The notes below the pieces were generated by a model. The model made no database searches. It saw nothing but the letters and a program-made list of their open reading frames with translations, and had not been told where the DNA came from. This document shows positions 1 to 64,000 of a stretch of 64,000 nucleotides of DNA, piece by piece. The translations under genes and the position numbers were made by a program. Positions within the stretch are counted from its first letter, which is position 1; each line of letters begins with the position of its first letter. Source of the stretch: a phage; sequence record OM867527.1; one strand, written 5' to 3'.

Positions 1-256
1 TGCTCGCGTTAGCAGTGATTACGACAGCCGGATGCAACAGTCTGAAAGACGAGCATCGGTATATAAACGTCAAGCCGAAGCCGGAACCTTTGAGTGCAGA
101 AGTCTTGCAAGCCATGCAGCCAGACTCGACAACAGTCTTGAAGAAGGCAGACGTTTGGTTGAAGAACTCAGGGCAACTGTTAGACTCCGTGACAGCCAAC
201 TAATTGAGTTGGGTAAGCAGATTCAGGCTGACCGTAAACTTTTTGAACAGGAATAA
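1..256 (+). CDS. hypothetical protein, 3' end only (5'-truncated by window start); predicted coiled-coil
   Basis: Frame 2 is open from position 2 to the stop at 254-256; it sits directly upstream of the portal gene in the same orientation. Confidence 0.4.
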
Positions 257-258
257 CT

Positions 259-2529
259 ATGGAACACCAAGACACTTTTAAGCCTTTACCAGACCCGGCT
301 CAATCAGAGAAGTTAACGGACTGGAAGAAGGAACCAAGTATCCAATTACTGAAAGGTGATTTGGAATCAGCTAAACCTGCTCACGATGCAATCATGGCTC
401 AGATTCGTGAGTGGAATGACTTGATGGAAGTTAAGGGAAAAGCTAAACCCCCAAAGGTTAAGGGACGTTCCCAAGTCCAACCTAGACTGGTTCGCCGTCA
501 GGCAGAATGGCGTTATGCACCATTGTCTGAACCATTCCTCTCATCTAATAAACTATTTAAGGTAACTCCTGTTACTTTTGAAGATGAGTTAGCTGCACGT
601 CAGAATGAATTAGTTCTTAACTACCAATTCCGTACCCAGCTTAATAAAGTAAAACTGGTGGATGATTACGTACATAGTGTCGTAGATGATGGTACTGGTA
701 TCGCTCGTATTGGCTGGGAACGTAAGACTGTTAAGATTAAAACAGAAACCCCAGTCTTCCAGTTGTACCCAATTGAGAACCAGGAACAAGCAGATATTCT
801 TCAGCAGGCTCTACAGCTTCAGGCAGAGAACCCTCGTGAGTATGACGAAACGATGCCAGAAGATATTAAGGAAGCTGTTAACTACTTCAATGAAACTGGA
901 GAAGCTACTTATGCAATCCAGACTGGAGTTACTGAGGTAGAGGTAGAGAAGGCACTGGTTAACAGACCTACTGTTGAAATGCTTAACCCCAACAACGTAG
1001 TTATTGACCCAAGCTGTAATGGTGATTTGGATAAGGCTCTGTATGCAGTCATCTCATTTGAGACTTGCAAAGCAGACCTAATGAAGAACAAAGACCGTTA
1101 CCACAATCTGGATAAGATTGACTGGGAAAGTTCTAGCCCTATGACTGACCCAGACCATGAAAGTAAAACTCCTGGTGACTTCCAGTTTAAAGATGCACTA
1201 CGTAAGAAAGTAGTAGCTTATGAATACTGGGGATTCTACGACATTAACGACGATGGTTCGCTGGAACCTATTGTAGCCACCTGGATTGGTTCTACTCTTA
1301 TTCGTATGGAGAAGAACCCATTCCCTGATGGTAAGTTACCTTTGGTAGTTGTTCCTTACATGCCACGTAAACGTGAACTCTATGGTGAAGCTGATGCTGA
1401 ATTGTTAGGGGATAACCAAGCAATTCTTGGTGCAACAATGCGTGGGATGATTGACCTGTTGGGTCGAAGTGCAAATGGACAACGTGGTTATCCCAAAGGG
1501 ATGTTAGATACCCTGAACCGACGTCGATATGATGATGGGCAAGACTATGAGTATAACCCAATGCAGGGTAATCCTAGTCAGGCCATTATGGAGCATAAGT
1601 TCCCTGAGTTGCCTCAGTCGGCAATAGTAATGACTCAGATGCAGAACCAGGAAGCCGAGGCACTAACTGGTGTTAAAGCATTCTCTGGTGGTGTAACTGG
1701 TGCAGCTTATGGAGATGTAGCTGCTGGTATTCGTGGTGCACTCGATGCAGCATCTAAACGTGAAATGGCAATCCTTCGTCGATTAGCTAAAGGTATGGCA
1801 GACATTGGTACTAAGATTTGTGCGATGAATGCTGTGTTCTTATCCGAGAAGGAAGTAGTACGTATTACTAATGAGCAGTATGTAGAAATTAATCGTGAAG
1901 ACCTTAAAGGTAACTTCGACATTGAGGTTGATATTAATACTGCTGAAATTGATAACCAGAAGTCTCAGGATTTGAGCTTCATGGTTCAAACATTAGGTAA
2001 TACAGTTGACCAGACTATTACGTTATCTCTTGTAGCTAAGATTGCAGAACTTAAACGTATGCCAGACCTTGCACATGAGTTACGTACCTGGAAACCACAA
2101 CCAGACCCTATGGAAGAACAACTTAAGCAATTGGCAATTCAAAAAGCACAGCTTGAGAATGAAGAGTTAAAAAGTAAGATTGCACTCAATAATGCTAAAG
2201 CTAAAGAAGCTATTTCTAGTGGTGACCTTAAAGACCTGGATTATCTGGAACAGGAATCTGGTACTAAACATGCTCGTGATATGGAAAAACAAAAAGCACA
2301 ATCTCAAGGAAACCAGAACCTTCAGATAACTAAGGCGTTGACAACACCTACTAAAGAAGGTGAAACTACCCCCAACATATCTGCTGCTGTCGGATATAAC
2401 GCTTTGACTAACGGGAACTCTTTACAGGAACGTGACTTAGCTGCACAGCAAGACCCGACTTATTCACTTAGTTCCCAGTATTATGACCCTAGCCAAGACC
2501 CAGCATCGGCTCTTGGTATGAACTTATAA
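259..2529 (+). CDS. portal protein (N4 gp59-like)
   Basis: 756-aa ORF placed upstream of a scaffold-like gene and the major capsid gene in the late block; size and position match N4-like portal proteins (recalled). No specific motif verified. Confidence 0.6.
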
Positions 2530-2542
2530 GGCAGACCTTCAC

Positions 2543-2887
2543 ATGAGTAAAGAATCAACAATCGCAGGACTGGAACATCGACTGGAAGCTGCTAAAGGTG
2601 CAGTTGCACATGCAGAGGATGTACGTAAACTTTTGGAGAATCCACTGTTCCGTAAAGTAATCCTTCGCCAGTTCTGTGTGGAAGATTGTGCACGTTACGT
2701 GCAGGAGTCTGGTGACCCACTGCTTGAACCTAACAACCGTGCTGATGCATTGAACATGGCTCAAGCTGCTGGTCACTTACGTCGTTGGCTCGACCTTGCC
2801 ATTCGTATGGGCGAAAATGAAGCTGACGTTATTCTACAGGTAGAAGAAGAACTCGATGCAGTTCGTGCTGAACCTGAAGACGAATAA
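2543..2887 (+). CDS. hypothetical protein (114 aa)
   Basis: Compact ORF between the portal and scaffold-like genes, same strand, short intergenic spacers. Confidence 0.45.
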   Translation: MSKESTIAGLEHRLEAAKGAVAHAEDVRKLLENPLFRKVILRQFCVEDCARYVQESGDPLLEPNNRADALNMAQAAGHLRRWLDLAIRMGENEADVILQVEEELDAVRAEPEDE

Positions 2888-2906
2888 TTAACCGGAGATA
2901 TTTCCT

Positions 2907-4127
2907 ATGACTACGGAAGCTGCAACCACAGCTTCCGACATTCTCGCAATGTCGGATGATGAGATTCTGAATATGGAAGCCCCAGCAATTATTGCTGAGG
3001 AAGATACTTCCACTCAGAACAACCCAGAAACCAACGGCGTACAGACTCCTGATGAAGAAGTTGACCCCTCTGCTGTTGAAGACCTACCAACCGAAGAAAC
3101 CACCACTGAACCTGATCCAGTTGAAGATGATTCAGCAAATTCTTTAACTTCTGATAAAGTTGATGATAAAGTTGTTGACACAGAAGTTGATAGTAACGGC
3201 AAGCCGATTACTAAAGCTGAACCTTCTACTGCTGAACCAGGCCAGGAACAGAAAGAAGAAGGCAAACAGTCTGAAGGTCTGCCTGCTGACTTCAACTATA
3301 AGGAAGGTTATGAGAAGTTGATGGCTCCTTTTAAAGCTAACGGCAAAATGATTACTCCCCGTTCCCCGGAGGAGGCCATTAGCCTGATGCAGATGGGTGC
3401 TAACTATACTCGTAAGATGCAAGAACTTCAGCCGTACCGTAAGGTAATGCTGATGTTACAGAACAACGGTTTAATGGATGAGGAAAAACTTTCTTTCCTG
3501 ATTGACCTGGATAAGAAGAATCCTGAAGCCATTAAAAAGTTGTTGAAAGACTCTGGTACAGATCCTCTGGACTTTAATCCAGAAGAGGAAATTAACTACC
3601 AGGGTGGCAAACACCGTGTTACAGACACCGAAGCAGATTTTGCAACCGAAATTGACGACTTAAAGTCTACTCAAGAAGGACAAGCTACATTAGGTGTTAT
3701 TAGCTCGACATGGGATGCTGCCAGTAAAGATGCTCTTTATCAGAATCGTGGCTTACTCCACACCATTCACGAACAGCGTGAGAATGGTATTTATGACACC
3801 ATTGCTAACGAGGTGAATCGTCTTCAGGTGTTAGGTCAGATTCCGGTAGGTACTCCGTTTATTCAGGCTTACAACTACGTTGGTAACCTCCTTGCACAAC
3901 AGGGAGCATTTAACCAAGTGGCTAAGCCAGAACCGGTACAAACAGTTAAACCAGCAGTTCAGCCGGTAGTGCGTGTAGCGCAACCTAAGCAGACTCTGGC
4001 TAACAACGAGCAAGCTAAAGCAGCTTCCCTTAATCGGGCTGCTACACGTAAAGCAACGCCTATTGTAAACCCACTCGCTATGAGTGATGAAGATTTCGCT
4101 AAACTCCCAGTACCGGGTAGTCTTTAA
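2907..4127 (+). CDS. putative scaffolding protein (acidic, 406 aa)
   Basis: Highly acidic, Glu/Asp/Thr-rich N-terminal third; located immediately upstream of the major capsid gene. Function inferred from composition and position only. Confidence 0.4.
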   Translation: MTTEAATTASDILAMSDDEILNMEAPAIIAEEDTSTQNNPETNGVQTPDEEVDPSAVEDLPTEETTTEPDPVEDDSANSLTSDKVDDKVVDTEVDSNGKPITKAEPSTAEPGQEQKEEGKQSEGLPADFNYKEGYEKLMAPFKANGKMITPRSPEEAISLMQMGANYTRKMQELQPYRKVMLMLQNNGLMDEEKLSFLIDLDKKNPEAIKKLLKDSGTDPLDFNPEEEINYQGGKHRVTDTEADFATEIDDLKSTQEGQATLGVISSTWDAASKDALYQNRGLLHTIHEQRENGIYDTIANEVNRLQVLGQIPVGTPFIQAYNYVGNLLAQQGAFNQVAKPEPVQTVKPAVQPVVRVAQPKQTLANNEQAKAASLNRAATRKATPIVNPLAMSDEDFAKLPVPGSL

Positions 4128-4143
4128 ACAGGAATGAGATGAT

Positions 4144-5346
4144 ATGTTAAACTATAACGCTCCAATTGACGGTCAGAAATCTAGCATTGATGGTGCTGGT
4201 TCCGACCAGATGAATACTTATTACTGGCTGAAGAAGGCTATTATTCAGTCTCGTAAAGACCAGTATTTCATGCCTCTGGCTAACACCGTTAACATGCCGA
4301 AGAACTACGGTAAGACTGTTAAGGTGTATGAGTACGTTCCTCTGCTCGACGATAAGAACATCAACGACCAGGGTATTGATGCTAATGGTGCTACCATCGT
4401 TAATGGTAACCTGTACGGTTCTTCCAAAGACGTTGGTAACATCACTTCTAAACTGCCTCTGCTGTCAGAGAACGGTGGTCGTGTTAACCGTGTAGGTTTT
4501 ACTCGCCTGGCTCGTGAAGGTTCTATTCATAAGTTCGGCTTCTTCTACGAATTTACCCAAGAGTCTCTGGACTTTGATTCTGATGATCAACTGAAAGAAC
4601 ACCTGTCTCGCGAACTGATGAACGGTGCTGTACAGTTGACTGAAGCTGTTCTCCAGAAAGACCTGCTGGCTGCTGCCGGTACTGTACTGTATGCAGGTGC
4701 TGCTGTCTCTGATGCAACCATCACTGGCGAAGGCTCTACCCCGTCTGTAGTTTCTTATAAGAACCTGATGCGTCTTGACCAGATTCTTACTGAGAACCGT
4801 ACCCCAACTCAGACTACTATCATCACTGGTTCTAAACTTACAGATACCAAAGTACTAGGTGGTACTCGTGTAATGTACGTTGGTTCTGAACTGGTTCCAG
4901 AACTGAAAGCGATGAAAGACCTGTTCGGTAACAAAGCATTCATCGAAGTTCAGCACTATGCTGATGCTGGTACTCTGATGAATGGTGAAATCGGTTGTAT
5001 TGATAAGTTCCGTATCATCCAGGTTCCTGAAATGCTGCATTGGGCAGGTGCTGGTGCACAGGTTGGTACTAACCCGGGTTACCGTACCTCTATGGTATCT
5101 GGTCAGGAGCACTACGACGTATTCCCGATGCTGGTAGTTGGTGATGATTCCTTCTCTACTATTGGCTTCCAGACTGATGGTAAGTCTGTTAAGTTCACCA
5201 TCATGACTAAGATGCCGGGTAAAGAAACTGCTGACCGTAATGACCCGTATGGTGAAACTGGCTTCAGTTCTATCAAGTGGTACTATGGTATTCTGGTTAA
5301 ACGTCCAGAACGTCTGGCTCTGATTAAGACTGTTGCACCTCTGTAA
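4144..5346 (+). CDS. major capsid protein (N4 gp56-like)
   Basis: 400-aa ORF downstream of portal and scaffold-like genes; followed by a perfect 8-bp GC-rich hairpin, typical of highly expressed capsid genes. Confidence 0.65.
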
Positions 5347-5363
5347 TAGTCCGAAATAAAACA

Positions 5364-5383
5364 AGGGGGACATAAGTCCCCCT
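5364..5383. terminator. stable hairpin after the capsid gene (terminator or attenuator; orientation ambiguous)
   Basis: AGGGGGAC-ATAA-GTCCCCCT, perfect 8-bp stem; the T-rich tract lies on the minus-strand side and the plus-side tail is A-rich. Confidence 0.45.
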
Positions 5384-5413
5384 CTTAATAAAACTAAATG
5401 AACCACAGGAAAT

Positions 5414-6052
5414 ATGAACATGAGCATTAACGATAAACCGACCACTGACGTAGAAGTGAACGTACAGGGCAACGAAGATACCGTTAACGATATTGCAATG
5501 CCTAGCGAACTTGAAGTTCTTAAGCAACGTGCAACGTTGATGAATATCAAGTTCTCTAACAACATTTCCGTTGAGAAGCTTCGTGAGAAGATTGAAGCTG
5601 CACAAGTAAAAGATGAACCAGTAGTAGAAGCTGCTGTTAACCCACTGGGTGATAAGCAAGAAGCTGGTGTTAAAAAGATGACCCTGGGTCAGAAGATTCG
5701 TGCAGAACAGACTCGACTGATTCGTGTACGTATCCAGAACCTTGACCCTAAGAAGAAAGACCTGCCGGGTGAGATTATCACCGTAGCTAACGAATATATG
5801 GGTACTGTACGTAAGTTTGTTCCGTTCGGTGAAGTAACTGACAATGGTTATCATATTCCGTACTGTATCTACGAGTTCCTTAAAGAGCGTAAGTTCATCA
5901 ATATTACGACTCGTAAGGGTAAGAATGGCTTACCGGACATCCGTGCAACAGAAGCACGTGAGTTCTCCATTGAAGTACTGCCTCCGTTGACTGAAGCAGA
6001 ATTAGCTCAACTGGCTCAAGCACAGATTGCTGCTGGTAGCCTTAACGATTAA
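5414..6052 (+). CDS. hypothetical virion-module protein (212 aa)
   Basis: ORF in the structural block between the capsid gene and downstream virion genes. Confidence 0.4.
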   Translation: MNMSINDKPTTDVEVNVQGNEDTVNDIAMPSELEVLKQRATLMNIKFSNNISVEKLREKIEAAQVKDEPVVEAAVNPLGDKQEAGVKKMTLGQKIRAEQTRLIRVRIQNLDPKKKDLPGEIITVANEYMGTVRKFVPFGEVTDNGYHIPYCIYEFLKERKFINITTRKGKNGLPDIRATEAREFSIEVLPPLTEAELAQLAQAQIAAGSLND

Positions 6053-6073
6053 CGTATAAGCTACAGTTCAACA

Positions 6074-6110
6074 CGGCTCACTGGGGTAACTTCGTGGGCC
6101 GTTTCTTTTT
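6074..6110 (+). terminator. rho-independent terminator
   Basis: 8-bp stem CGGCTCAC/GTGGGCCG (one G-U pair) followed by TTTCTTTTT. Confidence 0.55.
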
Positions 6111-6122
6111 GAACCAAGAGGA

Positions 6123-6965
6123 ATGATTATGTCTTGTTCTGCTGAGGTAGAAGCTAACCGACTCCTTGAAGAGTTGACTAAGGGTGATGACTTTACCCTT
6201 CCTGATATTGATATGTCTGGTCCTGAGTGGGATATCCCTGGTGGGGATGGTTCTCCAATCTTTGGTGCTATTGATAAAGTAACCAACGAATCTCTTACTA
6301 CCCGTGAAGTAGGTGGTAGTGGTACGTTTGATGCATTAATGGAATCTGCACACAACCATCTTAAAGCTGAGTTTAAGGCTAACCGTATTACAGGTGGTGA
6401 ATATACCAAAGCATACATTGCTATGATGGAATCATGCATGAGTAATGCTGTTCAGTTCTTACTTGGTCGTGACCAGGCATACTGGGCTGCTGCATTGGCA
6501 CAGATTCAGGCAGTTACTGCTCGTGTTACATTGGCTACTTCTAAAGCTCAGTTTGTACTGGCTAAGCTTCAGGCATTATCTGCTAAGAGTGAATATGCTC
6601 TCACTAAGATGAAGATTGCTACTGAGTCTGAAACGTACTGTGCTGCATTGTTTAATGTCAATCAGATGTTACCTCAACAGCTTAAGCTTATTACTGAGCA
6701 AACCGAGTCACAACGTGCACAGACACTAGATACTCGTACTGATGGTGCAGTAGTTAAGGGTTCTGTAGGTAAACAGAAAGAACTGTATTCCCAACAGATT
6801 ACTTCTTATCAGCGTGATGCAGAAGTTAAAGCATCTAAGCTGTTTACTGATGCATGGATTACTCAGAAGACTATTGATGAAGGCTTGAATCCACCGAATG
6901 GCTTCACTAACGCAAGTATTGATACCATTCTAACCAAGCTGAAGTCTAACAACGGGTTGAACTGA
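6123..6965 (+). CDS. hypothetical virion protein (280 aa; N4 gp54-like by position)
   Basis: ORF in the structural block between capsid and vRNAP; Gln/Ala-rich helical composition. Confidence 0.4.
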
Positions 6966-6966
6966 T

Positions 6967-9621
6967 ATGGGCTTATTCAGTGGGAAGACCAAAGTATACG
7001 TAGCATCCTCTGTCTATAACATGGCAGGGGATATACATAAACGTCCTAACTATATGAAGACTGTAGTCATTGGTAACATTATTTCCAATACAGGATTCAC
7101 TATGGCAGATACTATCTCTGATAGTTATCTGAATGGACCTGGTATTCGTATGCGACTGTTCTCCAGCTGGAGTAAGAACCACTATGATTCAGAAGTTGGT
7201 ATGGCTGGTTCTTCATTGGGTGTACTGGCTAAGATTGACCCTACTGTAATAGAGGGTCAAATTACACCACCTGCTGGAGAATCAGTCTATGTTCAGGCAG
7301 CAGAGATTGGCTTTGCTGATTTTGAGCAATGGTGTGACCAGTATCTTTATGAGAATGCTCCAAGTCGAATCATGGAACGATTCGACATAGACATTGATGA
7401 AGATACAAATGAAATTACTATGACCTCCCTGGATGGAGGTTCTACTATTAAATTCACACCTACTAACTTTGAACCAGGTGCTTTGTATCTCTATGCTGAT
7501 TACACATTCTATAAGTCCCCTACTACTAATCCACCTGTAGTAGGTCCGACTACTGTCTATGATGATGAGGATGACTTACCATCTACTTTGTTATGGTCTA
7601 CTATCTCAAGCGATACGGCAGCTAATACAACCAATCTTACTAAGACTATACATACGCATTCTGTTTACTCTGATGGTAGACCAGATGAAGATAGTACTGT
7701 CACGGAACCAAGTGTAGATAACTGGAACTCCTACATTAAGGTTTATCGTAGAGGGTTCACTGAGAAACCTGATAATGTGACTGTAGTTGTATCTGATAGA
7801 GTAATGACTCATAAAAAGTTTGGTGAGATTCAATCCAGTACTACTGTAGCTACCAACGTAGTTGATCTAGGTGGAGGTGTTACTCGTACCGACACAATTA
7901 CTACAACTACAGAGACACTGGTTCGTAAGTATTCATCTCAGACTACTCGCACTGATACAGAGATGACTGCTGTTGGTACGCCTAAGATGCTTATCTATAA
8001 GCAGAACTCTGGTAACGTTGCACTGGATTCCCTGTTTAATACTGAGGCTACTGACAATCGTTTCTACCCATTCATTCCAATCAGGAATGATAAACAATGG
8101 GTAGAGAATGACCCAATCTACCCACACTGTAAGAAAGCTCTTTATAAAGCTACTGGTGGAAAAATCGATAAGGTAGTGACTGAGCTTAAGAAGAATAACG
8201 ATATAGGAGACATTCAGTACATTTATGGCACATTCGGTGTATCTCTTAATTCTCCTGAAGATACTGCTAAGGAATACATCTACCGTTTCTTTCAGATGGC
8301 TACTGAAGCATTCCCACCTGACCCAACATACCCGACACTGGAAGCAGTGATTGCAGGGTATCAGGCAGCCAATGATGCAGTTGATGCATATGTAGAATGG
8401 TGGAGTAGGACTGAAGGGCATACTATTGGAACTCCCCCACCACTGCCAGAATACCCTGTAATACCTAAACGAGAGTTTAGGGTGCACAGTAATAAGCATT
8501 ACAAGTATGACATGACTATTGGCTGGAACTATGTATTTGAAACCACCCACTCAGGGCAAGCATGGTCTGGGGCTAAGCAAGGACAACTTCGAGCCAGATA
8601 CGCAGGAGATATAACTCTTACTCGTAAGAACATACGCACTGATAATAATTCAGGCTCAGTTACTGAGTTGGATGTTACTCCTACATTCTACACTATGCAG
8701 GAATATGAGTTACTCTGGCAGGATGGCAATGATACCTATCGTAAACTCAGAGTACTGGGTTTAAACCACAATAATAGGGTATATAAGAATAAGTCAGTAC
8801 ATATTGATGTTGCCGGGGCAATGGGTGATGCAGAAGAGAGTGGATTCATTATTCCATTGCATACTAACATCTACCGTTCAATGTCACTGGTTCGAAGTAC
8901 TCAGCTATCCACTGCCTGTTCCTACTTAGTAATGAACTCATACAAGAAGGTTAAGAAGAAATGGTATCAGACTGGAGCATTTAAGATTGTTGTTGTTGTG
9001 GTCGCTGTGGTTATCTCTGTATTTACAGCTGGTGCTGGTGGTGCAGGTATACTTGGGGCATACGGTGCAGTTGGTGCATCACTCGGCTTTGTTGGATTAG
9101 CTGCTGTGATAGTTGGTGCTGTAGCAAATGCTATTGCTGGAATGATTCTGGTATCCATTATCACTAAAGTATCCACTTCACTGTTCGGTGATAAACTCGG
9201 TTTTATCATTGCAGCTATTGCTTCAATGGTAGCTATGAATGTTGGTACTGCCCTGTCTACCGGTACATCTCTGTCCACTCTGGCAAGTGAAATGATGAAT
9301 GCCCAAAACATCATGCAGCTTACCAGTTCAGTAGGCAATGGTATTAGTCAGTATATTAATGCATCTACGGCTGCTACTATTCAGAAAGCAGAGAAAGTAA
9401 TGCAGCAGTACAATACTGATATGATGGCAATTAATAAGCAGTATGAAGAGATGTTTGGTACTGCTGGACAGGGTGTAATTGACCCAATGCAATTCGTGTC
9501 AATGGAGTCACTGGATTCATTCTTATCACGTACTCTCATGACTGGTTCAGATATAGCCGACCTGTCCTTAGACATGATAGGTAACTACTCTGATATGACC
9601 CTTAATACTGACCTTGTTTAA
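6967..9621 (+). CDS. large virion protein with Gly/Ala-rich multi-hydrophobic C-terminal region (884 aa); possible ejection/channel protein
   Basis: ATG overlaps the upstream stop. Residues ~665-780 (nt ~8960-9310) are an uninterrupted hydrophobic Gly/Ala/Val/Ile stretch (KIVVVVVAVVISVFTAGAGGAGILGAYGAVGASLGFVGLAAVIVGAVANAIAGMILVSII...). Confidence 0.45.
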   Translation: MGLFSGKTKVYVASSVYNMAGDIHKRPNYMKTVVIGNIISNTGFTMADTISDSYLNGPGIRMRLFSSWSKNHYDSEVGMAGSSLGVLAKIDPTVIEGQITPPAGESVYVQAAEIGFADFEQWCDQYLYENAPSRIMERFDIDIDEDTNEITMTSLDGGSTIKFTPTNFEPGALYLYADYTFYKSPTTNPPVVGPTTVYDDEDDLPSTLLWSTISSDTAANTTNLTKTIHTHSVYSDGRPDEDSTVTEPSVDNWNSYIKVYRRGFTEKPDNVTVVVSDRVMTHKKFGEIQSSTTVATNVVDLGGGVTRTDTITTTTETLVRKYSSQTTRTDTEMTAVGTPKMLIYKQNSGNVALDSLFNTEATDNRFYPFIPIRNDKQWVENDPIYPHCKKALYKATGGKIDKVVTELKKNNDIGDIQYIYGTFGVSLNSPEDTAKEYIYRFFQMATEAFPPDPTYPTLEAVIAGYQAANDAVDAYVEWWSRTEGHTIGTPPPLPEYPVIPKREFRVHSNKHYKYDMTIGWNYVFETTHSGQAWSGAKQGQLRARYAGDITLTRKNIRTDNNSGSVTELDVTPTFYTMQEYELLWQDGNDTYRKLRVLGLNHNNRVYKNKSVHIDVAGAMGDAEESGFIIPLHTNIYRSMSLVRSTQLSTACSYLVMNSYKKVKKKWYQTGAFKIVVVVVAVVISVFTAGAGGAGILGAYGAVGASLGFVGLAAVIVGAVANAIAGMILVSIITKVSTSLFGDKLGFIIAAIASMVAMNVGTALSTGTSLSTLASEMMNAQNIMQLTSSVGNGISQYINASTAATIQKAEKVMQQYNTDMMAINKQYEEMFGTAGQGVIDPMQFVSMESLDSFLSRTLMTGSDIADLSLDMIGNYSDMTLNTDLV

Positions 9622-10084
9622 CAGGAGAACCCTCATGGATTTGTCATTCTTTACAGGCAACCAAACCCCACAGCCAGCTGCTATGTCTTGGTTGTCTAAT
9701 AACAATCGTAACTTTAGTACCCCAGCTATGAATTATCAGCCAGGACAGGTAGTTGGTATGGATTTTTTAAACGGAAATCTGGATAACTCACTGTTTGGTT
9801 CAGGTAATGGCTCAGCTGACCAGCTTGGTATGAACATACCCACCATCCAACTAGGACTTGGTGCACTTGGTTCATTAGCTAATATCTATGGTGGTTTCCA
9901 GGCTAATAAGTTAGCCAAAGACCAGTTGAACTTTGCTAAGAGTGTTACTAACACTAACCTGAATAATCAGATTAAGTCTTATAACACTGCACTGGAAGAC
10001 CGTGCTCGTAGCCGTGCTACAGCAGAGAACCGTGACCAATCCACTGCTGATGCTTATATTGCAGCTAATAAGCTAACTCGTTAA
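9614..10084 (+). CDS. hypothetical protein (156 aa)
   Basis: ORF overlapping the end of the 884-aa gene by 8 nt, same strand; Asn/Gly/Ser-rich. Confidence 0.4.
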   Translation: MFNRRTLMDLSFFTGNQTPQPAAMSWLSNNNRNFSTPAMNYQPGQVVGMDFLNGNLDNSLFGSGNGSADQLGMNIPTIQLGLGALGSLANIYGGFQANKLAKDQLNFAKSVTNTNLNNQIKSYNTALEDRARSRATAENRDQSTADAYIAANKLTR

Positions 10085-10096
10085 TAGGAAACCATT

Positions 10097-12043
10097 ATGA
10101 GTCAGATAACATGGCGTAATGTTGATGCACCTAACTTCTCCGGAGTTGGTGACAGCATTCGCACATTTGGCAACATGATTGGTAACGCCACCTCCGGCTT
10201 AAGTGATGCACTGGGTAATTTCCAGAACGCTGCCAAGCAGGAGGCTGGCAATGCCGTCATGATGAATGCTATGCAGTATCAAGACCCTACTGAATACCGT
10301 AATGCTCTGGCATCCGGTGCACTGTTTCAGGGGGTTGACCCTTCATTGGTAAGTCAGCGTACTCTTCAGAATCTGGATGAGCGAGCAGGTACTCTTCTGA
10401 CTCAGCAAGGTCAGCAAGGAACCAATGACTATAATGCTTATAACTTTGGTCGCTTAAAGGATGTTAACTCTGCATTGGATAATGCTTCTCCAGCTATTCG
10501 ATTGCTGTCTGAGGCTTATCAGTCAGGCGACCAGAATCGTATTAATGCTGCATTAGGTCAAACCCGTGAGGCATTATCTACACTTCCTGCTGACCAACAG
10601 TTAGATTTGCTAGGACGTCTACAAGGACAGGGTGGTGCAGCTATTAATCAGGCAACTAATCGCTTTGACCTTAACGTGCGTCAACGTAATGATGCTGATT
10701 CACAAGCTGCATCCGGTGTACTGACGGATATTTTCCGTAGTGCTTCTACGCCTATGGATGCTCTTACACTGGCAGAGTCTGCTATGCAGAATGCTTCCCC
10801 AGGTGTACGTGCTGCAATCATGCGAGGTGTTAACGAGAGATTCCCGGGTACTTACGCTACGTCTTCTTCTGGCTCTGCTCCTGGAACTGCTGGTACTCGT
10901 TCTGGTTCTCCTTATGATGCAACTTATACCTTTGCTGCTACTGATAAGCCTATTACTGAGATGACACTGGGAGAGGTTACTAATCATCAGCAAACTATGA
11001 TTAATAACCCGTCACAAGGTCATTCTCCTGTGGGTGCATTCCAGATTAATAAAGCTACTCTGGAAGACTATGCTCCTAAAGTACTTGGCTCAGATTGGCG
11101 TAATCAGCAAATGACTCCTGAAGTACAGGATAAAATTGCTGAAGCAATCTTTAATGACCGTAAGAGTGGTAACCTTTCTAAGACCTGGGCTGCATTACCT
11201 GACTTGGGTGTGGGTGGTTATAAGGATATGCCTTGGAGTGAAGCACGTCAGTTAATTGCACAGGCAGAAGTAGGTGCACCTCTTGATCAGCTACAGACCC
11301 AGCAAGTAGTCTCAAACATGGCAGGCAATACAGTTGCTGCACGTCAGTCTGAAGATAACACTGGAACTATTACTGCTAACTATGCTCGTGCATTACGTGA
11401 TAACTCTACCATTGGTGAAGTAGCAGACCGTCTTCTTAAGGATGCTTTCAAAGGTTCTGAGAAAGGATGGATGATTGCTCGGCTTAATGATGTTATGCAG
11501 GAATCCGGGCAGTCTCCTGCTGTAGCTGCCGAGATTCTTAAGCAATCTACTACCAACGTACCAGAGGGTATGATTAGTCGAGCACTCGATGCACTTAACC
11601 CATTCATCTCCAATGAGGGTGGTGGTGGTATTCGTATTGACGATACCGTTGCCAGAGAACTAGCACGTTCAGTACGACGTGGGGAAGGTATTGAAGCTAC
11701 TGCTCGTGATAATGTTCTTACTCAGGTACAGGGTAATATTGCTAACGCTCAGAACCAGGTAAACCAAGCAGAAGCCTTGCTTGCTGATACCCGTCGTCGT
11801 GTAGCTGCTGGGCAAAGTGGACTTGCTGCTACTATACCTGCTCGTGAGGCTGAGTTAGTAAGAGCACGTGCTGCACTAGATGCTGCTGTTAATACTGTAG
11901 TAGCTAATCAAGGTAACCTGGTTCCACAGAACTTCCGTTCTAATGCTTCAGTAGAGCGTGAGCGTAGTCGTGAAGATGAAGAACGAGCTAAACGTTATCG
12001 AAAATTAGCAGAGGGTTTACCTCCCTATATGCAACCTCGATAA
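10097..12043 (+). CDS. virion protein (648 aa), possible lytic-transglycosylase-like domain
   Basis: Directly upstream of vRNAP. Segment GHSPVGAFQINKATLEDYAPKVLG...EVQDKIAEAIF loosely resembles the SLT-domain core GLMQI...T...G; weak, by eye. Confidence 0.35.
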   Translation: MSQITWRNVDAPNFSGVGDSIRTFGNMIGNATSGLSDALGNFQNAAKQEAGNAVMMNAMQYQDPTEYRNALASGALFQGVDPSLVSQRTLQNLDERAGTLLTQQGQQGTNDYNAYNFGRLKDVNSALDNASPAIRLLSEAYQSGDQNRINAALGQTREALSTLPADQQLDLLGRLQGQGGAAINQATNRFDLNVRQRNDADSQAASGVLTDIFRSASTPMDALTLAESAMQNASPGVRAAIMRGVNERFPGTYATSSSGSAPGTAGTRSGSPYDATYTFAATDKPITEMTLGEVTNHQQTMINNPSQGHSPVGAFQINKATLEDYAPKVLGSDWRNQQMTPEVQDKIAEAIFNDRKSGNLSKTWAALPDLGVGGYKDMPWSEARQLIAQAEVGAPLDQLQTQQVVSNMAGNTVAARQSEDNTGTITANYARALRDNSTIGEVADRLLKDAFKGSEKGWMIARLNDVMQESGQSPAVAAEILKQSTTNVPEGMISRALDALNPFISNEGGGGIRIDDTVARELARSVRRGEGIEATARDNVLTQVQGNIANAQNQVNQAEALLADTRRRVAAGQSGLAATIPAREAELVRARAALDAAVNTVVANQGNLVPQNFRSNASVERERSREDEERAKRYRKLAEGLPPYMQPR

Positions 12044-12060
12044 AATCTTACATACTAATA

Positions 12061-12086
12061 AAGCCCCATACGGGGCTTTTCTCTTA
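12061..12086 (+). terminator. rho-independent terminator
   Basis: AAGCCCC-ATAC-GGGGCTT hairpin followed by TTCTCTT. Confidence 0.5.
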
Positions 12087-12128
12087 CATTCACTTACTGT
12101 ACAGTGAATCTTCTTATACGATATAAGT

Positions 12129-15100
12129 TTGAACAGGAATCATGCTATGTCAACATTTGACCGTCTGGCAGGTTTCGCAGACAGCATCACTACTGCTAAG
12201 CAAGTCGATGTCTCTACTGCAACCTCTCGGAAACAAGCTGAACAAGGGCAAAACCCTTTCCAATTAACTCCTCAGAACGCTTACCAATTACAGGCAGGCC
12301 GTGCTGGTAACTTAGGTGCTGGTGCATTTGACCCAGGATCTATTCAGGCAGATTTTACTAATGCCTCCCCTCTTGAAATCATAAATAAGTATGGCAATGA
12401 GCAAGGAATGGGCATTCTCAATGCTCGTGTCAATGCAGCTAATGCTGTTCGTCGTGATTTAACTAAGAGTCGTACATATGGTGAAGCACTTGGTGATACC
12501 CTTTCTGGTGTTGGTCTTGGTGTTGCTAATACCCTTGGGGGCATTGCTGCTCTTGGCACAGGCTTGGTCAATGATAATGCCGGGGCATCCATTGCTTCCG
12601 GTCTTGACTGGTTGAATAAAGGAGTACACAACCTACAGTCTGATGCACTGAATGCTCGCCGTAATGTAGTACAGAACCAGAACGTAATATCTGCTCAGGA
12701 AAACGAGAAACTCTATAAGCAGGATATTGATAAAGGAGAGAGTGAACTCGTTGCTTCTCTGTCTCGTATTGGGCGTGATGCTTATGATTCTGTTGCTAAC
12801 ACTTTGTCCAATGGCATGGCTGCTACAGATGGTCTGGCTGAAGGCGTTGGTTCACTGTTTACTGGTGGTCCACTTATCCGTGGTGTATCTGCACTTGGTA
12901 AAGTAATGGTAGGTGGGGATAAAGCTGTTAAGGGCATTACCTTAGCTGCTGAATTAGGTTATCGTCCTGCACGTATTGCACAGACTGCTGGTCGTGTTGC
13001 TGCACCTGCTATAGCAATTGGTGGTATGGAAGCTGGTGGTGCATACCAACAGACTGCCAATGAAATTATGGAAATGCCATTCAGTGAACTGGCTGCTAAA
13101 TCTCCTGTATACCAACAGCATATTAAAGACGGTCTGTCTCCGGAAGAAGCACGTCGTCAGACTGCATCTGAAACGGGTATCACTGCTGCTGGCTTAACTG
13201 CTCCGGTTGCTGCTCTTACTGGTCCACTGGTATCTAAGTTTGAACTTAACCCACTCAAAGTAGGTTCACTGGCTGGTGCTGGTTCTAACATGCTGCGTGA
13301 GACTGTAGAAGAGGGTATCCAGTCTGGTACAAGCCAGCTTGCACAGAACAAGGCAATTCAAGGTAATGTAGATGCTAAACGTGATTTGCTTAAAGGTGTG
13401 GGTGAACAAGCTGGTCTTGGTGCATTGTATGGCTTTGGTTCTGCTGGAGTTGCTCAAGCTCCTGGTGCAACTGTTAAGGCTGCTGGTGCTGCCGTTGGTC
13501 CTGTTGTACGTACTACCCTGGCTGGTGCTTCTCTGGCTGGTAAGGCACTAGCAAAAGTAGCTTCCCCTATTACTAACATTCTGGTTCAACGTGGGGAAGA
13601 AGTTGCTAAGCGTAATGAACAAGCATCCCCTGTATCAGACGCTACGGTTAATGCTGCTGCACAAGAAGCTACTGCTCAGGCAGAACAAGCACAAGCAACT
13701 GTTCAGGAAGCAGTAGATGCAATGGATATTTCTCCTGAAGAGAAAGCTGCTGCTACCCAGTATGCTGCTGACTTAACTCAGGCAATGAAGTTTGGCCCAG
13801 TAGAACTGGAACAAGCTAGTCCAGTAATCCGTGAAGCTGTTTCTGGTTCCACTAACCGTGTTGAAGCTATTCAGAAGATGGCTGACCTGGTTAATACTGC
13901 TGAAGACCCTAACGTTCAAATGGAAGCTGCAATCCAGATGTATGACAACATCATGTCTATGGATAGCTTCATTAACCGTGACCCAGGTGCATTAGCTAAT
14001 CTGGAACAAGGTTCTCCTGCTGCTAATATTGTTGACCAGTTCTCCGGCCTGATGGCTAACGTTCAGAATACACCTAAGGTGCTCCGTGCATTCCGTGCTA
14101 TCCATTCCATGATTCAGGAACAGGCAGAAGCAGGTAAACTGAAAGCTACTGAAGAAGCTAACCAAGCCCAGGCAAATAATATTGCTATGGCTGCTGATAT
14201 GTCTCCAGAAGTACTGGATGCAGACTCAGTGAACATGGTTCTGAAACATGCAAGTGAAGGTAAGATTACGCTGGGGAATCGTCAGCGTGCTGCCCTGCAA
14301 TCTGCTGCTGCTCTATTGCAAGGAGCACGAGAATTTGACGCTAAAGCAGAAGAACTGGGCTTACGTCCTCAAGACATTGTTAGTAAACAGATTAAAACCG
14401 ACGAATCTCGTTCTAATGAAGGCCAGTACTCTGCGTTGCAACATGCTAAACGCATTCGTTCTGCGTACAACTCTGGTAACTTCGATTTGGCTTCCGCTTA
14501 TCTCGACGACTTTATGAAGTTCGCCCAGCACATGCAGAATAAGGTCGGAGCGTTGAATGAGCATCTGATTTCGGGGAATGCGGATAAGAATAAGTCTGTC
14601 CATTATCAGGCTCTTACCCCCTCCCGTGAATGGGTACGTAGTCGTACTGGCCTCGGTGTCAATCCGTATGATACCAAGTCTGTTAAGTTTGCCCAGCAAG
14701 TAGGACTGGAAGCCAAGACCGTAGCTGATATTGCTAACGCACTTGCTACGGCTTACCCGGAGCTTAATGTTTCTCATGTGAAAGTTACCCCATTGGATTC
14801 ACGTCTGGACAAGCCTGCTGCTCAGGTAGTTAAAGAGTTCCGTCAGGGCAATCTTGATGCTGCTCAATCCCAACAGACCAATGAACCAGTGAATCAGGTT
14901 GATGAAACTCCTGTTACGAAACAGGAACCAGTTACCCCTACTGTACAGACTAAACCTTCTGTTAGTGAAGCTGTTAAAACAGAACCTACTATTAAAGAGT
15001 CTAAACCACAGACTGTAAAAGAACCTGAGAACCAGTCTGAAAAACAGGATAATGTTGATCAGTCTACTGAATCTGAAAGAGATGCTTATGTGAAAGAGAA

Positions 15101-18100
15101 TACTATTTCACAAGATACTCTTAATAAGTACGGTGACCGTAAAGAGAGTCCTTGGCTTTTTGCAGATGGTACTGTTGTTGGTTCCAATGGTGACCACATT
15201 AGCCTGTCTGATGTATTTGGTCATGATGGTTATCGTGATATGTCATTAGATACAGGTGCTATTCGCTCTACCTTCTACAAAGGAAGCGAGCAACCATTTG
15301 TATCATTGCAACTGTTTGATAATCAGAAACTGACTACTGAACAATTCAATACTGTTCAATCATTCGTAGAAGCAAACAATGCACTGATTCAGGTTGGTGT
15401 AGATACGTCTGGACGTAATACCAATAATGTTGAGAAGCAAGAAGTATCACTGGCTCAACTGAAAGCAGACTATACAGTTGGTGGTAAACCACTCTCTGAG
15501 ATGGAAACAGTGTTCCCTGTCTATAACAACGAAAAAACACCGAACCAGTTCCTTAAAGCATTTTCTCTACCAGAAGAACCTAAGTCCCGTACCATTGGTT
15601 CTGAATCCCCTTTGACTGATGTTAAGAAAGCACTGTCTTCTGCTGCCCGTTTCGAAGCATTCACTCAAAAAGAAAATAACGCTCTCACAAGTGATGTGAT
15701 TAAGCGTTATCAGGACTTAATGGGGTTTGGTGAAACTCTGAAGACTACTTTATCTGATCGTCTGGCTAAGTTCCTTGCTAACAAGAATGTTGGTAAACGT
15801 TTTGCAGAAGGTACTGAGGCTAACCGCTGGGTAGGTGGTAAGTTACTTAACATCGTTGAGAAAGATGGCGACACCTTTAAGTTCAATGACCAATTGTTAG
15901 AGACTGCTGTACTTGCTGGTTTGCAATGGCGACTTACTGCTACCCAGAATGCTGCTGTTAAAGACATGAAAGGCGTAGCTGCCATTACTGGTGTGGAGGC
16001 ATCCTTGTTACCTGAAGGTATCCTTGCAGAGTTTGAGAATGCTCAGACCCTGGTTGAAGCTACTAACTCACTGGCTCAAAAGATTGAATCCTATTGGGGT
16101 TTGAATCGTAATCCTAATGCACCTCTTGGTTATACCAAGGGTATCCCAATGGCAATGGCTACAGAGATTCTGTCTTCTCTCATTGAGATGGGTGAAGTTA
16201 AAGAGTCCATGCTGGATGTGTCTGAAATTGATCCAGAATCTAATAAGACTGTTGGTCTGTATACCATTGAGAAGTTAGATGATAACGATGCCATTAACAA
16301 ATTCCCTACTGCTATTGAGGAAGCTGTCCTCCTAGAACCAGAAGAGAAGATGTACTTTGGTGATGACATTCCTTCCGTGGCTCAAACTCAGTTACGTAAC
16401 CCAGCTGTTAAGAATACCCCGGAACAGAAAGCTGCTCTTAAAGCTGAGCAGGCTACTGAGTTCCATGTACATATGCCGATGGTTAACTTCTATGAAGCAT
16501 TGGGTCGTGACAACATTCTGGAGCTGATGGGTGCTGGTGCTCTTAATCCTGAACTACTGAATGTGAATACCGCTAAATCTCTGGAAGGTAAAAACCTGTC
16601 CGTGTCTATGGCATATGATTCCTTGTTTGGTGTAATCAACCAGATTAAGGAACAAGAGAATGGTTTGGATACACCTATTCACTACGGTTACAACATGACC
16701 CGTGTAGGTCGTATGCAGATGCTTGGTAAGAACAACCCACAATCCAGCAAGCTGGTACGTGAAGCAATCCTACCAACTTTCTCTACCATCGACTTAAGTA
16801 ATGAAAACAGTCAAACGTTCTCTGACTTCCAGCTTGGACTGGCTCAGGCATTGGGTATCAAAGTTCATAAAATGTCCCGTGAAGTTATGTCGGATGAGCT
16901 GACTAAAGCTCTGGAAGGTAAATTGAAACCTGCCGTTGATATGATGGTTGAGTTTGATAAGTCTGGGCACTTACCTACTGATGCTGTGGATATTCTGAAG
17001 ACCTCTTTGGGTAATGATAAATCATTTGTAGCTCTCATGGCTCTGATGGAGTATGCCCGTTACTTGAACAGTGATGACCGTGCTAACTTTAATACCCCAC
17101 TGTACGTTGAAGCTGATGGTGTAACCAACGGACCAATCAACGCAATGGTATTAATGACTGGTGGTAAGTTCACTTCAGATTGGATTAAGAATACTGCTAA
17201 AGGTGGTTTGTTCTTCGGTAAAGCTGGCAAGACTATGAACGAGCATCATTCACATGAGGATAGTGTTGACCTGTATGAAGCATCCACTAATAGCCTACAA
17301 CAGGCACTGAACGAATTACGTAATACTTATCGTAACAACGTTCCTGTTACGAACCAGATGAAGCATCTCCAGAAGTTAATGGACCTATTCATTAAAGACT
17401 TCAATCTTAAGGAAGATGGTACTCTGGACCTGAAACGCGGTATCGCTAAAAACCCACTGACTATCACCATCTACGGTTCAGGTGCTCGTGGTATTGCTGG
17501 CAAGATGGTAAGTGCAATTACTGATGTCATCTATGAACGCTTCAGTGACGTTCTGCAAGCCCGTGCTGCTGACCCTAGCATTTCCCCGGCTATGGCAATG
17601 TTTGGTAAGGAGGCTGCATCTGAAGCTGACGCTCAGGCTATGCTGGATACTTTCCTTACTTCTATGGAAGCACTGACTGGTAATGTTCCGGTTATGCGTA
17701 AAGGCGAGCTGTCTATTCAGCAGGTAGAAGGTGCTCTGACCGGTAAATTAGACCCTCAGAAGTTTACTGTATCCGGTAATGCTCTGAAGAACTTACAAGA
17801 GAACATGCTTCACTTGTTCGTTGAGCCAATGCGTACTGGTATCCGAAATACTGTTGGTGAAGGTCTGATGTACTCTACTGAAAATTTGCAGAAGGCTACT
17901 CAGATTCAATCACTGGTATTGCAGGATATGTTCCAACAGGCAGTACAGGCTAAACTGGCAGAAAAAGAAAAAGACCCAACATGGAAGAAGGGTGATTTCT
18001 TAACGCAGAAAGAACTGAATGAAATCCAGGAATCATTATCTCCACTGGCTCCAATGATTGAGACTGGTTCCCAGACTTTCTATATTGCTGGTAGTGAGAA

Positions 18101-21100
18101 TACTGATGTTGCTAACCAAGTACTGGCTACTAACTTAGATGACCGTATGCGTGTGCCAATGAGCATTTATGCTCCTTCACAGGCAGGGGTTGCAGGTATT
18201 CCATTTATGACCATCGGTACTGGTGATGGCATGATGATGCAGACGCTTTCTACTATGAAAGGTGCTCCGAAGAATACCCTGAAAATCTTTGATGGTATGA
18301 ACATCGGTATCAATGACATTACTGATGCAAGCCGTAAAGCCAATGCGGCTGTATATACTTCCTGGCAGGGTAACCCTATCAAGAATGTTTATGACTCCTT
18401 CTCTAAGTTCATGAAGAATGTAGACTTCAGCAAACTGTCCGATGAAACCAAACAGGCTATTGCTAAGTCTGCTCTGGAATACGACCAACGTGAAGGTGCT
18501 ACTGATGACCTGTTGCGTGTTGGTGCTGAACAGATTGAACGTAATCTGCGTAACATTGCTCTGGGTGTGGATATTCGTCACAAGGTAATGGACCGGGTAC
18601 AGGTTACCGTTGACCAGATGGCTGCTGTTGGTGCTCCTTATGTGAACAACGGTAAAATCTCTCTGGATGGTCTGACTATTGACCAGCAGGTAGCTAAGCT
18701 GAACGAACTGTTTGATGCTGAATTAAACAAGCGTCGTGATGCAGTACGTGCTTCTAAAGCAGAGCCAACGAAGGTAGAACCAGCGAAAGAAGTGCCAGTG
18801 GTTGAAGTACCTGCTATGGAGAAGGTTGGTCGTGTACTGAAATCTGGTGTACGTCTACTGTCTAATACTGCCATTACTAAACTGGCTAAAGAGATGTCTC
18901 CTGAGCAGCAAGCAGTATTGAAAGAGATACAGAAATCCCTTGTTGCTAAAGACTACAAGGTTGTTTACGGTACACCTTCTCAACTGGATGCTTACGCTAT
19001 TGAGAAGAACATTACTCGCCCAGCACCAGAAGATATTGAAGCTGCTGAAGCTGGTAATGCATACGGTTGGACTAACTTTGAAGATAAGACCATCTACTTA
19101 GTCACCCCTTCCTTAGAGACTCTGGTTCATGAATTAGTACATGCTTCTACTTTTGAATCTGTACTGGCTCACTATGAAGGTACTCCTAATGAAGCTGTCC
19201 AGAACATTGAAGACCTGATGAACCAGTTCCGTACTCTGGATGTTAAGGATGAATCTCCGGCAGTACGTGAAGCATATGCCGATGCACTGAATACCATTAA
19301 TGGTCATCTGTCCAATGGCTTCATTGAACCAGCAATGGCTAAAGCTGCTGCTCTGAATGAGTACATGGCCTGGGGTTTAACCAACCGTGAACTGATTAAT
19401 AAGCAGAAGAAAACCACTGCACTTAAAACTATGGTTCAGGCTGTATATGAGGCGATCAAACGTCTAGTATTTGGACGTAAGAAAGCTCCGGCTAATGCAG
19501 ATGATATGTTCTCTGGCTTACTGTTTAACTCTGCTGTAGTAATGCGTGGACAAGCTCCTACTGCTGCTGTAGCCAAAGACACTACCCTGTTCCATAACAA
19601 AGCATACGGTAACAATACTCGTCTGGAAGAGTTAGGGAAAACCTTCGATAAGCTGATTACTGACTACATTGGTTCAGAACCAGTACAGCAAGTAATTCGT
19701 AAAGGTAAGTTCTCTGATGCAGTAGTAAATGCAACTAAAGTAACTCGTGATGTTCAGGCTCATGGCTTCACCATGAATATGCAGGAACAACGCCTCTTTA
19801 CTAACATTGTTGCTGCACTAGCTACCGAGGCTGCTATTAACCCTGCTGCTATGGCTCGTGCACAGGAATACTACACACATGTTACTAAGAACCTGACCGT
19901 TGAAGCGTTCATGGCTGACCCGGATAGTACTAACCCTGCTGACCGTTACTATGCACAGCAGAAGTTTGACACCATCATGGGTGCTAACAACATTGAGTTT
20001 GATGCACAAGGTCGTTCTTCCTTACTGCCTACCTTTGTTGGTCTGGCAATGGTAAGCGAAGAGGTACGTAAGGTACTGGCTGACATTCCTGTTATGAAAG
20101 CAGATAAGAAATCAGGCAATACTGTTGATGCAATGCTGACTAACATCGGTACTGCTGCAATGGCTAGTCTGAATGCTCGTGTAGCAGGTGATACTAAAGC
20201 CACTAACGTACAGGAAGGTATGGATGCACTGGCTCAGACAATCATGCAGACCAGTCTTAATGCAGAGTCCTTCTATGATTCCGTTGCTACTCCTACCGGT
20301 AATGCTATTGACCGTGCTAACCAGTATCTGGTGGATTCTATTGATGCACTGTCTACCCGTGCTTTGGAAGGTGCTCGTGAAGTTGCAGCTAATACCAAGA
20401 ACCCACTGGTCAAAGGTGCTGCTCATGCTGCACAACTGATAGCTGCTATTGCTACAGAGAAGAATGGTTCAATTGTAGCTGAAGGTGTTATGGCTGCAAT
20501 GAACCAGGGTAGAGTATGGCAACCTTTCCATGACCTGGTTAATGACATAATCGGACGTACTAAGAGCAATGCTTCTGTATATGATTTGATTAAGGCAGTA
20601 CGTGCACAGGTACAGGCTGACCGTCAGCAGTTCCGTGAACACTTGCCTACCACTATCGCATCTAAGTTCAGCCGTAAGCTGACTAATGATGAGTGGAAAG
20701 CAATGCATACCGGTATGGGTAAAACTGACTTAGCTGTTCTGCGTGACACCATGTCTCTGGCTGAAATCCGTGACCTGTTGACTGACCAGAAGATTGTTGA
20801 CCGTGAGGTTAATAAACTGGAAGCAGATTTGCAGAAACAAGCAGGACGTAACTGGCCTCTGATTAATCGTAAATCTAAGCAACTGGCTCAGTACATGATT
20901 AACGGTACGGTCGGAAATAACCTGCTGCGTAATGCTACTGCAATTTCTCGTTTACTGGGTGAACGTAAGACTACACGTTCTGTTGTAGATGTAGCTCAAC
21001 TGGATAAACTCATTACCCTGTATGCACTGGAAGCAATGAATAAGACTGACCGTGAGATGTTATCTTCGCTGGCTCAGACAGAAATTGAAGGCATGGACTT

Positions 21101-22931
21101 TGCTACTTCTTACCTGGTTGGTCAGCGTAAGGATGAAATGGCTAAAGCCAAGTCTGATTCTCGTGCAACCATGAACCAGTACAAAGGGTATATTCCTGGT
21201 GAAACTAAACAAGGAGTTAACCTGATTGTTGCTGAAGATAGTCAGTTTGCTGATTTGATTGAGAAGTCTTATGTGCGACTGGGTACTTATCAGGGTAGCT
21301 CTGCTAACCGTGGTTCAGCACGTAGTTACTACTTTGCACCAGTACAGGCACAGGCTCCATTCTCGCAGGGTATTCTACAGAACGTTCGTAATACTGCTGG
21401 TGGTGTAGACCTTGGTACAGGCTTTACGATGGGAACCATGGTAGCTGGTCGTATTACTGACAAACCTTCCGTAGACCGTATCACTAAAGCACTGGCTCGT
21501 GGTGAACGTGGTAATGAACCACTGCTGCCTGTATATGATGCCAATGGTAATGTGGTTGCTTACGAGCAATCCATTGACCCTAACATGCTGAAGCACATTG
21601 AAGGTGAGAACCATCTTGCTCGTGCAATTGGTGTATGGCGTGGTCGTCAGGTGGAAGAAGCTAAGGCTCAGCGTTTCAACGATATGCTGATTGAGAATCT
21701 GCATAGTATGTACGAGAACGACATTAAGATGTCTGCTTCTAATAAGTCCCAGTACGTTAACCTTCTTGGTTCTAAACTGGACCCAGTAACTGCTGATGCT
21801 CTTAAACTGATGAACAGTGAAACTCGTCAGAAAGCGGAAAGTCTGTTTGGTCCGGGTGAGCTGTGGGTACGTCGTGACATGCTCAATGATGCTCTAGGTT
21901 ATCGTGCAGCTTCTGTTGGTGATGCCTGGTCTGGTAATTCTCGTTGGTCACCAGAAACACTAGATACCTTCAAGAAAGCTATGTTGGGTGTCTTCGGCAA
22001 CCGTGCCTATAAGTATGTAATGGGTGGTGAGAACCTGGTTCAGAATTTAGTTAAAGAAGCTAAGACTCTGATTGTAGTTAAATCGGTGGTTGTACCTGCT
22101 GTTAACTTCCTGGCTAACCTTTACCAGATGGTTGCTCGTGGTGTACCTGTTAAGAACATTGCTAAGAGCATCCCACAGAAAACTGCTGAGATTAACCAAT
22201 ACCTGAAATCTCGTCTGCGTCAGGTAGATGCAGAAGCAGAGTTACGTGCAGCTACTAACCCGAACCAGATTCGTAAGCTGAAGGCTGAGATTCAGTCCAT
22301 CACAGATAGCCATAAGCGTTTGAGTATCTGGCCTCTGTTGGAAGCTGGTGAGTTCTCTTCAATTGCAGATGCTGGTATTGGGCGTGATGACATCCTGATT
22401 ACTGAAGGTAAGATTCAAGAATACATGGGTAAGCTGGCCGATAAGCTGCCTAAATCTGTACGTAATGCAGGTCGTTATGCACTTATCACTAAGGATACTG
22501 CTCTGTTCCAGGGTATCCAGAAGACGGTTGAGTACTCTGACTTTATCGCTAAAGCAATCATCTATGATGAACTGACTCAGCGTAAAGGTAAGACTCGTGA
22601 AGAAGCACTAGGACGTGTAACGGAAGAGTTTATTAACTACGACCGTTTACCGGGTCGATTCCGTGGGTATATGGAAAGTGTTGGTCTGTTGTGGTTCTAC
22701 AACTTTAAGATTCGTTCCGCAAAAGTTGCAGTGTCCATGATTCGTAATAACCCAGTACATGCTGCTATGGCTATGTTGGCTCCAACTCCTACCATGTTTG
22801 GTAACGTTGGTCTGCCTATTCAGGACAACATCTTTAGTATTGCTGCACAGGGCAATCTCGGTTACTCCTTCGGATTCGGGCAAGGCTTACGTGCCCATAC
22901 CCTGAACCCTTGGCTCAACCTCACTAACTAA
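12129..22931 (+). CDS. virion-encapsidated RNA polymerase (vRNAP, N4 gp50-like), 3600 aa
   Basis: Single 10.8-kb ORF. T7-like single-subunit RNAP motifs read directly: TRVGR (R1528), motif A EADGVTNGPINA (D1663), motif B RGIAKNPLTITIYGSG (R1770, K1774, Y1782), motif C KIFDGMNIG (D2055). All five align at one constant offset (+1104) to the N4 mini-vRNAP residues R424/D559/R666/K670/Y678/D951 as I recall them. Confidence 0.92.
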   Translation: MNRNHAMSTFDRLAGFADSITTAKQVDVSTATSRKQAEQGQNPFQLTPQNAYQLQAGRAGNLGAGAFDPGSIQADFTNASPLEIINKYGNEQGMGILNARVNAANAVRRDLTKSRTYGEALGDTLSGVGLGVANTLGGIAALGTGLVNDNAGASIASGLDWLNKGVHNLQSDALNARRNVVQNQNVISAQENEKLYKQDIDKGESELVASLSRIGRDAYDSVANTLSNGMAATDGLAEGVGSLFTGGPLIRGVSALGKVMVGGDKAVKGITLAAELGYRPARIAQTAGRVAAPAIAIGGMEAGGAYQQTANEIMEMPFSELAAKSPVYQQHIKDGLSPEEARRQTASETGITAAGLTAPVAALTGPLVSKFELNPLKVGSLAGAGSNMLRETVEEGIQSGTSQLAQNKAIQGNVDAKRDLLKGVGEQAGLGALYGFGSAGVAQAPGATVKAAGAAVGPVVRTTLAGASLAGKALAKVASPITNILVQRGEEVAKRNEQASPVSDATVNAAAQEATAQAEQAQATVQEAVDAMDISPEEKAAATQYAADLTQAMKFGPVELEQASPVIREAVSGSTNRVEAIQKMADLVNTAEDPNVQMEAAIQMYDNIMSMDSFINRDPGALANLEQGSPAANIVDQFSGLMANVQNTPKVLRAFRAIHSMIQEQAEAGKLKATEEANQAQANNIAMAADMSPEVLDADSVNMVLKHASEGKITLGNRQRAALQSAAALLQGAREFDAKAEELGLRPQDIVSKQIKTDESRSNEGQYSALQHAKRIRSAYNSGNFDLASAYLDDFMKFAQHMQNKVGALNEHLISGNADKNKSVHYQALTPSREWVRSRTGLGVNPYDTKSVKFAQQVGLEAKTVADIANALATAYPELNVSHVKVTPLDSRLDKPAAQVVKEFRQGNLDAAQSQQTNEPVNQVDETPVTKQEPVTPTVQTKPSVSEAVKTEPTIKESKPQTVKEPENQSEKQDNVDQSTESERDAYVKENTISQDTLNKYGDRKESPWLFADGTVVGSNGDHISLSDVFGHDGYRDMSLDTGAIRSTFYKGSEQPFVSLQLFDNQKLTTEQFNTVQSFVEANNALIQVGVDTSGRNTNNVEKQEVSLAQLKADYTVGGKPLSEMETVFPVYNNEKTPNQFLKAFSLPEEPKSRTIGSESPLTDVKKALSSAARFEAFTQKENNALTSDVIKRYQDLMGFGETLKTTLSDRLAKFLANKNVGKRFAEGTEANRWVGGKLLNIVEKDGDTFKFNDQLLETAVLAGLQWRLTATQNAAVKDMKGVAAITGVEASLLPEGILAEFENAQTLVEATNSLAQKIESYWGLNRNPNAPLGYTKGIPMAMATEILSSLIEMGEVKESMLDVSEIDPESNKTVGLYTIEKLDDNDAINKFPTAIEEAVLLEPEEKMYFGDDIPSVAQTQLRNPAVKNTPEQKAALKAEQATEFHVHMPMVNFYEALGRDNILELMGAGALNPELLNVNTAKSLEGKNLSVSMAYDSLFGVINQIKEQENGLDTPIHYGYNMTRVGRMQMLGKNNPQSSKLVREAILPTFSTIDLSNENSQTFSDFQLGLAQALGIKVHKMSREVMSDELTKALEGKLKPAVDMMVEFDKSGHLPTDAVDILKTSLGNDKSFVALMALMEYARYLNSDDRANFNTPLYVEADGVTNGPINAMVLMTGGKFTSDWIKNTAKGGLFFGKAGKTMNEHHSHEDSVDLYEASTNSLQQALNELRNTYRNNVPVTNQMKHLQKLMDLFIKDFNLKEDGTLDLKRGIAKNPLTITIYGSGARGIAGKMVSAITDVIYERFSDVLQARAADPSISPAMAMFGKEAASEADAQAMLDTFLTSMEALTGNVPVMRKGELSIQQVEGALTGKLDPQKFTVSGNALKNLQENMLHLFVEPMRTGIRNTVGEGLMYSTENLQKATQIQSLVLQDMFQQAVQAKLAEKEKDPTWKKGDFLTQKELNEIQESLSPLAPMIETGSQTFYIAGSENTDVANQVLATNLDDRMRVPMSIYAPSQAGVAGIPFMTIGTGDGMMMQTLSTMKGAPKNTLKIFDGMNIGINDITDASRKANAAVYTSWQGNPIKNVYDSFSKFMKNVDFSKLSDETKQAIAKSALEYDQREGATDDLLRVGAEQIERNLRNIALGVDIRHKVMDRVQVTVDQMAAVGAPYVNNGKISLDGLTIDQQVAKLNELFDAELNKRRDAVRASKAEPTKVEPAKEVPVVEVPAMEKVGRVLKSGVRLLSNTAITKLAKEMSPEQQAVLKEIQKSLVAKDYKVVYGTPSQLDAYAIEKNITRPAPEDIEAAEAGNAYGWTNFEDKTIYLVTPSLETLVHELVHASTFESVLAHYEGTPNEAVQNIEDLMNQFRTLDVKDESPAVREAYADALNTINGHLSNGFIEPAMAKAAALNEYMAWGLTNRELINKQKKTTALKTMVQAVYEAIKRLVFGRKKAPANADDMFSGLLFNSAVVMRGQAPTAAVAKDTTLFHNKAYGNNTRLEELGKTFDKLITDYIGSEPVQQVIRKGKFSDAVVNATKVTRDVQAHGFTMNMQEQRLFTNIVAALATEAAINPAAMARAQEYYTHVTKNLTVEAFMADPDSTNPADRYYAQQKFDTIMGANNIEFDAQGRSSLLPTFVGLAMVSEEVRKVLADIPVMKADKKSGNTVDAMLTNIGTAAMASLNARVAGDTKATNVQEGMDALAQTIMQTSLNAESFYDSVATPTGNAIDRANQYLVDSIDALSTRALEGAREVAANTKNPLVKGAAHAAQLIAAIATEKNGSIVAEGVMAAMNQGRVWQPFHDLVNDIIGRTKSNASVYDLIKAVRAQVQADRQQFREHLPTTIASKFSRKLTNDEWKAMHTGMGKTDLAVLRDTMSLAEIRDLLTDQKIVDREVNKLEADLQKQAGRNWPLINRKSKQLAQYMINGTVGNNLLRNATAISRLLGERKTTRSVVDVAQLDKLITLYALEAMNKTDREMLSSLAQTEIEGMDFATSYLVGQRKDEMAKAKSDSRATMNQYKGYIPGETKQGVNLIVAEDSQFADLIEKSYVRLGTYQGSSANRGSARSYYFAPVQAQAPFSQGILQNVRNTAGGVDLGTGFTMGTMVAGRITDKPSVDRITKALARGERGNEPLLPVYDANGNVVAYEQSIDPNMLKHIEGENHLARAIGVWRGRQVEEAKAQRFNDMLIENLHSMYENDIKMSASNKSQYVNLLGSKLDPVTADALKLMNSETRQKAESLFGPGELWVRRDMLNDALGYRAASVGDAWSGNSRWSPETLDTFKKAMLGVFGNRAYKYVMGGENLVQNLVKEAKTLIVVKSVVVPAVNFLANLYQMVARGVPVKNIAKSIPQKTAEINQYLKSRLRQVDAEAELRAATNPNQIRKLKAEIQSITDSHKRLSIWPLLEAGEFSSIADAGIGRDDILITEGKIQEYMGKLADKLPKSVRNAGRYALITKDTALFQGIQKTVEYSDFIAKAIIYDELTQRKGKTREEALGRVTEEFINYDRLPGRFRGYMESVGLLWFYNFKIRSAKVAVSMIRNNPVHAAMAMLAPTPTMFGNVGLPIQDNIFSIAAQGNLGYSFGFGQGLRAHTLNPWLNLTN

Positions 22932-22937
22932 ATGAAA

Positions 22938-22970
22938 AAGCCCCTCATTAGAGGGGCTTTAATTTTATTG
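22938..22970. terminator. bidirectional rho-independent terminator between convergent genes
   Basis: 10-bp stem AAAGCCCCTC/GAGGGGCTTT, loop ATTA, A-tract upstream and T-tract downstream; lies between the vRNAP stop and the stop of the minus-strand gene 23041-23433. Confidence 0.6.
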
Positions 22971-23040
22971 GCTTTTTAAGCCTTACTACTTTGTCGGGTA
23001 GTTCAGTACCTTTCGGTAAAAACTACCTTACACCTTTGGG

Positions 23041-23433
23041 TCAGATTGTACAACCACCACCGTCACAGGTGTTGTTTTCTACAAAGGAAGCCAAAGCCTT
23101 AGCAGTCTCTTCTTTTTCATGAAGTGCCTGACGTAGCAGGTAACCTTCTAATTCCCAAATCTTATTGAATGCATTTTCATATGCATACTGACGACCTTTT
23201 TGCTCATCATAGATAGCCGGGTCTACACAGGCAGATACGCCTTCAACTTTGAAGCCATTCTCCAGGATGATAATGCAATGGGTTGTCAGACCCAGGTTAG
23301 CCAAATCATCTGCTGGGAGAGCAGAAGGGTCAACGAATGCAGACTTCACTGCATCAGCACCATTGAAATAGTAAACGCTCTTAATCTTAGCTTCGATTGC
23401 TTCTTTACTTACTGTTGCCATTATTAGCCTCAT
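23041..23433 (-). CDS. hypothetical protein (130 aa)
   Basis: Last gene of the minus block; GAGG RBS about 8 nt upstream of the ATG. Confidence 0.5.
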   Translation of the reverse strand: MRLIMATVSKEAIEAKIKSVYYFNGADAVKSAFVDPSALPADDLANLGLTTHCIIILENGFKVEGVSACVDPAIYDEQKGRQYAYENAFNKIWELEGYLLRQALHEKEETAKALASFVENNTCDGGGCTI

Positions 23434-23480
23434 AGAGTGGTTTGAATTTGTACTTAAACATGATTGCGTTCATCAATACT

Positions 23481-23510
23481 CAAATAAAAAAGTCCCTCCG
23501 AAGAGGGACT
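23481..23510 (-). terminator. rho-independent terminator (minus strand)
   Basis: Minus-strand reading: AGTCCCTC-TTCG-GAGGGACT followed by TTTTTTATTTG. Confidence 0.55.
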
Positions 23511-23737
23511 TAGTAGCTTTAACGCAGCTAACGAGGCTAGGCCAGTTAACTATTACCACCGGTGCTTGTACCAGCAAACAGGATTGATAGTCCGATAATA
23601 GTTAACTGTAATTGAGCATTATAGTCTGCTCATACTCACACCGTTAGGTATGTTTACAATAACTAGAGTGCCGGACTGTCTCACCGGCATTGTCTTTAGA
23701 GTGCAATGCAATCAGGACTATGTTCTCTATTAATGAG

Positions 23738-23822
23738 TACCCACTACTGGATTTGAACCAGTGACCACAGACACCTTGTTCTCTCGAAGCTTTCCTGCGC
23801 TCTACCACTGAGCTAAGTGGGC
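23738..23822 (-). tRNA. tRNA-like gene with non-canonical anticodon region (possible pseudo-tRNA)
   Basis: Minus strand: 7-bp acceptor stem GCCCACT/AGTGGGT, canonical D-arm GCTC-AGTGGTA-GAGC, T-arm ACTGG-TTCAAAT-CCAGT. The 35 nt between D- and T-arms cannot be folded into a 5-bp stem / 7-nt loop anticodon arm in any register. Confidence 0.4.
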
Positions 23823-25336
23823 ATAAATAGGCGAGTCATGCCAGACTTTAACTGGCTCCTTCTTCGCAATCCTTACATACCCCTACATAATTATTGCGTT
23901 AAGCTTTTTTGTTTAAGTTTAAATGAAGGCGTTCTTGCTGACTCATAATTAGGTTTCCTACTTGCATGGGCTTCCACCATATCATGACGAGTTTGAGACT
24001 GCGGAGCGTCTACCTCTATGCTGTTACCAGCCACCGGTAAACCGGCGTTCTGTGGTCCATCGTCTTCAATCATGTTGTCTTAACCATATAGGGATTCAGG
24101 CAACTATGACGGCAAGTAGGAAATTGGTATTAATGTCTTGGTTTCATGAAGATTTTAGGTTAAGTGTACCAAGACATCAAATAAGGTGGGCGTTTGACGA
24201 ATGACTAGTTCGTTACTACCCGTTTGCCATAAGTACCTGGCGACTTCAAATAACGGGGGATGGAATCGAACCACCAGTATTAAGTCTTATTCGTGCACCA
24301 AGCACGCTAGTGGTTTTACCCACCGGAGGGAATCGAACCCCATCTACTTCACCAGACCCGTCTTAATTCTTCCAATTCAGGGTAGCACTGTCGAGGTGTG
24401 TTCTTTGAATGCCAGGAAACATTTAAAGATACAGTGCTACTTTGAATTAATTGCCAGGGATTTCACCTGGCTCCATCTGTTTTTATAGTCACTCAGATAT
24501 CGTCTGGACTTTGATAGTACAACCTATCAAAGAGTACACTAAGCACAGGTAGCTACCCTGCCGTCTTCTCCACCTACACCGGCTACAGTGTAAACCTCCG
24601 CACGTTAGCCTAATGTACTCATTGATAGGATGTCATAATAGGGGAGGGATGACGAGTCCCTCTTTACCCTATAATTTAGTTTACATGTAAGACCTAACAT
24701 CTCGATGCTGGATGAATAGCTTAATGAACTATCCGACATTATTGGTTAATGTTGTGCTCAACACGAGCGTTAGTTGATAAGGGATCTGAAGCCTTATCCT
24801 AAAGATACTAACCTTTGGGATATAGCCTAAGATTCAGAAATGGCCTCTATAGGGAGAGGCCATTGATTAACCCGAATGTTGCTTTACATTTGCTGTGATA
24901 ACCCATTCTTAAAATAGTCTACCTGACGGATGGGCATAAACCCTAGCGTCAGTGCCATACGGCAAAGATTAAGTTAAGAATGGTTATGATAGGAGTTCCT
25001 ATCTCAAAGGATTCTAACAGAACCCTTCACGATATTAACTATTCAATGTGAAATTCTTTGTTTCCTTCAACAGGTTCTACATCCAAGAAAAAGCTAACTT
25101 TTCCACTTAGTTTAGATTGAACCAATGGACTGGGGAGAGTATTCCAATCCACTGGTTCTGTTGTTGTTACTCTGGCGGCTTGTCACCACCGTTTTTATCA
25201 CTGAGTTTCCAAAGTATAAGCACAGTGATGATAAATGCTATGTATGGAGCCGACACGTCCAGAATCCTGATAAGCAATAGCATCAGAATTACGAACACTA
25301 CCACAAATAGCAGCAGCTTCTGAGCCACCTACCAGA

Positions 25337-25777
25337 TTAACTACGTTTAAGGCCAGCGAACAGCGAAGGCTTAGTAGCAGGTTTCTCTGCTGGTTCTTCA
25401 GCCTTAACTTCTTCCTGCACAACTTCTTCTTGTGCTTCTGGTTCAGATACTGCTTCTTCTTCAGGTTCCGGCGTAGAATTCCCGTTCGGACCACCAGTAG
25501 AGGTCTGGGTTTCTTCTACCTTTAGCTCTCCAACTACTTCTTCCGGCTCCGGTTCTACCGGGCGGTGTTTGGCTTCTTGAGGGTTCTTACGGGAACGACG
25601 AGTTTTCTTCTCTACTCCCACGGGTGGAGTATCTTCATGAACCTCTTCGTTGATACCAACGGAGGCAGTACCATCTGCATTGATGACAATATTAATGTCA
25701 CCAGCAAGATTGATTTGATCATCGACATAAGCTTGTACAGCAGCTTCTACTTCGGACTGGTTCAAAATGATTTGCAT
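25337..25777 (-). CDS. hypothetical acidic protein (146 aa)
   Basis: ORF on the minus block; Glu/Pro-rich C-terminal half. Confidence 0.45.
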   Translation of the reverse strand: MQIILNQSEVEAAVQAYVDDQINLAGDINIVINADGTASVGINEEVHEDTPPVGVEKKTRRSRKNPQEAKHRPVEPEPEEVVGELKVEETQTSTGGPNGNSTPEPEEEAVSEPEAQEEVVQEEVKAEEPAEKPATKPSLFAGLKRS

Positions 25778-25778
25778 G

Positions 25779-26333
25779 TTACGCCTTTATTAAATTAAGG
25801 AGGTTTTGGAAAGCTGGGAGATTTACACCAGCATGGATTGCACCGATTGCATCTGCTAAGTGCTCATTCTTATTAAGAAGTTTGCCCTTCTTATCAGTGA
25901 GCCAGTTGGCTTCAGGATAGATGGCATGAGCAGCACGAATCATCGTGTCCTTAGATGCTGTTTTATCACCGACCAGTGCAAGTTTGTTTTCAATTGGGGA
26001 TACTTCAAAGATTGGACAACCCAATGCACGAAATGCACCGATTAATCCTACGCATACGCCATAGGATTTCATACCATTAGCAGACTGAGAGCCTACTGGT
26101 ACTTCTACGAATACTGCTTTAGCAGACCGTAACCATTTCTCACAACCAAGAAACAAATCATGAGCGGCTTGTATATCTTTGGAGTTGGTTCGAACTTGTT
26201 TGTTGTGGTCAACTTCAGTTTGAACCAGTTTAAGTTCGACCTGCTCGAAGACGCCGGACTCAATGTCCAGCATCCCACGAGCTAAACCCCAATTGCGGAG
26301 ACTAATGTCTGCACCAACAATTGGGATTTTCAT
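25779..26333 (-). CDS. RuvC-like Holliday-junction resolvase (putative)
   Basis: N-terminal IVGADISL and C-terminal HLADAIGAIHAG resemble RuvC-fold catalytic regions (recalled DAADALA-type motif); next to the SSB gene. Confidence 0.4.
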   Translation of the reverse strand: MKIPIVGADISLRNWGLARGMLDIESGVFEQVELKLVQTEVDHNKQVRTNSKDIQAAHDLFLGCEKWLRSAKAVFVEVPVGSQSANGMKSYGVCVGLIGAFRALGCPIFEVSPIENKLALVGDKTASKDTMIRAAHAIYPEANWLTDKKGKLLNKNEHLADAIGAIHAGVNLPAFQNLLNLIKA

Positions 26334-27136
26334 TAACGTTTACCGAACAGTGATTTACCACCAGCAGGGGTAGTACCCGTGCCAGCACCTGCACCTGGTT
26401 TAGGAGGCAAGCCACCTTTACCATTACCACCAGCAGAACCCTTGGTCTTATCACGAGTTTTGCCTTTGTTCTTTTCAAGCCATGCTGCGTAGAATACAGC
26501 CAGTTCTGGGGTCAGTTCTTTCTCAGCCTTCTCTGCTTCCTGAGCCTCGACGACTGTGACCAACAGTTCCGGATGAAACACTTTCTGAATCTCATTTACT
26601 TCACGAGTTTCACCGGAGTCAACGTAACCGTTGTCTCCTTTAACCTGCTTGGATTCCAGAACTTTTTCCAGAGCGAAGGTAACAGTCTGACCTACCAGGT
26701 CAACTGGAACCATGACAGATTTATTAACTTCTGCTTTAGCGTCGTAGTCGTAGACTTTGACAATCTTCTCTTCGAAGTCTGCTTCAGGCAGTTCAGTACC
26801 GGTAGCCATCAGCATCATGTCGTTAATGACAGTGTAACCAGGCAAGAAGTATTCTTTACCGTTCTTCTCGTAAGTCGGCTTGTTACCCTTAGCATTACCA
26901 GAAGTGAAGTACACCTGAGCACGGAACTCACCGGCAGGTACGCCATCAGAGTTCTTCAGGTCTTCAATAATTAACTGCATCCAGTCTGCACCAGAGTCAG
27001 CTTTACCTACGTAAGCTACTTTTACAGTACCGGTGTAGATATCGGATTCTTTTACACCGAAGCCGCCACCACCCAGAGAGTCTTTAGCAGCTTCAACGTT
27101 TTTGGTTTTTTCTTTCAGATTACTGAACAATGACAT
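26333..27136 (-). CDS. ssb: single-stranded DNA-binding protein (N4 gp45-like)
   Basis: 267 aa (N4 SSB is ~265 aa by recall); Gly/Pro-rich flexible C-terminal tail; located in the replication module after primase and ATPase. Confidence 0.5.
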   Translation of the reverse strand: MSLFSNLKEKTKNVEAAKDSLGGGGFGVKESDIYTGTVKVAYVGKADSGADWMQLIIEDLKNSDGVPAGEFRAQVYFTSGNAKGNKPTYEKNGKEYFLPGYTVINDMMLMATGTELPEADFEEKIVKVYDYDAKAEVNKSVMVPVDLVGQTVTFALEKVLESKQVKGDNGYVDSGETREVNEIQKVFHPELLVTVVEAQEAEKAEKELTPELAVFYAAWLEKNKGKTRDKTKGSAGGNGKGGLPPKPGAGAGTGTTPAGGKSLFGKR

Positions 27137-27175
27137 ATGATTTTCCTAATAAGTGATTAACAACCAGGCAAACGC

Positions 27176-27928
27176 TTAAGCGTAGTATTCAGCCAGATGG
27201 TCTAAGAGTTTCTGGGCATCGTTATCAATGTAAGTCTCGGACTTATCGAACATACCCATTGGGGAACGAAGTCGTTTACCAACAGACTTCTTAGTTGGAC
27301 GGGTCTGGAATACGTGCTTATACCCTAAGTCACGTTCTTCTTCCGTAATTTCTAACATCTTGTTTCCATACTTCTCCAGTTCTTTAATGTCTACACGCTC
27401 TGCGTAAACTACTGTAGAGAAGTAGGCTTCAAGCCCGTTATTCTTAAGAGAACCTTTCACTGGGATGAACGTTTTCATCACACCAGCAGCTTCATCAAGT
27501 TCGTCTTTAGCATGAGCAGTAATAATTACTGGCTTACCAAACTTAACGACTTTTTGTTGCAGCAGTATCTTAAAGAACTGTGCAAAATCTCCCCATGCTT
27601 TCTGCGTATTTGCAGAAGGCAGAACATACTGGGATTCCAGCATATCCATCATAAAGGTTGCTGAGTCAATGATGATACCATCAACATCATCTGCCATTTC
27701 TCCACCAGGAGATGCAACATCAAATGCTTCCCAGATTTGGTATGGGTCTTCGATGTTGTAGGTATTGAATTTGTTACGGAAAGGTAGACGCTTACCTGCT
27801 TCAGTATTCAGATAGAGCCAGCGTTCCTGGTTCCGGATATTACGCAGTGATGCTGATTTACCACTCGCTGAGAATCCTGCAATCAGGATTAGCTGAGTGT
27901 TCATATCATTGGGAATTACTTCGGACAT
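27176..27928 (-). CDS. RecA-like P-loop ATPase (Sak4/AAA_24-like)
   Basis: Walker A GFSASGKS near the N-terminus and Walker-B-like GIIIDSATF; ~250 aa, typical of phage Sak4-type ATPases. Confidence 0.5.
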   Translation of the reverse strand: MSEVIPNDMNTQLILIAGFSASGKSASLRNIRNQERWLYLNTEAGKRLPFRNKFNTYNIEDPYQIWEAFDVASPGGEMADDVDGIIIDSATFMMDMLESQYVLPSANTQKAWGDFAQFFKILLQQKVVKFGKPVIITAHAKDELDEAAGVMKTFIPVKGSLKNNGLEAYFSTVVYAERVDIKELEKYGNKMLEITEEERDLGYKHVFQTRPTKKSVGKRLRSPMGMFDKSETYIDNDAQKLLDHLAEYYA

Positions 27929-27984
27929 TATTTTTCCTCATTTAATTTAGGAGTCCTTCAAACCAAGGAAAGACTCCTGTTTGC

Positions 27985-30138
27985 TTACTTGCCAGCGAAG
28001 CGTTTAGCCACGGTGACCATTACGGTTGCATTCAATTCATCATCTGGCAATGGATTAGCCAGTTTCTTATTGAATGAGTGGACGGCTTGCTGTACTTGGG
28101 CAAAATCCCAACCACTGTCAACCAATGCCAGTGCGTACTTAATCATTTGATTATTACGATTACCGGTAGCAATACGACTAGCGAACCAACGCTCCAGATT
28201 ATCCAACGACTGTACTTTCTTCATCTGGTTCTGGAACTGCTCGTTCTTACTAGTACGAGGAATAAAGTCACGCACGTCCAACAGATTTGCTTCAAGATTG
28301 TAATGATAGGAACCAGTCTCGCAGGACATCCACTTCTTGGCTCGCTGGTTAGCAGACTCATCCGTTTCGAATGGTAACCAAGACATGACGTTATTCATGA
28401 ACTCTTTGTATTCCTCAGTATCGAGGTGTAACTCATAGTTCATTGGAATAATCAGTCGGAATCGGTTCTCTTCATCAGAATGACGTTTAGTGGTATAGGT
28501 CATGAACTTATATTCCTTCATCAGTTCATGGCACGTATGCAGTGGTACTCCACCATCACAGTCAATAACAATCATGTTAAATCCTGGAATAACGTTCTCT
28601 TCAGAACGATGCCCATTCTTCATGTGATGGTTTACCCAGTGCATACCGGAAGCTTGGGTTAATACATGCAACTGGTCGAACGGTACACGTTCACCAATGT
28701 AGTCATAAGCAAAGCTATCACTATATGCCACTATCATCTCATTGATGTCAGTTTCCTTCAGAGTTTCCCCACGGAAGAACTCAATACCTTCGTTGAAGGT
28801 TTTCTTAATGATGATGTGCTGTTTGTAACCCCATGCTGTAGCAAGAGTCATCATCTCATTACGAGCTGCATTGCCACTCTTATAGAATGGCAATGACTCT
28901 AGTAAATCAGCATGAGTCACTTCTTTACCTACAGAGGCAATGTACTTAGCCAGCTTCACATAGGCTTTCTCACGATTGAGAATACCCTGGAATGCTGCCC
29001 CAGATTCCTCTACAAGCAGAATTGCTTGTTTAAGATGAGACATTTCAATGAATGAACTCTGGTCAACAAACGCCAGTGCTCCAGCCAGTTTAAGTGCTTT
29101 AAAGTAACGGTGGGAGATTTCGGCCTTACGAATTTCTTCGTGGTCAGCCATAGCTTCTGCTTGTTTCTCACAATCAATTTTGTAAGTAATCAGAGCAATA
29201 CCCACAGCATCTTCCACAACCATCTTAAAGCCGAACAGGTTTGGGTCAGCCAAACTATGGAAGTGATTAGCCCACTTACCTAGAGACTGTACGTTATCCT
29301 GCTTAATCAGGTTACGGTAGATTTCTTCTGGAGACATTGTTGCATGTGCTCGCTTGTCTAAATGCCCAATGGCAAACAGACAGCGACGTGCATACCCTGT
29401 ATCCAGAAAGTCATAGAACTGGTCTTCAGTCTGACCACCATCTAGCAGCTTACTTGGCGTACCAAACAGCAACAGGTTAGCTGGAGTCTTACCATCCAGT
29501 TCTTCACCACGAACGCTTTCAGCAGTGTTCTTGGTTAACTTCTGTTTAACTTTACCCTGGTCATATAGTTCCAGGAACAGGGTTAACACATCCGTGTTAG
29601 CTAACAAGTTTGAACCAATTTCATCAATCTGAAGGTTGATTGAACCACACCCAGCCATTAACAGCTTATGACGTAGTTGTTTAACTGCCGGGGGAGTACC
29701 AGAGTCAAATGTAAATGGGTATGCCCCAGCACGTTTATACTCTGCTTCAACTTTATCAAACTCATCATTCTGGTCTGTACCTTGTCGAGCAGCACGTTCG
29801 TTAGCAATCTTCCATAAACGGTCATTTGCAATGACAGGCATGGTGTCTTCCATAAAACGTTTACGGAAGCCAGTCATGAACCCGTCTTCAATAATATTTA
29901 CCGAGTGACCTTTACCGAAGCCAGACGTTGCTAATGCCATAGCGTAAATGTTGACTGGTAAGTCACCACGGTCTTTAGTGACAATGGTTGCACCCATGCA
30001 GGATGCCATTTTAGCCAGGAAGTAGGCTACTTCGACACGGAAGAATCCTCTGTCGTTGTTTTGTGTCTTGTTACACAACACATCTACAATTTCTTCAATT
30101 GCAGGGTGGTGAGTGACTCCGGTCAGGTCAATACTCAT
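27985..30138 (-). CDS. DNA primase, archaeo-eukaryotic primase (AEP)-like domain (N4 gp43-like)
   Basis: AEP motif I-like MIVIDCDGG (hhhDxD) and downstream PLHTCH. Start placed at the ATG (30138) that overlaps the upstream nuclease stop as ATGA; the longest ORF would start at 30195. Confidence 0.45.
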   Translation of the reverse strand: MSIDLTGVTHHPAIEEIVDVLCNKTQNNDRGFFRVEVAYFLAKMASCMGATIVTKDRGDLPVNIYAMALATSGFGKGHSVNIIEDGFMTGFRKRFMEDTMPVIANDRLWKIANERAARQGTDQNDEFDKVEAEYKRAGAYPFTFDSGTPPAVKQLRHKLLMAGCGSINLQIDEIGSNLLANTDVLTLFLELYDQGKVKQKLTKNTAESVRGEELDGKTPANLLLFGTPSKLLDGGQTEDQFYDFLDTGYARRCLFAIGHLDKRAHATMSPEEIYRNLIKQDNVQSLGKWANHFHSLADPNLFGFKMVVEDAVGIALITYKIDCEKQAEAMADHEEIRKAEISHRYFKALKLAGALAFVDQSSFIEMSHLKQAILLVEESGAAFQGILNREKAYVKLAKYIASVGKEVTHADLLESLPFYKSGNAARNEMMTLATAWGYKQHIIIKKTFNEGIEFFRGETLKETDINEMIVAYSDSFAYDYIGERVPFDQLHVLTQASGMHWVNHHMKNGHRSEENVIPGFNMIVIDCDGGVPLHTCHELMKEYKFMTYTTKRHSDEENRFRLIIPMNYELHLDTEEYKEFMNNVMSWLPFETDESANQRAKKWMSCETGSYHYNLEANLLDVRDFIPRTSKNEQFQNQMKKVQSLDNLERWFASRIATGNRNNQMIKYALALVDSGWDFAQVQQAVHSFNKKLANPLPDDELNATVMVTVAKRFAGK

Positions 30139-31115
30139 GATGGAAAATATCTCTCTCTTTGTTTGCAAATGGACGCGACAGGGCAGTATAGACAACGCTT
30201 AACCTGCCCCTCCACGACCTTGATAGCACCCTTGCCACCTTTTTCAGCCATGAAGATACGAGCAGATGCCATATCGTCAAAGTTTTTGGTACTTCTGGCT
30301 CCAGGTACATCTACCTTAGAAGCATCAGAGAAGTACTTGAACTGTGGCTCTGTTCGCCACAACTCCTCGTCAGTACATTCAGGAATTTCCTCTTCGGGTG
30401 CATTCCAGTACTTTTCAATGAGGTGAATCTTCTCTTCTACCCAACGTTCAGTCTTCTCAACAGATAGCAACGGAATATCCTTATGCATAATACGATTAGC
30501 AGGATAGTTTGGATTGCTATTAGCCATGTGCTTCATGAAGTCAGTAAAGATGTAGTTAATACGAATTACATCCTCGGTAATGATGTCGTTGTGAATCCAA
30601 CGGTACAAGCTGCCCTGCATCTTATGTTCATCATCACGGGAACCAGAAACCCAGGAATAGGTTGAGGTAGACTTAAAGTCCTGCAACAGACCTTCTGTTA
30701 CAATGTCGAACTTACCACCGATAGTCCAACCCTTAACTACCCTGGTTCCACGCTGTTCAATGTAGATTGGGATAAGGTCAGGGTTAGCATCAAAGTCTGC
30801 TTTGGTTGGGTTAATGACTACTGCATCAATTACTCGCTGAGGATAACCTAGCTTCTTCAATGCAGTCTTATGACCCAGCTTCCAGGCTTTCTCGATAGAG
30901 TCATGTAAACCAGTACCCATTGATGTGGAGACGAAATCCATAACATCAATTGACTGGTCACTAAGATCTACACGGTGCTTCATGACGATTTGCTTAATGG
31001 GCTTAAGCAATGTAGTAACAGACAGATACTTAGGGTTATCTACATAGTCATACTCGTCATGCAATAGCCATACAGCCAGAGCCAGTGAGACATCATGATT
31101 GTTGGTTATCTTCAT
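30135..31115 (-). CDS. PD-(D/E)xK-family nuclease with C-terminal Cys cluster (RecB/Cas4-like)
   Basis: GGKFDIVTEG...QDFK is compatible with a D...E.K nuclease core; C-terminal cysteines (CTDEE...CLYCPVASIC) suggest an Fe-S or Zn site. Confidence 0.4.
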   Translation of the reverse strand: MKITNNHDVSLALAVWLLHDEYDYVDNPKYLSVTTLLKPIKQIVMKHRVDLSDQSIDVMDFVSTSMGTGLHDSIEKAWKLGHKTALKKLGYPQRVIDAVVINPTKADFDANPDLIPIYIEQRGTRVVKGWTIGGKFDIVTEGLLQDFKSTSTYSWVSGSRDDEHKMQGSLYRWIHNDIITEDVIRINYIFTDFMKHMANSNPNYPANRIMHKDIPLLSVEKTERWVEEKIHLIEKYWNAPEEEIPECTDEELWRTEPQFKYFSDASKVDVPGARSTKNFDDMASARIFMAEKGGKGAIKVVEGQVKRCLYCPVASICKQRERYFPS

Positions 31116-31377
31116 TATAAGCCTTTTTCAATATGCGATTGGCATAGTGCACAATCTTCTCTGAGTCGTACACCGAAGAGTTTCCAGGTTTACCATTACC
31201 CATACGGGCAGCAGCATTTCGCCATAGAGCTTTAAAGGCACAACCTTCATCGAAGGTCATGCCCAGTGCTTGGATAATATCCTCACACTCTGCTTGGTAT
31301 GGCTCTTGCTCTTTCCGTTGAGGGTGCTTAACTGGCACTACATACCAGTTATTCAATCCACCGGAGAGCTTAGCCAT
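31093..31377 (-). CDS. hypothetical protein (94 aa)
   Basis: Small ORF in the replication module, same strand. Confidence 0.4.
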   Translation of the reverse strand: MAKLSGGLNNWYVVPVKHPQRKEQEPYQAECEDIIQALGMTFDEGCAFKALWRNAAARMGNGKPGNSSVYDSEKIVHYANRILKKAYNEDNQQS

Positions 31378-31682
31378 TATTTCTCCTTTGGAATCATGTT
31401 TGCCTGGAACTCTGGTTCAGACATCAGACCCAGGTTGCTAAGAGACAGATAAACAATGTCTTTTAGGTCAACAGAAGTGTCGAAACGCTGATCCAGACTA
31501 ATCTTCAGTGAGTGATTGGCACGGGCCAAATCTTTATAGGTCACATAAGGTTCATCAGTGAGCAACATTGTGTTCATGGTAAGCAGGGAACCATCATCCA
31601 CTTTAGGAAGTTGGAAAACTACTTGTGCTGCTACCATCCAATGATATTTTTTGACAACAGTTTCTTTAGTACTTTTGGTCAT
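31377..31682 (-). CDS. hypothetical protein (101 aa)
   Basis: Small ORF immediately downstream of DNA polymerase with 4-nt overlap. Confidence 0.4.
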   Translation of the reverse strand: MTKSTKETVVKKYHWMVAAQVVFQLPKVDDGSLLTMNTMLLTDEPYVTYKDLARANHSLKISLDQRFDTSVDLKDIVYLSLSNLGLMSEPEFQANMIPKEK

Positions 31683-34258
31683 GCGAATGCCTTTTGAATT
31701 ATTTGATGAACTTCTTCTGGGGTAGCGTGATTTGGAATTTCAATCTCGTTAGCCCACGTTGGGTAGAATAAGGATAGTTCCCCACCCAAACCAACCTCTG
31801 GATGAGCAATATCAGGATGGTCTTGCCAGTTAACGGCTTCAACCAGATGCTTGTTCGTGAACTGCAAGGTATCCATGTTGTCACGAATCATGAAGTACTG
31901 AGCATCGTGAATGTGAATACTAGGACGAATATCTAACCTGAACGCACTGGCTCTGACTTTACGCATAAACTCTGAACCTGCACGGTTATTCAATAGACAC
32001 CAGCTTTGCCCTAAAGCATTACCAGCAGTTCTGCCTTCTGCTTCTGCTTCATACGGAGTCTTACATGTCCCACGCAATACCTGAGCCAGTAAAGGAGTAC
32101 GCACTCTCAAACCGAATGCGGCAGTAACATAACCAGTTTTGGCAGCCTCGTCTAGCTTAGCCTGAACCCACCTGTCGCTAACTACATAGAGGTCGTGATA
32201 ACGTTTCTCTGTAGTTTTAGCCTTCTCTTCAGAGAAGCCACAGTTTTTCATTAAGCCCATATACGTACCACCATAGGTAAGCAGGAAGGTTGGAGCCTTC
32301 GAGTCACTACGTAATGATTTGTACTTATGCTGAATGGAGTTAATGGATTCTACCGTGTCTACTATGTCTGGCATCTGCTCACCAAAGTAAGCATATGCAC
32401 GGAGACTGTGACCATCATAGCCATCGGTATATACCTTAAGCTTCTGTGGGTCTTTAGTAGTTAGTGCAGAGATTCTGTCTTCCAGCGAGGCGAAGTCCAA
32501 GCCGCAAAATATCCAGCCTGGAGGAGCTTCGAAGCATTTCTTAATCTTCTTGGCATATTTAGAGCCGGATGGAATTGTTTGTAGATTTGGCTCTGAAGCC
32601 GATAGCCTACCGGAGACTGTGCCTCCCAGATTGAGATTGCCGAACAGGTAGTGCCAGCCATCCGGTCCCGGTTGGGCATTCCTGAAAGCTGGTATAAAGC
32701 TAGTGATAATCTTATCCACGAGCTTATAGTCGATAAGTGCATTGAGTAGTTCCTTAACATCTTCACTCTGCGTATGCGTACGCAGTGCTTTAATGGTGTC
32801 ACCGTCAGTAGCAGGTTGCTTGCTCTTAGTAAGACCAAGAACTGGTAAGCCGATATAATCAAATAGCAGCTTCTGTAATTGTGGACCGGAGTTAGGATTA
32901 AACTCGATGTCACAATCAGCAAGTGTTACTTGTTTCTTTTTCAGCTTAGCATTCTTATCGTCTACCCATTCCTGACGAAGCATCAGGGTGAAGTTCTTCA
33001 TGAGCTGAGACTCACGAATAGTTTTCAGAGCCTGGTTCCTGTCAGTTTCCATCTCCTTAGCTACTTGGTTAACGGTATCCATATTCATGGGCATACCGGT
33101 TAACTGCATCTGGATGATGTCTTCACAAGCTGGCTTAAAGATGTTGTTGTAAACATCCAGTTGGTCATCAGCAATGAGGGTATCCCAGTGCTTCTCATAG
33201 GTGTACCAGGTACACAAACCATCAATGAGGTTGTAGCGTAACAGTTGCTCATTAGGAATAAGACGAATGTCTTTAATGTCATCCTGGGCATAGTTACCAG
33301 CATACTCCTGAGCCTGGTCTTTCAGACTAAGGTGATTACCAGCACAACTGTTAGTAGCTAAGTAGGTGATTAACTTAGTGCAATCCCAATTACGCAGCAT
33401 GATTTCCATGCCATGCAGTAAGCCTCCTGTATCAATCAGGTTATCCATGAATAACTGATAGATGAGTACATACACGTCATAGCTAATGTTGTGATACATC
33501 TGCCGTTGGGTGTACTTAATGAAGAACTCACGTAGAAGATTTCGAACAATATCATTTCTGTTGATACGTCCATAAGGTGCTTCAGTAGCTCCAGGAATTG
33601 GCTCGTAGTCAACATTAAAGGCTATGCCTTGTGTCTTACTCCAACAGAATGTAATTGTTCCTATACCGGCGTTATAGTGTTTTAAACCGAATGCTTCAAT
33701 GTCTATAGCCAGAGGCTTATTCATTTCAAGCAACTGGTCTAGCCAGGCTTTAATCTTCTCTGGAGTATCTGGGTAGGCTTCAAACTCAATGATTCCCTGA
33801 CCTGGTTCAGCATACTGCCCACGTATGTGGTTAAGTAATGCATCCATACCCTGAGCAATCTTAGATTTCACTACAGGAGGATCATAAAAGACCTGCCTGT
33901 AGCTAGGTGCATAGATAACCTTCTGCTTACCCCATATTGATTCACAAACATAGCCGAGGTTAGCCTCTGCTTTAGCTTCTTTAGTCAGTATTTTGAAGTA
34001 ATCAGAATCGGTACAGATAATGTACTGAGTCTCTGCATCATCCAGTACTTGTTGCAATTCCTGCTGTATGAACTCTTTAATCTCCCTTGCAGGAGTCTTC
34101 TTCTTGCCGGGGGCAGAATGAAGTTCAATGAAGATGAAATCTTCCATGCTTAGGTCATTAGGCAGCAGGTAGGTTTTAATCATCTCCTCCCTTCGGATTT
34201 GATGACCGAGGATAGCAATAGGATACTTACCCGTATCTTGAGAGGTGATGTAACGCAT
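31679..34258 (-). CDS. DNA polymerase, family A (N4 gp39-like)
   Basis: 3'-5' exonuclease motif LAIDIEAFG (DxE) and Pol I-family signature TVSGRLSASEPNLQTIP, read directly. Confidence 0.85.
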   Translation of the reverse strand: MRYITSQDTGKYPIAILGHQIRREEMIKTYLLPNDLSMEDFIFIELHSAPGKKKTPAREIKEFIQQELQQVLDDAETQYIICTDSDYFKILTKEAKAEANLGYVCESIWGKQKVIYAPSYRQVFYDPPVVKSKIAQGMDALLNHIRGQYAEPGQGIIEFEAYPDTPEKIKAWLDQLLEMNKPLAIDIEAFGLKHYNAGIGTITFCWSKTQGIAFNVDYEPIPGATEAPYGRINRNDIVRNLLREFFIKYTQRQMYHNISYDVYVLIYQLFMDNLIDTGGLLHGMEIMLRNWDCTKLITYLATNSCAGNHLSLKDQAQEYAGNYAQDDIKDIRLIPNEQLLRYNLIDGLCTWYTYEKHWDTLIADDQLDVYNNIFKPACEDIIQMQLTGMPMNMDTVNQVAKEMETDRNQALKTIRESQLMKNFTLMLRQEWVDDKNAKLKKKQVTLADCDIEFNPNSGPQLQKLLFDYIGLPVLGLTKSKQPATDGDTIKALRTHTQSEDVKELLNALIDYKLVDKIITSFIPAFRNAQPGPDGWHYLFGNLNLGGTVSGRLSASEPNLQTIPSGSKYAKKIKKCFEAPPGWIFCGLDFASLEDRISALTTKDPQKLKVYTDGYDGHSLRAYAYFGEQMPDIVDTVESINSIQHKYKSLRSDSKAPTFLLTYGGTYMGLMKNCGFSEEKAKTTEKRYHDLYVVSDRWVQAKLDEAAKTGYVTAAFGLRVRTPLLAQVLRGTCKTPYEAEAEGRTAGNALGQSWCLLNNRAGSEFMRKVRASAFRLDIRPSIHIHDAQYFMIRDNMDTLQFTNKHLVEAVNWQDHPDIAHPEVGLGGELSLFYPTWANEIEIPNHATPEEVHQIIQKAFA

Positions 34259-34267
34259 AGCTTTACC

Positions 34268-34798
34268 TTAGAAAATTAGATGGGAAGCTGCATAGTACTC
34301 AATAGAGGGAAGAATCTTCTCATACTGCTTAATTGCCATAGCATCACCAGCAAGAGTCCAGGCTGCTTCACGAGTACGTGGCAGTTCCTTGTACTTACCA
34401 GTCTGATCCTGGGCTACCAGGCATTCAGGTAAAGCATCCCGTACATCCTGATAGGACATACAACCGCGAACCAGACGATATACAGTCTGGTTCACAAGGT
34501 GTACTTCCATAATCAGACGACTGGAGGCTTTCAGATACTTGTCCATTGCAGGCCATAGTTCTGGATTAAGGGTTAATCGTTCACCGTAGGTTGGCGGTCT
34601 GGCAGCGTTAGAACGCTGATAGAACTCCCCTTGATAAAGGAATCCAGCCGATACATCAATGCCATTAATACGGTCGTTCTTATCAATGATACCGTTTAAC
34701 ACACTATCAAGACGAACCAGTTCCGCTAAGAACAGGTGTTTGACTATCTCACTGCTATTGGCAACTTGCCCAATAGTCGTTGAACCAATCTGAGGCAT
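34268..34798 (-). CDS. hypothetical protein (176 aa)
   Basis: ORF between the helicase and DNA polymerase genes. Confidence 0.45.
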   Translation of the reverse strand: MPQIGSTTIGQVANSSEIVKHLFLAELVRLDSVLNGIIDKNDRINGIDVSAGFLYQGEFYQRSNAARPPTYGERLTLNPELWPAMDKYLKASSRLIMEVHLVNQTVYRLVRGCMSYQDVRDALPECLVAQDQTGKYKELPRTREAAWTLAGDAMAIKQYEKILPSIEYYAASHLIF

Positions 34799-34808
34799 AT
34801 ATCCTCCC

Positions 34809-36119
34809 TTAGAAAGTTAGACCACCATACTTACTGGCAAGATTGCCATAGAACACTACACGCTTACGGGCACGGGACACAGCGACGTAAAGCAGACGAG
34901 CAACCATATCAGGTTGGCGACAGCTTGAGAGGTCATCTGCATCAATGAAGATTGTGTCGTAAGTAGAGCCTTGTGATTTATGGACAGTACATGCATGAGT
35001 AGCACGTAGGTCTGGAATGGTTTCTTTAAGACGGAAGTAAGGTTCCCAGTTCTTCTCCTTACCCAGCCACTTAACCAAGCGGTTGAAGTATTCCGGGTCA
35101 GTAGGTACTGGAACTTCACTTACAATACCACCATAACCAAGGTCCAGAGTACTATCACGAACTTCCAGTTCCAGGTCACCTGTAACTGGAATCATGCGAG
35201 TACTACTATCCTGGTCAATGAGTTTTACGTCCTGCTCGATAGACAGACGATTATCCACACCCAAGCGAACAGCAGAGTTAGATACTAGTTGTTCACCGAT
35301 GGAGTATTCACCTACGTAGCCATTAGCTTCACGAATGTAGTTATTGTAATTAATAACCTGGTCGTTTGTGTAAGCAACAATACGGCTGTTGGTAGGTTGT
35401 GTGAAGTGACTGAGAACCAGTTTCTCCATCTCTTCTCCCTGTACCCAGTCAATAATGCCTGGAATACACTTAATTGGCAGGAAGCCTGTTTTACCTTCTA
35501 CCGTATCACGCAATTGCTGGTGCAATGCTTTGAGTTCCGGTGCATCGGTACGCATCTGTTCAGTCAGATAGTGTGTTGGGATATTACCTGCATATACCGG
35601 AGATTTATTCTCTTTAACAGGCAGAAGTTGAGAAGCATCGCCTACGAATACCAGCTTACACTGGTGAGTACCTTCACGAGCATATTTAAGTAACTGACGA
35701 TCAATCATAGATGCTTCGTCTACGAAGATGATTTTGTTCTTCTTAATATTGAATGATTTAGATGGTACGACATTAGCCTCACCAGTCTTAAAGTCATTCT
35801 TAACAATCAGTCCCTGGAAGGAATGATAGGTAGACGTTGGTCGCCCAGTAGCCTGAGCCAGAACTTCAGCAGCTTTGTTCGTGGTCGCAGTCATAACGAC
35901 TTCGTTATACAGGGGCTTGGTTCCCATAAGGGAGCAAGTTTCCATATATGCAGGCATAGTGTCATCAATGAGGTGCGACATCAGGAATGTCTTGCCAGTT
36001 CCCCCTGGGCCACTAATATTGAATTCGGTAGCATTAGGGTTGAGCAGGAAGTCGAAGAACTCCTTCGCAACCGCTTCTTGCCCCTTGTTCAACGGGGCTT
36101 TGGTAGGTTTGGAAAACAT
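34809..36119 (-). CDS. SF1 DNA helicase (Dda/RecD-like)
   Basis: Walker A GPGGTGKTF near the N-terminus and SF1 motif VI-like TVHKSQGSTYD near the C-terminus. Confidence 0.75.
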   Translation of the reverse strand: MFSKPTKAPLNKGQEAVAKEFFDFLLNPNATEFNISGPGGTGKTFLMSHLIDDTMPAYMETCSLMGTKPLYNEVVMTATTNKAAEVLAQATGRPTSTYHSFQGLIVKNDFKTGEANVVPSKSFNIKKNKIIFVDEASMIDRQLLKYAREGTHQCKLVFVGDASQLLPVKENKSPVYAGNIPTHYLTEQMRTDAPELKALHQQLRDTVEGKTGFLPIKCIPGIIDWVQGEEMEKLVLSHFTQPTNSRIVAYTNDQVINYNNYIREANGYVGEYSIGEQLVSNSAVRLGVDNRLSIEQDVKLIDQDSSTRMIPVTGDLELEVRDSTLDLGYGGIVSEVPVPTDPEYFNRLVKWLGKEKNWEPYFRLKETIPDLRATHACTVHKSQGSTYDTIFIDADDLSSCRQPDMVARLLYVAVSRARKRVVFYGNLASKYGGLTF

Positions 36120-36130
36120 TAAAATCTCCA

Positions 36131-36154
36131 GTAAAAAACCCTCCGTAGAGGGTT
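36131..36154 (-). terminator. rho-independent terminator (minus strand)
   Basis: Minus reading: AACCCTC-TACG-GAGGGTT followed by a T6 run. Confidence 0.5.
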
Positions 36155-36620
36155 AGATGTAAGGGGTTAAATCCGGGGGAGTGTAGTCTTTCCCTTTCAT
36201 AACTTTCTTATTCTCATTGAAGACAGGTTCCCCATCTTCAAACTTAGAATAGTTTGAGCGATTAACTTCAGCCAATGCTCCAGGGACATTCATCCCAAGG
36301 AAAGTACCGACGCCAGTTGCTGTAACAATCTGGTCTGCCAGTGAGTCCAGCAGTTCTTTGCGGTCTTCCTCTTTAATGAAGAAGCTATCTTCCTCTTGCT
36401 TAAGCAAGTTGGATATAAAGCGTAAATGTTTACGTGCATCATCTAGCTTATTTTTATACCCAGGATATTTAGTTTGTAGTACATCCAGCATCTCTACAAC
36501 TTCTTCCAGATGGCAACCCATCTGGGTACTAATGTTCTTACTTGTCGGATTTGGTACTGCTTTCCGGAACCAGGCTTCCGTATTTGCCAGCGTACAAACG
36601 GATGAACTTGTCATGCTCAC
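36153..36620 (-). CDS. MazG-like nucleotide pyrophosphohydrolase (putative)
   Basis: HLEEVVEMLD and EEDRKELLDSLADQIV resemble the paired EExxE / ExxD helices of MazG-type NTP-PPases. The ORF start is GTG at 36620; an ATG lies at 36614. Overlaps the upstream HTH gene by ~80 nt. Confidence 0.35.
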   Translation of the reverse strand: MSMTSSSVCTLANTEAWFRKAVPNPTSKNISTQMGCHLEEVVEMLDVLQTKYPGYKNKLDDARKHLRFISNLLKQEEDSFFIKEEDRKELLDSLADQIVTATGVGTFLGMNVPGALAEVNRSNYSKFEDGEPVFNENKKVMKGKDYTPPDLTPYI

Positions 36621-36933
36621 TCTCTTGGTTAAGGTGGCGATTGTTATATGCCTCCAGAATCAAGTCTCTTACATATGAGCGAATCTCATAAGCAGGACCA
36701 ACTTGTTCTGACAGCCAATCAGCCACATGGGTTGGTAAAGGTCGTAATACGTTTTCCATGAACGTCCGACGTGTATCGGCTGGTTCAATGTTTAGAGAAC
36801 GCAATCGCAAAGTAACCGTAGTGGGGTGAACCCCCAACGTCTTAGCGATAGTTGCGAGGGACAGACCAACAGCATTCATACGAATGATGTCTTCATCGGT
36901 TGCTTTGCGATTACTTCTGAATACTTTACTCAT
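36538..36933 (-). CDS. helix-turn-helix DNA-binding protein (putative regulator)
   Basis: HTH-like segment LSLATIAKTLGVHPTTV; start placed at the ATG with a GAGGAGG RBS ~9 nt upstream (the longest ORF starts at 36963). Confidence 0.4.
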   Translation of the reverse strand: MSKVFRSNRKATDEDIIRMNAVGLSLATIAKTLGVHPTTVTLRLRSLNIEPADTRRTFMENVLRPLPTHVADWLSEQVGPAYEIRSYVRDLILEAYNNRHLNQESEHDKFIRLYAGKYGSLVPESSTKSDK

Positions 36934-36995
36934 AGTACATTTCCTCCTCAAAATTACCCTCACTTTATTACAAGTGAGGGCTTTTGAACAGGCTA

Positions 36996-39038
36996 TTACT
37001 TAGCAGCTTTGATCAGCTTGGTAGCTAACTTAGCTTCTTCTTCAGTCAGACCCATTGCAGTGAATGACTTCTTAGCATGACGTTTATAGTCTTGCAGAGC
37101 ATGGCCTTTCTGATAGTCGGAGTACGTCGTATCGTTAAGGATGCTACGCAGATTATTAGCGTGTGTTCCATTAATTGGTTTAGGGGCAGTTTTAATAGGT
37201 TTGCTTACCTTCACTGGCTTAGGTTTACCAATAGGCTTAGCTGTATAGGTTGCACGTACATCGGCAATCTTAGCTACAACATCACTACCTACGTCGAATG
37301 CACCCCAGGGCTTACGAGCTTTACCACGCAGTTCTACTAGAAGGTCAGCAGCAGCTAACTTATCTTCTGGTGTTGTTGCATTAAGGAACTCTTTGACCAG
37401 TTCCTGGATTTGTTCTTTCACAGTAGGAGCCTTCTTAATAACAGGTTTAAGGTCGGTAGCTTTCACTGGTTCAGCTGCTACAGCTTCATTCAGTGACTCT
37501 TCCATGTTCAGTGTCTCTTTACTAGCAACTGTACGGAATTGTTCTACTGAACCAGATGTGAGATTGGTGTATTTGAGGTTAGTACCATAATGGCCTCCAA
37601 CCATAATAAGTGTGGTAGGTGAACTATGGTTCCCAACGATGGCATCATTAAGCAGCTTCTTACCTACTTCTGTCTTAGACAGGTAGATACCATTATTAAC
37701 GTTATTACGTTCCTCTTCCGGTAGTTCAGCAATAATGTGATACGCAGATACACGCATCTTATTGGTGCTGTACTCAGGAACAGCAAATACATCTTCTGGA
37801 GCTACTTTACCAAGGATAGTTACGTTACCACCGAAGCTACGAATATAGCTCATGGATGCTACGTGCAGACCATTGGAACAGTCCTGACGACGGTCAGGGT
37901 CTACCAAGTCTTCTCGTACCTGCACTTTACAACCTACCCACTGACGAATGTTACCTGAGTGACAGTCAACGAATACACGCTTACCATCCTCTGTGCCTTT
38001 ATATTGCAGGCGTTTGAGGAACAGGATTGAACCATCATCGGCAATAGGCAGTTCAGCAGTTTCCATGAACTTCATCAGGTCTTCCACTGAGTGCAGACGG
38101 TCTTTAATAACCGGAGCCAGACGCTCAAGGAACTTAGTAAAGCCCTTGTAGTCTTTCAGCTTGGCAGACTGGCGTAAGTGACGATGCAGATTCTCAACTC
38201 CAGGGATAACCCCATTGTTGGTAACAGCAACAACCACTTCATCTTCTTTCACTTCAGTATGGAAGTTAGCGTCATCGGTGCTAATAGCTCCCAATGCAGC
38301 TAACTTCTCAGAAGCAGCAGCCAGCTTATCTTGGTTCGTAGTTTTAGCTACTTCAATGTAAGGCGGTGGGGTATGTTTACGGCTGGTGAATACAATGTGT
38401 ACTCCTTTGATGTGTTTAGCTTGTTTAGCAAACTCGCTCATTTCATCATCGGATACTGCACGAATTGCAATAGGCCATTCCTGAGCAAGGGTACGGCTGG
38501 TGTGGGCATAACCCCAACGCAGTACGTCGTTAATAAAGCGAACCAGTGCAGGATGGTTATGGTCCTTATCCCAGCCAGTAACCCACATCAGATTGTCACG
38601 TCTGTCGTAGCAACCGTCAGATACAGTTACTTCTGGTTCATTAGCCTGTACAGCCAGGAAGGTATCCATAGCTTTAGACACCAGTGTCTTAGTAGGATTG
38701 CCTAGCTTAATATCGGAAACGGTATGTGCAGTGGGAACACCAGTACCATCCTGGAAGAACTCTTTAAGTTTAGCTTTAGCTACCTTGAAGAAACGGACGA
38801 ATCCGTTAGTGTTCTTCTCTGCTTCCAGATATTCAGTACGCAGGTTTACTTCCGGTGCAATGTTTACTTCTATCTGGTCTTTGGTAGTTCCCAGACCTTT
38901 GGTTTGTGCTTCAGATACAATGCGAGCAACCCGTGGGTCGCTCTGAGGATATACAATCGTGGAGCCATCAGGCTTCCACAGTGTAAGGTTACGACTGTCA
39001 ACTGCCAGTGCGATGATAGAAATCAGTTCGATTTTCAT
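36996..39038 (-). CDS. rIIB-like protein (putative), 680 aa
   Basis: Large ORF immediately downstream of the rIIA-like gene; N4-like phages carry adjacent rIIA/rIIB-like genes (recalled). No motif verified. Confidence 0.35.
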   Translation of the reverse strand: MKIELISIIALAVDSRNLTLWKPDGSTIVYPQSDPRVARIVSEAQTKGLGTTKDQIEVNIAPEVNLRTEYLEAEKNTNGFVRFFKVAKAKLKEFFQDGTGVPTAHTVSDIKLGNPTKTLVSKAMDTFLAVQANEPEVTVSDGCYDRRDNLMWVTGWDKDHNHPALVRFINDVLRWGYAHTSRTLAQEWPIAIRAVSDDEMSEFAKQAKHIKGVHIVFTSRKHTPPPYIEVAKTTNQDKLAAASEKLAALGAISTDDANFHTEVKEDEVVVAVTNNGVIPGVENLHRHLRQSAKLKDYKGFTKFLERLAPVIKDRLHSVEDLMKFMETAELPIADDGSILFLKRLQYKGTEDGKRVFVDCHSGNIRQWVGCKVQVREDLVDPDRRQDCSNGLHVASMSYIRSFGGNVTILGKVAPEDVFAVPEYSTNKMRVSAYHIIAELPEEERNNVNNGIYLSKTEVGKKLLNDAIVGNHSSPTTLIMVGGHYGTNLKYTNLTSGSVEQFRTVASKETLNMEESLNEAVAAEPVKATDLKPVIKKAPTVKEQIQELVKEFLNATTPEDKLAAADLLVELRGKARKPWGAFDVGSDVVAKIADVRATYTAKPIGKPKPVKVSKPIKTAPKPINGTHANNLRSILNDTTYSDYQKGHALQDYKRHAKKSFTAMGLTEEEAKLATKLIKAAK

Positions 39039-39042
39039 CTGA

Positions 39043-41610
39043 TTAGTTACCTTTCAGTTTATTTAGACGATTACGGTAGAGGGACTTAAACCCAGGAATA
39101 TCCTCTGGATTTTTCTTGAGGTGTTTAACTAAACTACCTAAGTCCAGCGTCTGTAGGATGTCATTTTTATTCCAGCTATAACTGAATAATCCTTTGTAAT
39201 CATTAAGTATTTGGAAATATTTATGATTGCGCGGATTAACCATCATTGTATATGGCTCTAAGTCATCAACTGACTTAATACAACCCATTTCAACAAGTTT
39301 TTCTTTGTTGTCATGCGGTCGATTTCGTAGAAAGTCATATGCCCATTCATATTCTGGTTTAAAAATCAGATTCTGTAATGGTTTGAATGTTAGACCCAGT
39401 ATGTCTAGAATTTCCCAGTACTCTCTGTCATCCAGTCCTATGTATTCCAGAATACCAATACGGTGTTCAGTAACATATTTCTTGAATCCTTTACTGGTAA
39501 TAACAGACATCAACTCATTAAAGCGAACATCATCAATGTGGATGGCACCACGTCGTTTGGCTTTGTTAGCTTCGATTTGATTACGGCAGACAACAGTCTC
39601 TGCTTTCATCTCATCGGATAACTCATACCATTTCCACATGGTTCCAATTTGAGCAGTTGCAGGACTACCAGAACCAACCTGATTGGCTAGTACGTAGTAC
39701 TTAGGCTGTTCTACTTCAACGAAACCATATTTCTCATGACGACTTGGGTCAGCAAATTCTTTCTGAATATACGGCTTGGGTTCCCAATCTCCATTTTTAT
39801 TCCGTACCTGGGTAGTATCAAGAACTGCATTCAATGAAACCAGTGCATTAGTTTTACCCCCTGCTTTGGTTTTATTGGCAGCTATTGTCTTAGCCCGTTT
39901 CTCGGCAGCTAACTTAGCCTGTTCCCTACGGAAGTTAGTTGGCTTGTCCCACTCATTATATTGAGTAAGGTCAATTACCCGATAGCCCATAGCAGTGAAC
40001 TTAGCTACAGCTTCCTCTGCTGCACCCTTCTTAGGACCAACGACGTGAACAAAAGCTGTACGCTCCAAGTCACCTCGGTTGTATTCAGGGAAGTACGAGA
40101 AAGAGTCTGCACAATCAGACAAACGTCTGGTAACTACAACGTTTTTGGTAGTGAATATACCGATACTCTGGTGAGAGTTATTGTATATCCTAAAGTAATC
40201 AGTAAGTTTACCTTTTACCAAGTCAACACGGTTACCTTGATTCATTATGTAACCAGACCACTTAATACCTGAGGTTTTTAAAGCAGCAAGTTGAGGTAGG
40301 TGCAGATGGCGATATACTAATTCCGAGAATGGGGAGTATGTACTTTCTCCACGAGTATCCTTAAGAGCACGCATAGCCTTACCATACAACTTCTTAAGTC
40401 CTGCATATTCAGGACGGGCCAATAATGCTTTATTGGATAGGTTACGCCAGTGCTTGATGTAATGCTTGCGTTGCTTAGCCCACAAACTAGAGGACATATA
40501 GCGTTGAACGGTTCTGTCTGTAACAGCACCCAGGAAAGAAGGATATTCCCAGAAGCGGGTAGAGGATTCAGAGGCGTATTCCTCAACCTGCTTAATAGCT
40601 TCAGGAATCTTAGCCTTAATCTCTTTCTCCATACGGTCTACTAAATCTACACACAGAGTAGTAATACCATCGTCGGTTAACTTCTGGTTAGATAGTGTTT
40701 CACGACTAGGAGCAATAGCTAGAGTATCCGGTGCAGCCTGAACTACTAGATTGTCAGCACCAATAATATTCATGAAGTTGAGGATAAGACCTACAGCTTC
40801 TTCACTAGCAGGGCTGGATACAATTGGGTACATTACATTACCGTAACGAACGAATATGTTACTGTTGCCCATATAGCCTTTATACCAGCTATCAGACATA
40901 TCATATGAACCAGGTTCAAATGACATACCCAGCGTATTCAGTAGAGTGTAGTCACCTTGTTGAATACTATTACCTTCTTCCGTTTTAACAAGTTTAGGAA
41001 TACTAAGTTCAGCTTTAATCTCACCGTTAAATACAATTGATGTGATGTAATGCACGAAGGTATTTACATCATGCTTTCCTAACTGGAATTTAACTTCCAG
41101 ACCAGATTCCTCAGTGGGAATATTGGTAACAATAGGAACAATACCAGGCTTACCATCATTCTCAATTGCAGCCTTAGCTACGTTATATACCGACATCTTT
41201 CCTTGGTTCCATGAAGTAACCTGGAAGCTATCTGTATAAGCGAATGGGGATTTACATCCCAGACCAAAGCCACCAGTAACACTACTATTGGCTTTCTTAG
41301 TAGATGCACCATAGACGCCATAAATGGAACCAATGAGTTCATCCGGGATACCATTACCAAAGTCACGGAAGGTAATAAAGTTATCAGTATCAATAGTGAT
41401 ACGGATAGGAGTATCAGTCTTACCTGCTTCAATATGAGCATCCCAACTATTACAGATAGTCTCACGAACCACTGCTAAAGTAGGATTGTTATACAGGGAA
41501 GTACTTAATACATGAAAGAATGCTGGGTCATCAGAGATGCCAAAGGCAATTGTTTCTTTGCCACCCAGTGTCGCTGAGGTAGCTATTTCATTGGTATCTG
41601 CAACTAACAT
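39043..41610 (-). CDS. rIIA-like protein with GHKL-type ATPase fold, 855 aa
   Basis: N-terminal GHKL-like motifs RETICNSWDAHIEAG (N-box-like ExxxN..DA) and FRDFGNGIPDE (G1-box-like DxGxG), as in T4 rIIA N-terminal domain. Confidence 0.5.
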   Translation of the reverse strand: MLVADTNEIATSATLGGKETIAFGISDDPAFFHVLSTSLYNNPTLAVVRETICNSWDAHIEAGKTDTPIRITIDTDNFITFRDFGNGIPDELIGSIYGVYGASTKKANSSVTGGFGLGCKSPFAYTDSFQVTSWNQGKMSVYNVAKAAIENDGKPGIVPIVTNIPTEESGLEVKFQLGKHDVNTFVHYITSIVFNGEIKAELSIPKLVKTEEGNSIQQGDYTLLNTLGMSFEPGSYDMSDSWYKGYMGNSNIFVRYGNVMYPIVSSPASEEAVGLILNFMNIIGADNLVVQAAPDTLAIAPSRETLSNQKLTDDGITTLCVDLVDRMEKEIKAKIPEAIKQVEEYASESSTRFWEYPSFLGAVTDRTVQRYMSSSLWAKQRKHYIKHWRNLSNKALLARPEYAGLKKLYGKAMRALKDTRGESTYSPFSELVYRHLHLPQLAALKTSGIKWSGYIMNQGNRVDLVKGKLTDYFRIYNNSHQSIGIFTTKNVVVTRRLSDCADSFSYFPEYNRGDLERTAFVHVVGPKKGAAEEAVAKFTAMGYRVIDLTQYNEWDKPTNFRREQAKLAAEKRAKTIAANKTKAGGKTNALVSLNAVLDTTQVRNKNGDWEPKPYIQKEFADPSRHEKYGFVEVEQPKYYVLANQVGSGSPATAQIGTMWKWYELSDEMKAETVVCRNQIEANKAKRRGAIHIDDVRFNELMSVITSKGFKKYVTEHRIGILEYIGLDDREYWEILDILGLTFKPLQNLIFKPEYEWAYDFLRNRPHDNKEKLVEMGCIKSVDDLEPYTMMVNPRNHKYFQILNDYKGLFSYSWNKNDILQTLDLGSLVKHLKKNPEDIPGFKSLYRNRLNKLKGN

Positions 41611-41650
41611 TTATTTACTCTCCAGATTAAATGTTGCTTCTTAATATTGA

Positions 41651-41959
41651 TTAACGTTTACTTGCCATTGCTTGAAGGACAAATACTACAGTATCGGAAA
41701 CTTGTTCATCCGTTGGTTCAACTAATTGTCCATTCTCGTCATACATTTCTTTCAGAAGTGCATTCAGTTCAGCCATACCAGCCAGTATCATTTCCTTGCT
41801 TGGCTCTATCCATAACTTACGTTCCTCTGCCAGTGCAGCAATGCACATACATAGAGAAGCAATGTTAGCTGGGCAAGCAGCAATATCACCTGTAACTGCA
41901 ATTTCGCTAAGTGGAACAGCCTTACCGGTTTTACTATGAATTACTTCAGGGTTAATCAT
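41651..41959 (-). CDS. hypothetical protein
   Basis: ORF; start placed at an internal ATG to limit overlap with the upstream 70-aa gene. Confidence 0.35.
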   Translation of the reverse strand: MINPEVIHSKTGKAVPLSEIAVTGDIAACPANIASLCMCIAALAEERKLWIEPSKEMILAGMAELNALLKEMYDENGQLVEPTDEQVSDTVVFVLQAMASKR

Positions 41960-42164
41960 GAATTTGCTCCAGGTTATGGGCAGGAATAGGGAAGCATGGA
42001 TAGTCACCGGTAGGGTCCAGTGTTACTGACACATGCAGTGTATTGGTCATTTGGGTTAGCATCTGAGCAGCATTGAAATCATCCTGGATACAGGCATATA
42101 CAATGTCACCCTTCTCACCCTCACACATTATGGGTGTGTCTTTGATACGGTATTTAGCAGGCAT
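41952..42164 (-). CDS. hypothetical protein (70 aa)
   Basis: Small ORF with AAGGAAA RBS upstream of the ATG. Confidence 0.4.
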   Translation of the reverse strand: MPAKYRIKDTPIMCEGEKGDIVYACIQDDFNAAQMLTQMTNTLHVSVTLDPTGDYPCFPIPAHNLEQIHD

Positions 42165-42173
42165 ATTGTTTCC

Positions 42174-42428
42174 TTATTTTTTAATAACAATGGGATTTCT
42201 GTAATCCCAGGCTCTATTAAGTTTTTCCAACTTAAATCCTGCATACTCTGCTTCTTTAGACAGGATATCTTCGGCAGTGTCCATTGCATTAATTTTGCGT
42301 AAACGCCCATCTATACAGATGTTTTTAAAACTGCCTATGGATTCTCTGTATATTCCATTGGAATCTTTCTCTAGCATGGTTGCATACCAACTTGCCATAA
42401 GTCCTCCTGGGACAGTTATTGAAACCAA
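42174..42428 (-). CDS. hypothetical protein (84 aa)
   Basis: Small ORF on the minus block. Confidence 0.4.
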   Translation of the reverse strand: MVSITVPGGLMASWYATMLEKDSNGIYRESIGSFKNICIDGRLRKINAMDTAEDILSKEAEYAGFKLEKLNRAWDYRNPIVIKK

Positions 42429-42453
42429 AAAAAGACCTCCCGGAGGAGGTCTT
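42425..42453 (-). terminator. rho-independent terminator (minus strand)
   Basis: 9-bp stem AAGACCTCC/GGAGGTCTT with 4-nt loop, followed on the minus strand by a T7 run. Confidence 0.55.
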
Positions 42454-42457
42454 AGGT

Positions 42458-42694
42458 CTACTTACTATTTCCACCAAAGAAGCGTATCACACGTTCCTTT
42501 GCTTCATCCTGCTCCTTAATGGCTACATAATCCCGTGCATAGTAATATGCACACCATAAGCCAAGAGTACATGCAGAGAAGCGAGCCACTACGAAGAACA
42601 TCTCTTCCAGGCTCTGAGCATTATGTAATGAAAATACAAATTCCAGAACCAGGATGATACTTATAATCATTGCTTGGATAGCTAGTTTTTTCAT
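42458..42694 (-). CDS. small membrane protein (78 aa)
   Basis: Two hydrophobic helices (IQAMIISIILVLEFVF...; CTLGLWCAYYYA). Confidence 0.4.
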   Translation of the reverse strand: MKKLAIQAMIISIILVLEFVFSLHNAQSLEEMFFVVARFSACTLGLWCAYYYARDYVAIKEQDEAKERVIRFFGGNSK

Positions 42695-43635
42695 TCAGTA
42701 ATAGTCTCACCAGGAATTAATTTACGGAATTGAATAAAGTGAAGCAGGTTACCTGAGTACAGTTTCCCTTCTTTATCCATGGATGTAACACCTTGTTCCC
42801 AGGTAACTGGGTTCATGTTATTCACGTACTTCTCACCAAGATTCATAGGTGTAGCCTGATGTTCTGTTGGGGAAGCATGAATAGGTTGGTTTTCCACTAA
42901 CTTAGCAAATAAGCCAAGGTCTTCTTCAATAGTAGATGGTCGTCCCTCAAAGTTGTTATAGGAAGCACGGGCACAGCGTGCAGCACTTACTTTGAGAAGT
43001 AGGCCATGCACTTCTGCATCACTTGGTTCATCGCGTGTAATTCGATTACGTTTGCAGAAATTGTAAGCCCCAACACGGTCAATATGAGCAATATATGGCA
43101 TATGCCATTGACCGTACGGTAATGCTCTTGGTGTGCTTTCTTCGTGTGCCTTACGCATTGCTTGAGCCAGTTCACGAATCTCTGGTTGTGCATCTTTGTG
43201 GTCACGCAGTCCATAGAAATTAGCCCAGCTAGTCGAAGTTACCACTACACGGATGTGTGTGAATGGTTCCAGAATACGGTTAACAATCTGCTTATGTACT
43301 TGCCCACGACGCAGCTGTTCAGCATACACAGCAGCAGCAGATGCAGCGTTATCCCAGATAAACTTAGCATCCTCAATCTCCATAGGAGTGAGTTCTTCCT
43401 CTGCTTGCATACCTTTCTGGTTTTTACCCCAGTGACTTGGCATCACTGGTTCATTACGAACCTGTTCAATAAGCTTAGAGGTAGGAATAGCACGACTGCT
43501 TGAAGCATTACGGTTGAATACACGGTGAGTCATAAACTCACTGTGGATGAATCGGGGATAAACCAATTCAAAGGTTGTGATACGAGTTCCTGTTTCTGGG
43601 TGAACGGAATCTGCAATTACTGATGCCTTAATCAT
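42691..43635 (-). CDS. thyX: flavin-dependent thymidylate synthase (ThyX-like)
   Basis: TTFELVYPRFIHSEFMTHRVFNRNASSSR aligns by eye to the ThyX signature region FTF.V.AP.FV..Q..RHR(x7)S.R, with the first Arg replaced by Thr. Confidence 0.5.
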   Translation of the reverse strand: MIKASVIADSVHPETGTRITTFELVYPRFIHSEFMTHRVFNRNASSSRAIPTSKLIEQVRNEPVMPSHWGKNQKGMQAEEELTPMEIEDAKFIWDNAASAAAVYAEQLRRGQVHKQIVNRILEPFTHIRVVVTSTSWANFYGLRDHKDAQPEIRELAQAMRKAHEESTPRALPYGQWHMPYIAHIDRVGAYNFCKRNRITRDEPSDAEVHGLLLKVSAARCARASYNNFEGRPSTIEEDLGLFAKLVENQPIHASPTEHQATPMNLGEKYVNNMNPVTWEQGVTSMDKEGKLYSGNLLHFIQFRKLIPGETITE

Positions 43636-44078
43636 TAGAATGACCTTAGATAGTTGGTGATACCACTTCTCGTCTCTGTGATTCTCTTAACCTGAACGTA
43701 TACCAGCTTAAACTCACTACGAGGTAGTTCTTGTAATACTGCTACACCTTCAGTAAGAGCCACAGAACACGCTACAGCGGTTTCTTCTTTAAAGGAGTAC
43801 AAGTCTTCATACATGAGGGCTTCATACTCTTTACGGAGCATACAGAGAGCATTTCTTGCCTTATCACTTACTTCTTGTGAACCAGCAGATATAGCTAAGC
43901 TGTATATGATAAAGACTTGTTCAAAAACAAAGTCCAGTAATCTATCAGGATTGTTAGTCCCTATGAATAATTTTGTTGTGTAGGAACGAGCTTTACGATT
44001 GAGTTCATACTCATCCTCTATACCTTTCTTATAAAGAACATGGCTTCGTTCTCTTTTTCTTAGGAATGGGATACGCAT
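43635..44078 (-). CDS. hypothetical protein (147 aa)
   Basis: ORF with 1-nt stop/start junction to the ThyX-like gene. Confidence 0.4.
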   Translation of the reverse strand: MRIPFLRKRERSHVLYKKGIEDEYELNRKARSYTTKLFIGTNNPDRLLDFVFEQVFIIYSLAISAGSQEVSDKARNALCMLRKEYEALMYEDLYSFKEETAVACSVALTEGVAVLQELPRSEFKLVYVQVKRITETRSGITNYLRSF

Positions 44079-44476
44079 TAGTATTTACTACCTCTTCTAT
44101 ACCAGGGGTAGTGATGGGTAGTGCTCTTACTTTTAAACACATCCTTAGTACGAGGATTCTTTTGTATTTGAGCCAGATAAAGTTGTGTAACATCACCACA
44201 CGGGTTAAGCCAGAACTTATCTATGATTCGGTCTACCTTAGATTTCAAATGTGGTTCTGGGGAAACGTAAGTTTCAACAAATACCTGTCTACCTGACCAT
44301 CCATTAGCTAATGTTTGTTTCATCTTGGAGAGCGTATTCTCCAGACTCATTAAATCAAACTTAGACTCAGTAATATCTACCGAGTCATGAATTCCTGCGT
44401 GTGCAATTAGTCTTTCTTCCAGTTTACTAAAGTCCAAATCATGTAGGACTGATTTACCTCGTCTATTTTGAAACAT
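44078..44476 (-). CDS. hypothetical protein (132 aa)
   Basis: ORF abutting the downstream gene. Confidence 0.4.
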   Translation of the reverse strand: MFQNRRGKSVLHDLDFSKLEERLIAHAGIHDSVDITESKFDLMSLENTLSKMKQTLANGWSGRQVFVETYVSPEPHLKSKVDRIIDKFWLNPCGDVTQLYLAQIQKNPRTKDVFKSKSTTHHYPWYRRGSKY

Positions 44477-44490
44477 AACAGTACCTGTAA

Positions 44491-44518
44491 TTAAAAAAGC
44501 CCACGGGTTAGGTGGGCT
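44491..44518 (-). terminator. rho-independent terminator (minus strand)
   Basis: AGCCCAC-(7-nt loop)-GTGGGCT followed on the minus strand by a T6 run. Confidence 0.5.
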
Positions 44519-44591
44519 TGGGTTAGGAGATGGATAAGCAATGAGCTGGAAGTAACTTCCAGAAGTACCCTCTTAGGGATACTTCGGTTAG

Positions 44592-44870
44592 TTACTCTGC
44601 TTTACTGCCACCATTGGTTTGTACAACAGTTACATTAGTAACCTGGTTCTGACCTTTGTTGGACAGTGACCAAATCAGTGCTACTACCCAGAATACTAGT
44701 GACCAGCCTAATACGATATTAAGCACACCAATGCCCCACTTAGAGGCATGGCCTCGTGAGAAAGCAATGATAGTAGGGATAAGGTATACAGCTAATATGA
44801 ATAAGAAAACAAGGATTGCTGCTAAAGATTCCATGATGGTTCCTATGTGGGGTTGAGTTAGTTTCTTCAC
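44592..44870 (-). CDS. small membrane protein (92 aa)
   Basis: Two or three hydrophobic helices (LAAILVFLFILAVYLIPTIIAF; VLNIVLGWSLVFWVVALIW). Confidence 0.45.
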   Translation of the reverse strand: MKKLTQPHIGTIMESLAAILVFLFILAVYLIPTIIAFSRGHASKWGIGVLNIVLGWSLVFWVVALIWSLSNKGQNQVTNVTVVQTNGGSKAE

Positions 44871-44907
44871 AAATAGCCCAACTATGCTGGGCTATTTAGG
44901 CAGCTAC

Positions 44908-45117
44908 TTACTCAGCATCTTTGCTTGCAGGAGCAAGAGCTTTCTTCAGGTAATTACGTACCGAACGATAGGTTTCTTTGGTGTCCATAGTACTATCATT
45001 TACGAATGTGATACGTGCACAATCAGACAGTGGAATCTGTTCCACTCCTACTACATTTGCAGCATTAATGGTTACACGTACATCTGAGGTTGCATGAGTT
45101 ACTTGAAATACTGACAT
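44908..45117 (-). CDS. hypothetical protein (69 aa)
   Basis: Small ORF upstream of the terminator, minus block. Confidence 0.35.
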   Translation of the reverse strand: MSVFQVTHATSDVRVTINAANVVGVEQIPLSDCARITFVNDSTMDTKETYRSVRNYLKKALAPASKDAE

Positions 45118-45126
45118 GTTGTTTCC

Positions 45127-45633
45127 TTATTTACTTTCTTTAGCTTTTACTGGTTTATCCGGTTGATTCATGTACTTGCCATTGTAATTAGCAGGTTCCT
45201 GAACCAGATGAAATAATACTTGAGCTATCCCAGCACCAGCCGGGATATGCAATTTCTTACGACCATGATAGACCAATTCAAGGGTAAGATATCCTTTCCA
45301 TCCTGGTTCTATTACGGTATTGAACACTGATAATGCGCGTCTTGCCCATGTAGACTTATCGTGAACGATAGCTACACAGGACGGAGACATGTTGAACTTC
45401 TCAATTGCTGAAGCCAATGTGAACTTACCGAAATGGTGTGATACTTGATTTCCATCAACGACTTTCACCATTGGAATCAACCCAAATAAGCGATAGAAGG
45501 TAATATCTTGTTTGATACGAATATCATAACCAGCTTCCCCCAATCCATAGCTTACACCGTGTTCGGATACCTTACGGTCTGGAACATCCAGCAATTGGGA
45601 TGAACGATATAGAGAATTACCGTTAACAACCAT
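45127..45633 (-). CDS. dcd: dCTP deaminase / dUTPase-superfamily protein
   Basis: VIEPGWKGYLTLEL and HIPAGAGIAQVLF resemble the dCTP-deaminase conserved segments (recalled). Confidence 0.6.
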   Translation of the reverse strand: MVVNGNSLYRSSQLLDVPDRKVSEHGVSYGLGEAGYDIRIKQDITFYRLFGLIPMVKVVDGNQVSHHFGKFTLASAIEKFNMSPSCVAIVHDKSTWARRALSVFNTVIEPGWKGYLTLELVYHGRKKLHIPAGAGIAQVLFHLVQEPANYNGKYMNQPDKPVKAKESK

Positions 45634-46841
45634 TATTTCATTCCTTTAGGGATATGAACTACCTCCCCAAAAGGTACGGTAGCATTAGGATTATTCAGAA
45701 CACACCAGATGATAGGAATATCAAATGGCAATTCTTCCATTGGACGAACATACATATCAGAGAATATGATTGCAGCGGTTGGCTTATTCTTAATAATCCA
45801 CTCGCGTACTGGTTCTAGGTTTGTACCACCACGACCAGTAATCTTAATCTCTTCGAAAGTATCTTCTTCAGTGATGTCTATTTCTTCTTGAATAATATCG
45901 TCAAAGGTAATTAAGGACATCTTCTTAGGATTGAACTGGCTCTTAACGTAGGCAACCTCTGAGTTAAAACGTAGAGAGTCAGCACTACTAATAGAACCAG
46001 ATACATCTTCAAAGTAGGCTAAGTGTCGTAGACGTCCTTCATCATCTTCCAGTGAAGGTAGATAGATGTCAGTGTAACGACGGTTAGGTCTGGCCCACGT
46101 ATAGTGAGTGTCATTAATGTCGGTAAAGAAGTTCATGAGAACTTCCTGCCATGGAACCACTGGCTTAAGGAATTGGGTAATAACCTCTTCCATACGACCA
46201 GCACCTTTACCGGGCATCTGTCCACCAGCCATCTTCTGGCTCTGCATTGCACGTACTACGTTGTTGACAACAGCACCCTGGGACTGCCCCGAAGTGGGGG
46301 ATTTCATGTCGCCAGCAAGACCTGCTCCAGCACCCCCCGACGGCTTCTGCCTTTTCTGGGGGTTCTTCATCAGGTCATCGTAGATGTCTTCTTCAACCCA
46401 TCCTTTATATTGAGGGTCTTTGCAAATGCCTTCATCGATACCAGTGAACTTGTAACCATCCTCTTCTAACTGAAGGTTAATGAAGTGGTCACACGCCTGG
46501 TTCCAGACTTCTGGGTCACGGCTTCCACGACGAATGTCATGTAGATATGCCACATGCCATAGTTCATGCATTAATACTGTTTCTCTTGCATCTGGACACA
46601 TCCAGATAAAGAAATCAGGGTTGAAATGGAGTTCTATCCCATCAGTACATGCAGTGGGGCAATCCTCACGTTTCCATGAGAATTTAAGGCTACACAGTAA
46701 TGAACCAAAGAACGCAGCACTGCGTCCTAGGAAAGCCTGAGCCTGAATACGGTCATACTCACGCATGAGTTGTTCATCACTAAGTGTGTGCTGAGGAAAT
46801 TGGTTCATGTTGTGATTATCCGTGAATGTAACGAGAGACAT
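45633..46841 (-). CDS. vWA-domain protein with N-terminal HExxH metallopeptidase-like motif (N4 gp25-like)
   Basis: HELWHVAYLH (HExxH) in the N-terminal half; MIDAS-like DVSGSIS in the C-terminal half; directly downstream of a MoxR-type AAA ATPase. Confidence 0.55.
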   Translation of the reverse strand: MSLVTFTDNHNMNQFPQHTLSDEQLMREYDRIQAQAFLGRSAAFFGSLLCSLKFSWKREDCPTACTDGIELHFNPDFFIWMCPDARETVLMHELWHVAYLHDIRRGSRDPEVWNQACDHFINLQLEEDGYKFTGIDEGICKDPQYKGWVEEDIYDDLMKNPQKRQKPSGGAGAGLAGDMKSPTSGQSQGAVVNNVVRAMQSQKMAGGQMPGKGAGRMEEVITQFLKPVVPWQEVLMNFFTDINDTHYTWARPNRRYTDIYLPSLEDDEGRLRHLAYFEDVSGSISSADSLRFNSEVAYVKSQFNPKKMSLITFDDIIQEEIDITEEDTFEEIKITGRGGTNLEPVREWIIKNKPTAAIIFSDMYVRPMEELPFDIPIIWCVLNNPNATVPFGEVVHIPKGMK

Positions 46842-47868
46842 TAGCAGCAGCCTTACGCCACTCAGGTGTAGCCTGAATTTCTGGTAATGCTCTGCCTACT
46901 GTGCGGAAGTACAGAATCTTATGGGTGAACGTTTTAAAGCGTTCAATATACTGAAGAACACCAACAAAGTTCTCTTCAGTAGTTTTGTTAGCCAGATGGT
47001 TAACGGTAGCCCAACACAGGTTGTTATCTTCCGGTAGTGCACAGCCCAGTGGGTCTTTGACTACTTTCTCAATCGTAATGATACGATTATACACCTGAGT
47101 GAATTGAACAAACTCTGTAGCCTTACCGGCAGTAACGTGACCTGCATAATAGATAGAATCTTCATCAGGAAGAGCACCTTCTGGCAGGTTCTTGAGGTCT
47201 TTGTTAACAAAGTCCCAAGTACGTGGACAACAGAACGTTTTGTTCTTATGAGCTGGGTCGAAGTCATGTAGATAGCCTGGATTAGCATGTAAGAATGCAA
47301 CCAGACGTTCATCCCATTGTTGAGGAATCATTACGTCTTCAACAAAGATGTCGAAGTTAAGTTCCATTTCAAAATGAACCACACGAGACTGCATTGCAGT
47401 ACCCAGAGGGTTAACAATGGCACGGTCAGTAGCTTTGTTACCAGCGCAGACAATCATCACATTGGGATGAAGTTTTTTCTGACCAGTCATACGGTCGAGA
47501 ATCAGTTTGTATGCAGCAGCTACTACCTCTTTCTTAGCTGAGTTGAACTCATCAAGGAACAGGAGCCAGCCATTATACCCTTCTGGTACTTCATCCCCTT
47601 CAATGGGGAATAAGTCAGCGAATGGAATAAACTCTGCACGGTCACCATTACGGAATGGTAAGCCAGACAGGTCTTCCGGGGCAGAAGTAGACAGACGATG
47701 GTCTATCAGCTTCATACCAAATTCTTCTGCAATAGAACGAATGATTGCAGATTTACCCATGCCTGGTGATGAAGTCAGGAACGGTACGTTACCTGCTTTT
47801 AAGGCACGGATAATAAAGTTACGAGCTTGACGTGAATTACATACGGTCAAGGAGTCAATGCTTGCCAT
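46816..47868 (-). CDS. MoxR-like AAA+ ATPase (N4 gp24-like)
   Basis: Walker A SPGMGKSAI, Walker B LLFLDEFN, sensor-like VCAGNKATD. Confidence 0.7.
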   Translation of the reverse strand: MASIDSLTVCNSRQARNFIIRALKAGNVPFLTSSPGMGKSAIIRSIAEEFGMKLIDHRLSTSAPEDLSGLPFRNGDRAEFIPFADLFPIEGDEVPEGYNGWLLFLDEFNSAKKEVVAAAYKLILDRMTGQKKLHPNVMIVCAGNKATDRAIVNPLGTAMQSRVVHFEMELNFDIFVEDVMIPQQWDERLVAFLHANPGYLHDFDPAHKNKTFCCPRTWDFVNKDLKNLPEGALPDEDSIYYAGHVTAGKATEFVQFTQVYNRIITIEKVVKDPLGCALPEDNNLCWATVNHLANKTTEENFVGVLQYIERFKTFTHKILYFRTVGRALPEIQATPEWRKAAANVSRYIHG

Positions 47869-47902
47869 TTACTTACTCTCCTAAAGCTAATGGGATTACT
47901 AA

Positions 47903-48232
47903 TTAAGATTTAGTGCAGGGGTATGCCTTGTGTACTGAGTACGCAACAATTTGAGATGTATTCTTCATCTTGAGGATTGCAGAGTCATAAATAACTACTT
48001 TGGCAATCTTAGGCAGAATGACTGAATACTTAATACCTTCAGGAACACAGTTATTTGTGCTCTCGATGTAAGAGATCATACTGCCCATGAAGAATCCCTG
48101 TCCGAACGCATCACGGGTGTCATCCAGGTAAGCCTGAGCACCCTCCAGAATAGGTTCTGGTTCAATTGCTTGTGCATTTGGGGTCAAAGCTATCAGTGCA
48201 GCTACTGCAATACCTTTAAGTAAAGTTTTCAT
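47903..48232 (-). CDS. secreted/periplasmic small protein (109 aa) with signal peptide
   Basis: N-terminus MKTLLKGIAVAALIALTPNAQA has a basic n-region, hydrophobic core and AQA-type cleavage site. Confidence 0.45.
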   Translation of the reverse strand: MKTLLKGIAVAALIALTPNAQAIEPEPILEGAQAYLDDTRDAFGQGFFMGSMISYIESTNNCVPEGIKYSVILPKIAKVVIYDSAILKMKNTSQIVAYSVHKAYPCTKS

Positions 48233-48418
48233 TTAGTTACCTTTCATTTCATTGAGTTTAAGTACACCGATAGGGGTTAATGACCACCCAAGACCAGTAT
48301 TGAACTGTACTAAGCCCAGCTTCTTAAGAGACTGTGCGGTTTTGTTATTACGGTTGCTGGTGGCAGAGCCACCTTGAACCATGCGAAGGAAGATTGCTTG
48401 GGATTGGGTTAATTTCAT
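48233..48418 (-). CDS. hypothetical protein (61 aa)
   Basis: Small ORF abutting the downstream gene. Confidence 0.35.
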   Translation of the reverse strand: MKLTQSQAIFLRMVQGGSATSNRNNKTAQSLKKLGLVQFNTGLGWSLTPIGVLKLNEMKGN

Positions 48419-48603
48419 TTCTTCTCCGGTACGAACTGCATTACGCAGTTTTGATTACGAGGGATATTAAGTTCACATTCATGCTTGAGGGTTTGTGTTA
48501 CAGAATTTGGAGTAGAACCAAAGTAGGTATTAGAAATAGCTACAAATCCTGCACCTATTAAACCACCTAGCAAGAATGAGAAGAATGCAATCTCTTTATA
48601 CAT
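48415..48603 (-). CDS. small membrane protein (62 aa)
   Basis: Hydrophobic helix FFSFLLGGLIGAGFVAI; 4-nt overlap with the downstream ORF. Confidence 0.35.
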   Translation of the reverse strand: MYKEIAFFSFLLGGLIGAGFVAISNTYFGSTPNSVTQTLKHECELNIPRNQNCVMQFVPEKK

Positions 48604-48628
48604 TTCCTGGCTCCAGGATGTTTAAGTC

Positions 48629-48658
48629 AAAAAAAGACCTCCTTTCAATAAGGAGGTC
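48629..48658 (-). terminator. rho-independent terminator (minus strand)
   Basis: GACCTCCT-(7-nt loop)-AGGAGGTC with a T7 run downstream on the minus strand. Confidence 0.55.
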
Positions 48659-48707
48659 AATAGATATCAAAGGAATGTTATGGGTTTTATCAACCCAAAT
48701 AAAGCAA

Positions 48708-48866
48708 TCAGTCTTTTTTAGATACTAACATACCGTATTTATCCAATAACTTACGTGCTCTAGATAGTGGCCCCATACCAATTCCCTTACGGTTATTGTA
48801 TTTGTAATTTTCTAAGATTTCTTTAAGCATTTTTAATGCTTCATCCCTTTCTTCTTCTGCTGTCAT
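48708..48866 (-). CDS. hypothetical small protein (52 aa), not in the ORF track
   Basis: ATG preceded by AGGAGAG RBS; I translated it by hand as MTAEEERDEALKMLKEILENYKYNNRKGIGMGPLSRARKLLDKYGMLVSKKD. Confidence 0.3.
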   Translation of the reverse strand: MTAEEERDEALKMLKEILENYKYNNRKGIGMGPLSRARKLLDKYGMLVSKKD

Positions 48867-48933
48867 TTTTACTCTCCTATATACACAAGAAAGCCCTCGC
48901 TAAGGAGGGCTATAACCACAAAAAGAAGTACTA

Positions 48934-49767
48934 TTACTCTGCAACAGTAACAGGGATTGTTACATCTACCTTACCGTTGGTAACTACTACAGAAGTAGCT
49001 TCACCAGCAGCCACAGGCTTAACTGTCAGTACGTTACCAGCAATGGTAGCTGTAGCACGACCAGATTCTGGAGCAGTCTTGATAGACAAAGCATCAGAAG
49101 AAGAACCAACAGGCATAGCAACAATTGTTACAGTCTTACCATTAGTAGTATCAGCAGCAACAGACAGATCCAGTGAAGCAGGAGTAGCTACCAGTGAGCT
49201 TGCTACGTAGTAGCCTACAGCCAGCAGCGTCTCATCTTCTACCGTGGTTCCATTAGCATCAGTAACAATCACTTTATAAGTACCAGCAGAAGTAGCTGCT
49301 ACATCATTAAGAGTTAGTGTTGCAGTAACAGCAGATGGGTTAGTACTGGAGCTAATATCAGCGAATGCTGCACCAGCGGTATTAGCTTTGAATTGCCATT
49401 TATAAGTAAATGGTGCTTTACCACCTGCTACATCAACATGCCAGTCAATACCTTCACCTTCAATAGCGGAGACTACACGAGGCAGTTTGGTAACAATAGT
49501 CAACCGTGGAGTAGCTTTCATATCAATAGAGATAGACTGCATATCCACGATGTTGTTAGGCCAGAAGCCTTCTTTACTAGGGTCTTTGGCAGAACGTTTA
49601 TACAGCAGATCACGAACACCATGGAAGATAACTAAGCTATCAGGGTAAGTGGCATCCGGGTGTACAAAAGTACCTACTTCTACGGAACCACCTGGAATAG
49701 AACCACTGGCATCCAGTACAGTTGCAACATTAGTGGTTTTGTTAAAACCTACTTTCAAAGTTGGCAT
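48934..49767 (-). CDS. Ig-like-domain virion decoration protein (N4 gp17-like, putative)
   Basis: Thr/Val/Ala-rich beta-strand composition typical of Ig-like domains; lies just after the RNAP II genes, as gene 17 follows 15/16 in N4 (recalled). Start placed at MPTLKVG with a GAGGAAA RBS. Confidence 0.45.
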   Translation of the reverse strand: MPTLKVGFNKTTNVATVLDASGSIPGGSVEVGTFVHPDATYPDSLVIFHGVRDLLYKRSAKDPSKEGFWPNNIVDMQSISIDMKATPRLTIVTKLPRVVSAIEGEGIDWHVDVAGGKAPFTYKWQFKANTAGAAFADISSSTNPSAVTATLTLNDVAATSAGTYKVIVTDANGTTVEDETLLAVGYYVASSLVATPASLDLSVAADTTNGKTVTIVAMPVGSSSDALSIKTAPESGRATATIAGNVLTVKPVAAGEATSVVVTNGKVDVTIPVTVAE

Positions 49768-49812
49768 ATCAATTTCCTCATAAGTAAATAGCAGAGTTAG
49801 TATACATGACAG

Positions 49813-49843
49813 ATAAAAAAATAAACCCTCCGTTAAGAGGGTT
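49813..49843 (-). terminator. rho-independent terminator (minus strand)
   Basis: AACCCTC-(6-nt loop)-GAGGGTT followed on the minus strand by TTTTTTTATCT. Confidence 0.5.
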
Positions 49844-50024
49844 AGTTGTTTACGCAGTAGATAGCAAAAGCTATCCATCCCGCTATTACAAAGCAGCCTA
49901 GTGAGTATGCTCCATAATAGCAGTAAGCAAACTTAGACTTGTGGGCACGGACTATCGTAGCCAGAGCCAGTACGGATAAAACTATCAGTATTAACTGAAA
50001 GATTATTTCAAAAGTGATTAGCAT
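49842..50024 (-). CDS. small membrane protein (~60 aa)
   Basis: Start at the ATG with a GGAGGT RBS; hydrophobic helices throughout. Confidence 0.35.
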   Translation of the reverse strand: MLITFEIIFQLILIVLSVLALATIVRAHKSKFAYCYYGAYSLGCFVIAGWIAFAIYCVNN

Positions 50025-50041
50025 AGTTGCTACCTCCAAAG

Positions 50042-50074
50042 AAAAAATAAGCCTCACTCCCGAAGGAATGAGGC
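50042..50074 (-). terminator. rho-independent terminator after the RNAP II genes (minus strand)
   Basis: GCCTCA...TGAGGC stem with inner pairs and a CGAA-type loop, followed on the minus strand by TTATTTTTTC. Confidence 0.5.
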
Positions 50075-50081
50075 TAGTTTA

Positions 50082-51299
50082 TTAACTTAATGCATAGTCT
50101 GTTTCAAGAATGTCCTGCCAGAGGCTGTCATCCAGCTTACCAGCAGAGAACTCTTGCCCCAGTACCTGAGACAGAATGAAGCCCAGCAGGTCACTCTTAG
50201 CAATGTCAGACAGAATCTGATTGTACTGACGACGTAAGTCGTTACCGTAGTTAGGATGGCAACGGAAGCAGTCATGTACAGTCATTACAGGGAATGGCTT
50301 CTTAGGCAAAGTATTGAGCATAGTTAAGATTACATCTGTATCTACCAATGCAATGGTTTCTGAATCCAGGTAATCAAAGATACGGGTAGACAGGAATCCA
50401 GACTTCTTATAACTAGTCCATAATGTATTAACCATTTCATGGCTAGCACCTGGGACAACTATGTATTCACTGGTTCCCTCACAGAGGGACTTAATATAGT
50501 TCACCTGGTTCATGTTGAAGTTACAACGACGCAGCATCTCACGTACCACCATTCCATCAATAGAGTGAGTGATGTTAGCAGAGAGCATACGGGTCTTTTC
50601 TTCAGTACCCTGAACCATACGAGTGATGTCGAATGGCTTACCTAAGAAGTTAACAGTCTGTACCTCTGGAACCATGACCTTAATGACAGCATGGAAGTTG
50701 TCAGGCAGTACCCATATGTAACGGTTGGCATCAGGGTTACCACATTGCAGTAAGAACTTGTTGAGTGCCCAAGGACCACTAGCAACAGTTTCCATTACAT
50801 TCTCAAAAGTCTTGAGACGAATACCTTCACCGAATACCTCTTTAGGCTTGGCTTCTGAGCCGTAGAATGCAGTCATAACAGCCTGCTTAGTGTCACTACG
50901 TTTAATACGTGATGCTTCACCAAGGATGTCCAGCATCTTATGATAGATGACTGTATAAGCATCACGGCGTAATGGTTTACCATTCTCACCCATGTAATTA
51001 ACTACGTTACACAGTTCAGCAGCAGAACGGTCACCGGTCAGACAGGCCAGTAACTGCAAGCCTGATGATGTAGCATCCAGAGCTACGGCATAGCCAATAG
51101 GCTTACCTGCTTTCATATCTTTCCATGCGTTTACACCAGCAAAGAACAGAGCAGAATCTTCAGCTTCATCTACCAGATTAAGCAGGTTAGCTTCGTTCTC
51201 ATCGAACCAGGCAATACGTTCATCCCATGTCTTCTTATCTAAGCCATAGTTATTAGCAATATCTACTTTCAGGTATTCTTTAGCGGTTAACAGTTGCAT
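50082..51299 (-). CDS. phage RNA polymerase II catalytic subunit (N4 gp16-like, T7-like RNAP C-terminal half)
   Basis: Motif A-like ALDATSSGLQ, motif B-like KQAVMTAFYGSEAK, motif C-like MTVHDCF; 405 aa (N4 gp16 ~404 aa by recall). Confidence 0.75.
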   Translation of the reverse strand: MQLLTAKEYLKVDIANNYGLDKKTWDERIAWFDENEANLLNLVDEAEDSALFFAGVNAWKDMKAGKPIGYAVALDATSSGLQLLACLTGDRSAAELCNVVNYMGENGKPLRRDAYTVIYHKMLDILGEASRIKRSDTKQAVMTAFYGSEAKPKEVFGEGIRLKTFENVMETVASGPWALNKFLLQCGNPDANRYIWVLPDNFHAVIKVMVPEVQTVNFLGKPFDITRMVQGTEEKTRMLSANITHSIDGMVVREMLRRCNFNMNQVNYIKSLCEGTSEYIVVPGASHEMVNTLWTSYKKSGFLSTRIFDYLDSETIALVDTDVILTMLNTLPKKPFPVMTVHDCFRCHPNYGNDLRRQYNQILSDIAKSDLLGFILSQVLGQEFSAGKLDDSLWQDILETDYALS

Positions 51300-51356
51300 T
51301 TTATGTTCCTTTTGCTTCTTGGCTCCCCACTATGAAGAGCCTGCTTATTGGGATTA

Positions 51357-51971
51357 TTACTTCCAGGCCCACTTAAAGCCTTTGTATGTTTTGGGGTTAT
51401 AAATATGACCTCTGCCATCCTTCACAGGGATACCATTGGCTACCGTTATAATACCCCACGTTCTACCACTTACATGGCGTGCAGCATCTGCTGTAGTAAC
51501 AAATTCTTTATAGAATGTACCGTCTAGGTGATAGGCGATAACAGGTTGTGCAGTGGCAATGTTACCTTCTTTCTTGCTACGTGCTCCTTTATCCCTATTC
51601 TCTTTCCAGGACATTAGTTGAATGTTATCCAGAGTATATGGTTTTTGGTCATCTATACGGTCTACAGATGGTTTATAGTCTTTTGCATAGTCACTCGCTA
51701 CATAATCATCCCATAGTTGATGAATATTTGGTTGTTTATCCAACCATTCATAGAAATCTTCTAGTGAATAGTTGGGTGGTGGGTGTCCTCTTTTAATAGA
51801 GTGAGATAGTTGAGTTAGATAAGTCTTCCTGAACATACATACCGGGTCGGCTTTGTTATACCTCAAAGTCCGACATTTACGGCACCGTACCTCATAACCG
51901 TCTTTGCAGGTTGATTTTGGTACGAACTCTGTGAGGTCTTTTGTTTCCCCACAGTCCTTGCAGATTTTCAT
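51357..51971 (-). CDS. zinc-ribbon / HNH-like endonuclease (free-standing homing-endonuclease-like ORF)
   Basis: N-terminal CxxC...CxxC cluster; VDRIDDQKPYTLDNIQLMSWKENRDKG matches the HNH_3-type pattern HHIDxN...NL.L.....EN but with the His-His pair replaced by Asp-Arg; sits between the two RNAP II subunit genes. Confidence 0.4.
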   Translation of the reverse strand: MKICKDCGETKDLTEFVPKSTCKDGYEVRCRKCRTLRYNKADPVCMFRKTYLTQLSHSIKRGHPPPNYSLEDFYEWLDKQPNIHQLWDDYVASDYAKDYKPSVDRIDDQKPYTLDNIQLMSWKENRDKGARSKKEGNIATAQPVIAYHLDGTFYKEFVTTADAARHVSGRTWGIITVANGIPVKDGRGHIYNPKTYKGFKWAWK

Positions 51972-52786
51972 TAGTCCTCCACGAGTTCTTTATGTGCGAA
52001 CTCTATTACTGCCTTATTCCATGAAGTACCCGCATAATTAATATGGTAACCACAGGCATATGTACGCCCACGTTTGTCATATTTGTGAGCCAGAGAGAAA
52101 TTATTACCTTCTTTGGTCACTAACTCCATTACTTCCTTAGCTGTACGACTGTATTTCTCAAAGGCTTTGACTCGTTTCTCATATTCCTGACGGGTTTCAC
52201 CTTCTTTTGGTTTATCCATGTTAGGACGAGAGTCTTTTACGTAGTTAGCAACGTCCCAGTTAATGCAGAGACGTTGATTGTTCATACGGTTGATGTGGTC
52301 AAGACAGACATCCATCTCATGATGGTTCTTCTTGAGGATGATGCTACCCCTGCTTTCGTAGTAACCAGTATCACGGTTACATTTAACAGGCTTAGGAGCA
52401 CTTACGATAGGCAATGGATACTGGAATGCTTCTAGTTCCATCTGTACATCTTCACTAATCTCATAGATAACACCGAACTTGTCGATGGTAGGGTCATAGT
52501 TGAAGCAGTCATTCTCTGCCATCTTATACAGACAGTCAGCGATGTACTGAGCATCATCTGAGTGACTCATAAGAGAGCCAATCATAGTCTGAATGTCAGC
52601 ACGTTTATGTAGGGCAATCTGCACCATTGCATCAATGAGCAGCTTATAATCAATTTCCAAATAGGCAGCGAATGCCTTAAAGTCAATTTCTTCGGAGTCC
52701 TCGAATTCCTTCCTCATGCGAGGGAGTAATTGATTCTTGTTGAAAAGGATTTCAAGTCGCTTCTGATGTTCAATAGATGAGTACAT
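51971..52786 (-). CDS. phage RNA polymerase II small subunit (N4 gp15-like, T7-like RNAP N-terminal half)
   Basis: DxRGRxY-like motif YDKRGRTY near the C-terminus; 271 aa; upstream of the catalytic subunit. Confidence 0.6.
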   Translation of the reverse strand: MYSSIEHQKRLEILFNKNQLLPRMRKEFEDSEEIDFKAFAAYLEIDYKLLIDAMVQIALHKRADIQTMIGSLMSHSDDAQYIADCLYKMAENDCFNYDPTIDKFGVIYEISEDVQMELEAFQYPLPIVSAPKPVKCNRDTGYYESRGSIILKKNHHEMDVCLDHINRMNNQRLCINWDVANYVKDSRPNMDKPKEGETRQEYEKRVKAFEKYSRTAKEVMELVTKEGNNFSLAHKYDKRGRTYACGYHINYAGTSWNKAVIEFAHKELVED

Positions 52787-52806
52787 CGCATATTCTCCTA
52801 ATTAAT

Positions 52807-53040
52807 TTAAACAATACTTGCTATTAGAGTCCTAGTTTTATGTTCACTAGCACATCGGTAATACATTCTTATGTAGTTTCCATGGAAGTTATGTCTCCAT
52901 GCCCACGGGAAGGGTAGTTCTACTTCACACCAGTTATTAGGGCTTTCATATGCCCCTTTAACTGCTTCTTTAATCTTTGGATAATTACCCCATTTATGTT
53001 TATGTTTCTTAGCTATGATTTGCTGAATTGATACCGACAT
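52807..53040 (-). CDS. hypothetical protein (77 aa)
   Basis: Small ORF upstream of the RNAP II genes. Confidence 0.35.
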   Translation of the reverse strand: MSVSIQQIIAKKHKHKWGNYPKIKEAVKGAYESPNNWCEVELPFPWAWRHNFHGNYIRMYYRCASEHKTRTLIASIV

Positions 53041-53067
53041 TGCATATCCTTAAGCTGCGGAGCAGCT

Positions 53068-53418
53068 TTAACTCCAGTAGTTGTAAGCATCACCTAAGTA
53101 TTTACGCCATGCTTCTGGTAACAGCACGTTGCCAGTGACATTAATGAACAGGTATGGGTCCATAAAATCCATTCTCATTACTTTGAAATCCCATTGCGGA
53201 TTAATAGATGCATAAGCAATAAAACCCTCAATGAAGCCATAAATAGCACCTTCTTTGATCCGGTCACCACTACCATCTCTTACCGGAATGGCGAAGCTAT
53301 TACCATAATGACCATAGGCCATTCCCCATCGAGCACCATGCTTCTTATAAGCTAATTTGGCAGCAGCATTAGTATGCTGCCCTAGTGTATTGGTAGTGAA
53401 TACTAAGATTTCTTTCAC
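53068..53418 (-). CDS. hypothetical protein (116 aa)
   Basis: Member of a translationally coupled small-gene operon (4-nt ATGA overlaps). Confidence 0.4.
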   Translation of the reverse strand: MKEILVFTTNTLGQHTNAAAKLAYKKHGARWGMAYGHYGNSFAIPVRDGSGDRIKEGAIYGFIEGFIAYASINPQWDFKVMRMDFMDPYLFINVTGNVLLPEAWRKYLGDAYNYWS

Positions 53419-53612
53419 ATTAATCCCCTTACTTCTTTATAGAATTTAATAGCATCTTCCTGAGTTTCAGGCTTAACTTCATAAACACAGTCAAGAGCTT
53501 GTTCATGGTCACGTTGCTCCTTCTTTGTTCGGCAATGACCACATTTACCATCCCATTGGGATACATGGCCTTTACCACATTTACATTGCTTATCCATTTG
53601 GATTCTCCACAA
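53415..53612 (-). CDS. zinc-ribbon protein (65 aa)
   Basis: CKCGKGHVSQWDGKCGHCRTK gives a CxC...CxxC metal-binding pattern. Confidence 0.4.
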   Translation of the reverse strand: MWRIQMDKQCKCGKGHVSQWDGKCGHCRTKKEQRDHEQALDCVYEVKPETQEDAIKFYKEVRGLM

Positions 53613-53970
53613 AGTAGTTATACATAGCCTTTACTAGCTTCTCTTTAATAACCTCACCATGACATGGTTTTGGATAACAGAAGCACTGTAAGGCTAATCC
53701 TTTCTCGTCAATGGCTTTATTACCAAGACGATTTAATTCATCCAGTACAACTGGATTCTTCCTCATAATTTGTTCATTAAGCCATACTCGATATTTGGCT
53801 ATAACCTGTTCTCTTGAACCGTCTTTACCAATGACAAATGGATTGCCTAATGGTGAACCACGTCCAATATATTCACCGGATTTACCGTGATGTTTATTAA
53901 CAATAATGATTGGACGTGCAGATACACCTAGTAAAGCATTGGTGTCGTCACCTAATGACATAATCTTCAT
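53590..53970 (-). CDS. DUF4326-like protein (126 aa)
   Basis: YIGRGSPLGNPF matches the signature I recall for DUF4326. Confidence 0.35.
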   Translation of the reverse strand: MKIMSLGDDTNALLGVSARPIIIVNKHHGKSGEYIGRGSPLGNPFVIGKDGSREQVIAKYRVWLNEQIMRKNPVVLDELNRLGNKAIDEKGLALQCFCYPKPCHGEVIKEKLVKAMYNYFVENPNG

Positions 53971-54281
53971 GGCTTAAGTACCTGGAATGGGAACACAGGA
54001 CGTTTACTACTCCACTGGTTCATAGCTAATTCACTAGTTTCAGAACCATCATGTAAGTCGTAGATAAATGAAATTACATAGTCTGGTTCTTCCGGGAAGT
54101 TTTCTGTAGAGAAGGGTAGACCTGATTCCTTAAGAATAGGGACTAGAGGAGAATCAGCATTACAATAGAGGGTAAACTCTTCATTGAATGCTTGGCTTGT
54201 CTGAGATACATAATCAATATTACGCATCATCTTATCTACATCAGTAAATGTAGAATCATGTACTACTAGAATAGTTTTCAT
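53967..54281 (-). CDS. hypothetical protein (104 aa)
   Basis: 4-nt overlap with neighbours in the small-gene operon. Confidence 0.4.
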   Translation of the reverse strand: MKTILVVHDSTFTDVDKMMRNIDYVSQTSQAFNEEFTLYCNADSPLVPILKESGLPFSTENFPEEPDYVISFIYDLHDGSETSELAMNQWSSKRPVFPFQVLKP

Positions 54282-54469
54282 ACTGGCTCCTTGCCTGTAA
54301 ATGCTACTACTTTTCCTGACATATTTCGTATGGTTACCTGTGCTGAGTTAACATCAGCAAATTGCTCTGCAACCCAATTAAGCATCTCAGGTTCATTATT
54401 TAATTGTTTGTTAATCACCGTTTTACTATCTGCTGTTACTAAAGTGATTTCATAATTTTCAATATTCAT
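54278..54469 (-). CDS. hypothetical protein (63 aa)
   Basis: 4-nt overlap with neighbours in the small-gene operon. Confidence 0.35.
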   Translation of the reverse strand: MNIENYEITLVTADSKTVINKQLNNEPEMLNWVAEQFADVNSAQVTIRNMSGKVVAFTGKEPV

Positions 54470-54723
54470 GATACTTTCTCCAAAGTTAAGTAAGTCTTAT
54501 TATCTTCAGGCACATAATTACAAATACCAATCTCTTCCTGCCTTCCTTTAGATACCCAAGTACCTTCAGCAGTTAGTTTGGGCTTTCTTGCAAAACCCAT
54601 AAGAGAAGAGTTATTACTAGTATATGTACGTGGTAACAGGGCAACATATTTAACCCATAAAGGTATTGCAATTGTTTGCCCCATGTAATTGAACGGTCTA
54701 CAGGTAGGGTATGTAATAATCAT
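54466..54723 (-). CDS. hypothetical protein (85 aa)
   Basis: 4-nt overlap with the downstream gene. Confidence 0.35.
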   Translation of the reverse strand: MIITYPTCRPFNYMGQTIAIPLWVKYVALLPRTYTSNNSSLMGFARKPKLTAEGTWVSKGRQEEIGICNYVPEDNKTYLTLEKVS

Positions 54724-55080
54724 TTAGTACCTCACAATATATACAGGTTTATTTAGCCTCTGCATGATATCAATCATGTGCTTGGTTCCTTTGGATTTAC
54801 CATCCCAGAAACATACAGCAGCATCTGCAAATTCCCCCATTTCTTTATTCCTACGGAATCCAGCAGACTTGCCATAGGTATCCCATTCAGCAGGGAAGAA
54901 ATGTATTTGCATATTCGCAGATTTCCATAGATAGAAAGCTCTTATATCTGCACCACGAGCCATACCACATACTAATTCTGGGCATTCAGGTATACTTCCT
55001 GAATTTACTAACTTCTGTAGTTCCTCAACCATACGATTGGTATCAGTGAAGTCACGTCCACCAGCTACAATTAGTTTCAT
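54724..55080 (-). CDS. SLOG/DprA-like Rossmann-fold protein (DUF2493-like, putative)
   Basis: LIVAGGRDF and GMARGADIRAF resemble the DprA/SLOG signature (GLARGID) as recalled. Confidence 0.35.
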   Translation of the reverse strand: MKLIVAGGRDFTDTNRMVEELQKLVNSGSIPECPELVCGMARGADIRAFYLWKSANMQIHFFPAEWDTYGKSAGFRRNKEMGEFADAAVCFWDGKSKGTKHMIDIMQRLNKPVYIVRY

Positions 55081-55298
55081 TTCTGATAACCCTCTATGAA
55101 GTTAGTACGACGAATAAGCTGAGTAGATGCCTTAACGGCTGTCTTCTTGAACTCATCTTTGTGTTGGTTTTCCAATATCTTATCCCATTCTTTCTGGTTC
55201 CGTTGTTTCTGTAGAATACGACTACACTTCTTATGATTAGCAACTCCTTTACGTTTGCTACATACAGGGCAAACACCATAATCAGTTGAGTACATCAT
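55077..55298 (-). CDS. zinc-finger protein (73 aa)
   Basis: CPVCSKRKGVANHKKC CxxC...HxxC pattern; 4-nt overlaps on both sides. Confidence 0.35.
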   Translation of the reverse strand: MMYSTDYGVCPVCSKRKGVANHKKCSRILQKQRNQKEWDKILENQHKDEFKKTAVKASTQLIRRTNFIEGYQK

Positions 55299-55603
55299 TG
55301 GCTTAAAGCCTCCAGTAATATTTTACGAATAACATTTACGTCAGATTCAGTACCAATTAAGCCAACAGGCTTACCTGTACTATCCATTACAAAGGATGCA
55401 ATCCTTTCCATCTCTGCTGTAATTAACTTGTCACCACTAATAAGACGATTACGAAGGTAAGCTTCATAAGCTACCTCTACATCTTCTACCGTGGTTCTTT
55501 CATTACGAGTGAATGGATTGCTTAATGGGAATGGTAGGTGGATACGTATATTCCGGTCAGCTATCTTAGCTGAATGTGGAAGTATACAAACAATTTCATT
55601 CAA
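55295..55603 (-). CDS. hypothetical protein (102 aa)
   Basis: First gene of the 53068-55603 coupled operon. Confidence 0.4.
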   Translation of the reverse strand: MNEIVCILPHSAKIADRNIRIHLPFPLSNPFTRNERTTVEDVEVAYEAYLRNRLISGDKLITAEMERIASFVMDSTGKPVGLIGTESDVNVIRKILLEALSQ

Positions 55604-55685
55604 GGTTATTTCTCCTATTTAAATACATATCTAACTATTCAAGAATAAAAAATAGAAGCCCTCCTAATGGAGGACTCCTTACAGT

Positions 55686-55898
55686 TTAGGAATATAGTTT
55701 GAATAGTTTTACTCCTAGCTCCATTACAAACCAAATTGTATAACCAATAGTTACACCACTGAGTAATGAACTGAAGTAACCCAATACAACAGCAGCAATA
55801 TAATTGTTACTGCTTTTAAGTGCATGCAGTGCTTCTTTACCATTACGCTTCTGCCAACCGTTCATGATTAGCAGGGTTACTAAGATGATAATTTCCAT
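55686..55898 (-). CDS. small membrane protein (70 aa)
   Basis: Hydrophobic helices IIILVTLLIMNGW and VVLGYFSSLLSGVTIGYTIWFV. Confidence 0.4.
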   Translation of the reverse strand: MEIIILVTLLIMNGWQKRNGKEALHALKSSNNYIAAVVLGYFSSLLSGVTIGYTIWFVMELGVKLFKLYS

Positions 55899-56016
55899 TA
55901 GTTGTTTCCTAGGATTGGATGATTGAAGGTTACGATACGACGTACTGATTCAGATGTCTGTTTCTTAGTAGCCAGACGTTCTTTCATCTTTTGCACGTCA
56001 GCTTTAGTTCCCATGA

Positions 56017-56199
56017 TTAATGATTTACGCATGATTTAGTACTCCACATAAAGTTAAAAGGTTTATTGTTACGTACAATTCTTACAACCATTTGATAGCC
56101 ATTGAGTTGCACAACACCATAGTGTCGTTTCTGTACACCAATGTGATACCTACGAAAGATACACTCTTCAATGGCATCTTCTATGTTAGTGAATATCAC
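56017..56199 (-). CDS. hypothetical protein (60 aa)
   Basis: 4-nt overlap with the upstream membrane-protein gene suggests coupling; otherwise unsupported. Confidence 0.3.
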   Translation of the reverse strand: MIFTNIEDAIEECIFRRYHIGVQKRHYGVVQLNGYQMVVRIVRNNKPFNFMWSTKSCVNH

Positions 56200-56414
56200 T
56201 GGTTCCTCTTAGCAAACTTTTCAGCTTCATTAGCCCAGAGTTGCTTACGAACTTCTTTGGCTACAATGGAAGCAAACAGACACTTAACGAATACAACTGG
56301 TAACTTGCAGATAAGTACCAGCTTAGTAATTACCCACTTGGCTCCATTGAGGATGTAACCACGTAGGCGATACAGCACATAGCAGAGTATTACAAACGCA
56401 ATGAAGTCCAACAT
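56196..56414 (-). CDS. small membrane protein (72 aa)
   Basis: N-terminal hydrophobic helix MLDFIAFVILCYVLY. Confidence 0.4.
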   Translation of the reverse strand: MLDFIAFVILCYVLYRLRGYILNGAKWVITKLVLICKLPVVFVKCLFASIVAKEVRKQLWANEAEKFAKRNQ

Positions 56415-56418
56415 AGTC

Positions 56419-56604
56419 TTACGCCTTATGAAGTTTACGGATTTGTTTACGAGTAGGTTTAGCTACAAAGAAGTGGTCATAGCAGTGACCATTTTCATCT
56501 TTTACGGATACCTGCCAACGAGCATTCAGTGTCATCTTACTGCCCCAAGGTTGCAACATAACAATCATCTTCTGTGAGTTATAACGGTTACATAATGTAC
56601 GCAT
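56419..56604 (-). CDS. hypothetical protein (61 aa)
   Basis: Small early-region ORF. Confidence 0.35.
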   Translation of the reverse strand: MRTLCNRYNSQKMIVMLQPWGSKMTLNARWQVSVKDENGHCYDHFFVAKPTRKQIRKLHKA

Positions 56605-56710
56605 AATGGTTACTCCTTCATCTAATATAAATCTATATCTATCTGGTTACTGTTTCAGTACCCTTCGTCTAAAGATACTCAAAAAGTAGAAATAGCTTAT
56701 CGTCTAGTTA

Positions 56711-56738
56711 AAAATAAAAGACTCCCCGAAGGGAGTCT
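56711..56738 (-). terminator. rho-independent terminator (minus strand)
   Basis: AGACTCCC-TTCG-GGGAGTCT on the minus strand followed by TTTTATTTTT. Confidence 0.55.
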
Positions 56739-56747
56739 ATTGATTGA

Positions 56748-57128
56748 TTAGAAAGTCAGTTTACGAGCATATTTATTCTCGTCTGCTGGGATGTCAGCAG
56801 CCTCTGCTTTCACACGACGAAGTTGAACTTGCAGGTTAATGATACCTTCCTCACCTGGTTCCAGGTTCTGAGCATATGCAATTAACTGTTCAAGCAAGTC
56901 ATTCTGTGCACAACGCATAGCACGGAAGTCAGCATTGCTGCTATTAGTAGGCAGCGGTTCCTGAGTATCCAGTGGAATACCAGTAGGCAGAGAGATGAAT
57001 TTCTCATCATCAGAGCCTTCGTTAGCTACATAACCAATGTTCAGCCAGAACTGAGCTTTAGGCTTATCAGTTTTAGCAGTGGTAGCAGCAGCGTTAAATT
57101 GACCGAAAGTGAATTTTTGAATAGACAT
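56748..57128 (-). CDS. hypothetical early protein (~126 aa)
   Basis: Start placed at MSIQKF with a GGAGAG RBS (the longest ORF extends to 57227). Confidence 0.4.
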
Positions 57129-57311
57129 TTTGTACTCTCCAGATAAATGATTGTTTGATTTATGGGTTTGTCCGTCGGTGACTAAACCCAAGAAAAGACT
57201 TAGGATTTCGATAAGAAGTGGATTCATTCTTATCCTTTAGACGCGGAGCGTCTTGGTTTTTAGAAGTAGAAGTAAAGTAGATAGTTATCTACTTTTGACT
57301 ATCTATCTAAT

Positions 57312-57342
57312 GTTCAAAACAGGAGACTCCGAAGAGTCTCCT
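57312..57342 (-). terminator. rho-independent terminator (minus strand)
   Basis: 9-bp stem AGGAGACTC/GAGTCTCCT with a 4-nt loop, then TGTTTTGAAC on the minus strand. Confidence 0.45.
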
Positions 57343-57349
57343 AAGTGGC

Positions 57350-57673
57350 TTAGTCTTTAGTCAGGATGTCAATTACTTTGGAATATTCTGCGTTATAGAT
57401 ACGAGCGTTCTCTGAATCCTTGCAGAATTCCTCAATACTTTTCTTACGCAGAGTCTCAGTCATAGCTGTTTCCTCTGCCAGTTTATTAACAAAGGTATGC
57501 ATTTCTAATTTAGTACGAATGGCTTGTTTCTCTGCCATAGTACTTACATATGAATTAAGCATACCTACTGCTTTAGTTGCTGTACTGAATGTATCTGCAA
57601 CAGTAGTAGCAGCTGAGTTAACAGTACCAAGTAAAGTTCCTGCGGTCATACGTACAGTAGCTTGAGTAGTCAT
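57350..57673 (-). CDS. hypothetical early protein (107 aa)
   Basis: Thr/Ala-rich N-terminus; sits downstream of the 550-bp structured intergenic region. Confidence 0.4.
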   Translation of the reverse strand: MTTQATVRMTAGTLLGTVNSAATTVADTFSTATKAVGMLNSYVSTMAEKQAIRTKLEMHTFVNKLAEETAMTETLRKKSIEEFCKDSENARIYNAEYSKVIDILTKD

Positions 57674-58222
57674 GATGATAGCTCCAATAGTTGATGATAG
57701 GACGACATGTCCATAACATGCGGAGCATGTGTAACGTGTAAGGTGGGGTAGGGTAGTGGCTACACCGTCAACATACCGGGGGGGCTAGTTGAGTGTAAGG
57801 GTGTAGCCCCAGCCACACCACTATAGCCATGCATAACTATCACAATTTTGACATGCAAAAATATTATAGGCACTGTCTCTATAAGCAGATAACTTTGAGG
57901 TACTAACATGAAAGATGGATGGGGTAACTACAATCCTACAGACCCTGAGAACTGGTTGCACTTTATTGCCTGTGCTTGTGCTGTAGGATTCATAGGTATT
58001 GTACTCTTGTCACTGGTTCTACCTTATTTATAAATACTATGGGGGATATCTATCTATCCCCTATTCATCGTAGCGTTTGATACTTAAAACCTCATATAGC
58101 CTACCATTTACAAGCAATGGTCCACCTACTTCTATGAAAGCTAGGCTGTGTACTATCACTGGTTCAGAGGAATAATGCAGTAAGTTAGTACCTTTCATTC
58201 CTAATAGTTTAACGTTCATGCT

Positions 58223-58507
58223 TCAGTACCTTTCCTTATAGATTGGGGTGTTGTTCTCGAAGGATAGGATGTACTTGTCTGTATTGAGATGCCAAGGGCT
58301 AAAGCTACCCTGCCAGGACATTGGTGTACCTGGTTCAAGTAGATGTACTACCGAATTCTTATTGTATAGGAAGAGTAATCCTTGTATCTCATGTAGGGAC
58401 TGTTCATCTGGAACCAGGATAAGTACATCAGCATTCAGGTCAGCTATTTCTTTATGGAGGATGTAATTTTCCCCATTAGGCTCTGGATAAATTTTACTGA
58501 TAACCAT
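58223..58507 (-). CDS. early small protein, paralog family member (94 aa)
   Basis: Shares the motif VLILVPDEQSLHEIQGLLFL and an MxIxxIY-type N-terminus with four neighbouring ORFs. Confidence 0.5.
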   Translation of the reverse strand: MVISKIYPEPNGENYILHKEIADLNADVLILVPDEQSLHEIQGLLFLYNKNSVVHLLEPGTPMSWQGSFSPWHLNTDKYILSFENNTPIYKERY

Positions 58508-58827
58508 TAGAGACTCTTGCCGCTAGATAAATATGAGGTAGAAGGGTAGAGGGTAATAAGCCTGCCAGTTAAGGTAGTTACTACCATAGGTTCATTTTCA
58601 GAGAGTATGTACACGGAGGTGTGTTCCGGTATTTCCACGGAATCTACTATCTTAATGAATTGGATAGGTTGCCCTAACATTAAGCAAGTACCTATGAACA
58701 CATCTGCTTCTTCACTTGGCTCATACAAGATGGCAGTAACTCTACCCTTACCTGCCAGAATATTATCCAATGTGTATGGGGATAAATAGCAAGTAGTGGC
58801 AAAGCTAATCAGGCAATACAGGTGCAT
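58507..58827 (-). CDS. early small protein, divergent paralog family member (106 aa)
   Basis: TAILYEPSEEADVFIGTCLMLG aligns to the family motif but lacks the His-Glu pair. Confidence 0.4.
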   Translation of the reverse strand: MHLYCLISFATTCYLSPYTLDNILAGKGRVTAILYEPSEEADVFIGTCLMLGQPIQFIKIVDSVEIPEHTSVYILSENEPMVVTTLTGRLITLYPSTSYLSSGKSL

Positions 58828-58830
58828 ATC

Positions 58831-59145
58831 TTACTTCCTTACATAGTAGTAACGGTATTCCCCCTTCTCATAACGACTCTCCCACTGATAGTCATCAGAT
58901 ACCATCATGTATGGGATAGGGTCATTAGCGTTATAGTTGGTATAGACAGAAGGAGGAATGATACATACAACCTTACGATCAATACCTGCTAAGAAAAGTT
59001 GACCCCTTACTTCATGGTAGTCCTCTAGAGCAGGAACTAAGATTACTTGATGAGGATTACTGCATATGACTTCTTCTAAAGTGAAGTCAGTTGTATACAT
59101 AGGCTCCCTTTCATCATAGCTGGGGATGGTCATTATGAATTTCAT
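58831..59145 (-). CDS. early small protein, paralog family member (~105 aa)
   Basis: Motif VILVPALEDYHEVRGQLFLAG; start placed at MKFIMTI with an AAGGA RBS (longest ORF starts at 59208). Confidence 0.5.
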   Translation of the reverse strand: MKFIMTIPSYDEREPMYTTDFTLEEVICSNPHQVILVPALEDYHEVRGQLFLAGIDRKVVCIIPPSVYTNYNANDPIPYMMVSDDYQWESRYEKGEYRYYYVRK

Positions 59146-59509
59146 GATTGATTTTCCTTCCTTTAGGGATAGGTCTGAAGTAAATGGAAAGTGTTTTATT
59201 AAAGACATTATGGGCAGCTATCAATTCCCAACCAGGTATTTTATAGAAACGTATACCAGGGAAGAACTCTTTGAAACCGTCATAACAGGTGAGGTCATAC
59301 ACCTTTGGTTCGGTAAGTATCTCGGTATTGAGTTGTAGGTTTGCTAAGAAGAGAGAGCCAACAATCTCATGGGATTCTTCACAGTTAGGTAAGAACACAG
59401 ATTGCCAGGGAGCAATGAACTTACTTACTGTTTCTGGTTCCCCAAGTAGATAAGGTTCTTGCTTATGAAGTACTCCGGTAATATCAATATCAAAAGCGTA
59501 GATGCTCAT
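59114..59509 (-). CDS. early small protein, paralog family member (131 aa)
   Basis: Motif SVFLPNCEESHEIVGSLFLANL; AGGAGG RBS; preceded by a hairpin and U-tract. Confidence 0.5.
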   Translation of the reverse strand: MSIYAFDIDITGVLHKQEPYLLGEPETVSKFIAPWQSVFLPNCEESHEIVGSLFLANLQLNTEILTEPKVYDLTCYDGFKEFFPGIRFYKIPGWELIAAHNVFNKTLSIYFRPIPKGRKINHEIHNDHPQL

Positions 59510-59523
59510 ATTTGCATACCTCC

Positions 59524-59561
59524 TGAAAAAGAAATGGGGTAGAGCCTCTCGACTCTACCCC
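59524..59561 (-). terminator. hairpin plus U-tract directly upstream of an early gene (terminator/attenuator-like)
   Basis: 9-bp stem GGGGTAGAG/CTCTACCCC with an 8-nt loop; on the minus strand it is followed by ATTTCTTTTTC, then AGGAGG and the ATG of gene 59114-59509. Confidence 0.4.
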
Positions 59562-59709
59562 TTACCGTTTTCTATCACGGGTCAGTTCATCACCCTAGAT
59601 ACATGTGTATCGTTAGCCTACTAGGTAGGAAAGGAGCCGGGCAACCCTGACTGTAGAAGTTATTAACTCTTTACGAGTACCGCCACTGTCTACTAGGCGG
59701 CATGACTAA

Positions 59710-60000
59710 TCACATCGTCACCGTCATCCGAACACTGTCTTTGCTTCGCCTGACGGAGACACTATGAGGTAATTTTGTGAAGAACACAAGAGCTGAAAGG
59801 CGTTTTTCTAAAGAGTAAGTTTCTCTTGGTTCTAAGATTTTAATGCCTGGACGATTCTCTAAAAGCATCATCCCAGCTAATTCATGGTAGGTGTCTTCAT
59901 CATGTGTGATAATAATGTCATCTGAGAGAATACCAGCTTTAGTGTGGTCTAGTTCTTTGTATTCATCTTTAGAGTCCTGGACTCTCATATAGATTCTCAA
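59710..60000 (-). CDS. early small protein, paralog family member (96 aa); first gene of the minus block
   Basis: Motif DIIITHDEDTYHELAGMMLLEN and N-terminus MRIYMRV match the family. Confidence 0.45.
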   Translation of the reverse strand: MRIYMRVQDSKDEYKELDHTKAGILSDDIIITHDEDTYHELAGMMLLENRPGIKILEPRETYSLEKRLSALVFFTKLPHSVSVRRSKDSVRMTVTM

Positions 60001-60171
60001 AGGTTACTCCTTTTAGTAATAGGGTCATCGGAACATTACATACTATACAGTATCATGAACTTTTTCTATATCATGACTAAAGTGTAACTGTATGGTATCG
60101 TTTCTTCAAGGGGTAACTCACCCCAAGAAAAGAATCTTCTTTAATAGACATAACTTTGTAGCGAGATAAGT

Positions 60172-60861
60172 ATGAGTGAATTAACTAAGCAGCAGATTAT
60201 TAATGCCTTACCTGCTAACTTCAAAAACAGTGTGACCCAGGAGTTGGTAGACACGATTAACAACATTACCCAAGACCAACTGGTTGCTGAGTCCTTCCGT
60301 GAAAACTTTATCTCCTACTCTGGTGTAATGAAGGAAGGTAAGTTTAAGACGCAGGACTACATGAATGCAGTTCAGTATGTGACTTACAAACATATGGGCT
60401 ACTCAAATAAGGAAGCCTACTTCAAGACATTCCCTAACCGACAAGCAGAACTCGTAGCACGAGGAACCAGTGAGAAAGATATTAGTGCTTATGTATCTGC
60501 TTATCACAGAGGTAAGCTAGTTAACCTCATCATGGAACAAAGTTTGGTTCCAGTGTGGATTGTGAACCAGGACAATTATCAGAAGGCTATCAATGTTCAG
60601 GTTGAACTGATGACTACAGCAGTAAGTGAGAAAGTAAGATGTGATGCAGCTAACTCTATCCTTACTCACTTAGCTAAACCAAAGGATCAGGTAACAAATA
60701 TCAATCTGGACTTGAGAGAGAACTCTGGATTAACTGACCTCAAGGCAACACTTGCTGCATTAGCTGAACAGCAAATCAGTGCAATCAATAGTGGTGTACC
60801 TACCAAAGAGGTTGCTGGTTCTAAACTAGTACGTGCAGATGAGGACATTACAGATGTCTGA
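60172..60861 (+). CDS. putative terminase small subunit (229 aa)
   Basis: Directly upstream of the terminase large subunit with an overlapping stop/start; no motif verified. Confidence 0.35.
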   Translation: MSELTKQQIINALPANFKNSVTQELVDTINNITQDQLVAESFRENFISYSGVMKEGKFKTQDYMNAVQYVTYKHMGYSNKEAYFKTFPNRQAELVARGTSEKDISAYVSAYHRGKLVNLIMEQSLVPVWIVNQDNYQKAINVQVELMTTAVSEKVRCDAANSILTHLAKPKDQVTNINLDLRENSGLTDLKATLAALAEQQISAINSGVPTKEVAGSKLVRADEDITDV

Positions 60862-62443
60862 GTTAATTAAACAGGAACTTGACGAATGGCTAGACCAGGT
60901 GGATTACTCCCACCTAAATTCTTCCAATTATGTTCCTAGTCAGTTTGCTCTTACCTTTGCCAACTTTATTAAGTTGGTTAATGGCAAAGAGGGTGAATCC
61001 AACAAAACACCTCCAGTTCACCTGAAGATGTTGGATAAGATGATTAGCCCTAACCAGTATGTAGTTAACCTGTGCTTCCGTGGTGCAGGTAAGACTGCTG
61101 TATTCATGGAATACTTTACTTTATTCCTGGCAGTGTTTGGGCATTTACCAAGCCTGGGTAAGGTAGAAGGAATGATTTACGTATCTGACTCAATGGATAA
61201 CGGTGCTAAGTCTGCACGTAAAAACATTGAGTTTCGTTACAAGAATAGTGAGTTCCTTCAGCAATGGATACCTGAAGCTACCTTTACGGATAACCTACTG
61301 GAGTTCCGTAATGTAGAAGGACATCGGCTTGGTGTTAAGCTGTTTGGTGCTAAGACAGGTCTTCGTGGTACGAAGATATATGGTAAGCGTCCAACACTCT
61401 GTGTACTGGATGACTTGATTAGTGATGGTGATGCTAACTCCAAGACGAGTATGGAAGCTATTAAAGACACCGTTTATAAAGGTGTGAACCATGCTCTTGA
61501 CCCAACCCGTCGTAAAGTAATCTTCAACGGTACTCCCTTTAATAAGGAAGATATCATCATTGAAGCAGTAGAGTCTGGTGCATGGGATGTCAACGTGTGG
61601 CCTGTGTGTGAGAAGTTCCCCTGTAGTAGGGAAGAATTTCAGGGTGCATGGGATGACCGTTTCTCTTACGACTACATTAAAGCCCAATACGACATGGCAG
61701 TTAAAACAGGTAAGCTGGCAGGCTTCTATCAGGAACTTATGCTTCGTATCAGTTCAGAGGATGAGAGACTGGTTCAGGATAGTGAAATTAGATGGTATAG
61801 CAGACAGCAACTGTTAAGGATGAAGTCCTGCTACAACTATTACATTACAACCGACTTTGCTACTTCGGAGAAACAGACCAGTGACTATAGTGTCATATCA
61901 GTTTGGGCTTATAGTTCTAATGGAGATTGGTTCTGGGTTGATGGTGTGGCTAATCGTCAGCTTATGGATAAAAACTTTGATGACCTGTTCCGTCTGGTTC
62001 AAGAATACCAACCACAAAACGTTGGGGTCGAAATCACGGGGCAGCAAGGTGGATTCATTTCCCTTCTTCAGAAAGAAATGATTAACCGTAATGTCTTCTT
62101 TAACTTTGCATCCTCTGAGGGTGGTAAGCCAGGCATCCGTCCTGTAACTTCTAAGCTGTCACGCTTTAACCTGGTAGTTCCCTGGTTCAAAGCTGGTAAG
62201 ATGTACTTCCCAGAAGAGTTGAGAGATTCAACTATTATGGGTCTGTTCATGGGCCAGATTAAACTAGCTACCATTAATGGAATTAAAGGTAAGGATGACT
62301 GTATTGATACTATCTCCATGCTGGGTTATCTCAATCCTTGGAAACCGCAAGCAGGTATGACTATGGTGGATAACAAGGGTGACCCAATGTGGGATGATGA
62401 AGAAGAAGATAGTGTTAACCCACTACGTTCATACATTGTGTGA
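60854..62443 (+). CDS. terminase large subunit (N4 gp68-like)
   Basis: Walker-A-like CFRGAGKT, Walker B LCVLDDLISD, and a C-terminal acidic nuclease-type region (YYITTDFATSE...). Start placed at the ATG with a GAGGA RBS that overlaps the upstream stop (longest ORF starts at 60833). Confidence 0.8.
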   Translation: MSELIKQELDEWLDQVDYSHLNSSNYVPSQFALTFANFIKLVNGKEGESNKTPPVHLKMLDKMISPNQYVVNLCFRGAGKTAVFMEYFTLFLAVFGHLPSLGKVEGMIYVSDSMDNGAKSARKNIEFRYKNSEFLQQWIPEATFTDNLLEFRNVEGHRLGVKLFGAKTGLRGTKIYGKRPTLCVLDDLISDGDANSKTSMEAIKDTVYKGVNHALDPTRRKVIFNGTPFNKEDIIIEAVESGAWDVNVWPVCEKFPCSREEFQGAWDDRFSYDYIKAQYDMAVKTGKLAGFYQELMLRISSEDERLVQDSEIRWYSRQQLLRMKSCYNYYITTDFATSEKQTSDYSVISVWAYSSNGDWFWVDGVANRQLMDKNFDDLFRLVQEYQPQNVGVEITGQQGGFISLLQKEMINRNVFFNFASSEGGKPGIRPVTSKLSRFNLVVPWFKAGKMYFPEELRDSTIMGLFMGQIKLATINGIKGKDDCIDTISMLGYLNPWKPQAGMTMVDNKGDPMWDDEEEDSVNPLRSYIV

Positions 62444-62449
62444 GGAACC

Positions 62450-63160
62450 ATGCAAAAATTATCGGAAGTATATCGTGGTTTGGCACTAAGTACCTTAAAG
62501 GGTACTGGTGCAGTCACGGATAACAGATTAGATATTGAACCAGATAGTAAGCCTGAGATACTGGCTGCTATTAATGAGGGGCTGGTACGACTACATAGTC
62601 GTTTCCCTTTGAGGACTAATAGCTGCATTGTGGAGATGAAGGAAGGTCGTACTGATTATCCTCTTCAATCCAGATATGCTTACTCCAGATTTACTAAGCC
62701 TACTCTTGAGATTCAATATCCATACATCATGGATGGGTTCATGAAACCTTTCCAGGATGATGTTATTAAAATCCTAAATGTGTTTGATAACTCAGGGAAT
62801 CGACGTAGACTGAACGACGATTCAGACCCTCATGCAATTTTCACTCCTCGGCCTGATACTATTCAGTGTATGCGACCTCGACACTTCGAGGCACTTAACG
62901 TAACTTATCAAGCTAAGCACCCAGTACTTACGGGTGATGAAGAACAGGAAGTTGACTTAGCAGACACGCTAATGACAGCACTTCATAACTGGGTGGGTTA
63001 TCGTTACCACACTGGTTTGAATACTCCGGAAGCTAATGCTAAGGCAGCAGAGTATCTGCAAACATATGAAAGCATCTGTGGTGAGGTTGTTGATTACGAC
63101 CTAGCTAATGGAAGTATTTCAATTACCGAAACTAAATTTGAACAACGAGGATGGCGATGA
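62450..63160 (+). CDS. hypothetical virion-module protein (236 aa)
   Basis: ORF immediately downstream of the terminase in the late block. Confidence 0.45.
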   Translation: MQKLSEVYRGLALSTLKGTGAVTDNRLDIEPDSKPEILAAINEGLVRLHSRFPLRTNSCIVEMKEGRTDYPLQSRYAYSRFTKPTLEIQYPYIMDGFMKPFQDDVIKILNVFDNSGNRRRLNDDSDPHAIFTPRPDTIQCMRPRHFEALNVTYQAKHPVLTGDEEQEVDLADTLMTALHNWVGYRYHTGLNTPEANAKAAEYLQTYESICGEVVDYDLANGSISITETKFEQRGWR

Positions 63161-64000
63161 ACGCACATACCCCCTTTGATGCAAATAAGGATTGGACCAA
63201 TCCTTACTGCCAGAATAGTTCCAATGACCCGATGGTAGATGCACTGCTCGGTAATGCTTACCATGTGGTTCGTACTGTGTACTGCAACCTGGGTAATCTT
63301 AAACTCATTTATGATTTCTTGAATAAATACGGAATGGTGTTAGGTGTTCAATCAGAAACTGAACTGAAGGCCATGCCTACCAGTGCATCTTATGTACGAC
63401 TGTATGGTTTTGATAATACTCTTAAAAGAGTTGTTACAGACTATCTGTATGTAGAGGGTGACCGTACTGGTGTAATTCCAGATGACCCTTCCGCTACTGG
63501 TTCCTGGATTTTGGTTGCCACTTCTAATTCAGACAGTGGGGGAGATGATGGTGAAGGTAAAGCATCGCCACCGTATATTCCATACTCATACAATAATGGT
63601 TCTGCTATCGGTGGTGAAACCACTATTCCAGTGCCTGCTGGTACGATTGGCGTGCCGATGATTGTAATTAACGGCTATACCAACTTAGTTGGTTATGGTT
63701 TTACTTATGATGCATCTACACTAACTGTTACTCTGGCTCAACCATTAGAACCAGGTGATGAAGTACACCTGTTCTTAACTGGTACTCCAGCAGTTCCTAA
63801 TAACCCTAATGTGTCTGACTGGGTTCAGATTAACTGGTTGTATAACGGTGGGTATGCTTCGGGTGGCGAGCAAGTAATTGCTATTCCTTACACATTTGAA
63901 TCTGTACCGGCTATCTATAAGAATGGTGAACGTTACTACGCAGGTTTAGCAGATAAGTCTTATGCAGTTGATGCTGCTAACCAACGCATCCTATTGACTG
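63157..64000 (+). CDS. tail/virion protein, 5' portion only (3'-truncated by window end)
   Basis: ATG at 63157 overlaps the upstream stop (ATGA); frame 1 stays open to the window end by my manual translation; Gly/Thr/Asn-rich. Absent from the ORF track because it is not closed. Confidence 0.5.
   Translation, partial: MNAHTPFDANKDWTNPYCQNSSNDPMVDALLGNAYHVVRTVYCNLGNLKLIYDFLNKYGMVLGVQSETELKAMPTSASYVRLYGFDNTLKRVVTDYLYVEGDRTGVIPDDPSATGSWILVATSNSDSGGDDGEGKASPPYIPYSYNNGSAIGGETTIPVPAGTIGVPMIVINGYTNLVGYGFTYDASTLTVTLAQPLEPGDEVHLFLTGTPAVPNNPNVSDWVQINWLYNGGYASGGEQVIAIPYTFESVPAIYKNGERYYAGLADKSYAVDAANQRILLT

Follow-up and report, generated by a model that had tools for sequence, protein, structure and literature searches.

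The window analysed here is a stretch of 64,000 nucleotides (sequence record OM867527.1) with 100% identity to Escherichia phage HK2, a G7C-like relative of N4. Its longest run without an open reading frame of at least 100 amino acids covers positions 23434–25336 (1903 nt), the second longest comprising 1144 nt. A sequence-only reading of this DNA had described this region as an ORF-free island of 1.9 kb. This is correct for frames of at least 100 amino acids, but 25167–25328 (minus strand) codes for a protein of 53 amino acids with two hydrophobic helices, and the statement that no credible ORF is present had to be abandoned. The frame is stop-free in N4, SPSP, Moo19, JZBo1, L119 and Bp4 (62–87% amino acid identity in tblastn), the substitutions that separate it from N4 show a codon-position bias (24 at third, 16 at first and 10 at second positions) and the product matches phrog_19025 with E = 9e-10. 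Judged by these comparisons 25167–25328 is a genuine membrane-protein gene, annotated neither in HK2 nor in N4, that forms the right end of the island and lies outside its non-coding part. The latter comprises approximately 23434–25166 (~1.73 kb), which means that the observation of an empty island is confirmed in part.

Since this gene was indeed missed and miscellaneous small ORFs are annotated at the locus in GenBank records, the island might be regarded as a series of overlooked small or frameshifted protein-coding genes, but we consider this extremely improbable. An open frame in diverged relatives together with codon-position bias was found for 25167–25328 alone. In close relatives the ORFs of 37, 60, 80 and 95 amino acids are broken by stops, frameshifts or deletions, and the two ORFs annotated in the HK2 GenBank record are among those interrupted by stops or frameshifts. 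The small ORFs annotated across the locus vary from record to record, and RNA helices covary across them.

The island is syntenic with the gap between gp47 and gp48 that houses tRNA clusters in N4, SPSP, Moo19 and JZBo1. At its position N4, Moo19 and other relatives possess four to five tRNA genes (Asn, Ser, Thr and Pro in N4; Ile, Gln, Pro, Asn and Tyr in Moo19), and Gamaleyavirus relatives have tRNA-Ile(AAU), “tRNA-OTHER” and pseudo-tRNAs recognised by ARAGORN only. HK2 corresponds to an N4-like tRNA cluster in slot, strand and closing terminator, and the modules M2 and M5 (see below) as well as the small membrane-protein gene are found in N4 itself. The intrinsic terminator at the end of the RNA cluster (23490–23511, minus strand) consists of a 9-bp stem with five G–C pairs, a UUCG loop and a following T-run, is located just upstream of the gp48-like gene and is conserved in relatives and in N4. 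The sequence-only reading had already placed a minus-strand terminator here, and the comparison with syntenic N4-like regions that it had proposed revealed both the tRNA-cluster position and conserved non-coding blocks.

Unlike the N4-like clusters, the HK2 locus is longer, is full of non-tRNA modules and lacks any gene accepted by ARAGORN, which found no tRNA in the island; a canonical tRNA is absent from HK2. With introns allowed and lowered thresholds ARAGORN returned only an absurd tRNA-Leu with an intron of 1291 nt and other low-score calls, which were rejected. From the recommended ARAGORN and Rfam scans only the second was productive: between 23300 and 25500, at E up to 10, the generic tRNA model alone matched above chance level (53.9 bits at 23738–23822) and GOLLD, ROOL, C4 and tmRNA models did not. 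In 26 related loci searched at relaxed E (0.01 and 1) only the generic tRNA model and chance-level matches appeared. Matches to STnc100 and Phe_leader are an artefact of the terminator, and those to tmRNA_permuted and Hammerhead_3 elsewhere are sub-threshold. A tmRNA is also not indicated by the relatives, in which 33 bits (gathering score 47) are reached in a segment that is absent from HK2, the HK2 region itself giving no match. A scan for sigma-70 promoters gave eight against 6.1 expected, i.e. chance level.

The lone Rfam-positive gene, here designated M4 (23738–23822, minus strand), is tRNA-shaped, its acceptor, D and T arms being normal. The alignment spans model positions 1–71 at 53.9 bits versus a gathering score of 29, as for a tRNA cloverleaf, and both the 7-bp acceptor stem and the TΨC-type T arm are recovered by RNAfold. 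In its “anticodon” arm of 30 nt a 4-bp stem is followed by an asymmetric internal loop and a UUC/GAA helix that is capped by a GAGA tetraloop. Instead of a 5-bp stem with a 7-nt loop and U33 there are 24 nt against 11 in the model, and the 4-bp stem encloses 22 nt in place of the anticodon loop. ARAGORN rejects M4 whether introns are allowed or not, and a molecule folded as predicted cannot decode. We take the C-GAGA-G cap to resemble the top of the sarcin-ricin loop of 23S rRNA.

Vi01 and Det7 have the same arm on another acceptor stem, which is compensated; it also occurs in the T5-like EP_H11 and, within a non-tRNA cloverleaf, in lambdoid prophages. Three acceptor stems fold around it, namely GCCCACU/AGUGGGU in M4, the fully compensated UGCUUCA/UGAAGCA in the Vi01-like gene and UGUGGUG/CGCCACA, and the tetraloop varies between GAGA, GGAA and GGGA, all of them of the GNRA type. 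The arm is present in 107 of 5426 E. coli genomes, and a scan with one genome per species gave a single chance match in a Bacteroidaceae coding region. The Ackermannviridae gene annotated as “pseudo tRNA ... possible 15 bp intron” (DET7_194 in Det7; “tRNA-OTHER” in Vi01-like records) has the D arm, T arm and 30-nt arm of M4, shows 93% identity to it over 70 nt and is also located within a tRNA cluster. The pseudogene label is not supported, and an interpretation of the insert as tRNA intron was rejected: it is conserved, GNRA-capped with GNRA-only variation, occurs also in a non-tRNA scaffold and reveals no fitting splice-type motif. About 15 nt upstream of M4, in a block with 97% conservation, lies M2′ (23837–23863, minus strand), a hairpin GGAGCCAG-UUAAAGU-CUGGCA that is paralogous to the 3′ hairpin of M2 (direct repeat D1, 80%). 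By eye, N4 has GUUGG-UAAGAAU-CCAAC at this position.

M2 itself (24443–24511, minus strand) is an element of 66–69 nt in which an A-rich linker connects the P1 hairpin to a T-loop-like hairpin (loop UGRAAUC). Its alignment comprises 26 distinct sequences with 37 invariant columns; the pair types in P1 are CG (13), UA (10), UG (2) and AU (1), the 3′ hairpin contains three covarying pairs, and 93% of the cells are paired versus 18–41% with slid partners. The corresponding model (R2) gives 89 bits on the HK2 copy, and M2 has no match in Rfam. It was detected in 86 IMG/VR loci and 104 phage records and is shared with Kuravirus and many temperate phages and siphophages, and none of these copies is annotated as RNA.

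Some features of M2 suggest that the modules could be cis-acting processing or transcription signals instead of RNAs active in trans, guiding cleavage, protecting adjacent RNAs or allowing polymerase readthrough, with M2 for example acting as a tRNA 3′ trailer or antitermination element. M2 invariably starts 3–5 nt past an acceptor 3′ strand, be it that of a tRNA or of an acceptor-like stem, M2′ lies ahead of M4, and the copies of M2 and of the M4-type cloverleaf carried by temperate phages occur in promoter-proximal leaders (after cI, or in the interval from Q to the lysis genes, ahead of terminators). Such a role is possible, though we regard it as rather unlikely for HK2, whose cluster has no ordinary tRNAs or mRNAs to serve and in which M3, M4 and M6 each form a closed tRNA-like unit complete in itself. 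A relationship of M2 with the put antitermination RNAs of HK022, which occupy similar positions, was rejected, as the M2 model matches nothing in HK022 between 24 and 31 kb.

M3 (24247–24366, minus strand) is a tRNA-like RNA of 120 nt with five helices: a 6-bp acceptor-like closing stem surrounds four hairpins, two of which have TΨC-type loops (UUCGAUU), one a variable and often GNRA-capped tip and one a UUGGU loop. The alignment A3 is based on 14 sequences from Gamaleyavirus, N4-like phages of Klebsiella, and the T4-likes VR5, PEi20 and L121. In it 99.5% of the cells are paired (41–57% with slid partners), double changes are seen at 13 of 26 pairs and the covariation score is 0.548 against 0.05–0.11 in the control. 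The model built from it (R1) yields 130.8 bits on the HK2 copy and about 20 bits on real tRNAs. With five helices in 120 nt and no match to the Rfam tRNA model at E up to 10, M3 differs from the canonical four-arm cloverleaf of ~76 nt with anticodon loop. In VR5 and PEi20 it is located between tRNA-Met and tRNA-Arg.

The 72-nt element M5 (23661–23732, minus strand; alignment A5) has three helices with double changes at 11 of 19 pairs, 90% of cells paired (25–45% with slid partners) and a covariation score of 0.536. It is limited to the N4 subfamily (Enquatrovirinae), where it directly follows the last tRNA or tRNA-like gene, and a pattern scan of IMG/VR gave eight loci, seven on N4-like contigs of ~70 kb and one on a fragment of 8.2 kb. 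M6 (23954–24123, minus strand) is closed by a 12-bp stem (inverted repeat I7, 12/12 complementary), to the 3′ strand of which a T-loop-like hairpin UAUGG-UGGAAGC-CCAUG is adjoined. It belongs to an insertion of HK2 (23950–24179) that is missing from all ten relatives compared, and has homologues in the IMG/VR locus L117, where the ORFs spanning M6 are interrupted by stops, and in Klebsiella phage YMC16/01/N133 (Casjensviridae).

Besides these modules there are further hairpins and blocks, all given for the minus strand. M1 (25119–25158), a hairpin of 15 bp located just after the 53-aa gene, shows compensatory double changes at 8 of 15 pairs among relatives; it has no T-run behind it and is likely a transcript-end or processing hairpin. 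A 137-nt block with a predicted multi-hairpin fold (24894–25030; local MFE −50.9 kcal/mol) is 94–98% identical in nine relatives with stems almost free of substitutions and is partly common to Kuravirus XT32; an extended −10 match of the sigma-70 type (25011–25038) overlaps it, such matches occurring at chance frequency. The adjacent block of 94 nt (24780–24873; 94–97% identity) includes a 20-bp imperfect hairpin with one compensatory pair and a 10-bp hairpin, 24839–24864, whose stem is invariant in relatives and of which the inverted repeat pointed out earlier (24842–24862) is a part. The second hairpin singled out in that reading (24640–24662) is present as 24637–24672, though its pairs are disrupted in several relatives (79–84% identity); according to blastn against ECBP1, Bp4 and St11Ph5 it marks the junction where relatives hold an ARAGORN-only “tRNA-Ala(cgc)”.

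A block of 116 nt (24518–24633; MFE −49.7 kcal/mol, 95–99% identity) is framed by inverted-repeat arms of 26 nt (I1), the 3′ arm of which also pairs downstream in a 9-bp hairpin, 24507–24531, that abuts M2 and has the position of the acceptor-like stem preceding M2 in other phages. Between M2 and M3 a long hairpin (24374–24448; inverted repeat I2, 18-nt arms enclosing a second 9-bp hairpin) takes the place of a pseudo-tRNA cassette, “Cys(aca)/Undet”, found in relatives, the deletion junction having been mapped, and exhibits one compensatory pair and several disruptions. The 67-nt block 24180–24246 (97–100% identity in relatives) has at its 3′ end a second copy of the M3 3′ tail (direct repeat D2). 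Near the left end follows a variable spacer (23539–23660) with a hairpin of 13–15 bp (23543–23608, I5); in some relatives, among them nithesis, the spacer is missing or other sequence has taken its place. The blocks 24894–25030, 24780–24873, 24518–24633 and 24180–24246 have too few substitutions for covariation testing of their folds and could represent DNA-level or protein-binding signals.

Judged from these alignments, at least four RNA modules (M2, M3, M4 and M5) and the hairpin M1 are shown to be kept by compensatory substitutions, with changes far above the slid-partner controls for the four modules and one hairpin. This bears out the earlier suggestion of structured RNAs; the other suggestions made with it fared less well, so that its interpretation as a whole is partly supported. 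A replication origin had been proposed as well. An origin, or another element acting as double-stranded DNA, would fit an extended non-coding region that is rich in inverted repeats and flanked by convergent and divergent transcription units. However, there are no iteron families and the direct repeats are two-copy matches of 15–20 nt only. GC content is 0.38–0.46, with both a sharp AT-rich dip and a skew switch absent, and the modules are found in tRNA clusters and operon leaders of unrelated phages. Moreover, the compensatory changes include many G–U pairs (in M3 e.g. at columns 5–121, 26–40, 43–64 and 99–113), which are A–C mismatches on the opposite strand and have a meaning in a minus-strand RNA alone. 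Selection therefore acts on this RNA, and an origin appears highly implausible.

Large non-coding RNAs that are conserved and highly structured, GOLLD and ROOL, are located beside phage tRNA genes, and the island could in the same manner be a single multi-domain RNA instead of a set of separate small ones. About 1.7 kb of contiguous conserved non-coding DNA with one strong terminator, predicted long-range complementary arms (e.g. 23727–23740 with 24615–24628, I6) and the association with tRNA-like units would be compatible with this. In contrast with GOLLD and ROOL, whose Rfam models gave no match at E up to 10, the island is modular and has separately distributed parts: the modules differ in their phylogenetic distribution and occur singly in other phages, and relatives gain or lose entire cassettes between them. 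One large RNA is consequently improbable. M3 is shared with T4-like phages, the M4 arm with Vi01-like, T5-like and lambdoid phages and M6 with a Casjensviridae phage, a distribution which shows, as far as genome comparison goes, that the modules are separate, portable units.

The cluster is clearly labile in part when related genomes are compared, whole cassettes having been gained or lost and the hairpin 24637–24672 being broken. The sequence-only reading had mentioned decayed tRNA genes, and a decaying tRNA cluster, i.e. functionless pseudogenes and spacers awaiting deletion, would explain several observations. The cassettes tRNA-Ile(AAU), “Cys(aca)” and “Ala(cgc)”, present in relatives, are missing from HK2, ARAGORN finds nothing, cassettes vary among close relatives, a homing HNH endonuclease resides inside the same locus in ZQ2 and G7C, and certain hairpins are disrupted. 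The part of this claim that refers to tRNA genes is supported by synteny, but decay is mostly wrong. In an identity profile over ten relatives the non-coding blocks are 94–98% identical versus ~90–92% in the flanking genes (close relatives of HK2 show about 90% identity), so on sequence identity these blocks are conserved at least as well as the neighbouring genes. In M3 and M5 stems are kept by double substitutions at 11–13 pairs per module with 90–99.5% of cells paired, which is not the behaviour of neutral pseudogenes. In addition the M4 arm was retained in three scaffolds with a tetraloop that is GNRA-only, and modules were retained across unrelated phage families, although in some cases this sharing could reflect recent recombination and not selection. 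Simple decay is thus unlikely.

The non-coding part (~23434–25166) is probably a gene cluster for tRNAs and small RNAs of the N4 subfamily that consists of tRNA mimics encoded on the minus strand. No RNA of the cluster has a 7-nt anticodon loop and, therefore, none would have a decoding role. One or a few precursors would be transcribed from the cluster, along with the middle genes or later, and in these units composed of an acceptor-like stem and a T arm may be recognised by the tRNA-processing enzymes of the host, with RNase P acting at the 5′ side and RNase E or Z together with exonucleases at the 3′ side. Cutting would give rise to stable RNAs of 70–170 nt, and M2, given its start 3–5 nt past the acceptor 3′ strand, may be released as a trailer-derived RNA. 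Most likely the products would be tRNA mimics in which a non-tRNA arm, such as that of M4 with its GNRA cap, is exposed to a host factor. They might serve as decoys or sponges that occupy nucleases directed against tRNA, enzymes of RNA processing or modification, or small RNAs. No target and no target pairing was found for any HK2 module, and literature searches in the library used retrieved neither a description of the module RNAs nor a transcriptome of HK2, G7C or N4.

Usually phage tRNA clusters are seen as a codon supply or as a replacement for tRNAs cut by host defences. In the cluster of HK2 decoding was abandoned and strong purifying and compensatory selection persists. Selection without decoding makes it likely that the non-tRNA passengers, a kind known since RNAC and RNAD of T4 and never explained, are the selected product. 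In this context one paper presents phage tRNAs as counter-measures to defences that target tRNAs (PMC10264068).

The tRNA region of T4 gives rise to two small RNAs with unknown roles, RNAC and RNAD (PMC3014915). They and the HK2 modules, the latter known from sequence, are alike as non-tRNA small RNAs within a phage tRNA cluster. By eye T4 rnaC ends with a T arm and an acceptor-like 3′ strand, and ACUUAAUA is found before the T arm in both rnaC and M3. Homology of M3 with rnaC or rnaD is not supported, as model R1, run on T4 69500–74500, gives no match on either of them (E up to 1) and blastn none; in contrast with rnaC and rnaD, M3 of VR5 and PEi20 does not lie downstream of tRNA-Arg.

A sponge RNA derived from a tRNA precursor is 3′ETS-leuZ. 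Other sponges, the prophage anti-sRNAs AgvB and AsxR, titrate host regulators (PMC4104026). Genes of the AgvB class are located downstream of PR′ in lambdoid prophages, and the M4-type cloverleaf is found in the same region. Copies of M2 in temperate phages are followed by CACAAC(A), which corresponds to the consensus of GcvB R1 targets (PMC4104026) and is absent from the M2 of HK2. Unlike the HK2 modules, AgvB-class RNAs do not resemble tRNAs; they are primary transcripts of 51–60 nt, each ending at a terminator of its own.

The lambdoid cloverleaf that bears the M4 arm is located after cI in some prophages and recalls phage immunity RNAs. C4 of P1 and P7 and CI of P4 are such small structured RNAs, processed by RNase P and equipped with variable specificity loops. 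Antisense immunity in the style of P4 CI or P1 c4 was nevertheless rejected, as within 4 kb of 56 scaffold copies the longest match was 8.46 nt versus 8.19 nt for shuffled cargo. In the P1-like D6 the frame is located in the tRNA region, and its annotated neighbours include no immunity gene.

The frame of this cloverleaf, GUGGUGARUGCGCAGGCUGAUGCGC ... GCCGGAGAUCAGCACCGGCCACCAC, carries 57 different inserts of 12–162 nt among 86 copies, positioned where the M4 arm is found, in lambdoid, T1-like, P1-like and other enterobacterial phages. A probe for it matches 1026 of 5426 complete E. coli genomes (~19%). From this a broader view can be tentatively put forward, to which we attach a rather low probability: the modules might form an undescribed class of tRNA-scaffolded phage RNAs with exchangeable arms that act as decoys or sponges and are traded across families. 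The tRNA machinery of the host would process and stabilise a conserved tRNA-like frame on which a non-tRNA arm is displayed and can be exchanged, the GNRA-capped insert of M4 being one of these arms, and the targets could be host nucleases directed against tRNA or rRNA in defence, or host small RNAs. The widespread elements (M2, M4 arm and cloverleaf frame) provide defined candidates for decoy or sponge RNAs of phages that can be tested.

Apart from the generic tRNA match of M4 no module matches Rfam, and the only feature annotations seen for modules are “pseudo tRNA” and “tRNA-OTHER” on the Ackermannviridae copies of M4. The modules cause misannotation in the form of spurious small ORFs, a “pseudo-tRNA with intron” and inconsistent tRNA calls in near-identical genomes.

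The DNA corresponds to Escherichia phage HK2 (PP514361.1; 100% identity across the interval queried), which belongs to Gamaleyavirus, the genus forming the G7C-like branch of Schitoviridae, the family of N4. The island at 23434-25336 is the gap between the minus-strand homologues of N4 gp48 (23041-23433) and gp47 (25337-25777); to the right of gp47 follow, on the same strand, a gp46/RuvC-like gene and the gene of a single-stranded DNA-binding protein, and on the other side the plus-strand gene of the 3600-aa virion RNA polymerase (12129-22931) ends at 22931. Here, we show that this island contains a terminator-bounded cluster of portable RNA modules under structural constraint. In most of these modules a T-type hairpin adjoins the 3' strand of an acceptor-like stem, and an anticodon loop is absent from all. 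In the HK2 GenBank record the virion RNA polymerase gene is named "DNA polymerase". For the gp48 homologue the ATG at 23421 (MATVSKE...), which the HK2 record and relatives use, is a more probable start than the upstream ATG at 23433 of the ORF list, and a perfect 10-bp bidirectional terminator (22937-22960) separates this gene from the convergent virion RNA polymerase gene.

The sequence-only reading of the interval as an ORF-free island with a minus-strand terminator and inverted repeats was largely right. At 1903 nt it is the longest stretch of the 64-kb window free of ORFs of 100 aa or more (the runner-up has 1144 nt), but it is not devoid of genes, since a protein of 53 aa with two hydrophobic helices is encoded at 25167-25328 (minus strand). 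This gene is uninterrupted in N4, SPSP, Moo19, JZBo1 and others (62–87% amino acid identity), shows 24/16/10 substitutions at codon positions 3/1/2 if compared to N4 and its product matches phrog_19025. In the remaining island ORFs, including two annotated in the HK2 record, stops or frameshifts arise in close relatives. The terminator is present at 23490-23511 with a 9-bp stem, a UUCG loop and a T-run, and both inverted repeats named were found.

The proposal of structured or tRNA-related RNAs is borne out, as the gap is a tRNA locus in relatives and contains modules with covarying helices. ARAGORN detects tRNA-Asn, Ser, Thr and Pro in the 1.5-kb gp47–gp48 gap of N4 (without annotation in RefSeq), and SPSP, Moo19 and JZBo1 have 4–5 tRNAs there. 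Gamaleyavirus relatives possess one good tRNA-Ile(AAU) of 62–65 bits, a 40.7-bit "tRNA-OTHER" and the tRNA-like "Cys(aca)" and "Ala(cgc)", both accepted by ARAGORN only. Because the tRNAs of relatives sit here and ARAGORN finds none in HK2, the island is the tRNA locus of the subfamily in a genome that gave up canonical tRNAs. In a blastn map two cassettes are gone from HK2, Cys(aca) at 24510/24521 and Ala(cgc) near 24635-24642, and an insertion (23950-24179) missing from all ten relatives compared has been gained. The sole well-scoring Gamaleyavirus tRNA (L002:1305-1378 in ECBP1, with equivalents in Bp4, nithesis, ZQ2 and PW8) has the anticodon AAU; A34 is unusual for an Ile tRNA of bacterial type. 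In HK2 and pSb-1 its D and anticodon arms are exchanged for the arm of module M4. An HNH homing endonuclease gene lies inside the locus in ZQ2 (L012:2264-2761) and G7C (HQ259105), between the equivalents of 25118 and 25140; this fits a cassette-like turnover and has a parallel in segB of the T4 tRNA cluster.

With regard to conservation, strand and the DNA-level ALTERNATIVES, neither decay nor a replication origin, both offered by the sequence-only reading, agrees with the data. The blocks 23850-23949, 24200-24250, 24450-24600 and 24750-25050 are 94–98% identical to ten relatives, compared with ~90–92% for gp47 and gp48, and pieces of the island are also common to unrelated phage families. No iteron families and no AT-rich dip were found in the island, which makes an origin unlikely. 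G-U pairs are frequent in the supported helices (in module M3, for instance, four pairs are G-U in 7–13 of 14 sequences). On the plus strand each would turn into an A-C mismatch, so that selection acts on the minus-strand RNA. Strong folds are also predicted for 24894-25030, 24780-24873, 24518-24633 and 24180-24246, blocks with very little variation among relatives.

M4 (23738-23822, minus strand) is a tRNA-shaped gene (Rfam tRNA, 53.9 bits) in which 24 nt stand where the model expects 11 in the anticodon arm; this RNA cannot decode. Its acceptor and T arms are those of the relatives' tRNA-Ile(AAU), while its D arm and the 30-nt arm CAGGAAAGYUUCGAGAGAACAAGGUGYCUG are those of a gene in Vi01/Det7-type Ackermannviridae and in the T5-like EP_H11. 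The Vi01/Det7 gene differs in its acceptor stem, fully compensated, and is annotated in Det7 as "pseudo tRNA ... possible 15 bp intron". In lambdoid prophages the arm recurs within a cloverleaf whose D-like and T-like arms are quite different; of 5426 complete E. coli genomes 107 contain the arm, either in the interval between the Q antiterminator and holin genes or in the early-left leader after cI. Its tetraloop (GAGA, GGAA or GGGA) is GNRA without exception, atop a UUC/GAA helix. An arm conserved across different scaffolds with a tetraloop that is always GNRA rules out an intron or debris, and the insert is thus a conserved structured extension. The C-GAGA-G cap resembles the apex of the 23S sarcin-ricin loop.

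M3 (24247-24366, minus strand), with two GGUUCGAUUCC motifs, folds into a 6-bp acceptor-like stem around four hairpins; an unannotated tRNA-Met/tRNA-Arg spacer in the T4-like phages VR5 and PEi20 shares ~80% identity with it. In an alignment of 14 distinct versions (Gamaleyavirus, Klebsiella N4-likes and three T4-likes) 99.5% of cells are paired versus 41–57% for slid (shifted) partners, 13 of 26 pairs show double substitutions, and the covariation score is 0.548 (slid controls 0.05–0.11); shuffling reached the observed values in 0 of 500 cases. The covariance model gives its own family 118–137 bits and ordinary tRNAs ~20 bits, and does not detect T4 rnaC or rnaD. M5 (23661-23732, minus strand), a three-helix element found in all Enquatrovirinae loci examined, has 11 compensatory pairs out of 19 (90% of cells paired versus 25–45% slid); a pattern scan of IMG/VR yielded eight loci, seven on ~70-kb N4-like contigs and one on an 8.2-kb fragment. 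The further minus-strand modules are M1 (25119-25158), a hairpin of 15 bp, 8 of them compensatory, that follows the small gene; M6 (23954-24123), which is closed by a perfect 12-bp stem with a T-loop-like hairpin adjoining the 3' strand, lies within the insertion missing from ten relatives and has homologues in one IMG/VR contig and a Klebsiella phage of Casjensviridae; and M2' (23837-23863), which is paralogous to the 3' hairpin of M2 and located just upstream of M4.

M2 itself (24443-24511, minus strand) has a core of ~66 nt, AGUCCAGACGAUAUCUGAGUGACUAUAAAAACAGAUGGAGCCAGGUGAAAUCCCUGGCAAUUAAUUC, nearly invariant in N4 and G7C-likes, Kuravirus XT32, 60-kb Klebsiella siphophages, Salmonella phage 9NA and many ~40-kb temperate phages. 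Copies were counted at 86 loci of IMG/VR and in 104 phage records, none with an RNA annotation for it. The first helix covaries (CG 13, UA 10, UG 2, AU 1), as do three pairs of the T-loop-like hairpin, and 93% of cells are paired (18–41% slid); for the central AUCUG a second pairing is indistinguishable from the first because both are invariant. M2 always starts 3–5 nt past the 3' strand of a tRNA or acceptor-like stem, in HK2 a 9-bp hairpin (24507-24531). In temperate phages it follows cI and a promoter, ahead of a terminator, or else lies next to tRNAs. Many of these copies (IMG/VR loci L035–L119, e.g., L035:9039-9110) are directly followed by CACAAC(A), which is missing in the HK2, N4 and Kuravirus copies. 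The prophage anti-sRNA AgvB is defined by this CACAAC(A) motif, the R1 target consensus of GcvB (PMC4104026). In HK022 the M2 model finds no relative.

The cloverleaf carrying the M4 arm in lambdoids, GUGGUGARUGCGCAGGCUGAUGCGC-[insert]-GCCGGAGAUCAGCACCGGCCACCAC, is a conserved frame with a hypervariable central insert. It was found in at least 120 IMG/VR loci. Copies lie, e.g., at L023:4030-4130 (minus strand), L131:2985-3070 and L132:2475-2570, and upstream of M2 in L062, L004 and L116, and the 86 complete copies among the matches listed contain 57 different inserts of 12–162 nt, ten of them the GNRA arm. A 38-nt probe matches 1026 of 5426 complete E. coli genomes (248 plasmid places included) and 165 phage records from many families; no RNA feature is annotated under the matches listed and the frame has no Rfam match. 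Acceptor variants still pair via G-U wobbles, and no complementary target for the inserts was found inside 4 kb. In P1-like D6 the frame is located in the tRNA region, in some Gamaleyaviruses (nithesis) immediately before M2. Between a Q-like gene and the cloverleaf RNA of the lambdoid contig L023 a sub-threshold type III hammerhead ribozyme match (4307-4368, minus strand; 30.5 bits versus a gathering score of 48.5, E = 0.0095) shows a CUGAUGA...GAAAC core.

We infer a functional role in which host tRNA-processing enzymes would cut the precursor at its tRNA-like units and the products could act as stable tRNA mimics, offering non-tRNA arms to a host factor; no target of the modules was found. 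There are two precedents: phage tRNAs are reported to counter tRNA-targeting defences (PMC10264068), and the T4 tRNA region encodes the small RNAs RNAC and RNAD with roles still unknown (PMC3014915). This type of locus is already known and relatives have tRNAs annotated, but the specific RNA families of the island appear undescribed, as judged from Rfam and the literature searched.

Related loci show further peculiarities. The pseudo CDSs for a "tail spike protein" and a "virion structural protein" annotated over the non-coding tRNA locus of Klebsiella phage K57alpha1.2 (OY979416.1) are very likely an annotation artefact. Sub-threshold Rfam "tmRNA_permuted" matches (~33 bits versus a gathering score of 47), all on the minus strand, lie within the tRNA locus of three relatives, in a segment mostly deleted from HK2 (ECBP1 L002:2254-2357, JZBo1 L021:1720-1822, UE-S5a L011:2323-2425). 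In N4 (NC_008720, 32113-33631; L022) RefSeq is blank across the gap, yet a small 2-TM ORF, M2 and M5 are found there beside the ARAGORN tRNAs. An extra tRNA-like unit at L022:3440-3560, seen by eye only, has a ~19-bp stem (AAGAACUCUUAUUUUGGUU / AACCAGAGUAAGAGUUCUU) with the T-arm UUAGG-UUCGAAU-CCUAA adjoining its 3' strand.

Follow-up and report, generated by a model that had tools for sequence, protein, structure and literature searches.

The reading we lean towards for a small gene on the minus strand of the phage sequence examined here is that of a non-decoding RNA with a tRNA chassis that presents a conserved hairpin as cargo. An anticodon loop is missing from it; its place is taken by a short hairpin that is near-invariant across unrelated phages, thus making codon reading unlikely and suggesting that the tRNA shape serves to display the hairpin. 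The region that looks odd for a tRNA is the conserved and portable part of the element.

The sequence analysed (record OM867527.1; hereafter the window, i.e. the whole stretch of 64,000 nt) belongs to Escherichia phage HK2, an N4-like phage. On its minus strand, positions 23738-23822 (85 nt) read GCCCACU-UA-GCUC-AGUGGUA-GAGC-G-CAGGAAAGCUUCGAGAGAACAAGGUGUCUG-UGGUC-ACUGG-UUCAAAU-CCAGU-AGUGGGU-A, with the following parts:

23738..23822, minus strand: entire tRNA-shaped RNA gene, 85 nt; 5' end at 23822, discriminator A at 23738; Rfam tRNA match of 53.9 bits
23816..23822, minus strand: acceptor stem, 5' strand GCCCACU; pairs with 23739-23745
23799..23813, minus strand: D arm GCUC-AGUGGUA-GAGC; A14, G18 and G19 present; stem invariant across all homologues
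23794..23797, minus strand: cargo-arm lower stem, 5' strand CAGG, at the anticodon-stem position; pairs with 23768-23771
23772..23793, minus strand: 22-nt cargo interior AAAGC-UUC-GAGA-GAA-CAAGGUG; of fixed length, occurs on two chassis
23782..23785, minus strand: apical GAGA, a GNRA-type tetranucleotide, with UUC and GAA on either side
23768..23771, minus strand: cargo-arm lower stem, 3' strand UCUG; pairs with CAGG at 23794-23797
23763..23767, minus strand: variable loop UGGUC; C48 able to pair with G15, from the sequence and the Rfam alignment
23746..23762, minus strand: T arm ACUGG-UUCAAAU-CCAGU; stem invariant across homologues
23739..23745, minus strand: acceptor stem, 3' strand AGUGGGU; discriminator A at 23738, CCA not encoded
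23490..23511, minus strand: intrinsic-terminator-like hairpin and U tract, about 230 nt downstream of the element; ends the minus-strand transcription unit

The element lies within a 230-nt non-coding stretch preceding the terminator-like hairpin, which has 9 pairs followed by TTTTTATTT. When the surroundings were scanned against PHROGs, the neighbours of the element matched only families of unknown function, and no family was returned for the small neighbouring ORFs, including a 54-aa ORF that overlaps the element.

The tRNA body is complete, with the acceptor stem, the D and T arms and the bases of the L-shape contacts intact. The Rfam tRNA family (RF00005), with a gathering score of 29, matched the element at 53.9 bits, well beyond chance (E = 8e-9 over the entire window); the alignment passes over 24 nt of the anticodon region, and this match was the sole Rfam hit in the 64 kb. 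Conserved tRNA bases are found at U8, A14, G18, G19, U54-U55-C56 and A58. In an alignment of nine distinct homologues, five of the seven acceptor pairs change on both sides and 100% of the cells remain paired, as compared with only 31-47% when, as a control, the alignment was slid by 1-3 columns. Folding of the whole 85-nt element was no better than that of shuffled sequences (z = -1.3). CCA, absent from the HK2 gene, is encoded 3' of the discriminator in the Vi01, VLCpiP4b and P46FS4 copies. The arms described in an initial annotation of this DNA were recovered as such, namely a 7-bp acceptor stem with one G-U (G1-U72), the D arm GCUC/GAGC and the T arm ACUGG-UUCAAAU-CCAGU, and its length of 85 nt agrees with the sequence; the 35 nt it counted between the arms must be corrected to 36 nt, from D stem to T stem.

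The same annotation had stated that no anticodon arm with a 5-bp stem, a 7-nt loop and U33 exists in any register, and enumeration bears this out. No solution for such a 5-7-5 arm was obtained in the HK2 allele or in three others, admitting either no intron or any single contiguous intron, 0-2 lead bases and a short or long variable loop, with at least four of five stem pairs required and G-U permitted. ARAGORN, as well, reported neither a tRNA nor a tmRNA at the locus in default mode; when introns were allowed its only model was an implausible Pro(AGG), having A33 and an intron of 15 nt at position 29/30. Across nine option sets (introns, lowered thresholds, tmRNA, mitochondrial) the outputs were artefacts, being either circular wrap-arounds or the same Pro(AGG) model with A33. 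The combination expected of a canonical tRNA (5-bp anticodon stem, 7-nt loop, U33, purine 37) is thus absent. The initial description of this region as unfoldable holds insofar as no anticodon arm can form, and goes too far in that a 4-bp stem, CAGG:UCUG, does form around a conserved 22-nt interior. Since an anticodon arm is impossible and the tRNA body is fully intact, a non-decoding tRNA-like structure is favoured among the options initially listed, and we consider the element very probably non-decoding. The gene should be left out of decoding-tRNA counts.

In the anticodon loop's place stands a 30-nt arm, CAGG-[22 nt]-YCUG, with the consensus CAGG-ARAGY-UUC-GNRA-GAA-CAAGGUG-YCUG. Scans anchored on the flanks only returned an interior of exactly 22 nt each time. 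Eight interior alleles were seen in the loci examined, with variation confined to positions 31, 34, 39, 40 and 51, and a scan leaving the four loop positions open found that all scaffolded copies have GGAA, GAGA, GGGA or GAAA, i.e. GNRA. The innermost pair of the lower stem varies from G-C to G-U. For the upper arm, RNAalifold and energy evaluation give three alternative pairing registers separated by no more than about 1-3 kcal/mol, and the cargo-arm fold is beyond the reach of covariation because the element is near-invariant outside the acceptor stem. A pair R31-U50 within the arm fitted the A/G variation, but was discarded as the U31 allele speaks against it.

Permissive Rfam scans over the arm gave no significant likeness to any family besides tRNA and listed no supporting family such as SRP RNA. 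Partial resemblances were considered, as leads only, to a UCG anticodon loop (CUUCGAG), the sarcin-ricin loop (CGAGAG), the ATP aptamer loop, SRP RNA domain IV (a GGAA cap above internal loops), the k-turn and CsrA sites (CAGGA, ACAAGG); none of these motifs suits all alleles. The constancy of the arm makes it, in our judgement, probably the selected functional part of the element.

BLAST with the 85-nt element retrieved 140 records at a coverage of at least 80%. The arm-bearing phages (about 140 records) belong to the Ackermannviridae, to two N4-like genera and to a 111-kb phage, and the matches include Kuttervirus (Vi01, SFP10, Det7 and others), Gamaleyavirus (HK2, pSb-1, Bas96), Kaypoctavirus VLCpiP4b and EP_H11. 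Sequence lying beyond the chassis has diverged freely, unlike the cargo. Copies are found in or beside tRNA arrays, or within long untranslated stretches of operons, all on the strand of the adjacent tRNA genes and often 1-6 nt away from them. This shared strand, together with the G-U pairs of the element (G1-U72 and G29-U52), indicates a strand-specific element acting at the RNA level. In species-representative bacterial and archaeal genomes (one per species) the exact core pattern had no match, and a degenerate core pattern had 43 matches, near the 35 or so expected by chance, all of them without the flanking stem. Part of the nucleotide identity across families could stem from recent horizontal transfer and not from long purifying selection. 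GenBank labels for the copies are inconsistent ('tRNA-OTHER', pseudo, Val, Pro, Leu or unannotated).

The same locus is occupied in the sister phages Bp4 and ECBP1 by an ordinary 74-nt tRNA-Ile(AAU), whose acceptor stem, T arm and flanks are identical to those of HK2, indicating that HK2 carries a swapped interior. Historically, then, the initially suggested tRNA with an insertion is an apt description, as sister phages have a normal tRNA there; as a description of a gene able to decode it fails, no excision restoring a decoding arm. A cargo-free parent tRNA of the same body was not found in IMG/VR, nor was a close relative found for the EP_H11 tRNA region. The locus is a variable hot spot, and a relative phage has an HNH homing endonuclease gene nearby.

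A second cloverleaf chassis, unrelated to the first, bears the cargo arm too, again where an anticodon arm would be; it is found in lambdoid phages, Klebsiella phages and prophages of E. coli. This chassis has a 7-bp closing stem (with three compensatory pairs) continuous with a 5-bp T-like stem, i.e. a 7/5 acceptor-T geometry, without D or T loop consensus. Three cargo alleles are common to both chassis. In other phages the second chassis holds unrelated inserts of about 40-200 nt, for which Rfam scans returned no known family. Of 5426 complete E. coli genomes, 924 had a match to the second-chassis RNA, as did about 145 phage records; it represents a widespread, unannotated cloverleaf RNA with swappable inserts. 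For RNAs in which the same arm stands at the anticodon position of a cloverleaf and is conserved across phage families, as found here, we propose the term 'tRNA-chassis cargo RNA', a class put forward in this analysis and not an established family.

The alternative that best survives these observations, although we regard it as unlikely, is a cis-acting processing or punctuation element, in which the tRNA shape would be an RNase P/RNase Z cleavage signal for a polycistronic transcript or tRNA array and the arm a secondary RNase or transcription-factor site, with no role in trans. It would account for copies always lying in or beside tRNA arrays or long untranslated operon stretches, as the HK2 copy does ahead of its terminator, and for the geometry of the second chassis, which is of the kind recognised by RNase P. 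However, a cleavage signal alone needs no invariant 22-nt interior, the occurrence of an identical interior on two chassis is left unexplained, and the ordinary tRNAs at the Bp4/ECBP1 locus would already punctuate the transcript.

A Y RNA-like (YrlA-type) tRNA mimic, whose arm would bind the Ro60 orthologue Rsr and modulate Rsr/PNPase RNA decay during infection, is considerably less probable. YrlA is likewise a tRNA mimic with a protein-binding module at the anticodon-stem position and is present in some phages (PMC4201824), and a sub-threshold Rfam match of 33.9 bits was seen over the VLCpiP4b copy. That match, however, is a composite of two genes, its T arm coming from the adjacent tRNA-Gln and its D arm from the element, and a similar one over an ordinary tRNA-Asn/tRNA-Thr pair marks it as a dimeric-tRNA artefact; in the window the YrlA model (RF02553), whose gathering threshold is 69 bits, reached only 12.7 (E = 5). 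As to the Rsr motif, GNCGAAN0-1G, the GAAA allele has something loosely like it in UUCGAAAG, first G apart, but the HK2 allele reads UUCGAGAG, and the GAGA, GGAA and GGGA alleles do not match. Moreover, no TROVE/Ro60 domain was detected in the 17 ORFs of at least 314 aa in the 64-kb window of the 70-kb genome, and the topology of YrlA differs, as it ends on its module and has a closed acceptor.

Slightly less probable still is a dead tRNA gene, whose anticodon arm was ruined by an insertion or failed recombination and whose remnant persists neutrally. The labels 'tRNA-OTHER' or pseudo in several GenBank records, with Val, Pro and Leu inconsistently assigned in others, and the normal tRNA at the same place in sister phages would suit such a history. 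Yet the supposedly broken part is the most conserved one, in about 140 records from several families and on the second chassis besides; its interior is fixed at 22 nt, its cap is always GNRA, and compensatory changes keep the acceptor stem perfectly paired. The pseudo-tRNA initially offered as one option is contradicted by this conservation of the 22-nt interior in about 140 phage records and on a second, unrelated chassis.

We give very little credence to a decoding tRNA matured by removal of a short intron, through a bulge-helix-bulge endonuclease and ligase or through a phage or host activity such as RtcB. The 13-nt excess over a standard arm does fall in the range of short tRNA introns, and ARAGORN in intron mode returns a model, but that model has A33 and places the intron inside the stem, and no single excision yields a 5-7-5 arm with U33 in any allele enumerated. 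The bulge layout, on inspection of the sequence, is not bulge-helix-bulge (two 3-nt bulges staggered over a 4-bp helix were not found); an excess of only 13 nt leaves no room for a group I core; no intron family is among the Rfam matches at the locus; and the large ORFs of the window yielded neither an RNA ligase nor a kinase domain. To our knowledge, no tRNA-splicing endonuclease has been described in bacteria. Equally improbable is a DNA-level element, either a recombination site or a homing-endonuclease target, lying by chance in tRNA-like DNA: the variable hot spot, the HNH homing endonuclease gene near it in a relative and the clearly recombination-exchanged interior would agree with it, but the G-U pairs make sense only in RNA of the minus strand, the orientation is always that of the neighbouring tRNA genes, and the variation respects the GNRA cap and the stem pairing of an RNA.

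Coming back to the non-decoding RNA with its displayed hairpin, the element would share a transcript with the tRNA genes beside it, or form a terminated unit of its own. As with engineered tRNA scaffolds in E. coli, host tRNA enzymes (RNase P, 3' trimming, CCA addition, T/D-loop modification) would then excise and stabilise the RNA by way of its tRNA body, leaving the protruding cargo arm as the presumed working part. The invariant asymmetric internal loop under the GNRA-type cap is a putative sequence-specific binding site, and the bound factor would be one that E. coli, Salmonella, Shigella and Klebsiella share. The likeliest target would be a host RNA-binding protein or nuclease, titrated or redirected by the RNA, which may act as a host-factor decoy. 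That the RNA acts in trans through host-factor binding is a serious possibility, if one falling somewhat short of probable. The patchy, horizontally exchanged distribution fits an accessory role in host takeover or counter-defence.

The presence of tRNA genes in phages is commonly put down to codon supply or, more recently, to evasion of tRNA-cleaving defences. The element described here keeps all the tRNA features recognised by the cell save the part that reads codons, where a conserved hairpin stands instead. We therefore put forward, quite tentatively, a modular 'RNA display' system in enterobacterial phages, in which two independent tRNA-shaped chassis, only one of them a true tRNA body, would be excised and stabilised by the tRNA machinery of the host and carry interchangeable cargos at the anticodon position; the HK2 arm might be a sequence-specific decoy that draws off a defence nuclease or an RNA-binding protein conserved in enterobacteria, and the 40-200-nt inserts might be other counter-defence or host-takeover cargos. 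If the HK2 element works as proposed, it would be evidence that phages exploit the tRNA-processing pathway to deliver small functional RNAs.

No described Rfam family or publication that we found matches the HK2-type cargo-arm RNA, and neither the element nor the second chassis turned up in full-text literature searches; a preprint on Pas sRNA deals with different RNAs. In phage T4, the genes of RNAC and RNAD lie among the clustered tRNA genes and their transcripts are processed together with the tRNAs, which sets a precedent for passengers other than tRNAs in such phage arrays; we know of no sequence kinship between them and the HK2 element, nor of a full cloverleaf with a replaced anticodon arm in either. 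They are small phage RNAs whose function is still unknown (PMC9697503). In tmRNA, the tRNA-like domain has an acceptor stem and a T arm, but a long helix connecting to further functional parts stands in for the anticodon arm (PMC4201824), an arrangement resembling the present one. However, tmRNA lacks a D stem and has G3-U70 for alanylation, a tag reading frame and pseudoknots, whereas in the HK2 element pair 3-70 is C-G, the arm is only 30 nt long and the tmRNA mode of ARAGORN was negative.

Some phage tRNAs have changes in the anticodon loop by which defences that target tRNAs are evaded or neutralised (PMC10264068; PARIS, PMC11464382; retron-Eco7, bioRxiv 10.1101/2023.03.15.532788). Like the HK2 element, they are accessory tRNA-cluster genes of patchy distribution, and their role is in counter-defence and not in codon supply; they differ in that they decode with a normal 7-nt loop, whereas the HK2 element has no decoding arm. 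YrlA (RF02553) likewise mimics a tRNA without decoding, has tertiary contacts as well as D and T arms, is encoded in some cases by phages (PMC4201824), and bears its protein-binding module where the HK2 element has its cargo arm. YrlA is, however, circularly permuted, ending on the Rsr-binding stem with its acceptor closed by a loop, unlike the HK2 element; it also adjoins an rsr (TROVE) gene, a domain not detected in the 17 large window ORFs of HK2, and carries GNCGAAN0-1G, to which the GAAA allele alone comes close. The same architecture is found in the engineered tRNA scaffold of Ponchon and Dardel (PMC3753655), in which the anticodon stem-loop is swapped for an insert and the chimera, recognised and protected by the tRNA machinery, is processed and stable in E. 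coli: both retain acceptor stem, D arm and T arm, with a hairpin in place of the anticodon stem-loop. The scaffold is man-made, whereas the phage design is natural, with one fixed 30-nt insert on the tRNA body and many on the second chassis; were our reading true, the phage element would be the natural counterpart of this laboratory tool.

The 2.5 kb around the element, an 85-nt tRNA-shaped RNA gene, were 100% identical to the record of Escherichia phage HK2, PP514361.1 (record coordinate + 258 = window coordinate), HK2 being an N4-like podophage of the Schitoviridae, genus Gamaleyavirus. Encoded on the minus strand, the element occupies the far end of the leftward gene block, directly before the convergent virion RNA polymerase gene:

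23738-23822, minus strand: the element, 85 nt, reading 5' to 3' GCCCACU UA GCUC AGUGGUA GAGC G CAGG AAAGC UUC GAGA GAA CAAGGUG UCUG UGGUC ACUGG UUCAAAU CCAGU AGUGGGU A
12129-22931, plus strand: 3600-aa ORF, virion RNA polymerase in related records
23511-23490, minus strand: strong terminator-like hairpin with U tract, about 230 nt downstream of the element

The acceptor stem with one G-U pair, the D arm and the T arm are as described in the initial annotation, and the bases of the tRNA L-shape are complete (U8, A14, G18, G19, G15 with C48, U54-U55-C56, A58). The Rfam tRNA model scored 53.9 bits on the element (gathering score 29), skipping 24 nt of the anticodon region, and was the sole Rfam match in the whole window. 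That annotation had also held that the gap between the D and T arms admits no anticodon arm with U33, which was borne out by enumeration, the sole correction being a gap length of 36 nt and not 35. The enumeration admitted no intron or any single contiguous excision, 0–2 lead bases, a short or a long variable loop and a single stem mismatch; in HK2 and three other alleles it gave no anticodon arm with U33. A tRNA-like gene lacking a foldable anticodon arm was confirmed by both the Rfam score and exhaustive enumeration.

A tmRNA was rejected, ARAGORN returning neither tRNA nor tmRNA at the element in default mode, and no canonical cloverleaf with a standard anticodon when intron and tmRNA modes were included. 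Intron mode offered a single model, Pro(AGG), whose 15-nt intron falls within the stem and which has A33; it was discarded, and an intron-containing tRNA was rejected on this and on the enumeration of single excisions. The pseudo-tRNA option raised initially falls short, since the 30-nt hairpin replacing the anticodon arm (CAGG-[22 nt]-YCUG, here cargo arm) is conserved and acceptor-stem pairing is kept.

BLAST with the 85-nt element retrieved 198 phage records, with coverage of 80% or more in 140, and the matches form four groups. Over 100 Vi01-like Ackermannviridae (Kuttervirus) carry it in a tRNA array, 6 nt after tRNA-Ser, where it is labelled 'tRNA-OTHER' (flagged pseudo), Pro or Leu or is left unannotated; the copies of Gamaleyavirus pSb-1 and Bas96 are annotated tRNA-Val. 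In the Klebsiella N4-like phage VLCpiP4b it lies downstream of Pro, Ser and Gln tRNAs, and in the 111-kb phage EP_H11 it follows tRNA-Gly by 5 nt. Across GenBank the labels thus range over tRNA-OTHER (pseudo), tRNA-Val, tRNA-Pro, tRNA-Leu, part of a hypothetical protein, or nothing, making the tRNA counts of element-bearing phages inconsistent. Among nine aligned distinct copies two acceptor-stem types occur (GCCCACU/AGUGGGU and UGCUUCA/UGAAGCA), with 5 of 7 pairs changed on both sides and all cells still paired; sliding the structure by 1–3 columns left only 31–47% paired. In this alignment the D stem, T arm and odd arm hardly vary, and CCA is encoded after the discriminator in several copies. 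Judged from sequence conservation across phage groups, a dead gene is rejected. The G-U pairs and the strand shared with neighbouring tRNAs are RNA-level, strand-specific signatures.

The sister phages Bp4 and ECBP1 have a 74-nt tRNA-Ile(AAU) at this locus, at a distance of 317 nt from the gp48-like gene. It matches HK2 exactly over its first 12 nt, its last 29 nt and both flanks and differs in the D loop and anticodon arm. Since these ends match the Bp4/ECBP1 tRNA and nt 8–77 share 93% identity with the Kuttervirus copy, the HK2 gene is a mosaic with an exchanged interior, presumably acquired by recombination through the conserved tRNA ends. An IMG/VR scan found no cargo-free parent sharing the element's body, and the EP_H11 tRNA region had no close relative. 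The HK2 intergenic region is a gene-exchange hot spot: tRNA gene number and type vary among sister phages, and the close relative vB_EcoP-ZQ2 has an HNH homing endonuclease gene inserted there.

The neighbourhood shows further features. Small ORFs around or over the element gave no family matches; Pfam matches of other window ORFs were to portal, capsid, family A DNA polymerase, primase, helicase, phage-type RNA polymerase and terminase. The 3600-aa ORF is called 'DNA polymerase' in the HK2 GenBank record, probably a mis-annotation, versus virion RNA polymerase (gp50) in St11Ph5, Bp4 and Bas96. The 256-nt non-coding spacer between element and terminator (23485-23740, minus) folds at -80 kcal/mol (z = -3.8, 0/200 shuffles as good); Bp4, ECBP1 and Bas96 share its conserved 5' part, and its hairpin GCCGG-UGAGACAGU-CCGGC (about 23670-23688, minus) resembles the T-like hairpin of the second chassis described below. 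A conserved hairpin, GCCAG-UUAAAGU-CUGGC (23840-23856, minus), lies 17 nt upstream of the element 5' end, with the same sequence in Bp4 and ECBP1, and could be a signal for processing or one associated with a promoter. Sister phages also carry A34-anticodon tRNAs, Ile(AAU) and Cys(ACA), the latter flagged pseudo in one record:

Bp4 (locus L003): 1872-1946 and 2648-2726
ECBP1 (locus L004): 1315-1389 and 2092-2170

In bacteria A34 is otherwise not known outside tRNA-Arg(ACG), so these tRNAs may be unusual or non-standard too.

The cargo arm has the consensus CAGG-ARAGY-UUC-GNRA-GAA-CAAGGUG-YCUG. IMG/VR scans with fixed flanks and free interior (5–35 free nt in the tRNA body, 16–28 in the second chassis) returned exclusively 22-nt interiors. 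Eight interior alleles occur among the loci examined, varying only at 31 (A/G/U), 34 (C/U), 39 and 40 (A/G) and 51 (G/A). When the four apical positions were unconstrained, every scaffolded copy had GGAA (31), GAGA (13), GGGA (11) or GAAA (5), the sole non-GNRA matches being two CGCC devoid of flanking stem or any chassis. In one-genome-per-species bacterial and archaeal representatives the exact arm core had no match, and a 35-bit degenerate pattern had 43 (about 35 expected by chance), all lacking the flanking stem. The innermost pair of the lower stem alternates G-C and G-U. Above this 4-bp stem, three fold models lie within about 1–3 kcal/mol across alleles, and no covariation discriminating them was seen in the homologues:

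Model 1: GNRA-capped 3-bp helix (UUC/GAA) atop a 5/7 asymmetric internal loop
Model 2: RNAalifold register (A-U, Y-G, U-A, U-A, G-C, 6-nt loop)
Model 3: single-sequence minimum-free-energy register

An R31-U50 pair is disfavoured by the allele with U31. The near-invariance of unpaired positions may point to sequence-specific recognition of the arm rather than a purely structural role.

The same 30-nt arm, in the same three commonest alleles, is mounted on a second, unrelated cloverleaf, UGUGGUG-AAU-GCGCA GGCUGA UGCGC-[arm]-AUACAA-GCCGG AGAUCAGCG CCGGC-CACCACA, so that a near-invariant arm is portable between two chassis, one of them an intact tRNA body in which no anticodon arm is possible:

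L018 (HK633), 2486-2575: second chassis; also in loci L019, L020, L010, L022-L027 and L121-L123

RNAalifold predicted a cloverleaf in which a 7-bp closing stem (three compensatory pairs) is continuous with the 5-bp stem of a T-like hairpin (GCCGGAGAUCAGCGCCGGC); its other parts are a spacer of 3 nt, a D-like hairpin of 5 bp (GCGCAGGCUGAUGCGC), the cargo arm and a 6-nt variable region. The 7/5 acceptor-T geometry is shared with tRNA, whereas the D/T loop consensus is absent, and Rfam scans gave no family. In lambdoid phages HK620 and HK633 this chassis lies between the Q/PR' region and the holin gene; with the arm it also occurs in the Klebsiella/E. coli siphophages RCIP0093, ZCKP8 and swi2 and in many IMG/VR contigs. 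Matches to it came from 145 phage records and from 924 of the 5426 complete E. coli genomes searched (806 places on chromosomes, 239 on plasmids), just 100 of these genomes covering at least 80% of the query. Overall, its variable inserts at the anticodon-arm position measure about 30–200 nt. Most matches comprise the two ends only, the middle being unrelated inserts of about 40–200 nt, none matching an Rfam family (Klebsiella phages 6991, Magnus, UPM 2146 and Kp4885-1, Aeromonas phage 62AhydR11PP, an Stx2k phage, E. coli prophages and one phage-plasmid). The chassis is often found within tRNA arrays: in ZCKP8 two tRNAs follow it at a distance of 1 nt, in Kp4885-1 two precede it, and it lies between tRNA-Thr and tRNA-Ser in a 92-kb phage-plasmid also encoding the Tad2 anti-defence protein. 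Sequence diverges freely outside either chassis, and the arm shows no such divergence.

In phage-plasmid NZ_CP028585.2 (L122), whose tRNA-rich region holds Tad2 and TerB genes, a shorter element immediately follows the chassis (2700-2760), with the same leader and stem (GAGUGCUCUUACCGUU-GUGAUG) and a different, compact interior. Near the tRNA arrays of several Klebsiella phages, sub-threshold Rfam matches to permuted/alphaproteobacterial tmRNA models (best 41.5 bits, gathering score 47) could be two-piece tmRNA-like genes or further tRNA-like noise:

L021 (VLCpiP4b): 457-679
L020: 2178-2286
L022: 309-417
L023: 249-450

On sequence grounds, the element is read as a non-decoding tRNA-chassis RNA carrying a conserved cargo arm, patchily distributed, horizontally exchanged and confined to Enterobacteriaceae phages and prophages; these structural and evolutionary claims are well supported. 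By analogy with the engineered tRNA scaffold, the tRNA shape would bring in RNase P and the enzymes of 3' trimming, CCA addition and modification, which would release and stabilise the RNA. The arm would then serve as a ligand recognised by its sequence, its partner most likely being a protein conserved among enterobacteria; we infer a ligand or decoy function. Aminoacylation appears unlikely by established tRNA identity rules (reviewed in PMC9976931): no identity set is common to the two lineages' acceptor stems, the 3-70 pair is C-G and not G-U, a long variable arm is lacking, and the anticodon is required by most synthetases.

A full-text literature search found no published description of the element or of the second chassis, and the element looks like part of a broader, undescribed set of cloverleaf-mounted phage RNAs. 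Recent reports of phage tRNAs escaping anticodon nucleases, PARIS (PMC11464382) or retrons deal with decoding tRNAs (also PMC10264068; bioRxiv 10.1101/2023.03.15.532788). YrlA membership was rejected, the window scoring only 12.7 bits (E = 5) and showing no TROVE gene, the usual neighbour of YrlA, among its 17 ORFs of 314 aa or more; a 33.9-bit match over the VLCpiP4b copy stitches the tRNA-Gln T arm to the element D arm, and an ordinary tRNA pair matches similarly. The closest functional analogues are YrlA-type bacterial Y RNAs, tRNA mimics with an Rsr-binding module (PMC4201824), the tRNA-like domain of tmRNA, RNAC and RNAD of T4, two RNAs without an explanation so far (PMC9697503), and the engineered tRNA scaffold, in which an insert replaces the anticodon stem-loop and the RNA is released and stabilised by tRNA-processing enzymes (PMC3753655). 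We group the element with tRNA mimics whose functional module occupies the anticodon position.

Follow-up and report, generated by a model that had tools for sequence, protein, structure and literature searches.

N4 RNA polymerase II (RNAPII) is a heterodimer of gp15 and gp16, and in the 64,000-nucleotide stretch of phage DNA analysed here (sequence record OM867527.1, referred to below as the window) the genes for the two subunits are separated by a 204-aa open reading frame (ORF). An earlier note, made by inspection of the sequence, had taken this ORF for an HNH-like homing endonuclease gene in which the catalytic His-His pair is replaced by Asp-Arg, and had suggested both that the nuclease is inactivated or repurposed and that a mobile element had invaded the junction of the split polymerase. 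The locus raises the question of whether such a gene is broken or whether its product can cut DNA without the histidine, and of how it came to lie between two polymerase genes. It is already known that the gene is annotated as an endonuclease in the phages HK2 and pSb-1; what is new here is the residue-level mapping of Asp-Arg to the active-site signature of the restriction enzyme PacI, the size of the family, its probable mislabelling as endonuclease VII and its recurrent tie to N4-like RNAPII genes.

Gene order at the RNAPII locus

The segment 50000-52900 of the window is 100% identical to Escherichia phage HK2 (PP514361.1), a Gamaleyavirus, i.e. a G7C-like relative of N4. On the minus strand the order is a 271-aa gp15-like gene, the 204-aa ORF, a spacer and a 405-aa gp16-like gene. 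The gene of the RNAPII small subunit (N4 gp15-like, 51971-52786, minus strand) matches phrog_2166 at 4.5e-115; its protein has the C-terminal end KYDKRGRTY...ELVED, and it is labelled RNAP1 subunit B in the HK2 and G7C records. The gene of the catalytic subunit (N4 gp16-like, 50082-51299, minus strand) matches phrog_2051 at 7.6e-176 and Pfam RNA_pol at 1e-14. Between them, at 51357-51971 on the minus strand, lies the endonuclease ORF, with an ATG start, 204 codons and a stop, which matches phrog_1035 (PHROG 1035 in PHROGs, "endonuclease VII") at 4.5e-33. The earlier description of a 204-aa ORF between the two RNAPII subunit genes is thereby borne out, as is that of a start codon overlapping the small-subunit stop: the ATG (51971-51969) and the gp15 TAA share one base in TAATG (51969-51973). 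The Shine-Dalgarno sequence of the endonuclease gene, GGAGGA (51975-51980, minus strand), is contained within the last gp15 codons, 3 nt upstream of the ATG. At the position of GGAGGA/TAATG the insert-less relatives have GTAAATGAAGAC, and gp15 is one codon longer there.

The right end of the insert is sharp, consisting of the stop codon followed directly by a spacer of ~55-57 nt upstream of gp16 (51300-51356, minus strand) that is also found in insert-less phages and so marks the right boundary. Its sequence, TAATC..CCAATAAGCAGGCTC...AAGGAACATAAAATG, is common to HK2, PhAPEC7 and 24-32N. The spacer contains a 9-bp hairpin (51321-51341), whose fold of -13 kcal/mol (z -1.6) is energetically not unusual, and the gp16 Shine-Dalgarno sequence AAGGAA. 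No terminator-like sites were found between gp15, the endonuclease gene and gp16. Since the sole such site at the three genes is a terminator-like hairpin with a T-run after gp16 (50050-50075, minus strand), the three are probably carried on a single transcript. Further copies of the ORF family were sought elsewhere in the window and none was found. We also considered a group I intron enclosing the ORF and rejected it: Rfam has no match at E<=1 in 49800-53100, and the start of the ORF overlaps the gp15 stop.

Family size and conservation of the Asp-Arg motif

The ORF product is 100% identical to the "endonuclease" CDS of HK2 and 95.6% identical to pSb-1 gp54. With genomic position ignored, the ORF matches 107 phage records at E<=1e-5, about half of which are Escherichia, Shigella and "Campylobacter" phages of ~136-143 kb and of V5/rV5 type, not relatives of N4. 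Family members are also found away from any RNAP, in unrelated phage types (rV5-like, Vibrio and Cellulophaga). Searching a representative library of 1.84 billion proteins with a profile of 44 homologues gave 1,844 representative clusters at E<=1e-30, and among the best 150 profile matches most are proteins of ~200 aa that align over their full length. Together with the phrog_1035 match, this places the ORF far outside what chance would give. The family is poorly covered by curated domain models: in Pfam and NCBIfam scans of the ORF the sole match is to Peptidase_M3_N at E 0.21, which is by chance, and the catalytic region has no match in either.

Conservation was counted over ~205 diverged family domains that span the motif. 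The most conserved stretch of the family alignment is P-S-[VI]-D-R...Y...N........N, which includes the supposed lesion itself. Asp104 is kept in 199 of ~205 domains, and position 105 is Arg in 199, Lys in five and His in one of 205. Tyr112 is retained in 202 of 205, Asn116 in 202 of ~205 and Asn125 in 199 of about 205-207, and each of the cysteines C4, C7, C30 and C33 in 184-185 of the domains spanning them; His63 is kept in only 143 of 201. Two departures from Asp-Arg are of note, namely a homologue located at the genomic site of HK2 (P0003), which has Asp-His instead, and the intron-borne relatives discussed below, which have Asp-Lys. Comparison of HK2 with pSb-1, the relative closest to it, gives a dS of 0.27 and a dN of 0.019 for the endonuclease gene, which at a dN/dS of 0.07 is under purifying selection. 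On both counts Asp-Arg is a constrained active-site signature and not decay.

Correspondence with the PacI active site

The restriction enzyme PacI is an active member of the ββα-Me superfamily, with one Asp and one Asn as metal ligands (PMC4081073). It has no catalytic His, for which a Tyr in the omega loop substitutes, and the His-less nucleases of PacI type make up group 20 of the His-Me finger nucleases (PMC5714182). The catalytic residues of PacI have been summarised as "H, DR, CxxCN", DR being followed by a Tyr (PMC11529989). For comparison we used the PacI sequence that exactly matches the 3ldy chain, with residue roles taken from the secondary literature.

Aligned by hhalign, the family and PacI match over residues 1-130 with an E value of 4.6e-5, but with a probability of only 68.5%. 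The two share, gaplessly, the spacing VDRxDxxxxYxxxNxxLxxxxxNRxK. V103-D104-R105 is paired with PacI V91-D92-R93, D107 with D95, Y112 with Y100, N116 with N104, L119 with L107, and N125-R126-x-K128 with N113-R114-x-K116; upstream, H63 is paired with H42 ("rgHp" against "eGHa"). Y100 is the sole Tyr after D-R in 3ldy, and it follows at a distance of seven residues, as Y112 does. When PacI is aligned by MAFFT with eight of the phage proteins, the invariant positions are exactly C4, C7, C30, C33, D104, Y112 and N125. The relationship is remote (21-23% identity): hmmsearch with the family profile reaches only the N-terminus of PacI, i.e. the zinc ribbon, at E 0.062, phmmer with the single ORF sequence against the PDB gave no match, and a word-indexed search for PacI homologues with the N-terminal 40 residues of PacI found nothing.

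R.PacI (PDB 3ldy/3m7k) is, like the predicted product of the ORF, a His-less ββα-Me protein with D-R, Tyr and Asn, and in the predicted fold of the ORF product, which is ββα-metal and PacI-like, the D-R dyad takes the place of a catalytic His at the end of β1, as it does in PacI. The two differ in that PacI has a second Cys4 site (C63/C66/C109/C112), whereas the ORF product is non-Cys there (S121-W-K-E-N125). PacI is moreover a 142-aa homodimeric restriction enzyme without a separate DNA-binding tail, unlike the ORF product, which has a tail of NUMOD/I-HmuI type and is encoded by a mobile phage gene. By residue correspondence, then, the ORF product carries the PacI catalytic set minus the second zinc site, and by analogy Y112 would take the substitute catalytic role. 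Because D-R together with Tyr and Asn is the active-site signature of an active enzyme, Asp-Arg need not be regarded as a defect. The proposal that it marks an inactivated or repurposed nuclease is not supported, given the 199 of 205 domains with Arg, the dN/dS of 0.07 and the signature of active PacI (PMC5714182, PMC4081073, PMC11529989). The missing catalytic His is here no sign of a dead nuclease, tempting as that misreading is.

Domain architecture and relationship to I-HmuI

An AF2 model built on the family alignment is confident (pLDDT 91.9), with a short linker of lower confidence between the core and the tail. The protein begins with a Cys4 zinc ribbon (residues 1-38; 51858-51971, minus strand), whose C4, C7, C30 and C33 align with C4, C7, C24 and C27 of PacI and confirm the N-terminal CxxC...CxxC cluster noticed earlier. 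A helical region with the RGHP motif follows (residues 43-92; 51696-51845, minus strand; AF2 helices 43-60, 70-78 and 83-92), and then the ββα-Me catalytic core (residues 101-135; 51567-51671, minus strand), with AF2 strands at 101-105 and 117-121 and a helix at 122-135. The core residues are P101-S102-V-D104-R105, Y112, N116 and N125, and the segment on which the earlier reading was based, VDRIDDQKPYTLDNIQLMSWKEN, corresponds to residues 103-125 of the ORF product. The C-terminal part (residues 144-204; 51360-51542, minus strand) is a predicted DNA-binding tail of I-HmuI/NUMOD type, consisting of β-β and a helix-turn-helix. Pfam NUMOD1 matches 19 of the 44 family members and I-HmuI_NUMOD-like 15 of 44; the HK2 ORF alone falls below the threshold for the NUMOD profiles. 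A fold search of BFVD also returns giant-virus HNH endonucleases and T4 MobB, and the giant-virus matches to the model are consistent with a position near the PacI group.

I-HmuI (PDB 1u3e), an intron-encoded HNH nicking homing endonuclease of Bacillus phage SPO1, is matched by the family profile at E 0.0087 in a search of PDB sequences. Profile positions 84-191 align with I-HmuI residues 56-167, through the C-terminal DNA-binding module, and the family sequence "PSvDRidd..Y.L.NiqLmtwkeN" is aligned with "vDHKDGNKDNNLS-NLRWVTQKIN" of I-HmuI. This alignment corrects the supposed change from His-His to Asp-Arg. The canonical I-HmuI/HNH_3 dyad is Asp-His (D74-H75 in I-HmuI, with His75 catalytic), and the metal ligand Asp104 is canonical; the ORF product keeps the Asp and has Arg105 for the His, and only the latter substitution stands. 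The ORF product further differs from I-HmuI in having an N-terminal zinc ribbon, and its gene in HK2 is free-standing whereas that of I-HmuI is encoded in an intron. As for the proposed HNH relationship, it holds as remote homology and fold similarity to I-HmuI and PacI, but not as membership of Pfam HNH_3 (PF13392), which has no match in the ORF at E<=1 and is absent from the Pfam families matched by the 44 family members.

Free-standing endonuclease genes of PacI type have been recognised by HHpred before, in Asgard Opia viruses (PMC11529989) and in Skunavirus, a group of lactococcal phages (PMC12724721). Tyrosine-based ββα-Me chemistry of the PacI type is apparently widespread in phage homing endonucleases that are missed by Pfam HNH models.

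Distribution at the gp15|gp16 junction

A megablast search with the RNAPII locus matched 59 phage records, of which only three, HK2 and two records of pSb-1, have the insert at the junction. In all, three endonuclease lineages occupy the gp15|gp16 junction among these relatives. One is of the type of G7C gp15.1 (seven records), a 193-aa member of the ORF's own family that is found at the junction in G7C, ST4, PGN829.1, Bas96 and Moonfish. G7C gp15.1, whose existing annotation is that of a putative HNH homing endonuclease, shares the junction, the architecture and D-R with the ORF product, but is only 33% identical to it and represents a separate lineage that abuts the gp16 ATG and has both flanks divergent. 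In UE-S5a, UE-M3 and UE-M6 the junction carries an unrelated, canonical D-H endonuclease of HNH/AP2 type (..IDHINGIRTD..), relatives of which adjoin RNAP1 in phage Jura and in a Burkholderia phage. PhAPEC7 and 24-32N have nothing at the junction but small ORFs, 53 and 79 aa long, that are unrelated.

Beyond these relatives, four metagenomic homologues that are 76, 71, 57 and 48% identical to the ORF product are each located directly 3' of a gp15 homologue, and gp15 in the same four contigs is 95, 94, 53 and 24% identical, respectively. Going by these comparisons, the endonuclease lineage is tied to the gp15 3' site even between deeply diverged phages. The most distant of the four contigs has an endonuclease that is better conserved than its gp15, which suggests transfer between phages. 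Transfer is likewise suggested by the closest metagenomic phage, in which gp15 is 95.6% identical and the endonuclease only 76%, with saturated dS. The mobility of the gene, with a site-specific and sporadic distribution, is supported by these patterns.

A further feature of carriers is found in the gp15 3' end, where a divergent tract of ~75-120 nt (51971-52090, minus strand) may have arisen by co-conversion or be a target-site region that confers immunity. In 60-nt windows this tract is 64-75% identical to PhAPEC7 and 24-32N, as against 90-100% for most of the remaining gp15. Between HK2 and pSb-1 it is 92-93% identical, the divergence being common to carriers only, and the changes are mostly synonymous. 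On sequence grounds the tract is compatible with co-conversion of the flank or with immunisation of a target site, and its divergence could also come from ordinary mosaic recombination. It is no proof of homing because a similar mosaic patch exists inside gp16 (nt ~780-1020). The earlier suggestion of an invasion of the junction by a homing-endonuclease-type element is nevertheless upheld by the presence of the insert in three of 59 records, by the other lineages at the same site and by the carrier-only gp15 tract.

Proposed activity and alternative explanations

Our preferred explanation, which we consider likely, is that the ORF encodes a predicted active, free-standing homing endonuclease of PacI type built from two modules. 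The first (residues 1-135) would be a PacI-type, His-free ββα-metal (His-Me finger) nuclease, in which the Cys4 zinc ribbon C4/C7/C30/C33 would buttress the fold, D104 and N125 would bind a single catalytic Mg2+, and N116 would brace the hairpin. Y112 would replace the missing His as general base or nucleophile, with R105 and probably H63 positioning or deprotonating the tyrosine or stabilising the transition state. The second module (residues 144-204), the I-HmuI/NUMOD-type helix-turn-helix tail, would provide site recognition. The endonuclease would be made from the early/middle RNAPII transcript, its translation coupled to that of gp15 through TAATG and GGAGGA. The tail would then anchor the protein on its recognition sequence while the core cuts or nicks nearby, be it as a monomeric nickase in the manner of I-HmuI or as a dimer in that of PacI. 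In a mixed infection an endonuclease-free allele would be cut or nicked near the conserved gp15 3' end, the likely target region being the one that encodes the DxRGRxY motif, ~100 nt from the gp15 stop. Through repair from the carrier genome the recipient would acquire the gene together with ~100 nt of the adjoining gp15.

Among the alternatives, it is unlikely that the product is a dead or domesticated HNH-like DNA binder or regulator that lost cleavage along with its general-base His, for which the SMAD MH1 domain would be a precedent. Such a protein could have an intact predicted DNA-binding tail, no His at the general-base position and no match to a Pfam HNH model, all of which are seen here. 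It would, however, not be expected to keep D104, N125, N116 and Tyr112 at 97-99% conservation over ~205 domains, nor the exact active-site spacing of PacI, which is active (PMC4081073), and its sporadic, site-linked distribution resembles that of a selfish element. H1-93, the one PacI-like phage endonuclease that was tested in the Skunavirus study of lactococcal phages, does not figure among the two constructs which the consulted passages report to reduce plaquing of the tested phage, i.e. to exclude it, an observation that agrees with loss of activity (PMC12724721). A lower probability still is given to a predicted active PacI-type nuclease whose main use would be to attack rival phages or the DNA of the host, and not to home. 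In favour of this, PacI is a restriction enzyme, a restriction function in viruses has been put forward for its viral relatives (PMC5714182), and marker exclusion is documented for some phage HNH endonucleases (PMC12724721). Against this, the lineage is bound to one genomic site across deep divergence and the flanking tract also fits homing, although exclusion and homing are mutually compatible.

The label of phrog_1035, and the name "endonuclease VII" used in the pSb-1, PGN829.1 and rV5-like records, would imply a Holliday-junction resolvase of endonuclease VII type, or a packaging or repair nuclease for the phage's own DNA, which we regard as very improbable. T4 endonuclease VII has an N-terminal structural Cys4 zinc site and a ββα-Me core as the ORF family does, but it retains the catalytic His, and it serves as a core resolvase instead of occurring as a sporadic insert. 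Profile and fold comparisons gave no sequence or fold match to it, the sporadic distribution conflicts with such a role, and membership of the ORF in that family, Pfam Endonuclease_7, was rejected; PHROG 1035 probably bears the wrong label. We see hardly any likelihood of a role for the product as accessory factor or regulator of RNAPII. Its position between the subunit genes, its start codon overlapping the gp15 stop, the terminator-free stretch up to gp16 and the family members that adjoin RNAPII genes in distant N4-like phages would be in keeping with such a factor, but it is absent from most relatives with the same polymerase, its site is taken elsewhere by the unrelated canonical HNH/AP2 endonuclease, and the family also occurs away from RNAP in the rV5-like, Vibrio and Cellulophaga phages. 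For the window itself, the ORF is most likely an ordinary mobile gene, not a broken one.

RNAPII genes as a hot spot for selfish elements

A link between the insertion and the split of the polymerase is not supported. Homologues of gp15 are found in 468 phage records and matches to the ORF in only 107, which means that the gp15/gp16 split is ancestral and was not caused by the HK2 insert; N4 itself is without these selfish elements (PMC3670811).

The RNAPII genes are nonetheless recurrently occupied. In Vibrio phage pVco-7 the order is gp15, a family member, gp16 residues 1-149, a second family member and the C-terminal 262 aa of gp16, and in Acinetobacter phage XC38 it is the N-terminal 143 aa of gp16, a family member, the C-terminal 238 aa of gp16 and a further family member. 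Non-coding sequence of 130-270 nt flanks the inner copies, which in both phages break gp16 at motif B; this sequence gives group I intron matches in Rfam with E values of 7e-7 and 2e-6 and scores that fall short of the gathering threshold. It is probable that these inner copies are encoded within group I introns in gp16. The ORF family is therefore both free-standing and intron-borne, as homing endonucleases are. The polymerase genes of middle transcription in N4-like phages are a hot spot for selfish endonucleases and introns, which bears on the origin of "genes in pieces" and on the engineering of N4-like phages.

A wider reading would join these observations. The clusters, defined at 50% identity and outside Pfam curation, may form a phage clade of PacI type, of at least 1,800 clusters, that combines tyrosine chemistry with an I-HmuI-type tail. 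Repeated invasion of the RNAPII genes could originally have split the T7-like polymerase, the present invasion sites being the gp15|gp16 junction and, for the D-K intron variants, motif B of gp16. Taken jointly, the two parts amount to a speculation that we hold to be possible if rather doubtful; if true, PacI-type chemistry would be a mainstream mechanism of homing, and not an oddity of one restriction enzyme and some giant-virus genes. Occupation of these genes extends to other endonuclease types as well, gp16 being interrupted in another contig by an ORF of GIY-YIG type.

Elements within and beside the RNAPII genes of other phages

The gene for gp16, the catalytic subunit of the N4-type RNAPII, is interrupted in Vibrio phage pVco-7 (L007:3582-4439) and Acinetobacter phage XC38 (L009:782-1707), and in both the break falls at about residue 137-140, corresponding to motif B. 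Each interrupting element carries a PHROG 1035 endonuclease, i.e. a member of the family of the HK2 ORF, in which Asp-Lys replaces the family-typical Asp-Arg and the C-terminal NUMOD tail is absent. The non-coding flanks of the two elements match Rfam group I introns at E-values of 7e-7 and 2e-6, which are under the gathering score. The elements are probably group I introns within an N4-like RNA polymerase gene. The gp16 region is also in pieces in a metagenomic N4-like contig (L013:4468-6699, Logan ERR11040842), where separate ORFs match gp16 residues 1-213 and 331-404, and a GIY-YIG-type ORF (L013:5500-6174) lies between the two pieces.

A canonical HNH/AP2 endonuclease of an unrelated lineage (L005:1848-2354) adjoins the gene for the small subunit gp15, also annotated as RNAP1. 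The same lineage adjoins this gene in phage Jura and Burkholderia phage HN03 (78% and 56% identity), and is found beside gp15 in three different N4-like genera. It is a second site-linked endonuclease lineage at the gp15|gp16 junction.

Homologues of the HK2 ORF

P0003 (L014:2541-3155), a homologue with 71% identity to the HK2 ORF, occupies the same position, with the same overlap of its start with the gp15 stop. Its motif is PSIDH, versus PSVDR in the HK2 ORF: at the general-base position, His naturally takes the place of Arg. The contig encoding P0003 also carries an HNH_3 endonuclease gene, just upstream of gp15. In the family-wide search of PHROG 1035, some library proteins of 800-1,100 aa (P0057, P0058, P0082, P0158 and P0198) have 9-13 tandem matches to the C-terminal NUMOD-like module, and so consist of long DNA-binding repeat arrays.

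Features of gp16 and its upstream spacer

A patch of HK2 gp16 (window 50280-50520, gp16 nt ~780-1020) has only 52-72% identity to pSb-1 and UE-S5a, versus 83-100% to the insert-less relative 24-32N. This mosaic pattern indicates that recombination has taken place inside the polymerase gene, independently of the endonuclease insert. The record of Shigella phage pSb-1 (L003:583-1799) divides gp16 between two CDS that overlap, gp55 and gp56, which implies that it contains a frameshift or sequencing error.

Upstream of gp16 on the minus strand, after the endonuclease stop and before the gp16 Shine-Dalgarno sequence, is a hairpin (51321-51341, GGCUCUUCA-UAG-UGGGGAGCC) whose 9-bp stem closes a loop of 3 nt. 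It has a folding z-score of only -1.6 and no T-run follows it; the hairpin is conserved and is common to the insert-less relatives.
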